From Squalus acanthias (lineage: Eukaryota), in NCBI GenBank assembly GCA_030390025.1, contig CM059432.1, forward strand, positions 68,202,001 to 68,266,000: a DNA stretch of 64,000 nt. Reading direction: 5' to 3'. The translations under genes were made by a program, and so were the position numbers. The notes beneath the pieces were generated by a model. It had not been told where the DNA came from. It searched no databases and worked only from the letters and a program-made list of their open reading frames with translations. Numbering within the stretch: position 1 is the stretch's first letter; every line of letters starts with the position of its first letter. Of the stretch, positions 1-64,000 are shown one piece after another.

Positions 1-860
1 TAGATGGAAGCATAAAATTACAAAGGGATATCGACAGATTAAGTGAATGGGCAAAACTTTGGCAAATGGATTTCAATGTAGGCAAATGTGAGGTCATCCA
101 CTTTGGACCTAAAAAGGATAGAAGAGGATACTTTCTAAATGGTAAAAGGCTAAAAACAGTGGAGGTGCAAAGACTTGGGGGTCCAGGTACATAGATCATT
201 AAAATGTCATGGACATGTACAGAAAATAATCAAAAAGGCTAATGGAATACTGGCCTTTATATCTAGAGGACTAGAATACAAGGGGGTAGAAGTTATGCTG
301 CAGCTATACAAAGCCCTGGTTAGACCACACCTGGAGTACTGTGAGCAGTTCGGGGCACCACAACTTAGGAAGGATTGGCCTTGAAGCGTAGGTTTACCAG
401 AATGATACCCGGACTCCAAGGGTTAAGTTACGAGGAGATTTTACCCAAATTAGGGTTGTATTCCCTAGAATTTAGAAGGTTAAGGGGTGATCTGATCGAA
501 GTTTAAGATATTAAGAGGAACAGATAGGGTACAGAGAGAGAAACTATTTCCACTGGCTGGGGATTCTAGGACTAGGGGGCATAGTCTAAAATTTAGAGAC
601 AGACTTGTTTCAGGAGTGAAATTAGGAAACACTTCTACACACAAAGGGTGGCAGAAGTTTGGAACTCTCTCCTGCAAATGGCAACTGATGCTAGACCAAT
701 TGTTAATTTTAAATCAGAGATTGATAGCTTTGTGCTAACCAAAGGCATTAAGGGATATGGGCCAAAGGCGGGTATATGGAGTTAGGTCGCAGATCAACCA
801 TGAACTCATTGAATAGCGGAGCAGGCTCGAGGGGCTGAATGGCCTATTCCTATGTTCCTA
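1..860 (+). mobile_element. CR1 LINE 3' end (C-terminal ORF2 and 3' tail), degenerate
   Basis: ORF 175-384 has KKANGILAFISRGLEYK...LYKALVRPHLEYC, a CR1 ORF2 C-terminal motif. Ends in the tail GGGGCTGAATGGCCTATTCCTATGTTCCTA. Confidence 0.9.
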
Positions 861-1400
861 CTGCTCAGCGAATGCCCATGAAACTCTTACGCCTGGTAAA
901 AGCAGGGGTAGGGCCTTTACCAGTGTAAGAGTTTAAATAAATATTAAAATAATTTAATTATTTAACATAAAAAAACTTTTAAATTAGTTATAAGTTATTT
1001 TTAGCCCCTTTAAAATGTTTAAATTTATTTTTCAAAAAATTAAATGTTTTAAATGTTTAATTTAATTGTATTTTAATTAATTTTGAACATGTAATGATTT
1101 ATTTTTATTTAACTGGCGTGTAATTGTGATTTTATGGGGATTCCTGTTCATGATTATGGGGATTCCGTATGTAAATGGAATCCCCATAAGCATAATGGGG
1201 ATCCCCTTTCTGATTGGGTAGGCCAGGCCCACGTGATCCCAGGGGCACTTGCGATCCACGTGCACCCGTGATACGTGGGCCTTTACACAGGCGTACAGGT
1301 AGAGGCCCAGGAGCGCAAGTGTTCAAACCTCCGGGACCATAAGGTAAGTTCGTACTTTGGCATTCACCCGCGGGAAGCCTCCGACCGCGAATTCAAGCCC
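861..1400. mobile_element. Non-autonomous Harbinger-type MITE, left part interrupted by the CR1
   Basis: AT-rich core and GC-rich arm ending GAATTCAAGCCC; homologous in inverted orientation to 15151-15650. Confidence 0.6.
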
Positions 1401-1752
1401 AATATGATTAGGCAGAGTCAACATGGTTTTATGAAAGGGAAATTGTGTTTAACAAATGTTAGTATTTTTCAGGATGTAAATAGCAGGGTAGATAAAGGGG
1501 AACCAGTGGATGTAATATATTTGGATTTCCAAAAGGCATTTGATAAGGTGCCACTTAAAGGTTGCTATGCAAGATAAGGGCTCATGGGGTTGGGGATAAT
1601 ATATCAACATGGATAGAGGATTGGTTAACGGACAGATAACAGAGAGCAGGGATAAATGGGTCATTTTCCGGTTGGCAAGCTGTATCTGGTGCTGTAAGGA
1701 TCAGTGCTTGGGCCTCAGCCATTTACAATCTAGAATAATGACTTAGATGAAG
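1401..1752 (+). mobile_element. CR1 reverse transcriptase fragment
   Basis: Translates [13 protein letters not shown]...[16 protein letters not shown]. Confidence 0.9.
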
Positions 1753-3333
1753 CCTAGACCGAGCTATTGGGAGCAGCAGCGAGAGCGGACCTCAACAGGC
1801 AACATTCGAAAGTGACGTCAGAGATTAAAAGTGATGTCGACACAAGGGAAGGAGCTGATTGGTAGCTAGGACCTGGTGAGTATTTCTACGGTCCAGTCGT
1901 TAAAGTAAAAGTAGGGTCTCTAGTTTAGAGTAAGTAGTGTGTAAACTGAAGTAAGGTCCCTAGTGTATTTAATATTCTTTAATTTAAAGGAAGTAAAGGG
2001 AGTAAATTAAGGGTAGGACATGGCAGGGCATCTCGGCAGTGTGGCGTGCTGCTCCTGTGCCATGTGGGAAGTAAGGGACACTTTTTGGTGTGCAGGGCGA
2101 ACACGTGTGCAGGAAGTGACTCCAGCTGCAGCTACTCGAAATCCGCATTTCGGAGCTGAAGCTGCGGCTGATGTCAATGTGGAGCATCTGTGAGGCTGAG
2201 ATCTTCGTGGATAGCATGTTTAACGAGGTGGTCACACCGCAGGTAAAGAGTGCACAGGCAGACAGGGAATGGGTGACCGCCAGACAGAGTAAAAGAACTA
2301 GGAAGGTCGTGCAGGAGTCCCCTGGGTCCATCTCCCTCTCCAACAGATTTTCCGTTTTGGATACTGCTGGGGGAGATGGTTTCTCAGGGGAATGCAGCAA
2401 GAGCCAAGTCCATGGCACTACGAGTGGCTCAGCTGCACAGGAGGGGAGGAAAAAGAGTGGGAGAGCAATAGTGATAGGGGATTCTATCGTAAGGGGAACA
2501 GATAGACGTTTCTGTGGCCGCAGACGTGACTCCAGGATGGTATGTTGCCTCCCTGGTGCCAGGGTCAAGGATGTCACTGAGCGGCTGCAGGATATTCTGC
2601 AGGGGGAGGGTGAACAGCCAGAGGTCGTGGTCCATATCGGTACCAATTACATAGGTAGAAAGACGGACAAGGTCCTGCAAGCAGAATATAGGGAGCTAGG
2701 AAATAAATTAAAAAGCAGGACCTCAAAAGGTAGTAATCTCAGGATTACTCCCAGTGCCACGTGCTACCAAGAGCAGAAATAGGAGAATAGACCAGATGAA
2801 TGCGTGGCTGGAGATGGTGTAGGAGGGAGGGATTTAAATTCCTGAGGTATTGGGACCGATTCTCGGGAAGGTGGGACCTGTACAAGCTGGACGGGTTACA
2901 CCTCGGCAGAAACGGGACCAACATCCTCGCAGGGGGGTTTGTTAGTGCTGTTGGGAAGGATTTAAACTAGTTTGTCAGGGGGCTGAGAACCTAAGTGTGG
3001 GCCCAGAACAGAGAGAAACAAAGTTTGGAAGTGCAAGTTAGAAAAGTAGTCAGCAAAACTAGTAGGGAGCAGAAACAAAGGCCAACAGTAAAGAGGGTCA
3101 AAGTGCAGAAAAATATTAAACAGGCAAAGTTGAAGGCACTTTATCTAAATGCATGTAGCATTCGCAACAAGGTGGATGAATTAATGGCACGAATAGAAGT
3201 AAATGGGTATGATGTAATTGCCATTACAGAGACATGGTTGCAGGGTAACCAAAGCTGGGAACTGAATGTTCCAGGGTACTCAACATTTAGGAAGGACAGA
3301 CAAAAAGGAAAAGGAGGCGGTGTAGCGCTGTTA
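1753..3333 (+). mobile_element. CR1 5' region: 5'UTR, ORF1 (Zn-finger, coiled coil, SGNH esterase) and start of ORF2 APE endonuclease; disrupted
   Basis: ORF1 from about 2020 (MAGHLGSVACCSCAMWEV), with AIVIGDSIVRG, VVHIGTN and LDGLHL esterase motifs. ORF2 has LYLNACSIRNK...IAITETWL...GGGVAL. Confidence 0.9.
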
Positions 3334-3334
3334 A

Positions 3335-3590
3335 CACCACCACCTCCAAGTTCCCCTCCAAGTCGCACACCATCCTGACTTGGAAATAGATCGCCTGCCG
3401 TTCTTTCATCGTCGCTGGGTCAAAATCCTGGAACTCCCTCCCTAACAGCACTATGGGAGTACCTTTATCACACGGACTGCAGTGGTTCAAGGCGGCGGCT
3501 CACCACCACCTTCAAGGGCAACTAGGGATGGCAATAAATGCTGGCCTTGCCAGTGACGCCCACAACCCATGAATGAATAATGAAAAAAAT
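3335..3590 (+). mobile_element. 3' end of Zenon-like CR1-group LINE
   Basis: Matches the tails at 58130-58350 and 25800-26060 (FIVAGSKSWNSLP...GGGCAACTAGGGATGG...AATAAATGCTGGCC) and ends A-rich. Confidence 0.8.
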
Positions 3591-3813
3591 GACTACACAT
3601 TAAAAAGAACTACTTAATTGGCTGTTAAGCGCTCTGGAATGTCCTGAGGCTGTGGAAGACGCTATAAAAATGCAAGTCTTTCTTTCTTTTATGCCCACTA
3701 TGTTCTACCTCATCCAAAACTAGCTTAGAATTTCATAATTGAGAGATAAAATTAGGGAACATTTAGAAACATTTTAAAGCAAAGACAATCTGCACATATT
3801 TTTTAAACACAAG

Positions 3814-5808
3814 AGGGGAACAATTCGTCCCCTTAGCGCCTCCAGTTAGCACCAGTAGATGGCGCTAATGGGGCGCTAGACTAGCAGCACTGTGGCGAGG
3901 CGAATCCAACGCCGCACGCCAAGCCTCTTTTCCCCCCCCCCACCCCACCCCAATAGGGCTGCCGGTAAGAGGTATTGCTGGGAACGTCATCAGTTAGATC
4001 GGTGACGTCAGTAAGTGTGCAATGTTCACTGATCACCCGATTTGCAAAATTGACTCTCGCCACTTATGTCAGTGCATGGAGTAAAGACGGAGAGGGAGAG
4101 CTGATGTGAAGGACAAGGAAGCAAGGTCAAGGGACGTTATTTAAAGGGATAATTAGTAATTACTCGCAGCCGTCAGGTTAGTGCAGTTTCAGTGGTTTTC
4201 TGTTAGTTTCACCCACTGCAACAGTTTCATTCAGTAATTCCAAGGTTCTTTTGTATCAGGAGTCTTCTGGCAACTAAAAAGTAGCTACATTTGTTCTTCA
4301 AAGATTCAAACTGCTACACTTGGTAACATTAATGGGGGTTGTACTGGCACGCCACCTCGCCCTCCGGGATCTACGGCAGAGGGAGCGTAGCCAGCGAGAA
4401 ATATGGGAACATGTGCGCAGAGGAGGGAGGACGGGCCACCAGGGCTCTCAACAGGAGGCCTTACCCTCCAAGGGTATTCCGAGAGCACTTCTACCTTCAA
4501 TTAAGCGAAGAGCAGTGTATTAGAAGGCTTCGCTTCACCAAGGAGGTGGTCACAGAACTCTACTACCACCTGCAACCAGACCTCCAGCCTCAGACCTGGG
4601 TGACCATGGCTCTCCCAATGGCAGCCAAGGTCACCGTGGCCCTCAATTTCTTCGCCAGTGGATCCTTCCAGTCTGCAACAGGAGATATAGCTAACATCTC
4701 TCAGTTTGCTGTATCTGGGAGGTCACTGAGGCGCTCGACAGCAGAAGGGACTACATTGGCTTCCCGATCACGAGAGAAGCACAGGACGAGCGTGCATGTG
4801 GCTTTGCCAGGATAGCGGGCTTCCCCATGATGCAGGGCGCCATCGACTGCACCCACATGGCTTTGCGGGCACCGCATAACAATCCTGAGATCTTCCATAA
4901 CCGCAAAGGCTACCACTCAATGTGCAGTTGGCGTGCGACCACAGACAGCAAAATCTTAATGTTAATGCCCGCTATCCTGGCAGCAGCCTTCATCTTGCGC
5001 CAGACTCGTGTGCCAGCATTCTTCCAGCCACCACGTCAAGCTTGAGTGGCTGCTCGGAGACAAGGGCTATCCGCTCTCCACTTGGCTCATGACTTCTCTC
5101 CACAACCTCAACACTCATATAATGAGAGCTATGCTGCCACCAGGAACATCATCGAGCAGACCATCGGCTTATTGAAGCAACAGTTCCGCTGTCTTGAGCA
5201 CTCTGAAGGAGCCCTCCAGTACTCGCCAGAGCGGGTGTCCCATTTCGTGGTGGTCTGCTGTATGCTCCACATCTTGGCCATCATGAGGGCGCAGCCTTTG
5301 CCAGCAGGGTTTGCGAGACCACCTCAGGAGGAGGACGGGGCAGATGAGTTCGAGGAAGTAGAGGACGGGAGGAGGTATCGGCAAGACAATCGACCTTCTG
5401 GACGGGCTGTCCGTGACCGGCTCATCAGAGTCCGATTCACATGAATGAAACCCCAGACCTGTCATGAGCACACCTGGTTCAGTCCTCCAGCTCCTTCTGC
5501 TTGCTGAGGCAGCTGCACAGCCAGCAATGCTGAAAATGAGGTGCTGCAGCATCAATGAACCTCCCCTTTAAGTAGTAAAAAAGCCTGTGGCAATGATGAG
5601 TTGCGATTAGACTGCACACGATATTGGTCCACCCTTTAAGTCTAACGCCAATGAGCTTAGGTTTTAAGACCCGAGTTAGGACGCCAATCATCTTATTGAG
5701 CAGTGAGCACAAATTTTTCGTGCAGTCTAAAGTATTTGCACCTGCCGCTAATTCTCCAACTTTTCTACTGACACTGCCAATTCCTTGGCTATAATGAATT
5801 TCTAGCCC
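3814..5808 (+). mobile_element. PIF/Harbinger DNA transposon with frameshifted HARBI1-like DDE transposase (about 4332-5444)
   Basis: Transposase motifs RLRFTKEVV, ALNFFASGSFQ, QGAIDCTH, WLLGDKGYPL and RNIIEQTIGLLKQQFRCL. Imperfect TIRs (AGGGGAACAATTC / GAATTTCTAGCCC), with AAG on both flanks. Confidence 0.85.
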
Positions 5809-5810
5809 AA

Positions 5811-8800
5811 GGGGTGCTAAATTGAGCTGTTTATTTTAAGGCATTGCGCAGTCACCCAACGCTCAGAAATGGGGTCAGAGATACTTGCGCACACTTCAGA
5901 CGGAAAGCGCACAGGATGCCAGCTTATTAAAGCTACTTGCGCACGCACACTTAATGACGCAGCATGCAGATCATGGCGCGAATCAGTGTGCAACGCTGAT
6001 TTGATGCCAGCGCTACCATTTTCCAACTGCACTCAGGCCAACTCCATCTTAACCTCGCGCACGACATTAAACGGAATGAAGGAACTGCCAACAGGGCTAT
6101 TAAGGGATCACGAACTACTTACAGATTAATTGCTGGATTATTTCTTCTGGCTGCTGGTGCAATTGTACGTGTTTTTGGAGCTTTCTTATACTTGGCTAAA
6201 GTGTGAATAGTCTACAGGGAGTGGTCTGGCTGATGCTGAAGTACTTTATTGTTCATTTAACAGGTTGTGCTGAAACAAGTTACTTCCAGACATGGGTGGC
6301 CTGGTAGGGCATTCTCTGGGAATTGAACATGACTGGGAGAATGTAGAGGCCACACAGAGCAGGACAAGCTGCTAGAAGAGGGAGGGGGAGGAGGGCTCTC
6401 AGAAGGAGGCCATATCCACCAAGCATCTTTAGGGAGCAATTCTCTTACCTCAACTTCAGTGAGGACAAATGCTTGAGATGTCTTTGCTTCACAAAATAGA
6501 TCGGGACTGAAATTTGCCAACTGCAGCAGCCACAATTGCAACCTCAAAGCAAGGACAGCATTACCCGTGGCTCTCAAGGTGACCATGGCTCTTAACTTGT
6601 GTGTCTGGCTCCTTCCAGACTGCTGCTGGAGATATAAGCAACATTTCTCAGTTTGCAGTGCACTGTTGCATAAGGGAAGTCACTGAGGCTCTCTACACAC
6701 AAACAGTTTAATCTCATTCCCTCTTGCCAGGGACAAGCAGGCAGAGCAAGCACAAGGGTTTGCACGCTTCCCCATGGTGCAGGGTTCCATTCACTGCACA
6801 CACATTGTCTTGCGTGCATCTCATGAGAACGTAGCCATTTTCATAAACCGGAAGGGATTTCAATCCCTCAATGTGCAGCTGGTGTGCGACCACAAGGAAC
6901 GCTCGTGCAGGTGAATGGCAGCAGTCACGATTCCTTCATTCTGCGGCAGTCCTCTGTGCCATCTGTATTTGACCCACCACGGCAAGTCAAAGGCTGGCTA
7001 CTGGCGACGAGGGCTATCCACTCATCCTTCCCAACATCTATCAGACAAGAAGCAGGAGCACGCGGAAGAGGAGGAGGAGGAGGAAGAGTAAGGGAGGCTA
7101 CATCGTAGACAGCCCCTTTCTGCCTGAGCTCTACATGATAAAATAATTCATGATACCAGTAACCTCAACCACACCTCCCCATTCACCAACAATCCCACAC
7201 TCCTTACCTTTCTTCTATCACTGACCATCACACCATCCTCTTTCCAACAATACACAAATAAAAACCAGTAGAAAATACATTCCAATTCAATTTTATAAAA
7301 TCACTTTACATAATGCGTACAAAAATAAACTACTCACACTTGTGCATTCCCTTAGTGCCCATCTTCCATATCCCTTTGCCCATCCTAATGCTCCCACGAG
7401 GGGCTTCCCCAATGGCTGCAGCATGGGTGATGGAAGGCTGCTGACCTTCAACTGAGACGACTGCAGATGGCCTTGGAGGGCAACCTCGCGCAGCTCTGGG
7501 TCTAATGGGCCCGGCTTCAGACAGCAACATCTCGGCCTGGGATGCAGCAGTCTGGGCTGGCTGGCTAACAGGCAACAGCAAGAACACGGACAGAGTGGCA
7601 GGGGCGGGAGCAGGAATACGGTCATCCGGAGAGAGGACAGCAGGTTCATGCTCCATGGAGCCACTACCACTCTCCCGAGGTGGTGCCTCAGCAATTCTAC
7701 TGATCTGCTGGAGAACAGATTGATGGACTGCTGTGATGACCTGGAAACCACTTTGAATAGTAGTATCCAGAGCCATGATGGCAGCAGTCTGAGCTTGTAT
7801 GACAGCAGTCTAAACTTCCACTACAGCACTCAGACCTCTGATGGAAGCTTAGTTCTGCAATGGAAGCTGTGATTTGGCCACCAGACGCTGCATCATGGTG
7901 GGTTCCACAGGTGTGCTGATGGAGGTGACCACCCATTCCATGTTGGAAAGGATGGGCTCCAAGCTCTGCACAAAGCCCTGTGCCAAGTTGGTGCTGGACT
8001 CCTCCATGCTCGACATTGTGCACAGGCTTTCTAGTGCACCAAACATTTGGTTATGTACACCCATCAACTTTCTTCTGTAGCCTGGCCCATCGAAGTCCTC
8101 ATCTGACTCCTCTGCAGCAGAACTAGTGCACGACCACGCTATCCTTTGCCCCCCCGCCCTGGCTCCTGCGCACTTGTGCCCGGTGTCTCACCACAGATCC
8201 CTCCTCTATCCTAGCCTCTAAAATACATGCAGTGTCAGTCTCTGAACTGGTAGCTGCGAGTGCAAGATCAAGTGACGGTGTCTCTTCATCTTCACTGTCT
8301 TACTCCTCCTGAGTATCTTTGGTATCTGAAATGAAAAAGGGATAAGGGTTGGGCTGTTGGGAGGAGAGGAGAAAGTAAAAAGTGCATGGTTACACCAGTG
8401 TAGCTCGTGAGTCAGGAGAGATTGTGGGATGAGGCAGAAGTGGGAAGAAAGGAGGATTAGTTATAGATACCCTCATCATCGCTCGCTCCAGCCCCGCCCC
8501 TTCCCTTGATGGCCACCACTGTCTCCTCCATGGGGATTAAAATATGCAGGTGCACTTTTCCTCCCCAATTCTTCCCTGCTACCTCCCGCTATGTGCCAGC
8601 TTCTCCTGCAAGAAAGGAGGAAATGTGTCAGTGAGTGTTCAGCAATATGTTTGGGTGACGTGGCTGTTGAATTGCTGCCAGTGTATGTGAGCTGAGAGTG
8701 CAGGGCTTGCAATAGTGCCAAGTGTGTGAGGGTGAGGCAAAGCATATGAATTGAAGGGTTGAGAACTGATTGATAGAGATTGTTGGTAGGTGGGTGATGG

Positions 8801-9362
8801 TGTAGTGAATTGAGCAGTGGATGAGGCTAGTGATGCCATTGGTAGGATATGCCATTTGAAGATTAACTTACTCACCTTGACAATTCATGTCAGATCGTTA
8901 AAACCTCTTCCGTTAAACTGCATCCATGGTCTTGGAGCAACACGCCTCCGCCGCTACTTGCTCCCACTGCCACCTGAGCATACGTCTGGAGGGCCTCCCG
9001 CCTCCCTGCAGATAGAAGATACTCTCCTTCTCTTCCACCAAGACAGTCAGTGCATTGTCAGAAACCTTGGTGCTCACTCTTTTGAGGAATGGCTGAACAT
9101 GCAAAAGTATCACAGCCTAGATTCAATTCAAAAACACTCCCACCACTTCTTGCAGCCTCAATCCCCTTTGAGACGCAGGCGGTCTTTATGTAGAGCAAGC
9201 CACTCGCGATATCGGGCCCCCTGCTGATGAGTGCGGCCAATGAACAGCAAGGGGAGCACTGGCTGCATGCAGGCATCATTTTAAAACAGCATTGCAATGC
9301 ACAGGTTAATTGTGTACCACAATCCCTCACACCCGTTTTCGGGGGTTAGCCAATTTAACCCC
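5811..9362. mobile_element. Second PIF/Harbinger element: degenerate transposase (+, about 6290-7160) and convergent spliced Myb/SANT partner gene (-, about 7330-9110)
   Basis: Plus strand: RRRPYPP, FPMVQGSIHCTH, NRKGFQSLNVQLVCDH, GSSHDSFILRQS. Minus strand: KVSDNALTVLVEE...RPSRRMLRWQWEQVA with GTGAGT donor near 8870 and TTGCAG acceptor near 8606. Termini GGGGTGCTAAATTG / CAATTTAACCCC. Confidence 0.8.
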
Positions 9363-9399
9363 AAAGATTTGTTAATGCAAGTTTTGTTTAACAAATTTA

Positions 9400-10560
9400 G
9401 GAGTACTTTTTTTTAAATTGGATAGAATAAAGGGAATGAAGTAGGTGCAGTGTATGTGTATTTTCAGAAGGTGTCTTACATGAGACATGTTCGATAAATT
9501 CAGTCATATGGTTGAAGAGGAAATGTAGCAGCTTGGATAGAAAGTTATTTGATGCAAGGAAACAGAGTAAATAGACGTTGCTTGATCGGAGAAAGGTTGG
9601 ATGTTCTCGGTATGTAGATAAATTGTATATGAGCATTGGGTGGACAATCTTAAAATTTCCCATTAACACAAAAGTAGGGGGTTTGTGAAACAGCAAGGAT
9701 GATTGTAAAAGACTACAGGAAAATTTAGGCTTGCAAAAAAAGTTAGCAGAATGGGCAGACAGGTACCAGATGCAATTTAATGTGGATAAGTGACAATTCA
9801 TTTTGGGAGGAAAAGGAATGGAATGGGAGTATAGATAAGGAGAGAGAGTTTAGAGCAAAAATTTGTTTTAAGAGGCATATGATAAAGGGGAAAATACAGA
9901 AGAAAAATAATGAGAAATATTAGTATAGAATGGTAGCAAAAAGGAAGCAAGTATGAAAGATGATTGGTGGTCAATATAAAGGTAAATAGAAAGGGCTTTT
10001 ATAAGCACAGAAGAGAAAGGATAGTTAAAAGAGAAGGTACCATTTAGAGACAGAGTACTGTACTTGGGAGTAAGGAAATGGCATAGATGTTTAATAAATA
10101 TTCTGTCTCAATTGTTTCCAGAGAAAAGGTGAAACTGAGACTGTAGGAGTACCCAAGAAGAAAATGGAAAAAGCCACCATTGGAGATCAATTTCAAACAG
10201 ACTGTACTAAAGAAACTTAATAGGACTAAAAGTATGCATTCAAGAATACTGAAAGAGACTGGAGAAGAAACAGCAGAGGCACTAACCAGAATTTTCAACA
10301 AAAAAAATTGGAAAGAGGAATTGTGCCAAGCACTAGAGAGTGGCATATGTTCAAGAAAGGAGAAAGTGATATGCCAGAAAATTGCAGACCAATTAGTCTT
10401 ACCTTGATTATAGGTAAGCTTCTAAAGTCCATAATTTGGGCTAATCAGGAATGGTCAGCATGGATTTGTGAATGGTACTATGTTCAAATAATCAAATTTA
10501 TTCTTGAGGAAATCAATGCATATCAAAGAAAACAATGGATGTTGTATATATGGAGTTTTT
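9400..10560 (+). mobile_element. Highly degenerate CR1 ORF2 fragments
   Basis: Remnants such as FKKGESDMPENCRPISLTLIIGKLL and a WQMQFN-like stretch; many stops. Confidence 0.6.
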
Positions 10561-11250
10561 GAACTGCAGTCCCTATTGTAATATAGGAAACACGGCAGCC
10601 AATTTGTACACAGCAAGGTCTCTCAAACAGCAATGTGATGATGACCAAATAATCTGTTTTAGTGATGTTGGTTGAGGGATGCTGAAGAATATATATTTGC
10701 TTTTGCAGTTTTTCTATGAACCATTTAGTCCAATGGTTAATGCAAGCATTATGGGTAGGATAAAGCATAGCAACATGGGTAAAGTTAGTTAGCCTAAGAA
10801 AGCAGTGTGCACTCCTGCACGTAGCCTTTCTGAAGCCTGTAACCTCAGGATAATACATCTTGAGCAAAGCAGACAGAAAGGAGAAATTTATTATAAATAG
10901 GAAAGTATTTCGGCAGAGACATGTGTAATGGAAGGTGGTTGACCACTGTCTAGAAAAGATAATTTTGGCAATGGAACAGGATCTGATAAAGATGAGGCCC
11001 CTATGGTTGCGCATGTTCAGCAATCGGTTTGATGACCTAAAAGTCATATGACCCAAGGGTCACAAGCTAAAACTTGATGACGCAAGTGACATGATAGAAT
11101 TTTAAAAGTTATAAATACATGGGCAATGAAATGACGATAAAGAGGAAAAAAGTAGACTTGCTATTTGTTACTTCGGGAGTATGGGAGACAGCATCCAAAC
11201 CAGAGTGTTCCACGCATGCAAAGCTGTAGTCAACTACTTAATTTCGGCTT

Positions 11251-11961
11251 TGTAAGAATACATAATTTACCTGTAAAAGATGCTGCAATTTGACCAAACT
11301 TAAAAGCTGACCAAATTTAATGTACCAGCATTCCCCGAGAGGCCAACAGACTTTCTGCTACACAACTGTAAAATAAACTGCTGCGACTTTGAACTGTGAA
11401 GGCTGCAAGCTGTTAATCAGATAAGGAAGCGACAGACCCTGAGCAGGAACAAACTGTTGGGCGTTACAAAGACAGGAATATCTTCAGGCAAATGGGGTGA
11501 ATGGCCTTGGAGCCCACTGATTAACTGACCACTGATGAGAAGTGAAAAACAACTACTGACCATTTGTCACACAGTTTGGGACACATACGCATTGAGGGGC
11601 CTGCCCAGGTTTTTAGGGTATAAGATGCTGTTTTAAGACACTCGGGACAACTTGGTCAGGTGCCAGATAAAGTCGTACGTCTAGTCATTACCGAACCGAC
11701 CACTCGCTGGTGTTAGTATGTATGTGGTGTTTGCTTATGATCACTTGAGTTTAAAGTAAAGGAATAGATCTGTGTATGCTTAAGTATAATTGGGAATTGT
11801 TATACGCAACAGTACTATTAGATGCTTACTGGCAATCACTTGCTGATTTTAAAGTAAAAGAAAGCTTTTCCCCGAAATCCTTGGGTTTTGTGTTGTCTGT
11901 TCCACGGGTCTGAACTCTATAAACTGTTGACGGGGCGAGGGGTAATGCCACATGTCTTACA
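11251..11961 (+). mobile_element. Solo LTR, 711 bp
   Basis: TGTAAGA...TCTTACA terminal inverted repeat and 4-bp target-site duplication GCTT (11247-11250, 11962-11965). TATA-like TATAAG near 11619 suggests orientation. Confidence 0.8.
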
Positions 11962-12414
11962 GCTTGTATTAGAATAGGCCTGATAGACTTTTGTTAACTG
12001 TCTATTAATGTTGTGCTCATGGACTTTGACTTATAAAGTAATGTTGAATTGATGTCTCGTAGGTTAATTAGAACCTAAACTTAACAAGGGATGAGTATTG
12101 GATCTTCCTTTAGGAATTGAACCAAGAGCTTTGCAGTCAAATAAAGGGGTACATGTCTGCAAAACATGTACAGACACACATGTTATGGGTGACTTCAATT
12201 TTGCTGCAAGAGGATGTGGTAAGATCCAGTCACAGAGGATATCATTTGTGACTTTGGTTATGGACGTTTCGGTGTTGTGGGTGGGAAACAGTGCTGAAAT
12301 TGATCGATGGATAGAAAGGCTTGAAAACTTGAAGTTTTTTTTTAATAAAAGGACAGGCGACCGGAAGCTCAGTCACGCTTGCAAGCTGAACGGAGATGCT
12401 CCGCAAAGCGATCA

Positions 12415-12675
12415 CACAGATTGTGTCATTTATTCTCTCCTGCCTTCCACCCGATCACAGACATTTTCCTTGTTCTTTCATCCCCGCCCCCTAGTTCCCT
12501 GCCTCTGTACTTGCTTAAAACTTGTTACATTTCTAATCTTTCCACTTTTGATGAAAGGTCATCGACCTGAAACATTAACTTTGTTTCTCTCTCCACATAT
12601 GCTGCCTGACCTACTGAGTATTTCCAGCATTCTCTGTTTTTATTTCAGATTTCCAGCAGCTGCAGTATTTTGCTG
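12415..12675 (+). mobile_element. Penelope-like element terminal repeat with degenerate hammerhead-ribozyme motif
   Basis: TTGATGA-A-AGGTC-ATC-GACCT-GAAA at 12548-12572, followed by a GCTGCCTGACC...TTTCCAGCATT tail. Related fragments at about 14760-14815 (-) and 18828-18945. Confidence 0.6.
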
Positions 12676-12754
12676 GTCATAGCGAGAGGTAAGTTGTTGA
12701 GCACAGCAGTATTATTTTTGCTGGGATAAGGGTAGGCATTTATGTAGAGACATG

Positions 12755-13480
12755 GGGTCGAAAATTGATCCCGGGACGCGAGAGTACGCACTGCATACTC
12801 TCGCGTATTCCCACTCCAATTGCCGGTTTTCTGCATGCCCTGCGCATGCGCTGAAAACCGGCAATTGCTCTTCCGAAAAGGGGGCGGGGCCTGGGTGCAT
12901 CGCGTGCGCGCTACAGGCTGCGCGCACGCTGTGCACTTCATGCTTTGGACGCGCAGGTAAGTAGGGAAGATTTTGGAAATGTAAAAAGGAGGAGTAAGAC
13001 CCGCTTTTAAGAAGGCAAGTAGTGAATTAAGTATTTTTTTGAATTTTTTTTTTTACAGGTATATCTTTTTTATAGACTTTAAAGACAGGTAAGTTTATTT
13101 TTATAACTTTTTAAAAGATTTTAAATTTTTTCAAAAATTTAATTTTTTATTTAAAATGGTTAATTTAATTAACTATACTTATTTTATTAATGTGATGGTT
13201 TTTTTTTAAAATTTAATTGAGGTTTAGCTGTTATTTTGGGGGGGTGTAAGATTCGTGAGACTTATGAATGGAAGATGGTGTGCTGCCATTGGCTCTAACT
13301 GAGTCACGTGATCCCACAGCTCGCACGAATTCACTACGCCGCTGGGATACGCAAGCCCAGCACAGCAGCTGTCCAGAACATCAAGTTCGTGCGAGCTGGA
13401 TCAGAAAAAGCATAAGCGAGGTGAGACATCGCGGGGAAGGCTTACCCCCGCGGGAACAGAGCGAGATCAATTTCTGGGCC
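12755..13480. mobile_element. Harbinger-type MITE
   Basis: TIRs GGGTCGAAAATTGATC / GATCAATTTCTGGGCC, 3-bp TSD ATG, AT-rich core. Confidence 0.75.
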
Positions 13481-13805
13481 ATGATTTTCACAGACTCAAG
13501 TGATAAAAACATTGATATGGTTTTCTTGTAACCCTGATGGGCAAGGTCACTGCAGGAAAAAGCTAAGAATTCCAACAGAGCTAATGTCAGTAAACTCTAC
13601 ACAAACAAAAGGTACTTTGTCTTAGTAACGATTATGCCTTTCTTTGGCGTGAAGTAAGAAATTAAGATCTTAAAATAATTTAGCACATTCTGCAGTATAG
13701 AATCCACAGCAGATGACTTTTGCCATTTCATTCACTGACTGCATCTGTAGTATTTTCCAGCAATAGAATCAGTGTTGTTGTTACTAAGCTTACTTAATAC
13801 ACTAG

Positions 13806-14262
13806 TATCAGCTGTGGCTCAGTGGGTAGCACTCTTGCCTCGGAGTCAGAAAGTTGTGGGTTCAAGTCCCACTCTAGAGGCTTGAGCACAAAAATCTAGA
13901 CAGACACTCCAGTGCAGTGCTGAGGGAATGTTGCATTGTCAGAGGTGCAGTCTTTCGGATGAGACGTTAAACCGAGGCCCCATCTGCTCTCTCTAGTGGA
14001 CGTAAAAGATCCTATGGCACTATTTTGAAGAGCAGGGGAGTTATCCCGGGTGTCCTAGACAATATTCATCCCTCAATCAACATCTAAAACAGATTATCTG
14101 GTCATTATCACATTGTGGGAGCTTGCTATGCGCAAATTGGCTGCCACATTTCCTACATTACAACAGTGACTACACTTCAAAAAAGTACTTAATTGGCCGT
14201 AAAGCGCTTTGGGACATCCAGTGGTCATGAAAGGTGCTATACAAATGCACGTCTTCTTTTTT
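13806..14262 (+). mobile_element. tRNA-derived SINE with Deu domain (SacSINE1-like)
   Basis: Box A TGGCTCAGTGGG and box B GGTTCAAGTCC; Deu-like core GATTATCTGGTCATTATCACATTG...GCAAATTGGCTGCC; L2-like tail. Fragments also at about 3590-3690 and 10560-10680. Confidence 0.85.
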
Positions 14263-14307
14263 ATCCTTAAGCTATGAGGAAAATGACACTTAAGCCACTA
14301 ATCTTTA

Positions 14308-14437
14308 TAGAAACATAGAAAAATTGGAGCAGGAGTAGGCCCTTCGGCCCTGCTCCACCATTCAATATCATGGCTGATCCGCTATCTCAATACCATATCC
14401 CCGCTCTCTCCCCATACCCCTTGATGCCTTGTGTCTG
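14308..14437 (-). mobile_element. CR1 3' tail fragment
   Basis: AGAAACATAGAAAAATTGGAGCAGGAGTAGGCC matches the reverse CR1 tail seen at 51667. Confidence 0.7.
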
Positions 14438-14528
14438 ATATACTTTCCACTGGCAGTACTGAGGGCATTATTCCAAACATTGAGAATACCTAATTAGCCC
14501 AAGTAAAACAGTTTAAAAAAAAAATTAC

Positions 14529-14633
14529 CTGGGAACTCAGCTGAGTTTTGATCCAATTGAAATAGTAGTTCAGATCACTCCCTTCCATCAATTCACGCCC
14601 CCAAGCAGCTAGCTTTGCTATAATTCTTGCAGC
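14529..14633 (-). CDS. ATP6V1H: V-type proton ATPase subunit H, coding exon 5 (105 nt); gene continues beyond the left edge
   Basis: Encodes AARIIAKLAAWGRELMEGSDLNYYFNWIKTQLSSQ, flanked by tcgcag and gtaatt. Confidence 0.97.
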
Positions 14634-15150
14634 CTGCGAGTATAAAATGCAAAATTTCAGTAACATTCACATTTGAAATCTACATAAATTTGTACCATCT
14701 CAAAACACATCTTTTCTTTTACATCTACATTTATTTTAGCAATTAAGGAAAAACCTGAAAATGCTAGAAACCAAATAACAGAAAATGCTGGAAACACAGG
14801 CAAGTCAGAATCTGAGAAGACAACAAACAAATCAACTTGTCTATTTACTCCAGCAGCTTCATTTGTATTCATATGCGCCAACACAACCACTTTTGGTGAT
14901 TATAATTATAATTTCAGATTTTTTTATTTACAAAAAAACTGAAATTATCACTAAGAGCAGCAGAGGGCTACTACTGACAACAGGGGAGAAAATGTAAAAG
15001 CAAGTCTCATAGCAAGACTGTATTCATACAGGATAGTCATGTGGCCTCGGGGATATTTCCCCCCCCCCACCCACCCCAAGTCATTTTCCTCCACTGAATG
15101 CAGAGGTTGAACAAAAAGAAAACACACACAGTTTTTATTTCAAGAACTTA

Positions 15151-15650
15151 GGGCCAACATTTGCGATCGGAGGCTTCCTGCGGGCGGACGCCTCCGACCT
15201 GCAAAATTTCTACGAAAGTACCTGGTGACCCGGGAAGAATAGTGGCTTGCACTTCTGGGCCTCCCTGGGTCCGCGCGAGCAGAGCCCCACGTATCCCAGG
15301 GGCGCTTGCGGTTCATAGGCGCTCCTGGGATCACGTGGGCCGGCCCAATCAGTAAAAGAGAATCCCCCCTCATACTTTTGACAGGTCCGTACATACGGAA
15401 CTGTCAAAAGAATGAATGGGGATCACTTAAAAAATACACCAACACATGAAATAAAACAATTTAAATTACATATTTAAAATTAATTAAAATGCCATTTAAT
15501 TAAATATTAAACAAATTTATTTGAAAAAAATTACATGTTTTTACAGGGCTAAAAATAAACTTACCTTTTTGAAGAATATTTTTAATTTATAAATGAGTGA
15601 TAAAATTTTATTTTTCTATTTTTTTTTAAACTCTTATGCTGGTAAAAGCA
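15151..15650. mobile_element. Harbinger-type MITE, partial (same family as 861-1400)
   Basis: Starts GGGCCAACATTTGCGATCGGAGGCTTCC, matching the reverse complement of the 1400 end; AT-rich core. Confidence 0.65.
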
Positions 15651-16297
15651 GCAAATAGAAATGCTTCCAAAGCTAACCTCTCCAATGAAATACAAATGTA
15701 AAGATATTATATAAAATAATCTTATGTTCCATATAATGTGAAGACTTACATCACAGTTATAAAAAAAACCTAGGAATGATAAATGAAGAACTAGAGAGGA
15801 AATTGGGCACTATTGTCATTATCTCAAAAGACTAAATGTAAAATCAAAGAAAAAGCAATCTGGAACAAAATTGGGAGAGGTGGAGAACAAAAGCAACATG
15901 CAAACTTTTTTTTAAAGTGTGTGAGAAAGCCAAGTCTCGCAAGAAAAAAATCCAGAGATAATAAAGAATTCAATCTATTTGAACATGAGCAGGCTTTCAA
16001 ATACACAAGCAGTTTGCTTTTAGGTTTTCAATTAGAAATCAGAAACACAGTAGTTGAATCTCTGATCACAGCACAGTGGGCCTGCTCACAGGAAGGTGAA
16101 CTGTTCTGGAAGCAGTTTATAAACAAGGCTCTTTTGAACAAAAATTCCCATAAGGGCTCTAGCTGGGGATTTAACTGGGCGACAGTGCAGTGTGCTATCA
16201 CTAATCAGTGGACGATAAGAGTGAAACAATGAGCACACTTTGCCCAAGAAAAGTGACATTTTGTGAAAACCAAGTGCCAACGTCAAGCTAAAAGAGT

Positions 16298-16460
16298 GGC
16301 CTAGAAATTCATCTCGGACAGTGATGCAAAACATGCAGCATCAAATCAGCCGCCCATTATACACAGCGCCTGATATTCCGTTCCAATGGCGCGGTGTATA
16401 ACAGATGACCGATCCGATACCGCCAGTTTTGTGCCACCGCCCGAGACAAATGTCTAGGCC
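16298..16460. mobile_element. Short MITE, 163 bp
   Basis: TIRs GGCCTAGAAATTCATCTCGG / CCGAGACAAATGTCTAGGCC and 3-bp TSD AGT. Confidence 0.8.
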
Positions 16461-16549
16461 AGTGTCTTGTAGTGCAAATGGACCTCATTGATGTTGGATT
16501 AGAGATATTTTTCTGTATTTCTCCGATTCATACATCGCAATATTTATGA

Positions 16550-17053
16550 GGTCATCCAAAACTCGGCTGCCCATGTCCTATCTCGCACCAAGTCCCGTTC
16601 ACCCATTACCCCTGTACTCACTGACCTACATTGGCTCCCGCTTAAGCAATGCCTCGATTTCAAAATTCCCATCCTTGTTTTCAAATCCCTCCATGGCCTC
16701 GCCCCTCCCTATCTCTAATTTCCTCCAACCCCACAACCACCACCCGAGATATCTGCACTCCTCTAAATCTGCCCTCTTGAGCATCCCCGATTATAAATCG
16801 CTCAACCATTGGTGGCCATGCCTTCTGTTGCCTAGGCCGCAAGCTCTGGAATTCCCTCCCTAAACCCCTCTGCGTTTCTTTTCTCCTTTAGGACGCTCCT
16901 TAAAACCTACCTCTTTGACAAGCTTTTTGGTCATCTGCCCTAATTTACCCTTATGTGGCTTGGAATCAATTTTTTTGTCTTATAATACTCCCGTGAAGTG
17001 CCTTGGGGCGTTTTACTACATTAAAGGCGCTATATAAATACAAGTTGTTGTTG
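16550..17053 (+). mobile_element. L2 LINE 3' end
   Basis: PITPVLTDLHWLP-like coding remnant and tail GGCGCTATATAAATACAAGTTGTTGTTG. Confidence 0.85.
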
Positions 17054-17599
17054 AAGTTTGGATCTGCAAGTCAGTTTTCCAACTGCACCATGTAAATTAT
17101 CTGTAACAGAGCCTTTTCATCTAAACCTTTCAATTCACATGAAGGTGTTTTTGAAGAATATAAAAGTAACATGAACAAAACATGCAGCTTTTCTGATCAG
17201 GTACAATTTGTTCAACAGCAGCAGCTAACAGCAATTCTGAATATTGCAGTTCAGTCTGCTAAACTTTGGAATGTGGGTGGAGGTCCAGGAAAATGGAGTA
17301 CTCCCTTACTATCTTAGTCATCTGCAGAAATCTAGACCGTATAATAAGTGAATGCGGCCTTCTCCTCCACTGGGACCCTCAGGAAGGGGAGAGGCTACCA
17401 GAGAGCACCCTTGGGTGACTAAATAGTAGACAGGAACAAACAACTTCTTGTGGAGACCCTAATAGCTTCCCATTAATAACCCTTTGCAGGGAAAAAAGTT
17501 CTTCTAACCGCCCTCTTTATGCTTTTAGCTCTAAAACTAAACTCATATCCCTCTTATGACCAATTTACCAACCAGATGAAATAATCTCATTATTGATTT

Positions 17600-18069
17600 T
17601 CTTGAAACCCAGCAAGGCCAGGGATGCAGAGGTTCTACTGAACTTAGCGGCAGGACCTCATCATGGTTTCCTGCCCGGCAGCCAGCCAAACTGACAGACT
17701 GGCCGGCAGAAAAACTAGCAGCAGGAGGCTGCAGCCAGGGACAGTTGGGGAAGGTCCCCGGCAATCGTAATCCTGGGGCAGGCGAAAGATCGAGGGTTAG
17801 AGGTTGCCGATTGCGGTGGGGGGGAAAAAAGAGGCCGCAGTCAGCAGAAGGGAGGCCAAAGGTTTGCTTGAAAGGCCACGGGGAGCACTCCTGCTCCTCC
17901 TGGCCCACAAGGATTGCTATATAAAGCACTTACCTTTTTGAGCCGGCAGCTCTCGCCTCCCTTTCGCTACCGCGCTGGGTTAGGGACGCATTCCCCATTT
18001 TTTTTTTATATATAAAAAACAGTTTAACCACCCCCTCCCACACGTTGTGGGAGAGTCAATATCGACCCC
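17600..18069. mobile_element. Partial GC-rich MITE-like element
   Basis: GC-rich block ending CAATATCGACCCC, similar to other MITE termini here; left end not resolved. Confidence 0.4.
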
Positions 18070-19386
18070 AATGTCTTTTCTATAAGTGGCCAAAACTGCA
18101 CACAGCACTCCATGGTCTAGCCAATGTCTTAAATTAATTGCCGTCTCCTTGCTTTCCAGGGGGAGAGAAAGACACATTTACTTTTAGGGACTTATTTCTA
18201 CTTGCATTACTGCTTTTAAAGATCTGTATACCTGTAATTTCTTTGGTAATATTCTCAATGAGTGGAGGAACATTTAGGTCATATTTCTGTTCTGTTCTTT
18301 TCAGTCAATAAAAGTAATTCACTGGGATGTTCGGAGGACATGGTCAGGTGCTATATAAATTTAAGTCTGTTTTCCCTACAATGCACTACTTCACATTTAT
18401 ACATGGTGAACTGCATTTGCCACAAATTTACAACTACCCTAACCAGTCTAGATCTTCCTCTCGGTGCTCTGCATTCTTCTCTATTATTTGCCTGGCCTCA
18501 TAATTTGATGTCAGCAAATTATTTAATACATAGCTCCACTGTGCCAATATCATTTATGTATATGGATCAAGAGAGATCCCAACACAGATCCCTCAGGCAC
18601 AGCTCCAGCTGGCTCTTGCTCCAAAAAACATCCATTTACTCCTTCTCTCTATCCTTCAGCCAATCCCTCTAGCCATGCTGCCACTTTAATGCCATGGCCT
18701 AACTGTTTTTGCAAGTCTAAATATATTGCAACTACTGCATTCTCTTCAACTACATGCTTGGTAATTTCCTTAAACTGTTTGATTAAATTAGTGAAGCATG
18801 GCCAGCACGGTTCAAATTCATGCTGACTGCATCTATGGAAAGAACAGACAAATCGTCCACAAACCCGAATCATCTTGTTTGTTCTCCCCACAGATGCTGC
18901 CTGACCTGCTGGGTGTTTCCAGCATTTTCTGCTTTCATTTCTAGACTAATTAAAAGTTGAGAAAGTACTGAACAACATCCCAGTTGACCAGAGGAGTGTT
19001 TACTTTTAATGCAACATGCTCTAATCAGCAAGATTGAAGAGGTTTTATTTCCCGTATGTTTTGTTTGACTTGCAAATTTAATGGTGCTAGAGCTGTTGGA
19101 CTGAATGGTCAAGTGAATTCAATCTCCTCCGTGTGGGTAGGGGCTTGCATTCGCTGACTGGCTAACTCCCATAATTCTGCTTCTTCTGTTTTAAAGATTG
19201 CCTCTGGCAGTTTTGACTAAGAATTAAGAGTACAGGTGCACCAAGAGGAGAAAAACTAAGTTTTTTTCTCACTCAACCATTTCACATATTCTGGGCCAAC
19301 AATTTGGTTTGTAAAGCCAAAGGAAATTTGAGCAATTTTCACGTCCATCTGCAACAGAGAATGAAGTGGTAGCAGGTGAACATCAG

Positions 19387-19912
19387 GGGGCAAAAATTGG
19401 CTCACGCTCCCTTTGGGGCAATAACTTTGCTACTTTTAACGCCCGAAAAAGTTACTGCCCCCGCGCCCAAAATTGAATGGTAGCGCCCCAAGCAGGAGGC
19501 GGGGCGCTACTGGAAGCGTCCCCCTCCCTCTTGGGGTGCTCCAATTCAATATTGCGGCGCTATGTGCAGCAGCACCACGCACGCCAGCACGTAGCACCGC
19601 GGTACTGCAGGCCTCCCTCCCCTGATTAAAGGGGAGGGGCCTAGCGCAGCGCAGGGTGCCGGCAAGAGAGCCCGGCAGTCAAGGGACAGGCTGACAGATT
19701 ACAGCCGGCACCCCGCAGCAAGAGGCCAGAGGGGGCAGGTGCTGGCAGGCAGCCCAAAAAAAGCCACCCAGCACCTGCCCTTTAATTATCGCCCCCCTGA
19801 CCCTGTCGGACATAGCGTCCAGCGGTAGGTCAGGGGGAGCGAGCCAAGTTTGCAAGCGGGGCGCTGCGCACGGCGCTAACGGGAGACACAAAGCAACCTA
19901 ATTTTTCCCTCC
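19387..19912. mobile_element. GC-rich Harbinger-type MITE
   Basis: Imperfect TIRs GGGGCAAAAATTGG / CCTAATTTTTCCCTCC, putative TSD CAG, many (A)GCGCC motifs. Confidence 0.65.
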
Positions 19913-20887
19913 CAGGTCTTTTCAGTCATTATCTTAGTGAATCTCTGCAAGTTTACTTTCAAATTTCAGCTAGCAGCACAAGATGCACATTGGGAGCCAG
20001 TGCCATTAGCAGGGGTCTTCCAAGGAACTCTGTTTAAGAAGCTTTCAATCCAAGGGACTAAATTGAGGTACAAAGACTGAAAAACCCAAAACCTTCCTCC
20101 CCATATGAATTGCCAGAGTATCTTGGGTATTATTGCTCTGCATTTATTTAAATCAGCTGATATCAAGAGCTACATACTTTCTTTCTCCCACCCTCCTGCA
20201 ATTTCTTTTAATAAAATAGCAATTTTGTGGCAGATGGACAGATTTTTCCTTAAAGTTATGGTCGGCCCAGGCTCAGAGCAGATTCAAATTAGCCCAAGCC
20301 AAGTTCTCGTGTGCAGTCTACAACTGAAAGGGAACACAATTATATAAAAATAAACTAAAAAAACACTAGACACCAGTAACAGTCAATACATATTATAAAC
20401 CTTCTTCAAATCACTAAGCTATGGGACCGGACAGTAGAAATTAGGAAATTCTAATTCTAGGAGCAGAGAACCTTCCTAATGATGAGAAAAATTAACTAGA
20501 GCTATTGCGGTGTTAATGGGACTTTATACCAGACAGGATATCACATCCATCACCACCCAGCATAATATTATGAACAGAATTTTCATGACCAAGCTTAGCA
20601 TGTGATTTCCCAAAACCAAATCAAGCTTTGCTAAGTCCCTACAGTTTGTGTTGGATGATTGCTCGAATAAAAAAAGAGCTTTGAGGCAGTGTGGGTAAGC
20701 TGGGGTAGTGCAAGGACTCCATTTTGACATGCCATCTTACAGCAGCAAGGAGATATAAAAGCTCAAGCCATATAAATCCATGAGAGAGATGAGATCAACT
20801 CGTAATTAATAAGTTCTTAACCCTCTGTATTGTTACTTGGGATTTTTTTGATAGCAGTTACAATGCAACAAAACACTCTTTACTCAC

Positions 20888-21001
20888 CATATGAACAGTA
20901 AATAGATCCTGTCGATTTAACATCGGTAAAAAGTAGGACCAGGCAGTGTTCTTGGTTTTTTTGGCATAATCAAAGAAAATGTTGACTCGTTGGTGGTTTT
21001 C
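20888..21001 (-). CDS. ATP6V1H: V-type proton ATPase subunit H, coding exon 4 (114 nt)
   Basis: Encodes ENHQRVNIFFDYAKKTKNTAWSYFLPMLNRQDLFTVHM, flanked by aatag and gtgagt. Confidence 0.97.
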
Positions 21002-21809
21002 CTATTTTAAGCAAACACTATTTGTAACATCAATACATATATAACATTTACTCTCAAAAAGCTAAAATGAGAACTATGATTTAACCATAAACATTTTTTA
21101 GTACTGATAAGATATAAAAACCAACTTGCAATACCCATGGCTGAAAAGTTAGTAATTACACTTGAGTCTCAATTTTATATACCCACTTCCACACTAATGT
21201 CAGATCAAAAGGACCTCCCCATGCTGCCAAACACCAGCAGCCCACTCCAGTACTGTCAAACTCCAGGACCCTGCCCCCAATTCTGCACAAACCCCAGGAC
21301 CATCCTCCAGTGTTACCAAAACTCAGGACTGCAGCTAAACCCAATTTCCCTTCTCCAGCACTGCTAAATACCAAATATCTACATTCAGGTTGTGCATCTT
21401 CAATACCATCTCAGCTGTATTCTCAGCTTTAGACATGGTAAGGCATCAAAATGAAATGCATATAAAAAGGATACATATAAAATATATAAGGGCACTCATT
21501 TACATTTTTCACAGAATAATGGACAGAGTTCTGAAATTTAATTGCCAAAGCACCAGTTTTAAAAAAAAAATCCCGGAATGCATTTAAAAATAAATAAATT
21601 TGACTTATTTAGACATCGCAAATCTGGTCCTGATATTTTTTACATGGCATAAACACCTTCGGACTCACCATGAGCAATTCTACGAGGAGATCTACAAGTA
21701 TACTGTAAATATCTAATCATAGCAGTTCTGGTATGGTCAATCTCAATTATTCCTAGTGGTACGGCCCTTGAGCAGATTTAAGTGTGTGGGAAGCCTACAA
21801 GTACCATAG

Positions 21810-22325
21810 CTGAATATTCCAATGCACTTCTGGCCAGCCTCCCACGTTCTACCCTCCATAAACTCTGCTGCCCTTGTCATAACTCGCACCAAGTTCCATT
21901 CACCCATCACCACTGCTTGCTGACCTACATTGTTCCAGGTTAAGCAATGTCCCGATTTTAAAATTCTATCCTAGTTTTAAAATCCCTTCATGGAACCCCC
22001 CCCCCCCCCCCCCCCAATCTCTGGAATCTCCTCCAGCCCCACAACCACACCCACCCAAAGATCTCGGTGCTCCTCCAATTCGGGTCTCTTGAGCATCCCC
22101 GATTTTAATCGCTCCATTGGCGGCCTTGCCTTCAGGTGCCCAGGCCCTAAGCTTCTTCGCCTCTCTATCTCTCTTCCCTCCTTTAAGAAGCTCCTTAAAA
22201 TCTACCTCATCTGCCCTGATATCCCATGTGGCTCGGTGTCAAATTTTGTTTGATAATGCTCCTGTGAAGCACCTTAGGACATTTTACTACGTTAAAGGAG
22301 CTATACAAATATAAGTTGTTGTTGT
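21810..22325 (+). mobile_element. L2 LINE 3' end
   Basis: Same family and tail as 16550-17053; contains a poly-C run near 21996-22016. Confidence 0.8.
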
Positions 22326-23139
22326 AGTTGGCCTTATAAAGCAGCTTTTACCTTTATTGGATTTGCAAATGTAATACTGTGGGATGTGCACCAATATATT
22401 TGATCTTTTTCCAGCCAACTACCGAATATAAAAGTCACAGGCAAGCATCATTATTGCAGCTGTGTGCAATGTCAGATTTTACCTGAAATATTTATTTATG
22501 ACCACCGCCATATATTGAAACTATCTTTGGAAAGCTCCTCCAGGGAGCCTTGTAAGTGCATTTTGTTTTGTGGGATTGATCACCAAGATCAGAGACAGAG
22601 AGAAGAGGGGGTGGAGATTGGCGTGATGAACATTAACATATAGGTAGCCTGTGGCCACTACTGAAGGGATGTCAAGTCCTCTGACCTATAACTTATCCAG
22701 ACAGTGGAGAAGGCTCTGTTGAAGAGATCAAAATGAACTTTACATACAACACCACGAAGATGGTAGACACCATTAACCCAGAACACAAGTAATGCTGCAT
22801 ACAAAACGTAAACACCATTAATAAAAAGCATGGCAGGATACCCTTCTTCTAGAAGTGGGCTTCTATGAACGACTAGTCTTGTATAATGCATAAGATTCCA
22901 TCTACCTCAAATATGGCAGGGTCTGCTGATTCTGTCAACTCTTAATAAACTATTCTTACTAACCAGCTTTCCAGATACGGGTTCATATGTAGTTCTAGTC
23001 TCACAAAGGCGTCCCCTATTGTGACACCCCAGGAGAGGATATCAGACCCAACAGCAGCATTTAGCACCCAATATTAAATCTCAAGTACTTCTTGTAGGTT
23101 TCCGTCATGCCAATCTTAAAATATAATCCCTTCAGCAAC

Positions 23140-25620
23140 AGAATGCAAGGATGCACTAAGAGATTAAATTAGGACAGAATCTGTGCTGACAGAATTAAGA
23201 ATTAGGAAGAAAGGTGGCACAATTTTCAATGTGCATTACAGACCAACAAACAATGGATAAGATAGAGGCGGAGATCTGCAGATAGTTCAGAGGGATATGC
23301 AAGAACAGGGTAATAACACTGGGTGATTTTAACTCTCAAAAGAGACTGGAATAAAGGCAATGCATATGGTCAAAGAGGGGAATCACTTTTTAGAATGCAT
23401 CCAGGATTGTTATATTTCTCATTCAGCAAGGAAAGAAACATTGCTCGATTTAGTCCTGGAAATGAAGTGGGCAAATAGCTGGTGAGAATAGGAGAACAAC
23501 TAGGAAATAGTAACAACATAATTGGATTCAATGTAAAAACAGAAAAAGATAATGAAGAGTCAACGATAAAGGTGCTGGACTACAAAATAGCAAACTTCAC
23601 TGAGAAATTGGATGTGGCCTAAATTAACTGAGAAGGAATATTGGAAAACAGGATGACTGATCGACAGTGGGGAATCTTCAATAGGTGGATAGCATACAAA
23701 ATCAAAATATACCAAACAAGGTAAAAAAAGATGCGCCAAAAAATCTGGTTCTCTGGCTAAACAGATTAAAACTAAACAATTAAAACAGGGGCATAAGAGA
23801 AAGTTAGGGCTAACAATACTAAAGATAAATCAGGAGGAATATAGAAAGTGCAGCAGGGTGTTGAAATGGAAGAGTAGAAGGGATAAGAGTGAATATGCAT
23901 ATGACTACAGATAATGGGCTGGATTTTGCTCTCAGGCGGCGAACGAACGGCATGAGCCGTGCATTACACACAGACTTTCTATGGGATTTTGCACTGGAAT
24001 TTACTGTAATTAAAGAGCTAAACGGCACGGCGCCCTCTACAGGGGATTTTGGACCTGCGTGTTGGTATTAGGGAGACAACCTAGCCTAGCAACAGTCGAA
24101 AGGAAAAGAAAAAGAATTACAGATCACCCCAGCAAAAGCCAGTGTTCAAGACTGAAGTAAGGACTTGGGATGTTTATAGTGCCATACTATAGACATCCCA
24201 CTACATACTACTGCAACTTACGCGAAAGGTTGTTGATGTACGCATGTTGTAGAGAAATGTAAACTTGTGTGCGTAAGGAACAGCTGAAGGACACTGCAAA
24301 AAGCTTGTGTGTTAAGTTTTAGAAGAGAGAAACGTACAAGGATGAGCGCATGCCTACGTTCAAATCTGCTGACAAAACTCCACTTGTAAATTATGTTATA
24401 CACTGAAGAAATTATACTCGGCTTTTAGATTATTTTTTCTACTTCAACATAAAAAACGAAGTGATTATAACCACAAGACTGAATTCATTACAGCTCAAGT
24501 GAACAACGGAAGATTGATTAAAATGACACTGCGTGAAAAGGTCAAGCAACTGTGTATCTCCTTAACCAATCAGATTGAAGAATTGTTAGAGTAGTGCTGA
24601 GTCTGAACCAGGAAGTGTCAGTTAGAATATTTAATTCAATGTCAAATCAGTTACAAAGTGAAATAGAGGACAGAAAAATAGGATTGAGAGATAAAAGAAA
24701 AACACTTTTTTTTTTATTATTAATTTTAAGTCTCCAACAATAATGAAAATCTGAAGGGATGAGAGGTCACACTTGTAAAAGTAAATTTTCAGTGCCAGAG
24801 AGGTTGTTTGGCAGTAATTAAGACTCATCATGCCATTAAAAATGTACTTACACTGGAATGGACAAGCCCTAACATTTTCTGGTGAGTTTAGTAGGTATAT
24901 ATTATGCAAGTACAGCAAAACATGCCGTTCCATGTATTTCAATGCCGAGTCTCTTGGCAAGATAGCGGTATGGCGCAGTTTCCAGAGGAGCAGGGCAAGT
25001 TGGACAGCAACTTCCGGATTTCCGTGTTTAACTGCACATGTACGATCAGTTGGAAGTTGCTATCCGATTTACACTTTAAATAACGATGAGCGCCGTTAGC
25101 CTCACCATTATTTCGACAGTAGAATCTAGCCCCATATAAAATGGAAATAGTAAAGGCTTTTATAAGTATACTAAAAGTTTTTTTTTAAAGTTAGCAAAGG
25201 TAGGACCGTGCAAGGATGGAGAGGAAAGTCCAGCTGTGGAGGATAAAGAGGGCAGAGATACAAAATATTATGTCTTAGTTCTTTTAAAACAAATGACAGT
25301 AGAAGGGATAGTGCAGATTTATTAGAGAAGGATATGGAATGCTAGATATAACTGTAGAAAAGAAATTAAGTTTGAAAAAAATTTAGAACAAGTGGATAAG
25401 ACACCAGTCATAATGGCACGTACCTAGGTTGTTGAAAGAAATCAGGAGAGAAGACAGCAGAGGCTCTGAACACAACATTTGAATCACCTTAGATAGGCAA
25501 AGTTGTCAATGGAAAGAAGCCAACATAACATTTGTTCAAGAAGGGAGAGAAGGATAAACTGGGTAACCTATAGACTAGTTAATCCAATGTGAGTTGTGGA
25601 CAGATCGTTGGAATCCAGAG
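23140..25620 (+). mobile_element. Old degenerate CR1 (APE to RT) split by a MITE
   Basis: LGDFN and LLDLVL remnants left of the MITE; FKKGEKDKLGN remnant right of it. Confidence 0.6.
23916..25132. mobile_element. Harbinger-type MITE, about 1.2 kb
   Basis: TIRs GGGCTGGATTTTGCT / AGTAGAATCTAGCCC. Confidence 0.65.
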
Positions 25621-25803
25621 AGGAATAGATTCTACAAGCATCCTCCACAAGGGTCTCAGAACAGCCAGGTGGGAATGTAAAGTGTGGAGGATACCTTTAA
25701 TTATAAGACTGAAGAAGATGACTATGAGGTAGATAACCTTTCATTTCTGTTGATCCTCCCCCACACAATCTTGGAGACTAGAGAAGCAGCTAAAAAAAAA
25801 AAA

Positions 25804-28800
25804 TTTTTTTTTTTTTTTATAATATATTCGTTCATGGGATGTGGGCGTTGCTGGCAAGGCCAGCATTTATTGCCCATCCCTAGTTACCCTCGAGAAGATG
25901 ATGGTGAGCCACCTTCAACTGCTGCAGTCTGTGGTGAGGGTACTCCCACAGTGCTAGAAGGGAGTTCCAGGATTTTGACCCAGTGACGATGAAGGAACAG
26001 TGATATACTTCCAAGTCAGTATGGTGTGTGGCTTGGAGGGGAACTTGGAGGTGGTGTTCCCATGCACCAGCTGCCCTCGTCCTTCTAGGTGGAAGAGGTC
26101 GCAGGTTTGGGAGGTGCAGCCGAAGCCTTGGCGAGTTGCTGAAGTGCATCTTGTAGATGGTACACACTGCAGCCACAGTTCGCCAGTGGTGGAGGGAGTG
26201 AATGTTTAAGGTGGTGGATGGGGTGCCAATCAAGCGGGCTGCTTTGTCCTGGATAGTGTCGAGCTTCTTGAATGTTGTTGCAGCTGCACTCATCCAGGCA
26301 AGTGGAAAGTATTCCATCACACTCCTTACTTGTGCCTTGTAGATGGAGGAAAGGCTTTGGGGAGTCAGGAGGACACACTCGCTGCAGAATAACTAGCCTC
26401 TAACCTGCTCTTGTTGTCACAGTATTTATGTGGTTGGTCCAGTTAAGTTTCTGGTCAATGGTGACCCCCAGGATGTTGGTGGTGGGGGATTCAGCGATGG
26501 TAATGTCGTTGAATGTCATGGGACGGTATTTAGACTCTCGCTTGTTGGAGATAGTTATTGCCTAGCACTTGTGGCGTGAATGGTACCTGCCACTTATCAG
26601 CCCAAGCCTGAATGTCTTGTTGCATGCGGGCATTATCTGAGGAGTTGTGAATGGCACTGAACACTCCCATTTCTGACCTTATGATGGAGGGAAGGTCATT
26701 GATGAAGCAGCTGAAGACGGTTGGGCCTCGGACACTGCCCTGAGAAACTCCTGCAGCGATGTCTTGGGGCTGTGATGAGTGACCTCCAACCACCACAACC
26801 ATCTTCCTTTGTGCTAGGTATGACTCCAGCCAGTGGAGAGCTTTCTCCCCAATTCCCGTTGACTTCAGTTTTACTAGGGCTCCTTGATGCCACACTCGGT
26901 CAAATGCTGCCTTGATGTCAAGGGCAGTCACTCTCACCTCACCTCTGGAATTCTGCTCCTTTGTCCATGTTTCGACCAAGGCTGTAATGAGGTCGGGAGC
27001 AGAGTGGTCTTGGCGGAATCCAAACTGGGCATCAGTGAGCAGGTTATTGGTGAGTAAGTGCCGCTTGATAACACTGTCGATGACACCTTCCATCACTTTG
27101 CTGATGATTGAGAGTAGACTGATGGGGCGGTAATTGGCCGGATTAGATTTGTCCTGCTTTTTGTGGACAGGACATACCTGGGCAGTTTTCCACATTGTTG
27201 GGTCGATGCCAGTGTTGTAGCTGTACTAGTACTAGAGGTACGGCTAGTTCTGCAGCACAAGTCTTCAGCACGACAGCCAGGATGTTGTCGGGGCCCATAG
27301 CCTTTGCTGTATCCAGCGTGCTTAGCCATTTCATGTTATCACATGGAGTGAATTGAATTGGCTAAAGATCGACTTCTGTGATGGTGGGGACCTCTGAGGA
27401 GGCCGATATGGATCATCCACTCGGCACTTCTGGCTGAAGATGGTTGCAAACGCTTCAGCCTTGTCTTTTGCACTCACGTGCTGGGCTCCACCATCATTGA
27501 GGATGGGGATATTCATGGAGCCTCCTTCTCCTGTTAGTTGTTTAATGGTCCACCACCATTCACAACTGAATGTGGCAGGACTGCAGAGCTTTGATCTGAT
27601 TCGTTGATTGTGGGATCGCTTTGCCCTGTCTATAGCATGCTGCTTCCACTTTTTAGTATGCATGTAGTCCTGTGTTGCAGCTTCCCCAGGTTGGCACCTC
27701 ATTTTTAGGTATGCCTGGTGCTGCTCCTGGAATGCTCTTCTACACTCCTTATTGAACCAGGGTTGGCCCCCTGGCTTGATGGTAATGATAGAGAGAGGGA
27801 TATGCCAGGTGGAATACAATTCTGCTGCTGCTGATGGCCCACAGCGCCTCATGGATGCCCAGTTTTGAGCTGCTAGATCGGTTCTGAATCTATCCCATTT
27901 AGCACGGTGGTAGTGCCACACAACACGATGGAGGGTGTTCTCAGTGTGAAGACGGGACTTTGTCTCCACAATGACTGTGCGGTGGTCACTGCTACCAATA
28001 CTGTCATGGACAGACGCATCTGCGATAGGTAGATTGGTGAGGACGAGGTCAAGTAGGTTTTTCCCCTCGTGCTGGTTCTCACTACCTGTCGCAGGCCCAG
28101 TCTGGCAGCTATGTCCTTCAGGACTCGGCCAGCTCGGTCAGTAGTGGTGCTAGTGATGCTACCAAGCCACTCTTGGTGATGGACATTGAAGTCCCCCACC
28201 CAGAGTACATCTGTGCCCTTGCTACTATCAGTGCTTCTTCCAAGTGGTGTTCAACTTGGAGGAGTACTGACTCATCAGCTGAGGGAGGGCGTAGGTGGTA
28301 ATCAGCAGGAGGTTTCCTTGCCCATGCTTGACCTGAAGCCATGAGCCACAGGGTTTGGAGTCAATGTTGAGGACTCCCAGGGCCACTCCTTCCAGACTAT
28401 ATACCACTGTGCCACTACCCCTGCTGGGTGGGACAGGACATACCCAGGGATGGTGATGGAGGAGTTTGGGACATTGGCTGAAAGGTATGATTCTGTGAGT
28501 ATGACTGTCAAGCTGTTGCTTGACTAGCCTGTGGGACAGCTCTCCCAATTTTGGCACAAGTCCCCAGATGTTGGTGAGGAGGACTTTGCAGGGTCGAGTG
28601 GGCTGCGTGTGCCGTTGTGTTTCGTAGCGGTCGGTTACAACTGAGTGGCTTGCTGGGCCATTTCAGAGGGCAGATAAGAGTCAATCACATTGCTGTGGGT
28701 CTGGAGTCACATAAGCCAGACCAGGTAAGGACGGCAGATTTCCTTAGTGAACCAGATGGATTTTTACGACAATCCGATAGTTTCATGGTTACCATTACTG

Positions 28801-28911
28801 ATACTAGCTTTTTTATTCCAGATTTCTTTAATTAACTCACGTCTCTGGATCATTAGTCCAAGCCTACTCGATTACTAGCCCAGTAACATAACCACTATGC
28901 TACCGTTCCCC
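25804..28911 (-). mobile_element. Near-complete Zenon-like CR1-group LINE (frameshifted APE and RT) with tRNA-like 5' head and poly(A) tail
   Basis: ORF pieces VILTESYL, GDFNVHH, PWFNKEC, YRPISLLSIISKVME, QFGFR, LDIKAAFDRVWH and LDTIQDKAARLI. Poly-T at about 25804-25818. Confidence 0.85.
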
Positions 28912-29378
28912 TATAAGAGGGATGCCCCTGTGAGGCAGAGATCAGAGATGCCAGCTGCCAGGACAGATCTGTATCCTGGACTGTAATCTTCTCAATGATT
29001 TAATATCTGGAAAGGGATGAATTAGCAGTCACAGCATCGTTTTGGCAGAGGAACAGTGAACCCAGTGCGTCCTGTTTATTTAGGCCAAAATAAAGGGGTT
29101 GCATTTGTGGTTCCACTCAAACTCCCTTGGTGTTGGACCACAGGGATAGGAATAGGACAAGACAAATCCAAAGATCAAAGTCTGAGATCTTTACAAGGTT
29201 TTAAGAAGAAAGCTTGAGCCCCAAGTACAGGAACTCCTGGAGTGGACAGATTTAAACTCTAGGTATTCTGGCATTTAAAACATGGAAAACTTTACCAGCT
29301 TTTCAAGGAGTTTGGTGATGGAAGCCTCAACGAGGGAAGAGAAGGGTTCAACAGCATCATCCTACAATACGTGGCACT

Positions 29379-29380
<2 letters not shown>

Positions 29381-29412
<32 letters not shown>
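29381..29412. repeat. Poly-G run (32 nt)
   Basis: Read directly from the sequence. Confidence 0.95.
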
Positions 29413-29413
<1 letters not shown>

Positions 29414-30947
29414 GAAAGAGGGGAAGAGCAATGTGGACAGTACCAGAAAGTATACTCCTCCATGCCATAGTTGAGTAAGGACTTTGCCTTTCCTATTTAG
29501 TAGCCTTAGCATGAGTCCTCTGATACTATTCATCTCAGATGGCTGCTGACACCTATGGAACCAATAATGGCTGGAGCCAAATCTTCAGGAAAGGAAAAGA
29601 GGTGAGCAAAAACAAAGTTGTTGAAATTTCATTCATCCGAAAGCAATGGCTGGCGTGGTACCGAGCTGTATAGTCTTGGAAGGTACCAGGTTCCATCCCT
29701 GATCTGTATTGATCTCAAGCAGGAATTGAGGTCCTAAAATTGGCCTCAGGGTTGCTAGGCCAGAAAGTACATTCAAAAAAAAGTGCCAGTCTTCCCATTC
29801 TCAATCTGTTCAAGCCACACCTTCAGTAATGCGACCAGTTGTGATCACGGTGATACAAGCGAGATATTCAAGCCCAGTTTATAGAAGAAACATGAGACTG
29901 ATCCCTGGCTTCAGAGGAGGAACATAAATTTTCCCGGCCTTAAAAAGAGGCGAGAGAGGTGATCTTAGAGGTAAAAAAAGATGGTTAATAGTAAAGGTCA
30001 CTCTGGAAGACTATGTCAAATTAAACCATGAGAGTAAACCAAATTTTCAAACTAGTAAAGACAAACTTAAGACAAATAGCAAAAAGTTCAGTGGAAAGAT
30101 TGATTAACACATACAACATACATCTAGGTATGGTAGTGGAAGTAAAGGCTATGGAATAATTTTAGAAACCATTGAATTCTGGGATGTGGGCTTATAGGAT
30201 GGATAGATGAGCTGAGATAGACCAAATGGTTTTCCTTATCCTCATGTACCTTGTGATTGACAACTAGCGATCCTTGCTAGAAAAGTGAACATACGCCTGG
30301 TAAGGACAGGATCAGCTGATGCCCTGTATGATAGAATAACTTGCCAACCTATTCTGTCTGAGATCACATGAACTTTAGCGAAGTGCAAAGATTTACCACT
30401 CTAATGGAATCATAATTTACTTATGAGTTACTGACTTAAATGGAAGAAGGGAGAAAATTGAAAGAGGCAAGTTGAAATTGAGTATGAACAGAAATTGTAT
30501 TAATCTGCAGAAAATATCCTGAATTTTTTTTTTAAACATGAATAAATAATTAAATTAGTTTATTCCAAGGAGATTTGGGCAAAAAATATTTCAATATAAT
30601 AAAACTTGGACTACATTCATGGGGTAAATTTTCATTTTCAGTGTCCTTGCTCAGAGCTTCACATACTGGGAACATATATCAGGAATTCAGACACATGCCC
30701 TGGATTTCCCATCCATTAAAATTTCACTCCTGACTTACAAAGCTGTGTGCCTGGATTACTGAAGGCAAAAAATTATCCCTTAGTTTTAACAAATGCTTAG
30801 TAAATGCTAAATATTCACTTTAGATTCAGTCATTCCTCACCATATGTATTGCAATGTTGTCAAATTCATAACATTAGCATCCCTCAGAAACAAACATGTA
30901 ATGCTCAAAATAAATGCTATGAAAATATCCTGCAATAGTAAACATAC

Positions 30948-31037
30948 CTGCAGCATGTCATCAATCATTGTCAGAATGTACTGCACAGTTTGCTCCTTGG
31001 AAATGTGGGCCATTAAATTCAGAAAGGTTTTGGCACA
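30948..31037 (-). CDS. ATP6V1H: V-type proton ATPase subunit H, coding exon 3 (90 nt)
   Basis: Encodes CAKTFLNLMAHISKEQTVQYILTMIDDMLQ, flanked by tttttag and gtatgt. Confidence 0.97.
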
Positions 31038-32326
31038 CTAAAAAAAATAAAAATTCAGACTTTTAAAGCATTTATTTATAACCTTTACATATAAATTTCA
31101 AATGGTTTCAAAAAATTGTGGAAGTGGCACATTTATTTGTAAACCTTTGAAAATATAATACATACACATATATAATGAAAGCATGCTTGTACCCAAAACA
31201 TTGATCAGTACACAGTCATTGGGACTAACATTAATCACAAACCAAATCTGTTCTTCAGTGATGAATGTAGGATTTCTTTCCAATATTGGGACCCACAGAA
31301 GAAAGCTATTTCTTGCAGTAAATAAAAGGATTACAAATGAAAATTTGAAACTCAAATGCCTTATTTTTTCCATTAGCAGACAGAATGCATATTAATGCTT
31401 TGAAATCTACAAAGGTAAAGAGGTAAAACAGAAACATGGCATTTGTATAGACTACTTTTGCAGTGTGTGAAAGAGGCCAAGAATATGTTATCCAAGGTGC
31501 CAGTGAAAGTTGCCTTTTACATTTTTTACTTCTCCACTGTACATGTTCATCAAAATGTCAATTTCCCAGCACATGAAATAAAGTGGATCTAATTTTCATA
31601 CCAAAAAAACCTAAACTGTCATGATTTTTAATACTAACTTAACTGCTGCATATTTAAACCAAAAATAACTGCCTTTAATTATGTTCTGTATATTTTAATG
31701 AGATTTTAAAAATGAGCCATTCTTGCAATAGCTGAGAAAGTGTTACCGCAGCTATCAAAAAACACCAATCTCCATCAATGCATTATACATTTTTGAATTA
31801 CATAAACAAATGATCAAGTTTTCCAGATCACCTCAGCCAAGATATCTCTGCAACATGCAAAAATCATACTTCAAATGCACACCAGATAAGCCTTTAGAAA
31901 TAGTCTGGTAAATATAATAGCCTTGCATTTGGTAACACCAACAGCTTAATTACTTTGCCCCAGAAATGAGGGGTCAAAAATGTAATATAGTAGTACCTGG
32001 AGAGTAAAGAAACACTAGATCCAGGATGGTAGTTTGAGAGGACAGAGAGGTTTCTCTTTCAGCAATGGTTATGGTTTTGAAGGACAGGGAAAGTCACAGA
32101 GGAGAAAAGAATGCCCTTATGGGAAATGGAAAGTTCACTTTAGCACAGCAGAGAATATTCTTTGCTAACTTTAACTCATGCCGTAATTGACCTTCCAGCA
32201 TTAGAGGATGATACTGGGTTAAAACATAAAAAGATATTCCACTCACCAACATGGACATCATTCACCTTGCTAAGTACAAGCATTATTTAAAACAGAAAAT
32301 AAATACACATTGATTCCAGATTTTAC

Positions 32327-32426
32327 CTGGTGTCCTTCATTATCCAGTATCCGCTGTTTATCTTCTGAACGGGCAGCTTCAAACTTTTTAATGAACTCAC
32401 AATCTTCACCTGAAATCATCTGCCCT
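32327..32426 (-). CDS. ATP6V1H: V-type proton ATPase subunit H, coding exon 2 (100 nt)
   Basis: Encodes (Q)GQMISGEDCEFIKKFEAARSEDKQRILDNEGHQ, flanked by ttttctcag and gtaaaa; phase matches the previous exon. Confidence 0.97.
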
Positions 32427-32811
32427 CTGAGAAAAGAACACAAGTGTCAACATATATTGTGTTCCAAAATGTTACATTACTATGCACAAAAGGATAAGCA
32501 GAGCTCTTGACTTTTTTTTTTAGTAATGGTTAAATTTGTACAAAGTATCTTTTACATTTACTTCAATGCTGTAAAACTCAAATGTAAATAGGCTAATGCA
32601 GAACAAAGGTAATAACTGCACTACAGATAGTATAGGGGGATGGTTACTATTGTCTGCCGCAATCATACGTTCAGTAACCCCGCAGAAATTATACAAATAC
32701 TGCAGGCATGCAATTTCTTGGTTTGCTGAGGAAATTTACAGGGATCGTTCTATGCCTCAAAGAAATGTTTGCAGTGGAAGCCCGTTCCTAGCCTTTGACC
32801 TTTTTCTTACT

Positions 32812-34140
32812 CAACAGCAACAACAAGTAGTATTTATATAGCAGTGTTAATGTCTTAAAACATCCCAAAGCACCTCACAGGAGTGTTACAAGACAAAGTT
32901 TGACACCGAGCCAAAAAAGGAGAAATTAGAGCAGATGACGAAAGGCTTGGTCTAAGAGGTAGGTTTTAAGGAATGTCTTAAAGGAGGAAAGAGAGGTAGA
33001 TGCGGAGAGATTTAGGGAGAGAATTCCAGAGCTTAGGGCCTAGGCGGCTGAAAGCACGGCCACCAATTGTTGAGCGATTGTAATCAGGGATGCTCAAGAG
33101 GCCAGAATTAGAGGAGCGCAGCTATCTCTGGGGGGGCGGGGGGTGGAAAAGATTAGAGATAGGGAGGGGCGAGGCCATGGAGAGATTTGAAAATATGATA
33201 ATTTTAAAATCGAGGCATTGCTTAACCGGGAGCCAATGTAGGTCAATAAGCACAGGGGTGATGGGTGAACGGGACTTGGTGCAAGTTAAGACACGGGTAG
33301 TTGAGTTTTGGATGACCTCAAGTTTAGGTAGGGTATAATGTGGGAGACCAGCCAGGACTGCGTTGGAATAGTGAAGTCTAGAGGTAACAAAGGCATCGAT
33401 GAAGGTTTCAGCAGATGAGCTGAGGCAGGGGCAGAGATGGGCGATGTTAGAGGTGGAAATAAGTGGCCTTAGCTATGGCACAAATGTGGTCGGAAGCTCA
33501 TTTCAGGGTCATTTCAAGTTGGCAAACAGTCTGGTTCAGCCTCAGACAGATGTTAGGGAGAGGGATGGAGTCAGTGGCTAGGGAACTGAGTTTGTGGCAG
33601 GGACTGAAGACAATGGCTTTGGTCTTCCCAATATTTAATTGGAGGAAATTTCTGCTCCTCCAGTACTGGATGTCTCTGACATGTTAGAGACAGTGGAGGG
33701 GACAAGAGAGGTGGTGGTGAGGTAGAGCTGGGTATCGTCAGCATACATGTGGAAACGGACGCTGTGTTTCCGGACGATGTCGCCGAGGGGCAGCATTTAG
33801 ATGAGAAATAGGAGGGGGCCAAGGATAGATCCTTGGGGAACACCAGAGGTAACGGTGTGGGAGTGGGAAGAGAAGCCATTGCAGGTGATTCTCTGGCTAT
33901 GATTAGATAGATAAGAATGGAACCAGGCAAGTGCAGTCCCACTCAGCTGGACGACGGTGGAGAAGCATTGGAGGAAGATGGAGTAGTCAACCATATCAAA
34001 GACTGAAGACAGGTCGAGAAAGACGAGGGATAGTTTACCTTTGTTACAGTCACGTAGGATGTCATTTGTGACTTTGATAAGAGCCGTTTTGGTACTGTGG
34101 CAGAGGCAGAAATCGGATTGGATGGATTCAAACATAGAGT
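32812..34140 (-). mobile_element. L2 LINE, RT region to 3' tail, degenerate
   Basis: HSTKTALIKVTND, LDLSSVFDMVD and GVPQGSILGPLLF; tail at about 32812. Confidence 0.88.
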
Positions 34141-34199
34141 GCCAAGAAAGATGGGCATGGATTTGGGCTGTGTTGTGCTGATTGGGATGGCTTCTCATA

Positions 34200-35470
34200 A
34201 TTTGTTACTTGGTCCCTTTTTTTGCATTTGTTTATTTTATTACCTTATTTTAAGCTTTGCCTGTTTTTCCATATTGTAACATTTCAGGGAGCTTGAAACT
34301 CATTTTCAGCACTGTTACGATTGCATTCATCTGGGAATTCGTCATGCCCCCCGGGATTTTGAGGATTAAAGAAATGCAGAGGGATGACCAGAGGGAGCTT
34401 CATCTACATCCAAGACAACCTGCAGGGACTGGCATATATCAAATATGTAGGTTCAGAGAGCACCACCAGAGCTACTTGGGAATGCAAGAGGAGATGTACC
34501 CTTGCCACCTAAGCATAATTAGGGAAGCCTATCTTCAGGTCAGTTTTGTGCTCTTGTACAAAAAGTAGCACATAATACAAGCAGAAATGTTGATCCAAGG
34601 TACTAGGTTGAAGCAGAACATGCACAGTGACTGACATGTCCCAAACCTGCAGGTTATCTTGGATGTTACCAAGTGGCAATACATCACACAGCTAGGTTAT
34701 GTTACAATGGCTTGTAAGGAGTCAGTATAGCAAGGCATTCAATTGTATGCTACATCTTGAATGTGTGCCCTGCTGACGTATAGGTATGCATGAAATGCAA
34801 TGAAAGTGCTGTAAATTTGAGAGAGCGCTTTGCATGGTTGAGTGTGAATGCAGAACATAATAGGGAACACATTGCAGCATGCAATCTTGGATCATCTACC
34901 GAGACATGATACTGAAGGGCAGTCAGATTCCTTAAAATTTCCCATCATCTTTTGCATCTGTTCCAGGTCCTGCAGGTAGTATATACAGCATTGAGCCTGG
35001 TCACCAAATATGGCCAGGAATGATACACACCCATCCTCTGGGCAGGAAGCCCTAGAGTGCCCAACAGGGAAAGCATCCTCGCACCCACCTTGTATAGCAG
35101 CACCTCCACTTGTCAGCCACGGAACAAGAATCAACTGCAGCACTATTCAGTCATTGTCCAACTCATGGCTCCACAATAAGTTTCCTTTCACTTCATTCCC
35201 CTTTAGCCTTGGAAAAGCTTGCCAAAAAATTGACATGCGCTTCGCGCCTTTCTAAAAGTTCTAAGAATTTTTGCGACTCTATATGACCACCTCACTTTAA
35301 ATTTTTGTAGTCTCTGCATTAAACTAGCTACCTGCAAAGGCTAAAGCTGCAAAGCAGGCGGCGAATAATTATGTAAATTAGCTGGCTCCACAAAAATTGC
35401 AGGCAGGCAATCACCCAGCTTTCTGAAGCAGCTAAACATTCAAGACTACATCTAAACTGCACTGCAAAAA
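34200..35470 (-). mobile_element. Possible degenerate Harbinger Myb/SANT remnant
   Basis: Minus-strand RTWNRCKR near 34950-34976 resembles the Myb_DNA-bind R-T-W-x-Q-C motif; otherwise decayed. Confidence 0.3.
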
Positions 35471-35699
35471 TCAGTCCTTGCATTGCTGGTGAATTTAATC
35501 TTAATCAGCAGCAGGAAAAACAGCATTGTAAAAGCCTGAGCCTTTCAAAATCCTTTTACATAGTTATTGAGGATACAGAATCCTCAAGATACTGTTGATA
35601 GTGGTCTCTAACATTTGCAGTAAAAGCATTAACCTGCCAAACGTCCAAGCTTCCCAATTTTCAAGCAGCAACCTTGAGTGGCTTATTCATTATTTTTGT

Positions 35700-38600
35700 T
35701 CAAGAAGCTTGGCTAGGTGTATAAGGTAATACAGATAGTGGCGAGTGATAACAAGGTTATATAGGGATGGCAGTGCAGGTGGTGTGCCGCAACTGCAGCA
35801 TATGAGAGTTTGTGGAGAACAGTGCAATCCCAGAGGACCACTTCTGCAGTAATTGTCTACATCTCAAAAGAACTTCAGCTCAGAGTTGTTGAGCTGGAGT
35901 CCGAGGCACAGACATTGTGGGGAACCAGGGCGGCGGCGGCGCGGGGAGAGTTACCTGGACACTTTGATCCAGGAGGCAGTCACACCACTTAGGTTAGGTA
36001 GTGGTACAGGTATGGTTAGTGGTCAGGGACTCAGGCAGGTAAGGGGACCCCAGGTTTAAATCAGTTTGATCGAAGAGCCATTACAGAGATGTGGTTGCAA
36101 GGTGAACAAGGTTGGGAACTGAATATTCCAGGGTACTTGACATTTCAAAAAGACAGGCAGAATGGAAAAGGAGGGGGGTAGCCCTGATAATAAAGGATGA
36201 CATAAGGACAACGGTGAGAAAAGATCTTGTCTCAGAAGATCAAGAAGTAGAATCAGTATGGGTGGAGATGAGAAAAACAAGGGGCAGAAAACACTGATGC
36301 AAGTAGTTTATAGGCCCCCTAACAGTAGCTATACCGTTGGACAGAGTATTAACCAACAAATAATAGGAACTTGTAATAAAAGTAATGCAATAATTGTGGG
36401 GGACATCTATCTTCATATAGACTGGGCAAATCAAATTGGCAAAGGTAGTCTAGAGGACGAGTTCATGGAATGCATTTGAGACAGTTTCCTAGAACAATAC
36501 GTCATGGAACCAACCAGGGAACAGGCTATTTTAGATCTTGTATTGTGTAATGTGACACGGCTAATTAGTAATCGCATAGTAAAGAATCCTCTGGGGAAGA
36601 ATGATCATAATATGATGAATTTCACATTGGGTTTGAAAGTGAAATACTTAAGTCTGAAACTAGAGTCTTAAACTTAAATAAAGCCAATTACATAGATATG
36701 AGGGGCGAGTTGGCTAAGGTAGATTGGGAAATTAGATTTAAAAGGTATGACAGTAGATAAGTAGTCACAAACATTTAAAGAAATATTCCAAAATTCTCAA
36801 CGAATATACATTCCATTAAGAAATAAAAACTCCACGGGAAAAGTGATCCATCCATGGCTAACTAAAGAAGCTAACGATAGTATTAGTTTAAAAGAAGAGG
36901 CTTATAATGTTGCGAAGAATACTAGTAAGCTTGAGGATTGGGACAGCTTTAGAAACCAGCAAAGGATGACCAAAAAACTAATAAAAGGGAGAAAATAGAA
37001 TGAGAGTAAACTAGCAAGAAATATAAAAACAGATTGGAAGAGCTTCTACAAGTATGTAAAAAGGAAGAGAGTAGCAAAAGTAAGCATTGGTCCCTTAGAG
37101 GCAGAGACAGGAGAAATTATTATGCGGAATAAAGAAATGGCAGAGATTTTAAATATTTTGTATCTCTTCACAGTAGAAAACTCAAAAAGCATACCAAAGA
37201 TAGTGGGGAACCAAGGGGCTAATGAGAGTGAGAAACTTAAAGTAATTAAGATCAGTAGAGAAAAAGTACTCAAGAAACTAATGGGATTAAAAGCCAACAA
37301 ATCATCTGAACCTGATGGCCTACATCCTCAGGCTCTAAAAGAAGTAGCTGCAAAGATAGTGGATGCATTGGTTGTGATCTTCCAAAATTCCCTAGATTCT
37401 AGAACGGCCCCAGCGGACTGGAAGGTAGCAAATGTAACACCGCTATTCCAGAAAGGAGGGAGAGAGAAAATAGGGAAACTACCGTCAGTTAGCCTATCAG
37501 TTGTCTGGAAAATGCTGGAAGCCATTATTAAGGAAGTGGTAACAGGGCACTTAGAAAATCATATTAGGCAGAGTCAACATGGTTTTATGAAAGGGAAATC
37601 ATGTTTAACAAAAAAGAGTTTTGTTGAGGCTGTAACTAGCAGGGCAGATAATGGGGAATCAGTGGATGTAGCTTATTTAGATTTCCAAAAGGCATTAGAT
37701 AAGGTGCCACTTAAAAGGTTGCTACGCAAGATATGGGCTCATGGGGTTGGGGGTAATATATTAACATGGATAGAGGATTGGTTAAAGGACAGAAAACAGA
37801 GTAGGAATAAACAGGTCATTTCAGGTTGGCAAACTGTAACTAGTAGGGAGCCACAAGGATCAGTGTTAAGGCCTCAGCTATTTACAATCTATATTAATGA
37901 CTTAAATGAAGGCACCCAGAGTAATGTATCCAAGTTTGCTGACAATACAAAGCTAGGTGGGAAAGTAAGCTGCGAGGAGGACACAAAGAGCCAGCAAAGG
38001 GATATAGCCAGGTTAAGTGAGTGAGCAATAAGGTGGCAGATGGAGTATAATGTGGGGAAATGTGAGGTTATTCACTTTGTAGGAAGAATAGAAAAATAGA
38101 ATTTTTTTTTATTAATGGAGAGCAACTGTTAAATGTTGATGTTGAGAGATTTAGGTGTCCTCGTACAGGAAACAGAGTTAGGACGCAGGTACAGCAAGCA
38201 ATTAGAAAGGCAAATAGCATGTTGGCCTTTATTGCAAGGGGGTTGGAGTACAACAGTAAGGAAGTCTTGCTACAATTGTACAGGGCTTTGGTGAAACTAC
38301 ATGTGGAGTACTGTGTACAATTTTGGTCTCCCTATCTGAGGAAGGACATACCTGCCTTAGAGGCATTGCAACAAAGGTTCACTAGATTGATTCCTGGGAT
38401 GAGAGGGTTGTCCTATGAGGAAAGATTGAGCCTATACTCTCGAGTTTAGAACAAAGAGAGGTGTTCTCATTGAAATATGTAAGATTCTGAGGGGATTGAC
38501 AGGGTAAATGCTGAGTGGTTGTTCCCCCTGGCTGGAGAGTCTAGAACTGGAGGGCACAGTCTCAGGATAAGGGGTTAGCCATTTAAGACTGAGATGAGGA

Positions 38601-38840
38601 GGAATTTCTTTACGTAGAGGGTTGTGAATCTTTGGAATTCTCTACCCCAAAGGGCTGTAGATGCTGAATCGTTGAGTATATTCAAGGCGGAGATAAATTT
38701 TTGGACTCTAGGGGAATCAAGGGATATGAAGATCGGGCAGGAAAGTGGAGTTGAGGTAGATGATCAGCCATGATCTCACTGAATGGCAGAGCAGGCTCGA
38801 GGAGTCGGATGGCCTACTCCTGCTCCTAATTCTTAGGTTC
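35700..38840 (+). mobile_element. CR1 LINE: truncated ORF1 and nearly full, disrupted ORF2 (APE and RT) with 3' tail
   Basis: [55 protein letters not shown] and EYCVQFWSPY; tail GGCCTACTCCTGCTCCTAATTC. Confidence 0.92.
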
Positions 38841-39599
38841 ATACTGTTTCTGGCAAAAATGACATCAGTGCAGCCTGATAGAGAATCTTGAATGAGTCCC
38901 ACCCAATTGTTGATGTACTGTGGTACTTAATTTGAAGGTATAATCCAAACGGACGCTGACTAGTTCTAAAGCACGTTATTGATAGCTATGCCACTTAAAG
39001 CCTCAGAGAAGTAATTTGCACTGAAAGCAGAAAACATTGTACCTTGACTTCTCCAATAGCATAGCAGTCCTGAGCACATAACCCAAGATCCCTCAGTGTG
39101 GAAGAATCCACCTTCAGGAGTTGTAGCAATGATGGCCAATTCAGAAACTAACCACGAAGATGATTAAGACATGGCAGGTCATCTGAATAGTCTGGTTTCT
39201 GGGACTACAAAGATGTTTGTCACTATCAGATTATGGTAAAATGGTCCAACAGGAAGACCAGTCTTAGAAATGTCCAAAGCTCAGCACTGATGCTGCTTTA
39301 ATTCTAACTATTATTCTCCAAAAATGGTGTGAAATCTAGAACCCTAGGATTGTGGAAAGAGCTGTTATATGGTGCTTGAGCAGTCTCTTGTGGAAGAGCT
39401 CTGAAATTGATAAACATACAAATGCTGCAGTCACGTCAGCAAAAAAAACAAGTTTACTTTGCAAACACATTGGGGCTAATAAGAACTGGCATCAGTAACT
39501 CTATCTCCAAAAACTGACTAGAAACTTTCTATGCATTATCAAATGTCACTGTGAAAGTGGGTATTGTTCAGATCAACTGTAATCAATTAGTCTTCTGGG

Positions 39600-40650
39600 G
39601 AAACTGCCTGTGACATAAACAGCATTCGATAAAGTACCACAGATTGTTATTGCAAAACATTAGATCATTTTGATTATAAAACAGCTATTAAATTGGATAT
39701 GTAGCTGGTTGAAATTGCAAATGTAAAGGGTTGTATTATGGGAATGGATCTGATCGGGGGCCTTATTGTGAATGGACCATCAATGTTAATTGTCTTTGTT
39801 AATGAGGACAGCTAGAAGCTCAAGTGGAACCACTCTCATATTAGCCGACGACACAAAATGCACACAGTGGTTACTAATTCAGATTAAATAAATACATTGC
39901 AGGCACAATTAAACAAGTTAGGTAAATATTGTATACCTTGATTTACAAAAAGCAATCAATAAAGTAACACCAATTTACAAAGAAGTTAGATCATTAAATT
40001 TTCTGAATATCAATGAAGCCAATACAGAGCCTTGTGGAGCACTACATGACTAGGCCCCAAATAAGATTTACTCCCATTAATAACTTCTACTGGAGCAATT
40101 TTAGGCTGATGTCATTTGCACTTCGAATTAGAATACTCCAGACATGTTTATATCATGCACGAGTACCAGTTAAAGGTAACAAATAAAAAAAAACTAATAG
40201 CTTATCACTCATTAAAGATCGAAAATCTTACGAAGTAGCTTTAGAGAAAGCAAATAGGGTTTTAGGTTGTATTGCTAGGATCATGGAGTACAAACAAAGA
40301 GCACTATACTGAAGCTAACACAAGACTCTGGTACATCTGAATTTGGAGTATTGTGTTGAGTTTTGGTCCCAGCATATGTTGAAGAATATCTAGGCACGGG
40401 AGAAGATGAAGAGGAGGGTGACCAGAATGAGATCTAGTCTTAGGGTTCTTTGTTATGAGGATAGGCTTCAGGAGCTCAGGTTTAACTTATTTGGGATGGC
40501 TAGATGTAGGCAAAGATTTAGGCTAGATGTCAAAATATTTCTTGTCACTGAAAGTTAACACTTCTAGAATAAACTGCCAAAATGTGTCATTGGTCAAGAG
40601 TTGCTACAGTCTTTTAAAGGGGAACTTGACAGATTCCTAAGAAGACATTT
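39600..40650 (+). mobile_element. Ancient degenerate CR1-like LINE
   Basis: AFDKVP, LADDTK, KANRVLGCIAR and LEYCVEFWS remnants. Confidence 0.6.
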
Positions 40651-40959
40651 TGAATTAAATAAAGTGAGTTGGTAGTTAGCTGTGATGATAAGAGCTACAG
40701 GCTATCGTGTTCTCCTGGAACTTCTGTGATTGCCTTGGGGAGTCACAGGAGATTGTCCAAGAGCTTTTCCTAACTTGGCTGTAGTTTTTTTTCTGCCTCT
40801 CCCAGGAGGTTGTGTGGTTAAGGGGTGGGTGAATGGTGTGTGTATGTGGTTTCACTGTTGCCTGGATGGCTTTGGTGGAGGAGGGAACACGCGATGGACC
40901 TTATGATCTTTTTTCACCCTCTTATGTATGTTTGCAAGCAACATTGACTGCTTCCAGTT

Positions 40960-41440
40960 CTCTCTCAATTCAGCACCACTGAAATCCTTATCCATACTTG
41001 GCATCTCTAAACACAATTTCTAATGATTTTTCATTGCAAGCGTCCTATCCTCCACCCTCCATTAACTCCAATTTGCTGCCCATTGCTTGTCCCACACCAG
41101 GTTCTGCTTGCTCATGCCTGCCATCCTCCCTAACCTACATTGGGTCCTAGTCCTGCAATTTGAAAATCTTCCTCATCTTCAAATCCCTCCATGGCATTAA
41201 CACACTAACTCTACAACCTCCTCTAGCCATATATCGCTTCCTGCACTCTTTGGTGTTCAGAATCTGCCTTTTTTGTGAACTCGGCTCCTTCTCCTACCAT
41301 TTGTGGCAAAGCCTTCAGCTGCCTCAGCCCTACTCTGAAATTCCTTTCCTAAACCACTTGGCCTCAACATTTCTTCACATTTAAAACCTCCTCAAAATCC
41401 AGTTTTTTGACGAGGTTTCAGCCACTTCTATGGCTCAACA
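40960..41440 (+). mobile_element. Degenerate L2 3' fragment
   Basis: Similar to 16550-17053 (CCTACATTGG...TTCAAATCCCTCCATGGC). Confidence 0.6.
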
Positions 41441-42649
41441 TCTGATCCTTCGGGAGCAGTGATTGATAATTCAACTATAGAGGCCAGGGGGGGGTGAGGT
41501 CAGTCAAAGAAGCAACAAGGATGGAATGGAGGTTAGAGTATTAAACCCCCGAGGAGCTAGCTGCCGGAAATGGTTCTGGACAGCCAGCGGTAAATACCAC
41601 AATGAGCGTGACAAAGAATACCCAGGGAGGCACCGTTGTTTTCTTGTTCTAGAGGGACTCAAGCGGAGTGTGGCTACTTGTGAGAAGTGAAGAAGTAGAG
41701 TAGGAAAAGGAAAAGAGGGAGGGAAGAAAAGAGAAAAAGTCTGACAATATTTTCTCAACTAGTTTTCAAATACTTCTGTGCAAAAGTTTCCTCTTTTTAA
41801 AGGAGGACACACTAGGGAGACATTTTAGATTGATCATTAGATGTTGTGTATTAACAATGACTGCATATCTTCTAGAATCCACTTCCCATTGTGAAGGTTG
41901 GTGTTGACATCCATCATTTACAAACTGGATTGTGCCAGATAGGGGAAGTGCCATGGTTTACGAATTACAGGTATAAACAGGCCATGTGTAGAGAGTGGGC
42001 ATACAGTGGAAATCAACCAAGCCAAGCCTTGTGTACCTATTTTGTGCGCAAAATAATTCATCTTGTTTTAAAACAACTGAAGAACAATAATACTTTCCCA
42101 AGAACTGCACCATGGGATAAAAGGAAAAAACAGTAACATCCATCTACTTTCACTTCCTGGTAGACCACAAATGAGAAGCAACCATTACCTTTTTCTGGTA
42201 AACACAAGAGAGGGGGGTTATTACAACTGAGGAAAAACCAAATTAAATGCCGTAGTGAGTAAATGTGTTTTTGTGTCAGAAGTAAAACAAAATGCAAAAT
42301 ACTTCAGGTTGGAACAGCAAAATAACTTTGGAAAGAACAAAAATACTTCAAGCAAATATAAACACTTCACCTTTACAATGTCTAATGTGAACAGGAGACT
42401 CTGCCACCAATGGTGCACATTGCTGGGATCAATAGAATTAAGGACACGACTGCTGCCAATGAACCGGAAGTAACGGGAGTGAGTTCGTTAAAAAAATGTT
42501 AAAATGCCAGGAGGGAGCGGGCGGTGAGGAAAAATGCTCCGTGGAAAAAAAAGCTTCTGGTTCCAGATTAATACGCAGTACGCTTCTGTGCAGCTTCCAG
42601 TCGTTGGCAGGAGTCACTCCGTAGAATTAAATTATTTAGTTATACTCAC

Positions 42650-42753
42650 TGAAGGTAAGACTGCCAGTTGACCTTATTTGCTCGAACTTCAGCAGCCTTT
42701 GCAGCAATAATATTAGTTGGAACAGCAGCATCCACAGCACCTCTGATGTCCAT
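42650..42753 (-). CDS. ATP6V1H: V-type proton ATPase subunit H, first coding exon (exon likely 42650-42788 including 5'UTR)
   Basis: Encodes MDIRGAVDAAVPTNIIAAKAAEVRANKVNWQSYL(Q), matching the vertebrate N-terminus. Acceptor gtcttttag at 42789-42790, donor gtgagt. Confidence 0.98.
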
Positions 42754-45700
42754 CTTGCACAAAGCTATTTACGGAATACCTAAATAGTCTAAAAGACAAA
42801 CACAATTTCACTAAAAAAAAAAAGTATTTAACAATTTCACTAAAAGAGCAATTTGATTCTCCAGATTACCATCCAGCAGGGCAACTAGTTGCTGGCAACA
42901 AGTTTCCAATTGTGCTGGTCTCTGTCCTCTCAGCACTGCATCCTACTCCATCTCATTACTTGGATATATGCTGCAAGAGGGAAAACTTAAATATCCTGGT
43001 CAACATGTATGAAAACATTCTATAAATCCATAGGCTGTAAAATAGAATCCCTTACACTGGAGGAGGATGGGCAAGACTGCTCATACTTTAATTCAAATTC
43101 ACAGCAAAGGCCAAGCAGCAGCGGCAGGACTGCTGAGGCCAAAGAAAACAATTCTGTTAAATAATTTTAATTTGAAGACCACAGACAGCAACCAGCAAAG
43201 CTATTAAGGCGGCACTGAGGTGTCCTATTTTATATAGTTCAGTATGCTACAATAATTGATTCAAAGTAATTTTATTAAACATTCCAAATCACTTAGGACT
43301 TCAGAAAAATAACCTGCAACTGCATTAGTAAGTGATACACTACTAACTGCAGTGAAATGATGGTATCATGAATGTCAATTCCACCCCCGACAAAGTACAA
43401 ATATTAACAATTCACCCAATATTTTAAGGAGCACTCACATTGTTTCAACATGTACTGGAATCAGCTTGCAAATTAATATGATGCACCATTAATTAAACAA
43501 AACTCCCAATTAATTTTGAAATCTGCTGCTCGGATACATTGAAGGTTCAAAGCTGCACTGGTCGATTGTCTAATACGTACCAGCGACTATCCTTCTTCTA
43601 GTGTAAGCAAGTGGGGTCTCGGAGGTCAAGCTGGCTCCAAAATAATACTTCTGGTAATGGAGGATTGGAACAGCGTCAACTATCCATGGCAGACTTAGTA
43701 ATCCAGGTAGGTCTCTAATACGACAGGGCATTGTTGATCATTAACTAGCCAACAATTAATGGGACCTACAGGGGCAGACCTAGCACTGAAAACCAAGATT
43801 CTTCCTACTCTACTCCATATAATCCTGCACACCAATAGCCAAACAGGAAAGGTGGTCCTAGCTGGAAGCTCATCTGTTCTCCACGTTCTATTATCAGATT
43901 TTAGACAGATGTTAGTTAAACATAATCTATTTTTACTAATTACTTTCTTTCCCTAAATCAAATTGGCAATGACTACTGCTGGATCTATATGCATGGTTTT
44001 ATATCTTCCAAAACCAAGGAACAACTTATCCACTGTTTTAGTTTTGCCATTAAACCACCTAATGTAAGGTTTTGGGTGTGATTTCTGCAGCTCTAATCTT
44101 ATACACTGGTTTAGAAACACAAACATTACAAATTGGGAGAGACATTTTCTACTCTCTAATTTGTTCATACTTAATCCTATTTACAGATAGTACAGTATTA
44201 TACAGAAAGTATAACTTGTTATGCTAGTGTAGATTACAGTCAACTGTACTGTAACCATAATAGTACATGGCCCTATGGAGACATTTTAACAATTCTTTAC
44301 TGAAGGGTGCCTTTTAATCTACTGAACTTCACCAATACTATGCTTATCTTCTGCAGAATGTTTAAATTTAAATTTTAAATTAGAAAAAGAGGTTACTTGA
44401 GTGAATTTGAATTAAGTATGAGCAGTCTTACCCTATCCTCCTTCAGCACATAAAAGTATCTATTTTGGATCTCAGAAATTACAAAAGCTTTGCCCAACAG
44501 AAACAGCATTTACAAATACATTTAAATTAGGGCTGTTAAATAAAGTTTATTTGTGAAGGACCCATGGGGAAGAAAGTCAATCTCAACTTTTACTGAGGCC
44601 CCTTCCAAGTGTTGTCACTAGATTTTCAGTACTGAATAATGTTAGCCAAGTGAACCTTTTGTATACCCATTTTAACTATAAAAGCATCCAGCAGTACAAT
44701 TATAGATTGAGGTTTATAAACACAGTGAAAAGAACTGGTGGCACTCTGAGAAACATGGTGATGAATTAGGAGTATCACACAAATATTATTACGTGCTAAA
44801 CATAAATTGCAGTTTTTCCCCGATAGCATATTGGTATTGAATATAAAAGGAAATTATGTTGAATTTGTATGAGACAGTTATGCCCAATAGAAATCACTGA
44901 TTATCCACAGTAACACAGTTTTAGTTGTATTTACTGATGTTCCTTACAATGTGCATATTTACTTATCAAGGTGCCTGGGATAAAGTCTACACTGTTGCTG
45001 CAGGTATTTCGTGAAGCTGGGTACTTCTAAATTGGTTATATACTCCAAACACTACTGTCCTTGACTATTCAGTGCAAAACTTTCCAGTCTTTCTCTTTCA
45101 CTAAAGTTTGAATACTGGCATGAATTTATCAGGCACCACAAGTCTTAGTGTAGCTTCTAGATTTTTGTCCAGCAGTTGCAAGTGGTACTTTGACTTCTGG
45201 GAATTTTGATTTGTACAACGAGACCCACCCCTGCTCTCCATCCAGAACACAGTTGGACGCTGCTTGCCCTTTGCCATGACAAGCCCTGTAGGAGCTGCTC
45301 GTTATTGGTTGGGCTTGCTTTCTTCTGCTGGCCTGAAGAAGTTATTCTGATTGGTCGAGCTGACCATGATGACAGCTCCCCTCGCCATACAATCGTGCTG
45401 GTGTTTCCCGAAGTCTATTATTTTCATCAATGTTACAGACCATTTTAGCAGATAACCAATAATCAATAACCAAGGAAGCAAAACATACAGATCAATAAAC
45501 ACTCTGCTTTTCATCTTATCATTTTACCAACAAATGCACAAAAAGGCTAAAGTACAGAAGCATACGCTGTGCCAATACGATGATCAAAATCACATGCCCA
45601 ACTACAGTGCCTATTTACTAATCAAAAATGCAATTAGTCACATCTGGATTCGCAATAAGCCACATGTGGCTAGTGTACTGGACAACACTGGGTTAGGCCA

Positions 45701-45859
45701 CAGTTGAAATACTGTGTGTAATTCTGAGTACCCCCATTATAAGGATATTAGAGCTCTGGAAAGGGCACCAGGAATGAGAGATTATAGTTGTGAAGAAAGG
45801 CTGGGAAATGGCCAATTTTAATTTTACCCGAACCGGTAGTTTAAATTACCTTGTTGGCG

Positions 45860-46560
45860 AACTACAGGAAATCCCGAAGCGGTTCTGGAGAGAGTGTCAC
45901 TGGGATAATTTCCCGTGCTAGATGCAATCAGCCTTACTTCAGAGAACTTAAAAAAACCACTGGTGACCTTCAGGGACGGCTCTGCACCCCCGCCTCAGTG
46001 TCAGAAATCAGCAGCACTGTTGTCAAAACACCGCCAGACATTTCAGATCAACAAAAGGCGGGTTTGAGCAGGTTGAGAGGAGCGGGGACTGGGGGGGGGC
46101 GGGTCAGCGGGCACCGGCCCGGACTGGTGCAGATGCGGACACGGACTGGGACAGGGGAGGCGGGCTGCTCCCCCGCCGTATGGTTAATGACAAGTCGGGA
46201 GAAGTGGAGAGAAACGCACACCGTCTGACGAGGAGTCTGACAACCGGGCCCAGTCACAGCGAGAGCGGGCGGCGGGATCCACTCAGGGGGAACGGTCACA
46301 ACATCATACCGACCTGTGGCTCACGGCAGGCAGCCTCCCTCCCCGGGGTCAGCCTCGGCGAGGCTTCTCCATTTTTAAAAAGAAACCGACTCCAAGCTGC
46401 GCAGCTCACCTGAGAAGAAGCGCAGCAACCGCCGCCTCACTGTGGAACGCTCACAACACGCGCTGTCATGTGACCGCTCACGTGACTCGGCAGCTCTTAA
46501 AGGGGCAGGCTCAGGGTAAATCCAGACTGGTTCCCTGCGGTCCAGACTCCAGCCCGATCA
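45860..46560 (-). promoter_or_regulatory. CpG-island promoter of ATP6V1H with two CLEAR/E-box motifs
   Basis: GC/CpG-rich non-repeat sequence with GTCATGTGAC (46465-46474), CTCACGTGAC (46477-46486) and GC boxes. Confidence 0.8.
46410..46460 (-). other. ATP6V1H: Probable non-coding first exon of ATP6V1H (start site approximate)
   Basis: Donor CAG|GTGAGC at 46410/46409 within a CpG-rich region just downstream of the CLEAR motifs. An alternative donor G|GTATGA lies near 46308. Confidence 0.55.
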
Positions 46561-46652
46561 CAGCAACATAGGAACAGGTTTACTATGTAATTGATGAGTT
46601 GTATAAGTATTATTGTATTTGAATAAAAAGATTTATCAAAAATGCAAAAAAA

Positions 46653-47005
46653 AAACATAGGAACAGTTGTAGGCCATTGAGCCCCTTGAGCCTGTTCCAC
46701 CATTCAGCGAGAGCATGGCTGATCTGGGACCTAACTCCATATGCCTTTGTCCCGTATCCCTTAATACCTTTGGTTAACAAAAATCTATTGATCTCCAACT
46801 TAAAATTAACAATTGATCTAGCATCAATTGCCATTTGTGGAAGAGAGTTCCAAACTTCTCCCACCCTTTGTGTGTAGAAGTGCTTCCTAATTTCACTCCT
46901 GAAAGGTCTGGCTCTAATTTTTAGGCTATGTCCCCTAGTTCTAAAATCCCCAACCAGCGGAAATAGTTTCTCTCTATCTACCCTATCTGTTCCCCTGAAT
47001 ATTCC
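46653..47005 (-). mobile_element. CR1 3' end (same family as 1-860)
   Basis: RTRGHSLKIRARPFRSEIRKHFYTQRV; tail CATAGGAAC on the + strand. Confidence 0.9.
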
Positions 47006-47043
47006 CAACAGTCATCGGCACTCTACTACAGATCCACTAATTG

Positions 47044-47322
47044 CACCAGGGACCCGGGTTCGAATCCGGCCTCGGGTGACTGTCTGTGTGGAGTTTGCAC
47101 ATTCTCCCCGTGTCTGCGTGGGTTTCCTCCGGGTGCTCCGGTTTCCTCCCACAGTCCAAAGATGTGGGGGTTAGGTTGATTTGGCTATGATAAATTGACC
47201 CTTAGTGTTAGGGGGGGATTAAATACGTGGGGTTATGGGGATAGGGTGGGATATGTGTCGGTGCAGGCTCGATGGGCCGAAATGGCCTTTATCTGCACTG
47301 TGGGGATTCTGTGGATTCTGTG
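47044..47322 (+). mobile_element. HE1-like V-SINE (5'-truncated tRNA head, V domain, CR1-like tail)
   Basis: Box B GGTTCGAATCC; V domain TGTGTGGAGTTTGCACATTCTCCCCGTGTCTGCGTGGGTTTCCTCCGGG...; tail GGATTCTGT repeated. Confidence 0.9.
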
Positions 47323-48197
47323 AATTGCATTATTTATTTACAGGGATGCCATCTTTCGACCACTCCAAAACCAAACTGGTCAAAAATGGAGGTGGGGTCA
47401 AGTATTTTTTTTTAAATCAGAGGCATCCAAAGATCCCTATTTTAGATAGGCTGGTGAGGGTGGCGCCAGTTGATACTGAATACCACCTGGCATCCTATAA
47501 GCATCCTCTTTTTGGGCAGGTGCCACTAATGAAATACAGTTCAACCCATCCAGACTGAAGTTTACATCCATATTTAGCAGGTAGGATCTAGAATCATAGA
47601 ATAATACAGCACAGAAGGGGGCCATTCGACCCATCGTGCCTGTGCCGGCTCTTTGAAAGAGCTGTCCAATTAGTCCCACTTCCCTGCTCTTTCCTAATAA
47701 GCTCAGCAAATATGTCCTTTTCAAGTATTTATCCAATTCTCTTTTGAAAGTTATTATTCAAATTGTTTCCACCACCCTTTCAGGCAGTGCATGCCAAATC
47801 ATAACAACTCACTGCCTAAATTTTTTATTCCTCATGTCGACTCTGGTTCTTTTTCCAATTAACTTAAATCTGTGTCCTCTGATTACCGGCCCTGCTGCCA
47901 CTGGAAACAGTTTCTCCTTATTTACACTATCAAAACCCTTCAAGATTTTGAACACCTCCATCAAATCTCGCCTTAACCTTCTCTGCTCTAGGGAGTATAA
48001 CCCCAGTTTCTGTAGTCTCTCCACATAACTGAAATATTTCATCTCTGGTACCATTCTAGTAAATCTCCTCCGCACCCTCTCTAAGGCCTTGACACCCTTC
48101 CTAAAGTGTGGTGCCCAGAATTGGCCATAATCTCCAGCCGGGGCCTAACTAGTGTTTTATAAAGGTTTAGCATAACTTCCTTGCTTTTGTACTCTAT

Positions 48198-49015
48198 GGG
48201 CTGGATTTTCTCAATGGAGATGTGCTGGAGGCAGGACTTCTGGTTTCCGGGTTTCAGTCCCACCCCCAGCAACGTCTGACCAACCCACGCTATTTTCCCT
48301 TGATTGGCCTTGTTAAGCCTGTCCTGCGGGTTTACCGGCCAATTAAGAGAAAGCCGGTGACATATGACGTCAGCGTGTGACGCGTCATCTGTCGAAAAAT
48401 TATTGACAGATGAATTGTCAGTGTTTGACAGCTTTGAGAAGCTATCAAACATTGACAATCTCTGTTCTATGGTGCGCCCTTGCACACAGGCTCACCAAGA
48501 CCTCTCTCAGCAGAAAGCAGATGGCTGCTGCATCTGAGAATGCAGCAGCCAGTCTGTCATCTCTGCTGTTGAGATGAGGCATCTCCGGATCTTCAAACGT
48601 TGAAGCCTGCAGAAAGAAGCAAAGGTAAGGAAACTTCTTCCAACACTTTACACTCACCTCTCATACATACCTGTCCACACTTGCACCCATCACTCACCTC
48701 TACAGCTGACATTTCGACCCCTCTCACCCCCGCAGACCCACTGCTCGCCTCATTGGCCCTGGCGGGGTTTCCCGACGTCAGGAAGCCCGCATCAGCAGGC
48801 ATAAAATGGTGAAAAGCCTCTTAACTGCCTGTTAACTACCTGCTAACAGGCAGTTAATTGGCTCTAATTCCCTTCCCGCCTCGAGATGACGGGTCCCTGC
48901 GCGACTCGGGGACCTGCCTCCCGGAAAGATGACGGGGATCCGCTCCCAATTTTTCCCATTTTCCCAGCAGTCCCGCTTCCAAACCCACCTCCTCAGGGCT
49001 GGTAAAATCCAGCCC
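48198..49015. mobile_element. Harbinger-type MITE in CR1
   Basis: Perfect 12-bp TIR GGGCTGGATTTT / AAAATCCAGCCC and TSD TAT. Confidence 0.85.
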
Positions 49016-50382
49016 TATGCCTCTGTAAAGCCAAGGATCCCCTATGCCTTTTTAACAGCCTTCTCAACTTGTCCTGCCACCGTCAAAGACTTGTGCATGT
49101 ACATCCCCAGGTCACTCTGTTCCTGCACCCCCTTTAAAATTGTACCACTTAGTTTATATTGCCTCTCCTCATTCTTCCTACCAAAATGAATCACTTCACA
49201 CTTCTATGCATTAAATTTGATCTGTCATGTGTCTGCCCATTTCACCAGTCTGTCTTTGTTCTCCTGAAGTCTGTTACTATCCTCCTGTTTACTACATTTC
49301 CAAGTTCTGTGTCATCTGAAAACTTTGAAATTATGCCCTGTATACCCAAGTCCAGGTAATTAATATATATCAAAAAAGAGCAGTGGTCCTAACATTGACC
49401 CCTGGGGGACACCACTGCACACTTCCCTCCAGCCTGAACAACAACCGTCATCACTACTCTCTGTTTTCTGTCCCTTAGATATTTTCATTACCACACAGCC
49501 ACTGCCCGATTAATCCCATGGGCTTCAATTTTGCTAACTTATCTATTACGGGTACTTTATCAAACGGCTTTTAAAAATCCGTATACACAACATAAAACAC
49601 ACTACCCTCATCCACCCTCTCCGTTACTTCATCAAAGAGCTCAATCAAGTTAGTCAAACACGAATTGTCTTTAACAAATCTGTGCTGGCTTTCATTATTT
49701 AACCCATATTTTTCCAAGTGACAATTAATGTTGTCCCGGATTAATAGCTTCCCACCACCGACATTAGGCTGATTGGGCTGCAATTGCTGAGTTTATCCCT
49801 GTCCCTTTTTTTGAACAGGGGTATAACATTTGCAAGCCTCCAGTCCTCTGGCACCACTTCCATATCTAAGGAGGATTGGAAGATTGTGGCCAGAGCCTCT
49901 GCAATTTCTACCCTTACTTCCCTCAGCAATCTAGGATGCGTCCCATCCGGATCGGGTGACTTTTCTACTTTGAGTGCTGCCAACCTTTTAAGTACCTCCT
50001 CTTGATCTATTTTTATTCTATCCAATTTCTCTACTACCTCCACCTTTATTGTGACATTGGCAGCATCCTCTTCATAAGTGAAGCCAGATGCAAAGTAAAC
50101 ATTTACCTCAGCTATGCCCTCTGCATCCATAACAAGGTTCCTTTTTTGGTCCTTAATCAGCTCCACCCTTCCTTTGACTAACCATTTACTTTTTATATGT
50201 TTATAAAAGACTTTTGGGTTCCATTTTATGTTACCCGTTAAACTATACTCATACACTCTCTTTGCACCTCTGATTTCCTTTTACTGTTCTCCCCTGTACT
50301 GGTTGTATTCAGCTTGTTTCTCTACTGAATTATGAACTCGACATTTATCATAAGCTTCCTTTCTCGGTTTCATGTTAATCTC

Positions 50383-51089
50383 TCAGAGTATGCTGTCATA
50401 CCTCCTTTGAAATCCACCCCAAGTTCGGGATTCCCGCATGTGCTGGCGCTAGCGCTAAATCCCGAACTTGCGGTCTATCAACATACGCGTAGACAGGCCA
50501 TCAGCACGGCCAAAGAAAAACCAATTGCTGGCACAGAGTTGGGCTATTTGCCCACCAACTGCCCAGCAATTGCACACGAGAATATTATGGTTGTTTGCAT
50601 CAGCGTAAGGGAATACCTCAGGCATGTTTTAACCGTTTTCATCTCGGAAATTGGATAGTTTAATTGTATCAAATGTGTTTTTCTTGTTTCTGCAAAAATT
50701 GGAGTTTTAATGACGTCGATAATTATTATCAGCAAAATTAAATTTTTAGTGAAGTTGGTGGAATTAAGCTAATTAGGAATTAAATTCCAATCCTGTAAAT
50801 TGTAATTAAATCTGATTACAGGATTCCATTAAATCTGATTACGGGATTCCCTTCTAAAATAATGTAAAATCTAATTCTGTTTCCTGATTGGAGGACCAGG
50901 GCCACATGATCCCAGGTACGCTTCCGCACAGGCTGCGTCCCTGAGACTCGTGGGCCATTACGCTGCCCTCCTACTCGCAGCGTCAGAACGCAAGTTTTCG
51001 CAGGAGGGCCGCCATCAGGTAGGTGCGTATTCTTTTCGCAGGTCAGAAGCGTACTCCGGAGGTACACCGCCGACCGCAATTTTTGGCCC
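50383..51089. mobile_element. Harbinger-type MITE, partial, in CR1
   Basis: Right end CCGACCGCAATTTTTGGCCC resembles the ends at 1400 and 15151; AT-rich core. Confidence 0.65.
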
Positions 51090-52293
51090 ATTATCTTTAG
51101 TCATCCAGGGAGCTCTAGCTTTGGATGCCCTTCCTTTCTCCCTCATGGGAATGTGGCTAGTTTGTAACCAAACTATCTCCTCTTTGAAGTTCCTATTGCT
51201 CATTTACTGTTTTATCTGCCAATCTTTAATTCCAATCCACCTGGGCCAGATCCCTTTTCAACTCACTGAAATTAGCTCTCCTCCAATTGAATATTTTCCA
51301 CATTTGATTTTTCTTTGTCCTTTTCCATAACTACTCTAAACCTAATGATATTGTGATCACTGATTCCCAAATGCTCGCCCACTGAAACATGCTCCACTTG
51401 CCCCACTTCATTTCTCAGAACCAGATTCAGCATTGCTTTCTTCTTCGTTGGGCTGGAAACATACTGATCAAGAAATTTATCTTGTACACATTTCAGGAAT
51501 TCCTCCCCCTCTTTGCACTTTACACTGTAGTTTTCCCAGTCCCCTATTATCACTACTCTATAGTTCTTGCATCTTTCTGCAGTTTGCCTGAAAATTTGCT
51601 CCTCTATCTCCTTCACACTAGTTGGTGGCCTTTAGTATACACCCAGTAGCGTAATAACTCCTCTATAAGAACATAAGAACAGAAGAAATAGGAGCAGGAG
51701 TAGGCCATACAACCCCTTGAGCCTGCTCCACTAATCAATAAGATCATGACCGATCCTTGACGTCAACTCCACCTTCCCACCTGATCCCCAAAACCCTTAA
51801 TTCCCTTAGAGTCCAAAAATCTATCTTATCTCAGCCTTGAATATACTCAACGACTGAACACCCACAGCCCTCTGGGGTACTGAATTCCAAAGATTCACAA
51901 CCCTCTGAGTGAATACATTTCTCCTCATCTCAGTCCTAAATGGCCGACCCATTATCCTGAGACTATATCCCCTAGTTCTAGACTCTCCAGCCAGGGGAAA
52001 CAGCCTCTCAGCATCTACCCTGTTAAGCCCTCTCAGAATCTGATATGTTTCAATGAGATCACCTCTCATTCTTCTAAATTCCAGAGAGTATAGGCCCAAT
52101 CTACTCAATCTCTCCTCGTAGGACAACCCTCTCACCCCAGGGATCAATCTAGTGAACCTTTGTTGCAACGCCTCTAAGGCAAGTATATCCTTCCCTAGGT
52201 ATGGGGACCAAAATTGTACACAGTACTCCAGGTGTGGTGTCACCAAAGCCCTGTACAAAGGAAGATGGTTGTGGTGGTTGAAGGTCAAGCATC

Positions 52294-53949
52294 TGTAAGG
52301 GGTTTCGGTTCGGGGTGCTTGTGCGGGGTTAGGCCTTCGTTGCCTAATACTATTGCTTGCTCTGGTCTCCGGCCAGCCTTGTTGCAATAAGCACCTGTGA
52401 GTGGTTCGACCCACTCGCCGTTACGGTTCTAACACTGGACTTAGGTGCGAGAGCAGTAATGCAGAGAAAACTCAAATAGACCCGGTTGAATAGTACGAAA
52501 TGGAAATCTTTATTGCATAACGTCCAAAATCATGAAGTACATGTCATAGGCACAAATTAATGACAGTACAAGTATACATACATTCATAAAACTTGGTCTA
52601 GGGTAATGAGGAACGCACGGCACATCGTAAAAAGGGGAACACATTATATTTATCCTTAATAAAAACCACCCTCCCCTATCAATACCTACACTAATCTAGA
52701 TTTGTAGGATCGAGGAAACATACTCACCACTCGTGATACTTCGGAGAATTTTAAACGAGGCACTCGGCTTGTTTTGCTGCAACACCTGACTGTCACGTGT
52801 TGGAAGGGGTCTCTGTACCCCACTTGTTTATCTTCTCTGCTCCGGCTAGCAGGCTGGGCTCCCCGTTGTCATGAAGAACTCGACAGTGCTCGGGCCCGGC
52901 TGTAGAACTCAAAGAAAAGTCTTTCTGGACCGACACCAGTTAGCCGGTAAAATTCAAAGAAGTGTCTTCCTGTATTGATACCGGTTGTCGATAGAATTCG
53001 AAAGAGAGTCTTCCACTAGTTCGGCAGCAACCTGATAGAGTTCAAAAATGGTCTTTATATTTACGGGCGCGGTCGGGGTTTACTGACCGCGGCGGCACGT
53101 GGATTCTTCTTCTTCTCTTCTCATCTCGTCTCGTCGGGCCTTCGGGTCCAGAACACCGTTTACCGACCCTCGGGATGGTGCACCCGGTCACTGGCCTTCG
53201 TCGAGGCGACTCGTTCCAAATTGAGCTCCACCCAACATAGGAGAATAAAAGTTCAGCCCCCGTCAAGAGTCAGTTCAAACGAATAAGCCCCGGGAGGATC
53301 AGAGGAATAAGAGAGCGATGGACGTTTGTTCACTATAGTTATAGTGCTGTGTTCCCTTATCTCCCGCCCAAATCTTAATGTTCATCCTTTGTAAAATCTT
53401 GGCGCTCAAAATTCCCAGTATGGGGTGATTCTTTCCTTTAATGGGTTTCGGTAGCACCTTAAACTGGCCAACTATCTGTTAATGTTTTCCCCATTGTTGA
53501 ACCGGCTAGGATCCTCCCTGGCAGGGTTTTGGGGGCCTCCGAATACTTGTATAAGTACCTGAGAATGGCTCTCTCATTGTAGAGCCGGGGGGAATTTGCG
53601 TATTGACGTATCTGGATGGGCCTTCGATTGCCCTTTACAATGGTCCTTACTTGTGCATGGAAAATGATTCCAGCACTTATATCTTTGCTATTGTGTCGAA
53701 TGCAGACAGGTTGCATCCTGTCTTTATCAGTGTTTGCTGCGTATTAACCAATCTTATACTGAAATGTTTATTCGAACGCCATTTTGTCTGCCCACTGAAA
53801 ATTCTGGAAGCTTCTGCCACGAGGCGCGGCGGACATTTTACAGGCTTCTGTGTCCTGTTTAATCATGACAGCATTTCGTTGAAATAAAACTGATGAAACG
53901 AATCTGCTTTATCTCGTTATTTTGAATCGCGATAATTGCGAATTTTACA
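52294..53949 (-). mobile_element. 3' LTR (1656 bp) of an env-bearing LTR retroelement
   Basis: TGTAA...TTACA termini, preceded on the minus strand by the polypurine tract AGGAGGG-AC (53950-53958). Minus-strand TATAAA at 53054-53059 and AATAAA at 52509-52514. Confidence 0.8.
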
Positions 53950-54296
53950 GTCCCTCCTGTTGATGCGAATAACTCCGCTTATCGTATCAATTAAAAGTGG
54001 TGGTGAGCAAAATTATCCCGATTCTCCACATCCAAACACTCCCTTAACTTAAACTATCTAGGGTCTCCATGCCGTCCTCATTTCCCAGGGAAAATTACAT
54101 TATCTAACTTGGACAAAACCATAGGCAGTATTGCCTTTTAAACTTACATCGCGTATACGTCTTCCAGGTGCAACAGGCCGATGCCTCTCGCACCACCTGT
54201 ATATGCATTTTATTATACAAGGAGAAAAACTAATCAAACAACCATTTTAACAATACAAAAGTTAAAAATAATCAAACAACTCTTTTAAAATACAAA

Positions 54297-55189
54297 GGGG
54301 TAAAAATTCAGTTGGTTGCGCCTCCCGTTAGTGCCTTAAGAGGGCGCTAATGGGGCGCAAAGCCGCTAACGCCCGGGCGCAGCGATGTTTGCGCCGCTCG
54401 GGAACTTAACTAGAGATTGTTCGGCGGCGCTAAACTTTACCGCTGCGACCACCTGCGCGCGCAGATTGTGACGTCATTCCATGGTGCAACACCCTTGTGG
54501 CGCCCCGGAGCGGAAATTGAGTGGTGCCCCCTGCCTTACCGCCTGGCGCATCCAACGACCAGAAGACTGGAACGCTATCAATCGCTGTGGGGCTGGGGGG
54601 GGCGCTATTTAAAGGGGGCCTCTTCCTGTCTTTTATTGTTGGTGGCATTTTTGAACTACGCATTCTGAGAGAGAGAGGGAGAGACTTCTGGAGAGATTCA
54701 ACGTTGTGTGAAGGAGTTTTGGGTACTGAGCAGCACTTTGCAGGTTCATTTTGATTTGCCATTCCTTGTATCGATTTAGCAGAGACTGTGGGAGCTGCAC
54801 TCTGAGCTCTTTGCCTGGTACTCTCCATTGTTCTTTCCAGCACATTTGATGTGCAAGTCTCTCCAGGCCGAGATTCAAGGCTGCAATGAACAGGATGTGG
54901 ATGGAAAGCAAGATTAACCATCCCCTTTAAGAACTGGCCCGTGCCATTGTGTGTGTGTTCCATTGCTGACTGACATTACATGAGCTTCGCCAGCGCTCTG
55001 AGTTAGCGCCTCACTCCTTGGCCTTTGCGCCTTAAGACAGGTGTGCAGCGCCTGATTTAGCGCTCCACTCACCTCCCGGGGCGGTAAAAGTGAAGTTTCC
55101 AGTCAGTGCCGATAATTAGCGCCAGGCGCTAATATTTGCGTCCAGACGATATTTGCGCCCCAAATGGGGCGCGACCTAATTTTTACCCC
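54297..55189. mobile_element. Harbinger-type MITE inserted between env and the polypurine tract
   Basis: Perfect 12-bp TIR GGGGTAAAAATT / AATTTTTACCCC and TSD AAA. Confidence 0.85.
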
Positions 55190-55279
55190 AAAGTTCCAAA
55201 CTTAGTTACATAGCTTTATAACTAACAATCAATTACAAAAAACACACATGGTAAAATGGAGCGGCGTCATCCTGGCCGT

Positions 55280-57584
55280 TTATGCGGCGCTTTCCTCGTT
55301 CACGCGCACGTAACGTTCTCTCCACTCTCCTGTGTTCTCCTCCTTTGTGAGGCGCTTGCCTCTCTTGCAGTGCACGACCAATAGGTACACTACAATTATT
55401 ACTTGGCACACAACTAAAATGTGGGAGGCTATCCTGATCCATGAAGGCACTTCAATATTGGTGAACAGGTCCCACCACGGTGGGATTACTATGTCTAGAA
55501 TTTCTGTCCCTATCTTGACAGTCTTTTGTTCTAGGGTGTAAAAATGTTTTTGCGATACCGCGACGGCTTTCAAAAGCTTGGTGAGGTGTTCAGGGAGAGG
55601 GGGAATGATGTATCCGAAATGCGCGACGAATCGCTGCAAGTTGGTGAAATTCTCTTTTACTGTTAGATGAACAGTGGATGGTTCAGGGATCGGGACAATT
55701 CGCTGCTGTGCCACTTGAACTTCAGCCCTGGGTTTAAAACAGAAACTGCTGTCACTCACCGGACACCGGCTGCGGTCTCCATGCTGGTAGTGTTGCGCTG
55801 CAGTGGTAACGCAATATGTTCCACCCACTATGTATGCCACCTGCGGAGGCACATGATCTTGTGTGCAATTCATGGACTTGGCGCCAGCCGTTCTGAACCC
55901 GCATTGTGGTGTTAAAAAAGCATTCAAGTGCTGGGGACACAGGATTATGTGTGCTCCCCGACCACGACAACCCGAGAGATCGGTACCTGTCATCGTTTGC
56001 TCCCAACGGATGACGTAAGGTGGGACCGCTGCGTAGCGAATGTGGGCTCCCCGCTGAATGACACCAATGTTCTCTACCCAATACACCGGGGCGGGCTTTG
56101 CTGTGTCGCCCAAAACTGGCATACGTAATACTATACCCATGATGATATGGTTCGACCGTCCGCAGTCCACGGGGACTGGGTATGCCTCTGAGGCTAGCCT
56201 GAGCTGGCACGGGCTTAATGCGTTCTGAAAAGGGTGGAGCGCCTGCAGGTGTTTGTTACTTATCCAGGACGGGACCAAACCTTGTTTTAAATCCTCCAAA
56301 TTACTGCGGCCCTCGCCCAGTAACCACGCCCCGTATAGTACGCACACCTCGTTCTGCGCAGCTTGATCGGATGCATTCCGATCTTCCCTAATCAGGGCAT
56401 TTACCGTTCTCGCATGCTTCTCCAGCTCTGCTATAATTTCCTTTAAGTGTAGCGTCATGGCCTGGTCCTCATGTAACTCAGACCCTACTACCTTGTTTTC
56501 GCTTGTGAGGATGCCTTTTAATTGTGTTTTTAAACCATTGATCTGGGTCTGCAGCTCCACGTTGTCTAGAGCATTGACCACAGATGTTCCTGTATTAAAG
56601 GCGGTGAACATATCGTTCACAATACCCCTTCTTTGTCTCCCCACCTGACCCAAAACTTCGTGTGGTGTGGTGTACAAGCTTGTCTTGTCAATCTCTGCAA
56701 AATCAAACTCGTAGAATTGTCTAAACATGTTTGTCAACAGGACCTGGTACAATTGTTCCATCTCTTTGGGGCACCACTCTGGCAACCGCACCTCGGTGAG
56801 ATTTAAAATCACCGAGGCCACCGCGTAATGTACCCCCTGAAATAGTATCTGGTCTGTTGGGACCAGTACCAAACCATTCCCGGGCCCCTTAGTGGTTTTA
56901 GGGCACCCTTCCTCCTGAGCCAAAACCACCGGAATCGTGGGCGGGGCCTTGCGTGGGCGCGTGATGAGTTCAGTGGCGTTTACCGGGATCGGGGAGTATG
57001 GAGCTCTGCACCCCCTTGTGCTGACATCCCACCTCATCCCTTTCCCATTATCCTGCCACTGGTGCACGAAAAATATGGATATACCCTTGGGGCAGACGGA
57101 CTTCGATCCCCACAAACAAACATAAATTCCCTCATCCGGTTCCCACCATTTGTCCCAACAGACTTTCAATTGTCCGTTAGTCCCCGTAATTGTCCGATGG
57201 GTATTGTTACCCAATCGCTCCCACTCGACCGAGGAATTTCTCATATTCTTGCTCAATTTCCGTAACCACCACCATCGGCTCAATGGGACCTTCCCATTGC
57301 ATGTCAAACAAATCCTTTTGCCGACGGTGACGCTGATTCTGGGTGCAATGATCCTCACTCTGGGGCACAGTAAAGAAGTCTCTTTGTAGGCAAATCCCGA
57401 TGCACTGGAGTATTCCGTTGAATTCGTTCCCAGCCATCCCGGCCACCTACCCTTGTGGAAATAAGTGGCGGTCTCCTCAGCCTTTCGCTTCCCGGTCCCA
57501 TCCGTCGCGATGGGGGCCGTGTCCCCGGAGCAACCAAACACAACGACATCCTTGGTGAGGCCCCGATAGGCCAATCCATATCCA
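55280..57584 (-). CDS. Envelope-like class I (F-type) fusion glycoprotein of an LTR retroelement; 5'-truncated, about 767 uninterrupted codons, with N-terminal Ig-like domain
   Basis: Furin site RQRR|GIVNDMFTAFNTGTSVVNALD (56627-56638), following heptad repeat, Cys-rich region, TM IASHILVVCQVIIVVYLLVVHC (about 55367-55432), short tail and several N-x-S/T sites. Lies upstream of the polypurine tract and LTR. Confidence 0.85.
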
Positions 57585-60500
57585 ATAAGTGGCAGGTTAC
57601 ATTCGCGCCACAGAAGTGCCAGGCATTGACTATCTCCAACAAGCGAGAGTCTAACCACCTCCCCTTGACATTCAATGGCATTACCATCGCCGAATCCCCC
57701 ACTATCAACATCCTGAGGGTCACCATTAACCAGAAATTTAACTGGACCAGCCACATAAATACTGTGGCAACAAGAGCAGGTCAGAGGCTAGGTATTCTGT
57801 GGCGAGTGTCTCACCTCCTGCCTCCCCAAAGCCTTTCCACCATCTACAAGGCACAAGTTAGGAGTGTGATGGAATACTCTCCACTTGCCTGGATGAGTGC
57901 AGCTCCAACAACACTCAAGAAGCTCGACACCATCCAGGACAAAGCAGCCCGCTTGATTGGCACCCCATCCACCACCTTAAACATTCACTCCCTCCACCAC
58001 CAGCGTACCGTGGCTGCAGTGTGTACCATCTACAAGATGCACTGCAGCAACTCGCCAAGGCTTCTTTGGCAGCACCTCCCAAACCCGCGACCTCTTCCAC
58101 CTAGAAGGACAAGTGCAGCAGGCGCATGGGAACACCACCACCTCCAAGTTCCCCTCCAAGTCACACACCATCCTGACTTAAAAGTATATCGCCGATCCTT
58201 CATTGTCGCTGGGTCAAAATCCTGGAACTCCCTCCCTAACAGCACTGCGGGAGTACCATCACCACACGGACTGTAGCGGTTCAAGAAGGCAGCTCACCAC
58301 CACCTTCTCAAGGGCAACTAGGGATGGGCAATAAATGCCCATAAACGAATAAAAAAAATTAAAAAATTTAAAAAAATTAAAAAATTGCAGCAAGACTTGC
58401 TTACTCTTGTACTCCAACCCCCTTGCAATAAAGGCCAACATACCATTGCATTCCTAATTGCTTGCTGTACCTGCATGTTAACTTGCGGTGTTTCATGTAC
58501 AAGGACACCCAAATCCCTCTGAACACCAACAGTTAATACTTTCACACAATTTTTAAAAATTCTGTGTTTCTATTCTTCCTACCAAAGTGAATAACCTCAG
58601 ATTTCCCCACATTATACTCCATCTGACACCTTCTTGCCTTTCTATATCCCTTTGCCATCTATTTCTGTCCTCCTCACAGCTTACTTTCCCACCTAGCTTT
58701 GTATTGGCAGCAAACTTGGATACATTACACTCGGTCCCTTCATCTAAGTCATTGATATAGATTGTAAATAGCTGAGGCCCTAACACTGATCCTTGCGGCA
58801 CCCCACTAGTTACAGCCTGCCAACCTGAAAATGACTCGTTTATTCCTACTCTCTGTTTTCTGTCCCTTAACCAATCCTCTATCCATGCTACTATATTATC
58901 CCCAACCCTATGAGCCCTTAGCTTGTGTAACAACCTTTTGAGTGCTACCTTATCGAATGCATTTGAAAATCCAAATATACTACATCCACTGGTTCCCCTT
59001 TATCTACCCTGCTAGTTACATCCTCAAAAAACACTAATAGATTTGTCAAACATGATTTCCCTTTCGTAAACCCATATTGACTCTGCCTAATCATATTATG
59101 ATTTTCTAAGTGCCCTGTTATCACTTCTTTAATAATGGATTCCAGCATTTTCCTGATGACTGATGGCAGGCTTACTGGCCTGTAATTCCCTGTTTTCTCT
59201 CTCCCTCCTTTCTGGAATGGCGGTGTTACATTTGCTACCTTCCAATCCATTGGGTCCGTTCCAGAATCAAGGGAGTTTTGGAAGACCACAACCAATGCAT
59301 CCACTAGCTCTGCAGCAACCTCTTTTAGAACCCTAGTATGTAGGCCATAAGATCCAGGGCATTTGTCGGCTTTTAGTCCCATTAAATTCTCCAGTACTTT
59401 TTCTTTACTAATATTAATTACTTTAAGTTCCTCACTCTCATTAGACCCTTGCTTCCCCTCTATTTCTGGTATACTTTTTGTGTCTTCTATTGTGAAGACA
59501 GATACAAGTATTTGTCTCTGCCATTTTCTTATTCCCAATTATAATTTCTTCTGTCTCAGCCGCGAAGGAACCCACATTTACTTTCGCTACTCTCTTCCTT
59601 ATTGTTCCTCTATTGTTCCTTAATTCTAACCAAATAGATTTTGTCTTTGAACCCTCTAGTACATCATCCCTTTCCAGTGCTGTAACAGTATTTTGAACAA
59701 AACTGCCCTGCCTCCCCCGCCGCCCCCCCCCCCGCTCCAATTTCCTTCCCTATCTTTCCTGAATGCATTGTAGCCAAGAATATTAAGTGCCCATTCCTCC
59801 CCTTGTTTGAGCCAAGTCTTCGTTATTGCCATCATATCATAATCCCTTCTGCCCGCAGCTCACCAAGCTTATTTACCACACTCCGAACATTTACGCACAT
59901 GCACTCTAAACCCATCTTAGTCTGCATCACATTACCCTCACCCCCCACCCCCGTCCAATCCCTCCTATTTATGAACTACTCTTTATTCTAATGTTGTTTG
60001 TCTCTCCCAGTCTTCTGTGCACATTGGTTCTCCTTTCTAATGCTTTATCCTGGTGCCCCTCCCCCTGCCAAATTAGTTTATACCCTCCCCCACAGCACTA
60101 GTTAACCTCGCAACAAGGATATTGGGCTCAGCCCTGTTGAGGTTAAACCCATCCATTTTGTAGAGGTCCCTTCTGCCTCAGAACTGGTCCCAATGCCCCA
60201 GGAATCTGAAGCCCTCCCTCCTGCACCATTTCTCCAGCCACGTGTTAACCTGTCTTATCTTACTGCTCCTATACTCACTAGCATGTGACACTGGGAGTAA
60301 TCCAGAGATTACTACCTTTGAGGTCCTGCTTTTTAACTTCCTACCTAGCTCCTGAATCTCTGCCTGTAAGACCTCAATCCTTTTCCTCCCTACATCATTG
60401 GTTCCAACATGGGCCAGGACTCTGGTGCCTCCCCTTCCCCCTACAAAATGTTTTGTGCCCATTCAGTGATGTCCTTTACCCTGGCACCAGGGAGGCAACA

Positions 60501-60699
60501 CACCTTACGTGACTCACATTGGCAGTTGCAGAAGTGCCTGTCTATCCCCCGACTATCAAATTCACTATGACTACGGCATGTCTACACTTTGCTGTGCTCC
60601 TCTGTGCAGTCATTTGCCCCACAGTGCCGTGGATGTGCTGTAGACTACACTCCCCCGAGGTGTCATCACCCTCACCAGTATTCAGCAATAAACCTACTC

Positions 60700-61550
60700 C
60701 AGTGTCTACCAGTTGCAAAAGATATTGAGCAAACCAGCTGATACTGCGCACTTGTATTCGATGGCCACCCTGACATGTACCAGAGCTCTGAACATTGATA
60801 AGCAGGCGGAGAGGTACATCTGAGGAGTGATTCAAATGCACCTGCAAATAATGAGAAATGCCAAACAGACCTGCTCGTGCATGCACACTGCGGCTTTTAA
60901 ATAGCAGCAGTCAAAACCTGGACCCTAACAATGGAAAGTTAAGATAAACCATTACAGAAAGAAAGAGAGCAGTGGCAGATGACAGACTGCTCCCGCCCCC
61001 CAAACCACCGATCTTTTACCCCATACGAGGAAGAAGCCATCTGAGGTGCTGAAGACGGAGAAGTAGGAGGGAAGCCGACATCTCAGAGTTCATTAATCAG
61101 GGTTATTCTATCATTCACCAACTAGCAACAAAGCGTATACTGGAGCTGTAAGCCATCCACTCCATCTAATGTAAGTTACATGTGAAGGGTACACATCAGG
61201 ACATCATTGTAACCTCTCTTCCTCCTTTCTTTCTCTAGATGTGGCAGAGGATGAAGAGTCAAGTCCCAGTCCACCAGCTATGCCAGCACATGCTGTGACT
61301 CACTCCAGTCATCTTAGGAACCAGCTCAGAGACATCCACAAAGCTAAAGGGCTACATTGGATGAGACACAGCATGATTGAGCAGAAGCAGCTAGTGATAG
61401 GATATGAGAAAGAGGAATTTGCTGAAAGGAGGGTCAGGTTGAGTCATGCCTCAATTAATAAGCCTGGGACCTGAAATGCATAGATCAATTACAGACAATC
61501 CTTAGGCAGAGCTTCAGTGATGTCAATGGGACCATTAAATCTGGTTTCAT
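60700..61550 (+). mobile_element. Possible degenerate Harbinger Myb-partner gene remnant
   Basis: Short intron-like segment (GTAAGT near 61171, pyrimidine tract and TAG near 61238) and an acidic/Ser-rich ORF, similar in layout to 7330-8610. Confidence 0.3.
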
Positions 61551-61569
61551 GCAGAGCTGTGCGCATGGT

Positions 61570-64000
61570 GAGCTAGTGCCCAATAGTAATAGCATGGTGC
61601 TGTGTGGTAGCTGGTGTGCAACGGCCACCCCATGTTAAAAGAATTCACGCACAGGCATCTTCCACCCTTGAAAATGAAGTTCGGGACCTGGAACGTCAGG
61701 ACCCTCATGGACAACCCCAACAGCGACAGACCGGAACGCCGTACTGCTATCGTTGCCCGGGAGCTCAGACGTTTCGACATAGGCATCGCCGCCCTAAGCG
61801 AGACCCGGCGGGCAGGGGAAGGCCAGCTCAAGGTGGTTACACCTTCTTCTGGAAAGGCAAACCTGAAGAAGAACGCCGCCTCCATGGGGTAGGCGTCGCC
61901 ATAAAAAATGAGCTAGTTGAACGTCTCAGAGACTCTACGGCTCACTCTAGCCTGGAACCAGTGCGCTACGGTCATCAGTGCGTACGCCCCAACACTGGAA
62001 GCCACAGACAAGACCAAAGAGGAATTCTACACCAGCCTCGAACAATCCCTGTCCCGAGTCCCAGCGGGCAACAAGCTGATCCTCCTTGGCGACTTCAATG
62101 CCAGAGTTGGAAAGGACACAGACCTCTGGGGAGGTGTGATCGGCAGAGAGGGGGTAGGGAAAGCCAACTCCAACGGTACCCTCCTCCTGACAAAAAGCTT
62201 AGAACATGGCCTTGTCATAACCAACACCTTGTTCCGTCAGAGAGACAAGTACAAGGCTTCATGGCAACACCCTCGCTCCAAGCACTGGCATCTGCTGGAC
62301 TATGTCATCGTCCAAGCAAGGGACCGCAAGGACGTCCGCATCACCCGCGCCATAACAGGAGCTGATGACTGCTGGACAGACCACCGCCTAATCCGCTCTG
62401 TCATCTCCATCAATGCAGCCCCAAAACAGCGGCGGCAACAGAAGCAATGCCGCAGGAAAATCAATGCTGGAGCACTCAAAGACCCTGCAAAGAAAGCCCT
62501 ATTCAGCCTACGCCTCACAACCAACCTGACGACTCCCAGTGATTCAGAGACACTGTGGGCTGGATTTTGTCAGCCCCGAGGAGGCGGGTATGGAGGCGGG
62601 ACTGCCGGTAAAGTTGCAGAATTTGGGGACGGGTGGCAAACCCGCCCCCATCCTGCCTCCGTGTCATTCGACCAGGAAACACCAAGACTGGTTCGACGAG
62701 AATGACCAGGAGATCCAGGAGCTAATAAGCCGCAAGCGCAAGGCATTCCTGATCTGGAAACAGCAACAGAACTCAAGAGCAAGAAAGCAGCTCTACAGAC
62801 GCCTGAAGGCCGAGGTCCAACAAAAAACTCGCGACCTAAAGAACAGATGGTGGGTGGAGAAAGCGCAGGAGATCCAGCAGCTAGCCGACAACCACAACGT
62901 GCGTGGATTCTTTAGCGCAGTCAAGACCACCTACGGCCCAAGCACCCAAAGTCCCACCCCACTGCGGGCCAAGAATGGAGAGGTACTCATCAAGGACAGA
63001 GAGGCAGTCAGTGCCCACTGGAAGGAGCACTTCGAAGATCTCCTTAACCGAGACTCTGTCTTCGACGCGAGTGTCCTCAACTCCATCCTGCAGCATGCTA
63101 CCCGCCACCACCTCAGCACAACCCCAGCCCGGCATGAGGTTGAAAAGGCCATCCGACAACTGAAGAACAACAAGGCCTCAGGAGCAGATGGAATCCCCAC
63201 CGAGGTGCTAAAACATGGCGGAGAAGCACTATTGGTGCAAATACATGAACTCATTTCTTTTATTTGGAAGGAGGAAAGCATGCCAGGGGATCTCGGAGAT
63301 GCCATAATCGTGACCATCTTCAAGAAAGGTGACAAGTCCGATTGCAGTAATTACAGAGGAGTCTCCCTGCTGTCTGCCACAGGGAAAGTCATCACAAGAA
63401 TCCTCCTCAATCACCTTCTCCCAGTGGCTGAAGAGCTCCTCCCAGAGTTGCAATGCAGATTCCGCCCACTAAGGGGCACAATGGATATGATCTTCACCGT
63501 GCGTCAACTATAAGATAAATGCAGGGAACAGCACCAACCACTGTACATGGCCTTCTTTGATCTCACAAAGGCCTTCGACACTGTCAACCGTGAGGGATTA
63601 TGAAGTGTCCTCCTCAAATTTGGCTGCCCTCAAAAGTTTGTCACCATCCTCCACCTGCTTCACGATGACATGCAAGCCATGATCCTGACCAATGGATCCA
63701 CCACAGACCCAATTCACATATGGACTGGGGTCAAGCAAGGCTGTGTCATCGCACCAACGCTCTTCTCGATCTTCCTGGCTGCAATGCTCCATCTCACCCT
63801 CAGTAAGCTCCCCGCTGGAGTGGAGCTAATCTATAGAGCAAACGGGAAACTGTTCAACCTCCGTCGCCTCCAGTCCAGATCCAAGGTCGTCCCATCCTCT
63901 GTCATCGAATTACAGTATGCAGACAATGCTTACGTCTGCGCACACTCTGAGGCCGTACTCCAAACCATCATCAACACCTTCATCGAAGCATACAAGAGCA
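61570..64000 (+). mobile_element. RTE-clade (BovB/Expander-like) LINE, disrupted APE and RT ORF; runs off the right edge
   Basis: MKFGTWNVRTLMD...ERRTAIVARELRRFDIGIAALSETR, LGDFNARVG, CWTDHRLI, YRGVSLLS, FFDLTKAFDTVNR, GVKQGCVIAPTLF and LQYADN. Confidence 0.92.

Follow-up and report, generated by a model that had tools for sequence, protein, structure and literature searches.

The locus studied here, in a window of 64,000 nucleotides of Squalus acanthias DNA, is best read as a dead, 5′-deleted provirus of a large, geologically young family of endogenous retroviruses (ERVs) on the class III, or snakehead retrovirus (SnRV), side of the retroviral tree, a reading to which a probability of roughly 0.8 is assigned. 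The window copy is a pseudogene fragment with no function by itself.

In the list of open reading frames, a minus-strand frame runs from stop to stop over 835 codons (55280-57787). Its first 68 codons are antisense LINE sequence without an ATG, and the env part makes up the last 767 (55283-57583), which are stop-free, as the original prediction had stated; the chance of such a run in random DNA is (61/64)^767, or about 1e-16 by arithmetic. The LINE frames of the window are fragments of 150-341 aa. With its stop codon, the env remnant occupies 55280-57583 on the minus strand, and it is missing the start codon and short hydrophobic leader of the sibling copies. The window env has neither a start codon nor a signal peptide, and its first Met is at aa 114. 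The GLVLVP... stretch was confirmed in the env frame, and the order of motifs described earlier was recovered: a furin-type cleavage site, RQRR, at aa 316-319 (56627-56638, minus strand), 448 residues behind it, and one hydrophobic segment (19-residue windows from about aa 712-724), which hydrophobicity and the structure model predict to be a single transmembrane helix (about aa 714-739) with a 28-aa cytoplasmic tail (55283-55444, minus strand). These are followed by a polypurine tract (53950-53958, minus strand), identical in 6 of the 7 siblings shown, with the seventh sequence out of register, and by the 3′ LTR (52294-53949, minus strand; 1,656 bp, TGT...ACA). The CX6-7CC motif is absent from the window Env translation, in agreement with the earlier statement that CX6CC was not seen.

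The spacer between env and the polypurine tract holds an 893-bp Harbinger-type MITE (54297-55189, unstranded) with 12-bp terminal inverted repeats and an AAA target duplication. Sequence L025 carries a 4.2-kb insertion that encodes DDE_Tnp_4, and the ends of this insertion are matched (85 %) by both halves of the MITE, which is missing from all 10 sibling downstream stretches. Host LINE fragments border the provirus on the 3′-LTR side (52255-52293, plus strand; 92 % match to the LINE copy at 26774-26812) and at the deletion junction (57585-57830, plus strand; 87 % match to 26356-26597). The two flanks are parts of one plus-strand LINE with approximately 176 nt missing between them, therefore a single post-integration deletion took the 5′ LTR, gag, pol, and the start of env, and with them the putative env splice acceptor, the start codon, the leader, and the 176 nt or so of LINE. 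Integration into the LINE came first; the deletion was later, as was the landing of the MITE behind env. In the top siblings, a Met (6 of 7) and a short hydrophobic leader (7 of 7) lie ten codons upstream, behind an apparent splice acceptor, and none of the three is present in the window copy. A private, in-frame deletion of 15 nt near aa 573 has also removed five codons from its Cys-rich block; the 15 nt are kept in all 22 siblings that span the site (26 compared, 4 not spanning). Three points go beyond the original prediction: the frame is without a start or signal peptide, a MITE lies between env and the polypurine tract, and an open frame is unremarkable within the family.

The family was searched for in the 3.7 Gb Squalus acanthias genome. 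Scored env matches include 59 at 95-100 % amino acid identity, 17 of them with stops. Probes for which up to two mismatches were allowed, and whose reversed controls gave zero matches, found 1,391 matches genome-wide for env, 1,624 for RT, 540 for the pol-less segment, and 12,110 for the LTR. The sibling layout is LTR-gag-(TGA)-pro/pol-env-LTR, and a large subfamily without pol retains gag and env. When 10 high-scoring siblings were read upstream, pol sequence was present in three and the pol core missing in seven; among 20 siblings sampled by position along contig C1, 11 have pol, five are pol-less, and four were uncalled. Pol contains protease, RT, tether, second RNase H, and integrase domains, Gag has one CCHC knuckle, and gag-TGA-pol lies in a single frame in all six copies shown. 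The primer-binding site (PBS) is complementary to host tRNA-Arg(TCG). Linkage of pol to env was seen only in the Squalus acanthias genome (three families) and not in frogs. Pol-less copies have a further frame behind gag; a lokiretrovirus-type smc gene was considered for it and rejected, since most of it corresponds to the end of Pol, its C-terminal tail (75 % over 264 aa). No smc gene was seen in 10 sibling upstream stretches.

Sibling LTR pairs are approximately 1.6-1.7 kb (TGT...ACA), with 4-bp target duplications in 6 of the 7 copies with readable ends. The pairs differ by a K2P distance of 0.0035-0.0138 (7 of 10 copies; three have no usable pair). Shark substitution rates would make the LTRs several-fold older than the rate applied here. 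At the latter, the one implied by Table S1 in the available part of PMC7947760, they are about 1-3 million years old. The LTR divergence and the deletion junction together uphold the original description of a 5′-truncated, recently active LTR element.

Sequence searches alone say little of what the protein is. Against Pfam and the PDB, the window Env gave nothing significant, with no Env family and no TLV_coat; a profile of 38 Env sequences reached a best E of 0.19 in the PDB, and 17 Env homologues matched no fusion-protein family in Pfam save for one Baculo_F at E 0.001. Gamma-type controls do match TLV_coat, whereas the shark Env has neither TLV_coat nor CX6-7CC. Among 1.84 billion representatives searched, 49 relatives were detected. 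Names were obtained for 24 of the 30 looked up, from sharks and skate (18), frogs (4), coelacanth (1), and eel (1), and a third homologue round with the Env profile added only close shark relatives.

Structure comparison points to an F-type fusogen. The AlphaFold2 model, built on the 38 sequences, has a mean pLDDT of 61.5 and a pTM of 0.43, with blocks of 80-93 across much of aa 231-630. In Foldseek, the top ranks are paramyxo- and pneumovirus F proteins (hPIV3 F, E 3e-10; foamy Env, E 3e-6), and 211 matches reach E ≤ 0.001; the TM-scores stay low, at about 0.3. VIA-align gave a Z of 12.8, and post-fusion Nipah F was aligned at Z 11.9 (rmsd 4.8, 282 aligned), the span being aa 234-700. A search of viral models adds lispi-, baculo-, and walleye epsilonretrovirus glycoproteins, and the ESM Atlas assigns Fusion_gly at 0.93 to the core. 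On this modelling, aa 234-700 (55484-56884, minus strand) are predicted to have the F-type (class Ib, paramyxo/pneumo-like) fold, a call that is sound despite the low TM-scores, with an F2-like part, the furin site, the fusion peptide, HR1, a beta-rich Cys block, and HR2. The putative fusion peptide (aa 320-341; 56561-56626, minus strand) is placed by its location behind the cleavage site, and long HR1 helices (aa 322-433) follow in the model. The F-type assignment of the original prediction is thus supported by structure comparison (hPIV3 F, VIA-align, and the Atlas). Its list of systems with a long post-cleavage subunit has neither foamy-virus Env nor SnRV Env, both of which have that layout. 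Its premise that epsilon-type Env carries an immunosuppressive domain and CX6CC is not supported: epsilonretrovirus Envs are neither gamma- nor beta-type in the available portion of 10.1101/2021.11.23.469661, and walleye Envs are among the top structural matches.

In front of the core there is a moderate lead, rather more probable than not in our estimation, that aa 70-200 (56984-57376, minus strand) form an Ig-like head. The region has Cys92/95, a Trp cluster, and a DxGxYxC motif at aa 150, and in the ESM Atlas it scores 0.88-0.90 for Ig, with the best family matches, 10 out of 10, in one clan. The Pfam Ig_3 match is sub-threshold (E 0.36-0.79 in the window Env, 0.0085 in homologue P0011), and the N-terminal region folded alone gave a pLDDT of 35 and no fold match, which is uninformative either way on Ig. 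If present, the head would be an attachment module. Its location at the N terminus is the spot at which the F scaffold tolerates receptor-binding modules, according to the part of PMC11468914 available.

By analogy, the family Env would be a type I trimeric fusogen of the paramyxo-F and foamy class. The Ig-like head probably bound the target cell, furin cleavage at RQRR would free the N-terminal fusion peptide, as in paramyxo-F and foamy Env (PMC11468914, in the part available), and HR1 and HR2 would zip into a six-helix bundle. For the paramyxo- and pneumovirus F proteins (hPIV3, NDV, Nipah, and RSV), the whole ectodomain aligns to aa 234-700, but at 6-14 % identity, and the shark Env has an extra N-terminal region of approximately 230 aa. 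These F proteins depend on a separate attachment protein. Foamy viruses have a long leader peptide, a Gag without a Cys-His box, and a Pol made apart from Gag. The shark siblings differ from them in having a short leader, no large receptor-binding domain between the subunits, a CCHC knuckle in Gag, and read-through gag-pol. What the two have in common is the class Ib fold, likewise that of paramyxo/pneumo F, and a long post-cleavage subunit (PDB 8RM0; PMC11468914, available portion).

The SnRV sequence used, L053, is 10,688 nt long, the size given in the accessible part of PMC12193657, and has the SnRV RT motif. With the shark Env profile in hmmsearch, its third frame was the sole Env match, at 14.6 bits and an E of 2e-5 for the small set searched, the next Env reaching 2.5 bits. 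HHalign of shark Env against SnRV Env gave 91 % (E 1e-6, 345 columns, 22 % identity) over a span from a conserved CP..GP motif through the furin site, where RQRR is aligned with RIRR of SnRV, to the Cys block; two gamma-type Envs used as controls gave 0.3 % and 4.5 %. By these alignments the shark and SnRV Envs are homologous, which predicts that SnRV Env is F-type. In the literature searched, no paper was found that calls the SnRV-clade Env F-type; such a statement may be in print, subscription literature having been thinly covered. The accessible parts of PMC12583693, 10.1101/2024.03.17.585361, PMC12690878, and PMC9447858 contain nothing on SnRV Env structure.

SnRV and the shark family are also alike in having gag-stop-pol in one frame (likewise true of gamma/epsilon), a colinear Env including the furin site, and an Arg-type primer site; a PBS was located in SnRV as well and is of the Arg-tRNA type. 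The shark family differs from SnRV in a 28-aa Env tail, against 136 aa, in its 1.65-kb LTR, in TGA not TAG at the end of gag, and in the probable Ig-like head. SnRV-related ERVs are known in cartilaginous fish, including elephant shark (PMC4422223, PMC6001957, and PMC11089739, in the portions available).

The pol sequences are compatible with the same side of the tree. Its closest pols are from frogs and coelacanth (RT identity 44-52 %, versus 33-38 % to lokiretroviruses), and the shark, frog, and coelacanth RTs form one branch, with support of 97-99 in two trees. A viral-contig scan with a single RT gave no match, and an alignment-based scan did find matches; the best of the 15 viral RT matches was SnRV (45 % over the core, versus 34-37 % for gammaretroviruses). 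The PDB matches to RT-RH, named by their entry codes, are MLV-type (241 bits), foamy (211), and Ty3 (144). In AU tests on RT plus tether (444 columns), groupings with lokiretroviruses (p 0.012), gypsy (0.012), and gamma/epsilon (2e-57) were rejected, and grouping with SnRV was not (0.10); a separate test on RT plus tether gave p 0.005 for the lokiretrovirus grouping. With the RT core alone (217 columns), nothing was rejected (lokiretroviruses, p 0.17 and 0.057). The trees were built without foamy, alpha, beta, or lenti reference RTs, and one of the four is a quick tree.

In the free tree the shark, frog, and coelacanth group is not joined to SnRV; there is a basal polytomy, and SnRV lies elsewhere at weak support. 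It is therefore worth considering that these animals carry a separate class III lineage, apart from SnRV proper, whose Env type is common with SnRV, whether inherited or acquired through env exchange. The single well-supported branch would agree with this, as would an Env only 22 % identical to that of SnRV, which itself has a longer N-terminal part and tail. A class III pol with a gamma-type Env has been reported in frogs (10.1101/2021.11.23.469661, available part), therefore env exchange does occur in the clade. Against a separate lineage, monophyly with SnRV is not rejected, and the RT motifs, the in-frame gag-stop-pol, and the Arg-type PBS agree with SnRV. The separate lineage is doubtful, and an SnRV-side family is preferred.

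Two further groups with similar Envs are set apart by their RTs. The Envs of the walleye epsilonretroviruses WEHV-1 and WDSV (BFVD models) rank 2 and 8 among the matches to viral models (E 6e-12 and 3e-10), but they are 1,160-1,320 aa long with TM-scores of 0.13-0.26, and the RT grouping with gamma/epsilon is rejected, as given above. Likewise, F-type errantiviruses (Ty3/gypsy) have an Env of the same type (10.1101/2023.10.26.564294, accessible portion), and the RT grouping with gypsy is rejected. In the parts of the sources available, F-like Env is known in lokiretroviruses (PMC7947760), foamy viruses (PMC11468914), and errantiviruses (10.1101/2023.10.26.564294), and a published survey of anamniote Envs has gamma- and beta-type only (10.1101/2021.11.23.469661).

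Selection on env was examined across the family. The first dN/dS set had been chosen by protein score and was therefore biased; the analysis was redone on a positional sample, still requiring an exact match to a 26-nt probe. In the 20 positional copies, env is fully open in three, open with large in-frame deletions in two, truncated in one, and interrupted by stops or frameshifts in 14. For the 18 copies with at least 500 aligned codons (153 pairs), mean dN is 0.030 and mean dS 0.241, a ratio of 0.125. In the same sample, pN/pS is 0.11 for shared variants versus 0.44 for singletons (Fisher p 1e-18). Comparison of pol-less with pol-less copies gave an env dN/dS of 0.11 (seven copies, three of which come from the score-picked set), and the env tree mixes pol-less with pol-bearing copies. 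Spread of the family probably required Env, the purifying selection arising, it would seem, because new germline copies were made via enveloped particles; pol-less genomes may have been co-packaged and have recombined with pol-bearing ones. Three routes of ERV amplification are listed in the available part of PMC10435555, and of these the constraint on env and the mixing of copies fit reinfection plus complementation in trans.

The low dN/dS might also date from an exogenous phase instead of endogenous reinfection. In its full form this would mean that an exogenous virus in circulation gave rise to the copies by infecting the germline many separate times, with the selection on env belonging to the exogenous phase and any later intragenomic copying being Env-free. 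The mean dS of 0.24 between copies is far above the LTR divergence (0.004-0.014), therefore most of the diversity predates integration, and the RT probe matches outnumber those of env; both would suit separate infections. Yet the pol-less subfamily (approximately 540 probe matches) keeps env at a dN/dS of 0.11 and swaps env with pol-bearing copies, for which continued co-packaging is the easier explanation, and a working Env is required by either route. Separate infections as the whole account are unlikely, and spread as enveloped particles with helper-dependent partners remains the preferred reading.

It is highly improbable that the family is a lokiretrovirus that fills the cartilaginous-fish gap. 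The likeness is real, since the published lokiretroviral features in the accessible part of PMC7947760 (an F-like Env with furin site, fusion peptide, coiled coil, and TM, dual RNase H, and gag-pol-env between LTRs) recur here: the shark Env has the RXK/RR-type site, fusion peptide, coiled coil, and TM, with the leader only in siblings, and the dual RNase H (tether plus RH) is present, although it is common to all retroviruses and not diagnostic. Lokiretroviruses are further defined by an RT clade sister to all other retroviruses, and by an integrase that lies closest to CGIN1/NYNRIN. The integrase tree (weakly resolved, without CGIN1) places the group nearer lokiretroviruses and gypsy than gamma/epsilon, the top pol matches are annotated NYNRIN-like, the RT core does not reject the grouping, and one eel protein is a weak Env match (P0050, E 9e-4). 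It is the RT clade and motifs that differ. The shark RT has LPQG/YVDD, whereas the lokiretrovirus rows in the available supplement of PMC7947760 have CPFG or TPFG and IYVDDILM; five QGFH/QGLH and five YVDDLLL-type motifs of the shark group were not found in that supplement, pages 301-318 aside. Three eel pols, with RT motifs near letter-identical to those rows, stood in for lokiretroviruses, and their RTs fell outside the branch of shark RT and other retroviruses in all four trees; together with the AU tests and an RT identity of only 33-38 %, this argues against membership. The six chondrichthyan genomes found in Table S2 of PMC7947760, in the portion available, are all without the star that we take to mark the presence of lokiretroviruses. 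The lokiretrovirus-like or gypsy lineage proposed originally was thus not sustained, both being rejected on RT plus tether though the RT core did not reject lokiretroviruses. Judged on its sequences, the family would be a class III, SnRV-related ERV with an Env that works like those of lokiretroviruses and foamy viruses.

As for the window copy, given the 18 private substitutions of its env (seven-copy set), the probability of no stop is 0.42, and the short time elapsed explains why the frame is still open. Its singletons number six synonymous and 10 nonsynonymous in the positional sample; in the seven-copy set their pN/pS is 0.47, and neutrality is not rejected (p 0.15, with few changes). The private changes fit neutral decay, Env having been constrained while the family multiplied and this copy having drifted since. 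Without promoter, acceptor, start, and leader, the copy most likely makes no Env. Four sequencing runs of uncertain type have contigs across env, with none listed across the env-LINE junction, and carry no weight for or against expression. The captured-fusogen option of the original prediction, a domesticated, syncytin-like gene retained by the host, is hardly credible, also by the criteria set there: the 767 open codons, the rarity of fully open siblings (3 of the 20 sampled), and a singleton ratio below 1 speak for it, but the copy is one of more than 1,300 near-identical siblings genome-wide, has lost its start codon, leader, and native acceptor and five codons of its Cys-rich block, would be stop-free by chance alone at 0.42, and has a singleton ratio the same as that of other copies (0.44), its private changes being indistinguishable from neutral.

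These findings matter for the family's link to SnRV Env, not for the window locus. SnRV is currently classed under Orthoretrovirinae, and PMC11468914, in the part available, backs the subfamily split with the structural dissimilarity of foamy and orthoretroviral Env. If an SnRV-side RT goes with an F-type Env that is a homologue of SnRV Env, the foamy/orthoretroviral split would be blurred and the F-type fusogen shifted towards the root of the Retroviridae. SnRV is a living virus that has been grown in fish cells, therefore the structural prediction is testable on an existing virus. There are hints that F-type Env is old and widespread among retroviruses. We tentatively propose, at somewhat less than even odds, that retroviruses began with an F-type (class Ib) fusogen as their ancestral Env, surviving in foamy viruses, lokiretroviruses, and the SnRV clade including infectious SnRV, and probably in walleye epsilonretroviruses, with gamma- and beta-type Envs as later replacements; the shark form would have a captured Ig attachment head, and its recent spread would have been in enveloped particles, alongside a pol-less partner family dependent on a helper. 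Since no Env family is matched by Pfam, surveys keyed on gamma-type motifs or on Pfam miss such genes, and the Env-bearing ERVs of sharks, rays, frogs, and coelacanth are probably undercounted.

Seven sibling copies of the endogenous retrovirus (ERV) family (L009, L013, L015, L017, L019, L021, and L027) are assigned to a pol-less subfamily, based on the stretches upstream of env. In these copies, a segment of approximately 250–300 nt is present in place of the PR-RT-RH-IN core, with no other occurrence among the fetched stretches. This segment maintains an open frame of 290–460 aa past the gag stop, the end of which is the Pol C-terminal tail, and a probe for it has about 540 matches in the host assembly. 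In L023 (7855–8211) and its siblings, the Pol C-terminus contains a tandem duplication of approximately 175 nt, the copies of which are 80–84 % alike, located in a long acidic tail C-terminal to the integrase.

On contig C1 of the assembly, there are 81 exact matches to the RT probe versus 31 to the env probe; there may therefore be a pol-bearing subfamily that either lacks env or has a divergent env. Three copies of env are found in tandem at C3234:241860–266146 (L006 and L007), at a spacing of approximately 11 kb. Two of the three have no nucleotide differences across env, and the trio is explained either as a tandem array or as duplication within the assembly.

Harbinger-related insertions are repeatedly seen within or adjoining members of this family, in the window (54297–55189), L021, L023, and L025; direct comparison of the window MITE was made with L025 only. 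Reading of the sequence also identified a fragment resembling the N-terminus of a Harbinger transposase at 4333–4815 (+) and 3836–3876 of the window, one end of which resembles the MITE at 54318. The fragment has no Pfam matches.

Additional F-type env families (L050, L051, and L052) are present in the assembly, most of them older, with 34–81 % identity to one Chiloscyllium protein. Both L050 and L051 contain pol, in the same RT group as the window family, and in L050 a pair of LTR-like repeats (90 %) encloses env only, with pol external to the pair. No pol was seen in the L052 stretch.

Among database homologues of the window Env, gene models from Pristiophorus and Heterodontus (P0003, P0004, P0005, and P0033) join env pieces to Niban-, zinc-finger-, cadherin-, and Fbxo15-like genes. 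These are probably annotation chimeras, or possibly exonised ERV pieces. P0034 has a weak V-set match. Homologues from frogs, coelacanth, and eel (the Mantella cluster P0044, with 16 members, most of 677 aa; P0019; P0032/P0066; P0048; and P0050/P0187) differ in the length of the N-terminal head.

A structure search of the viral models in BFVD returned, among the F-like matches, a fish filovirus glycoprotein, an abalone herpesvirus protein, and the Env models of walleye dermal sarcoma virus and epidermal hyperplasia virus. The walleye virus models suggest that true epsilon Env is itself of the F type.
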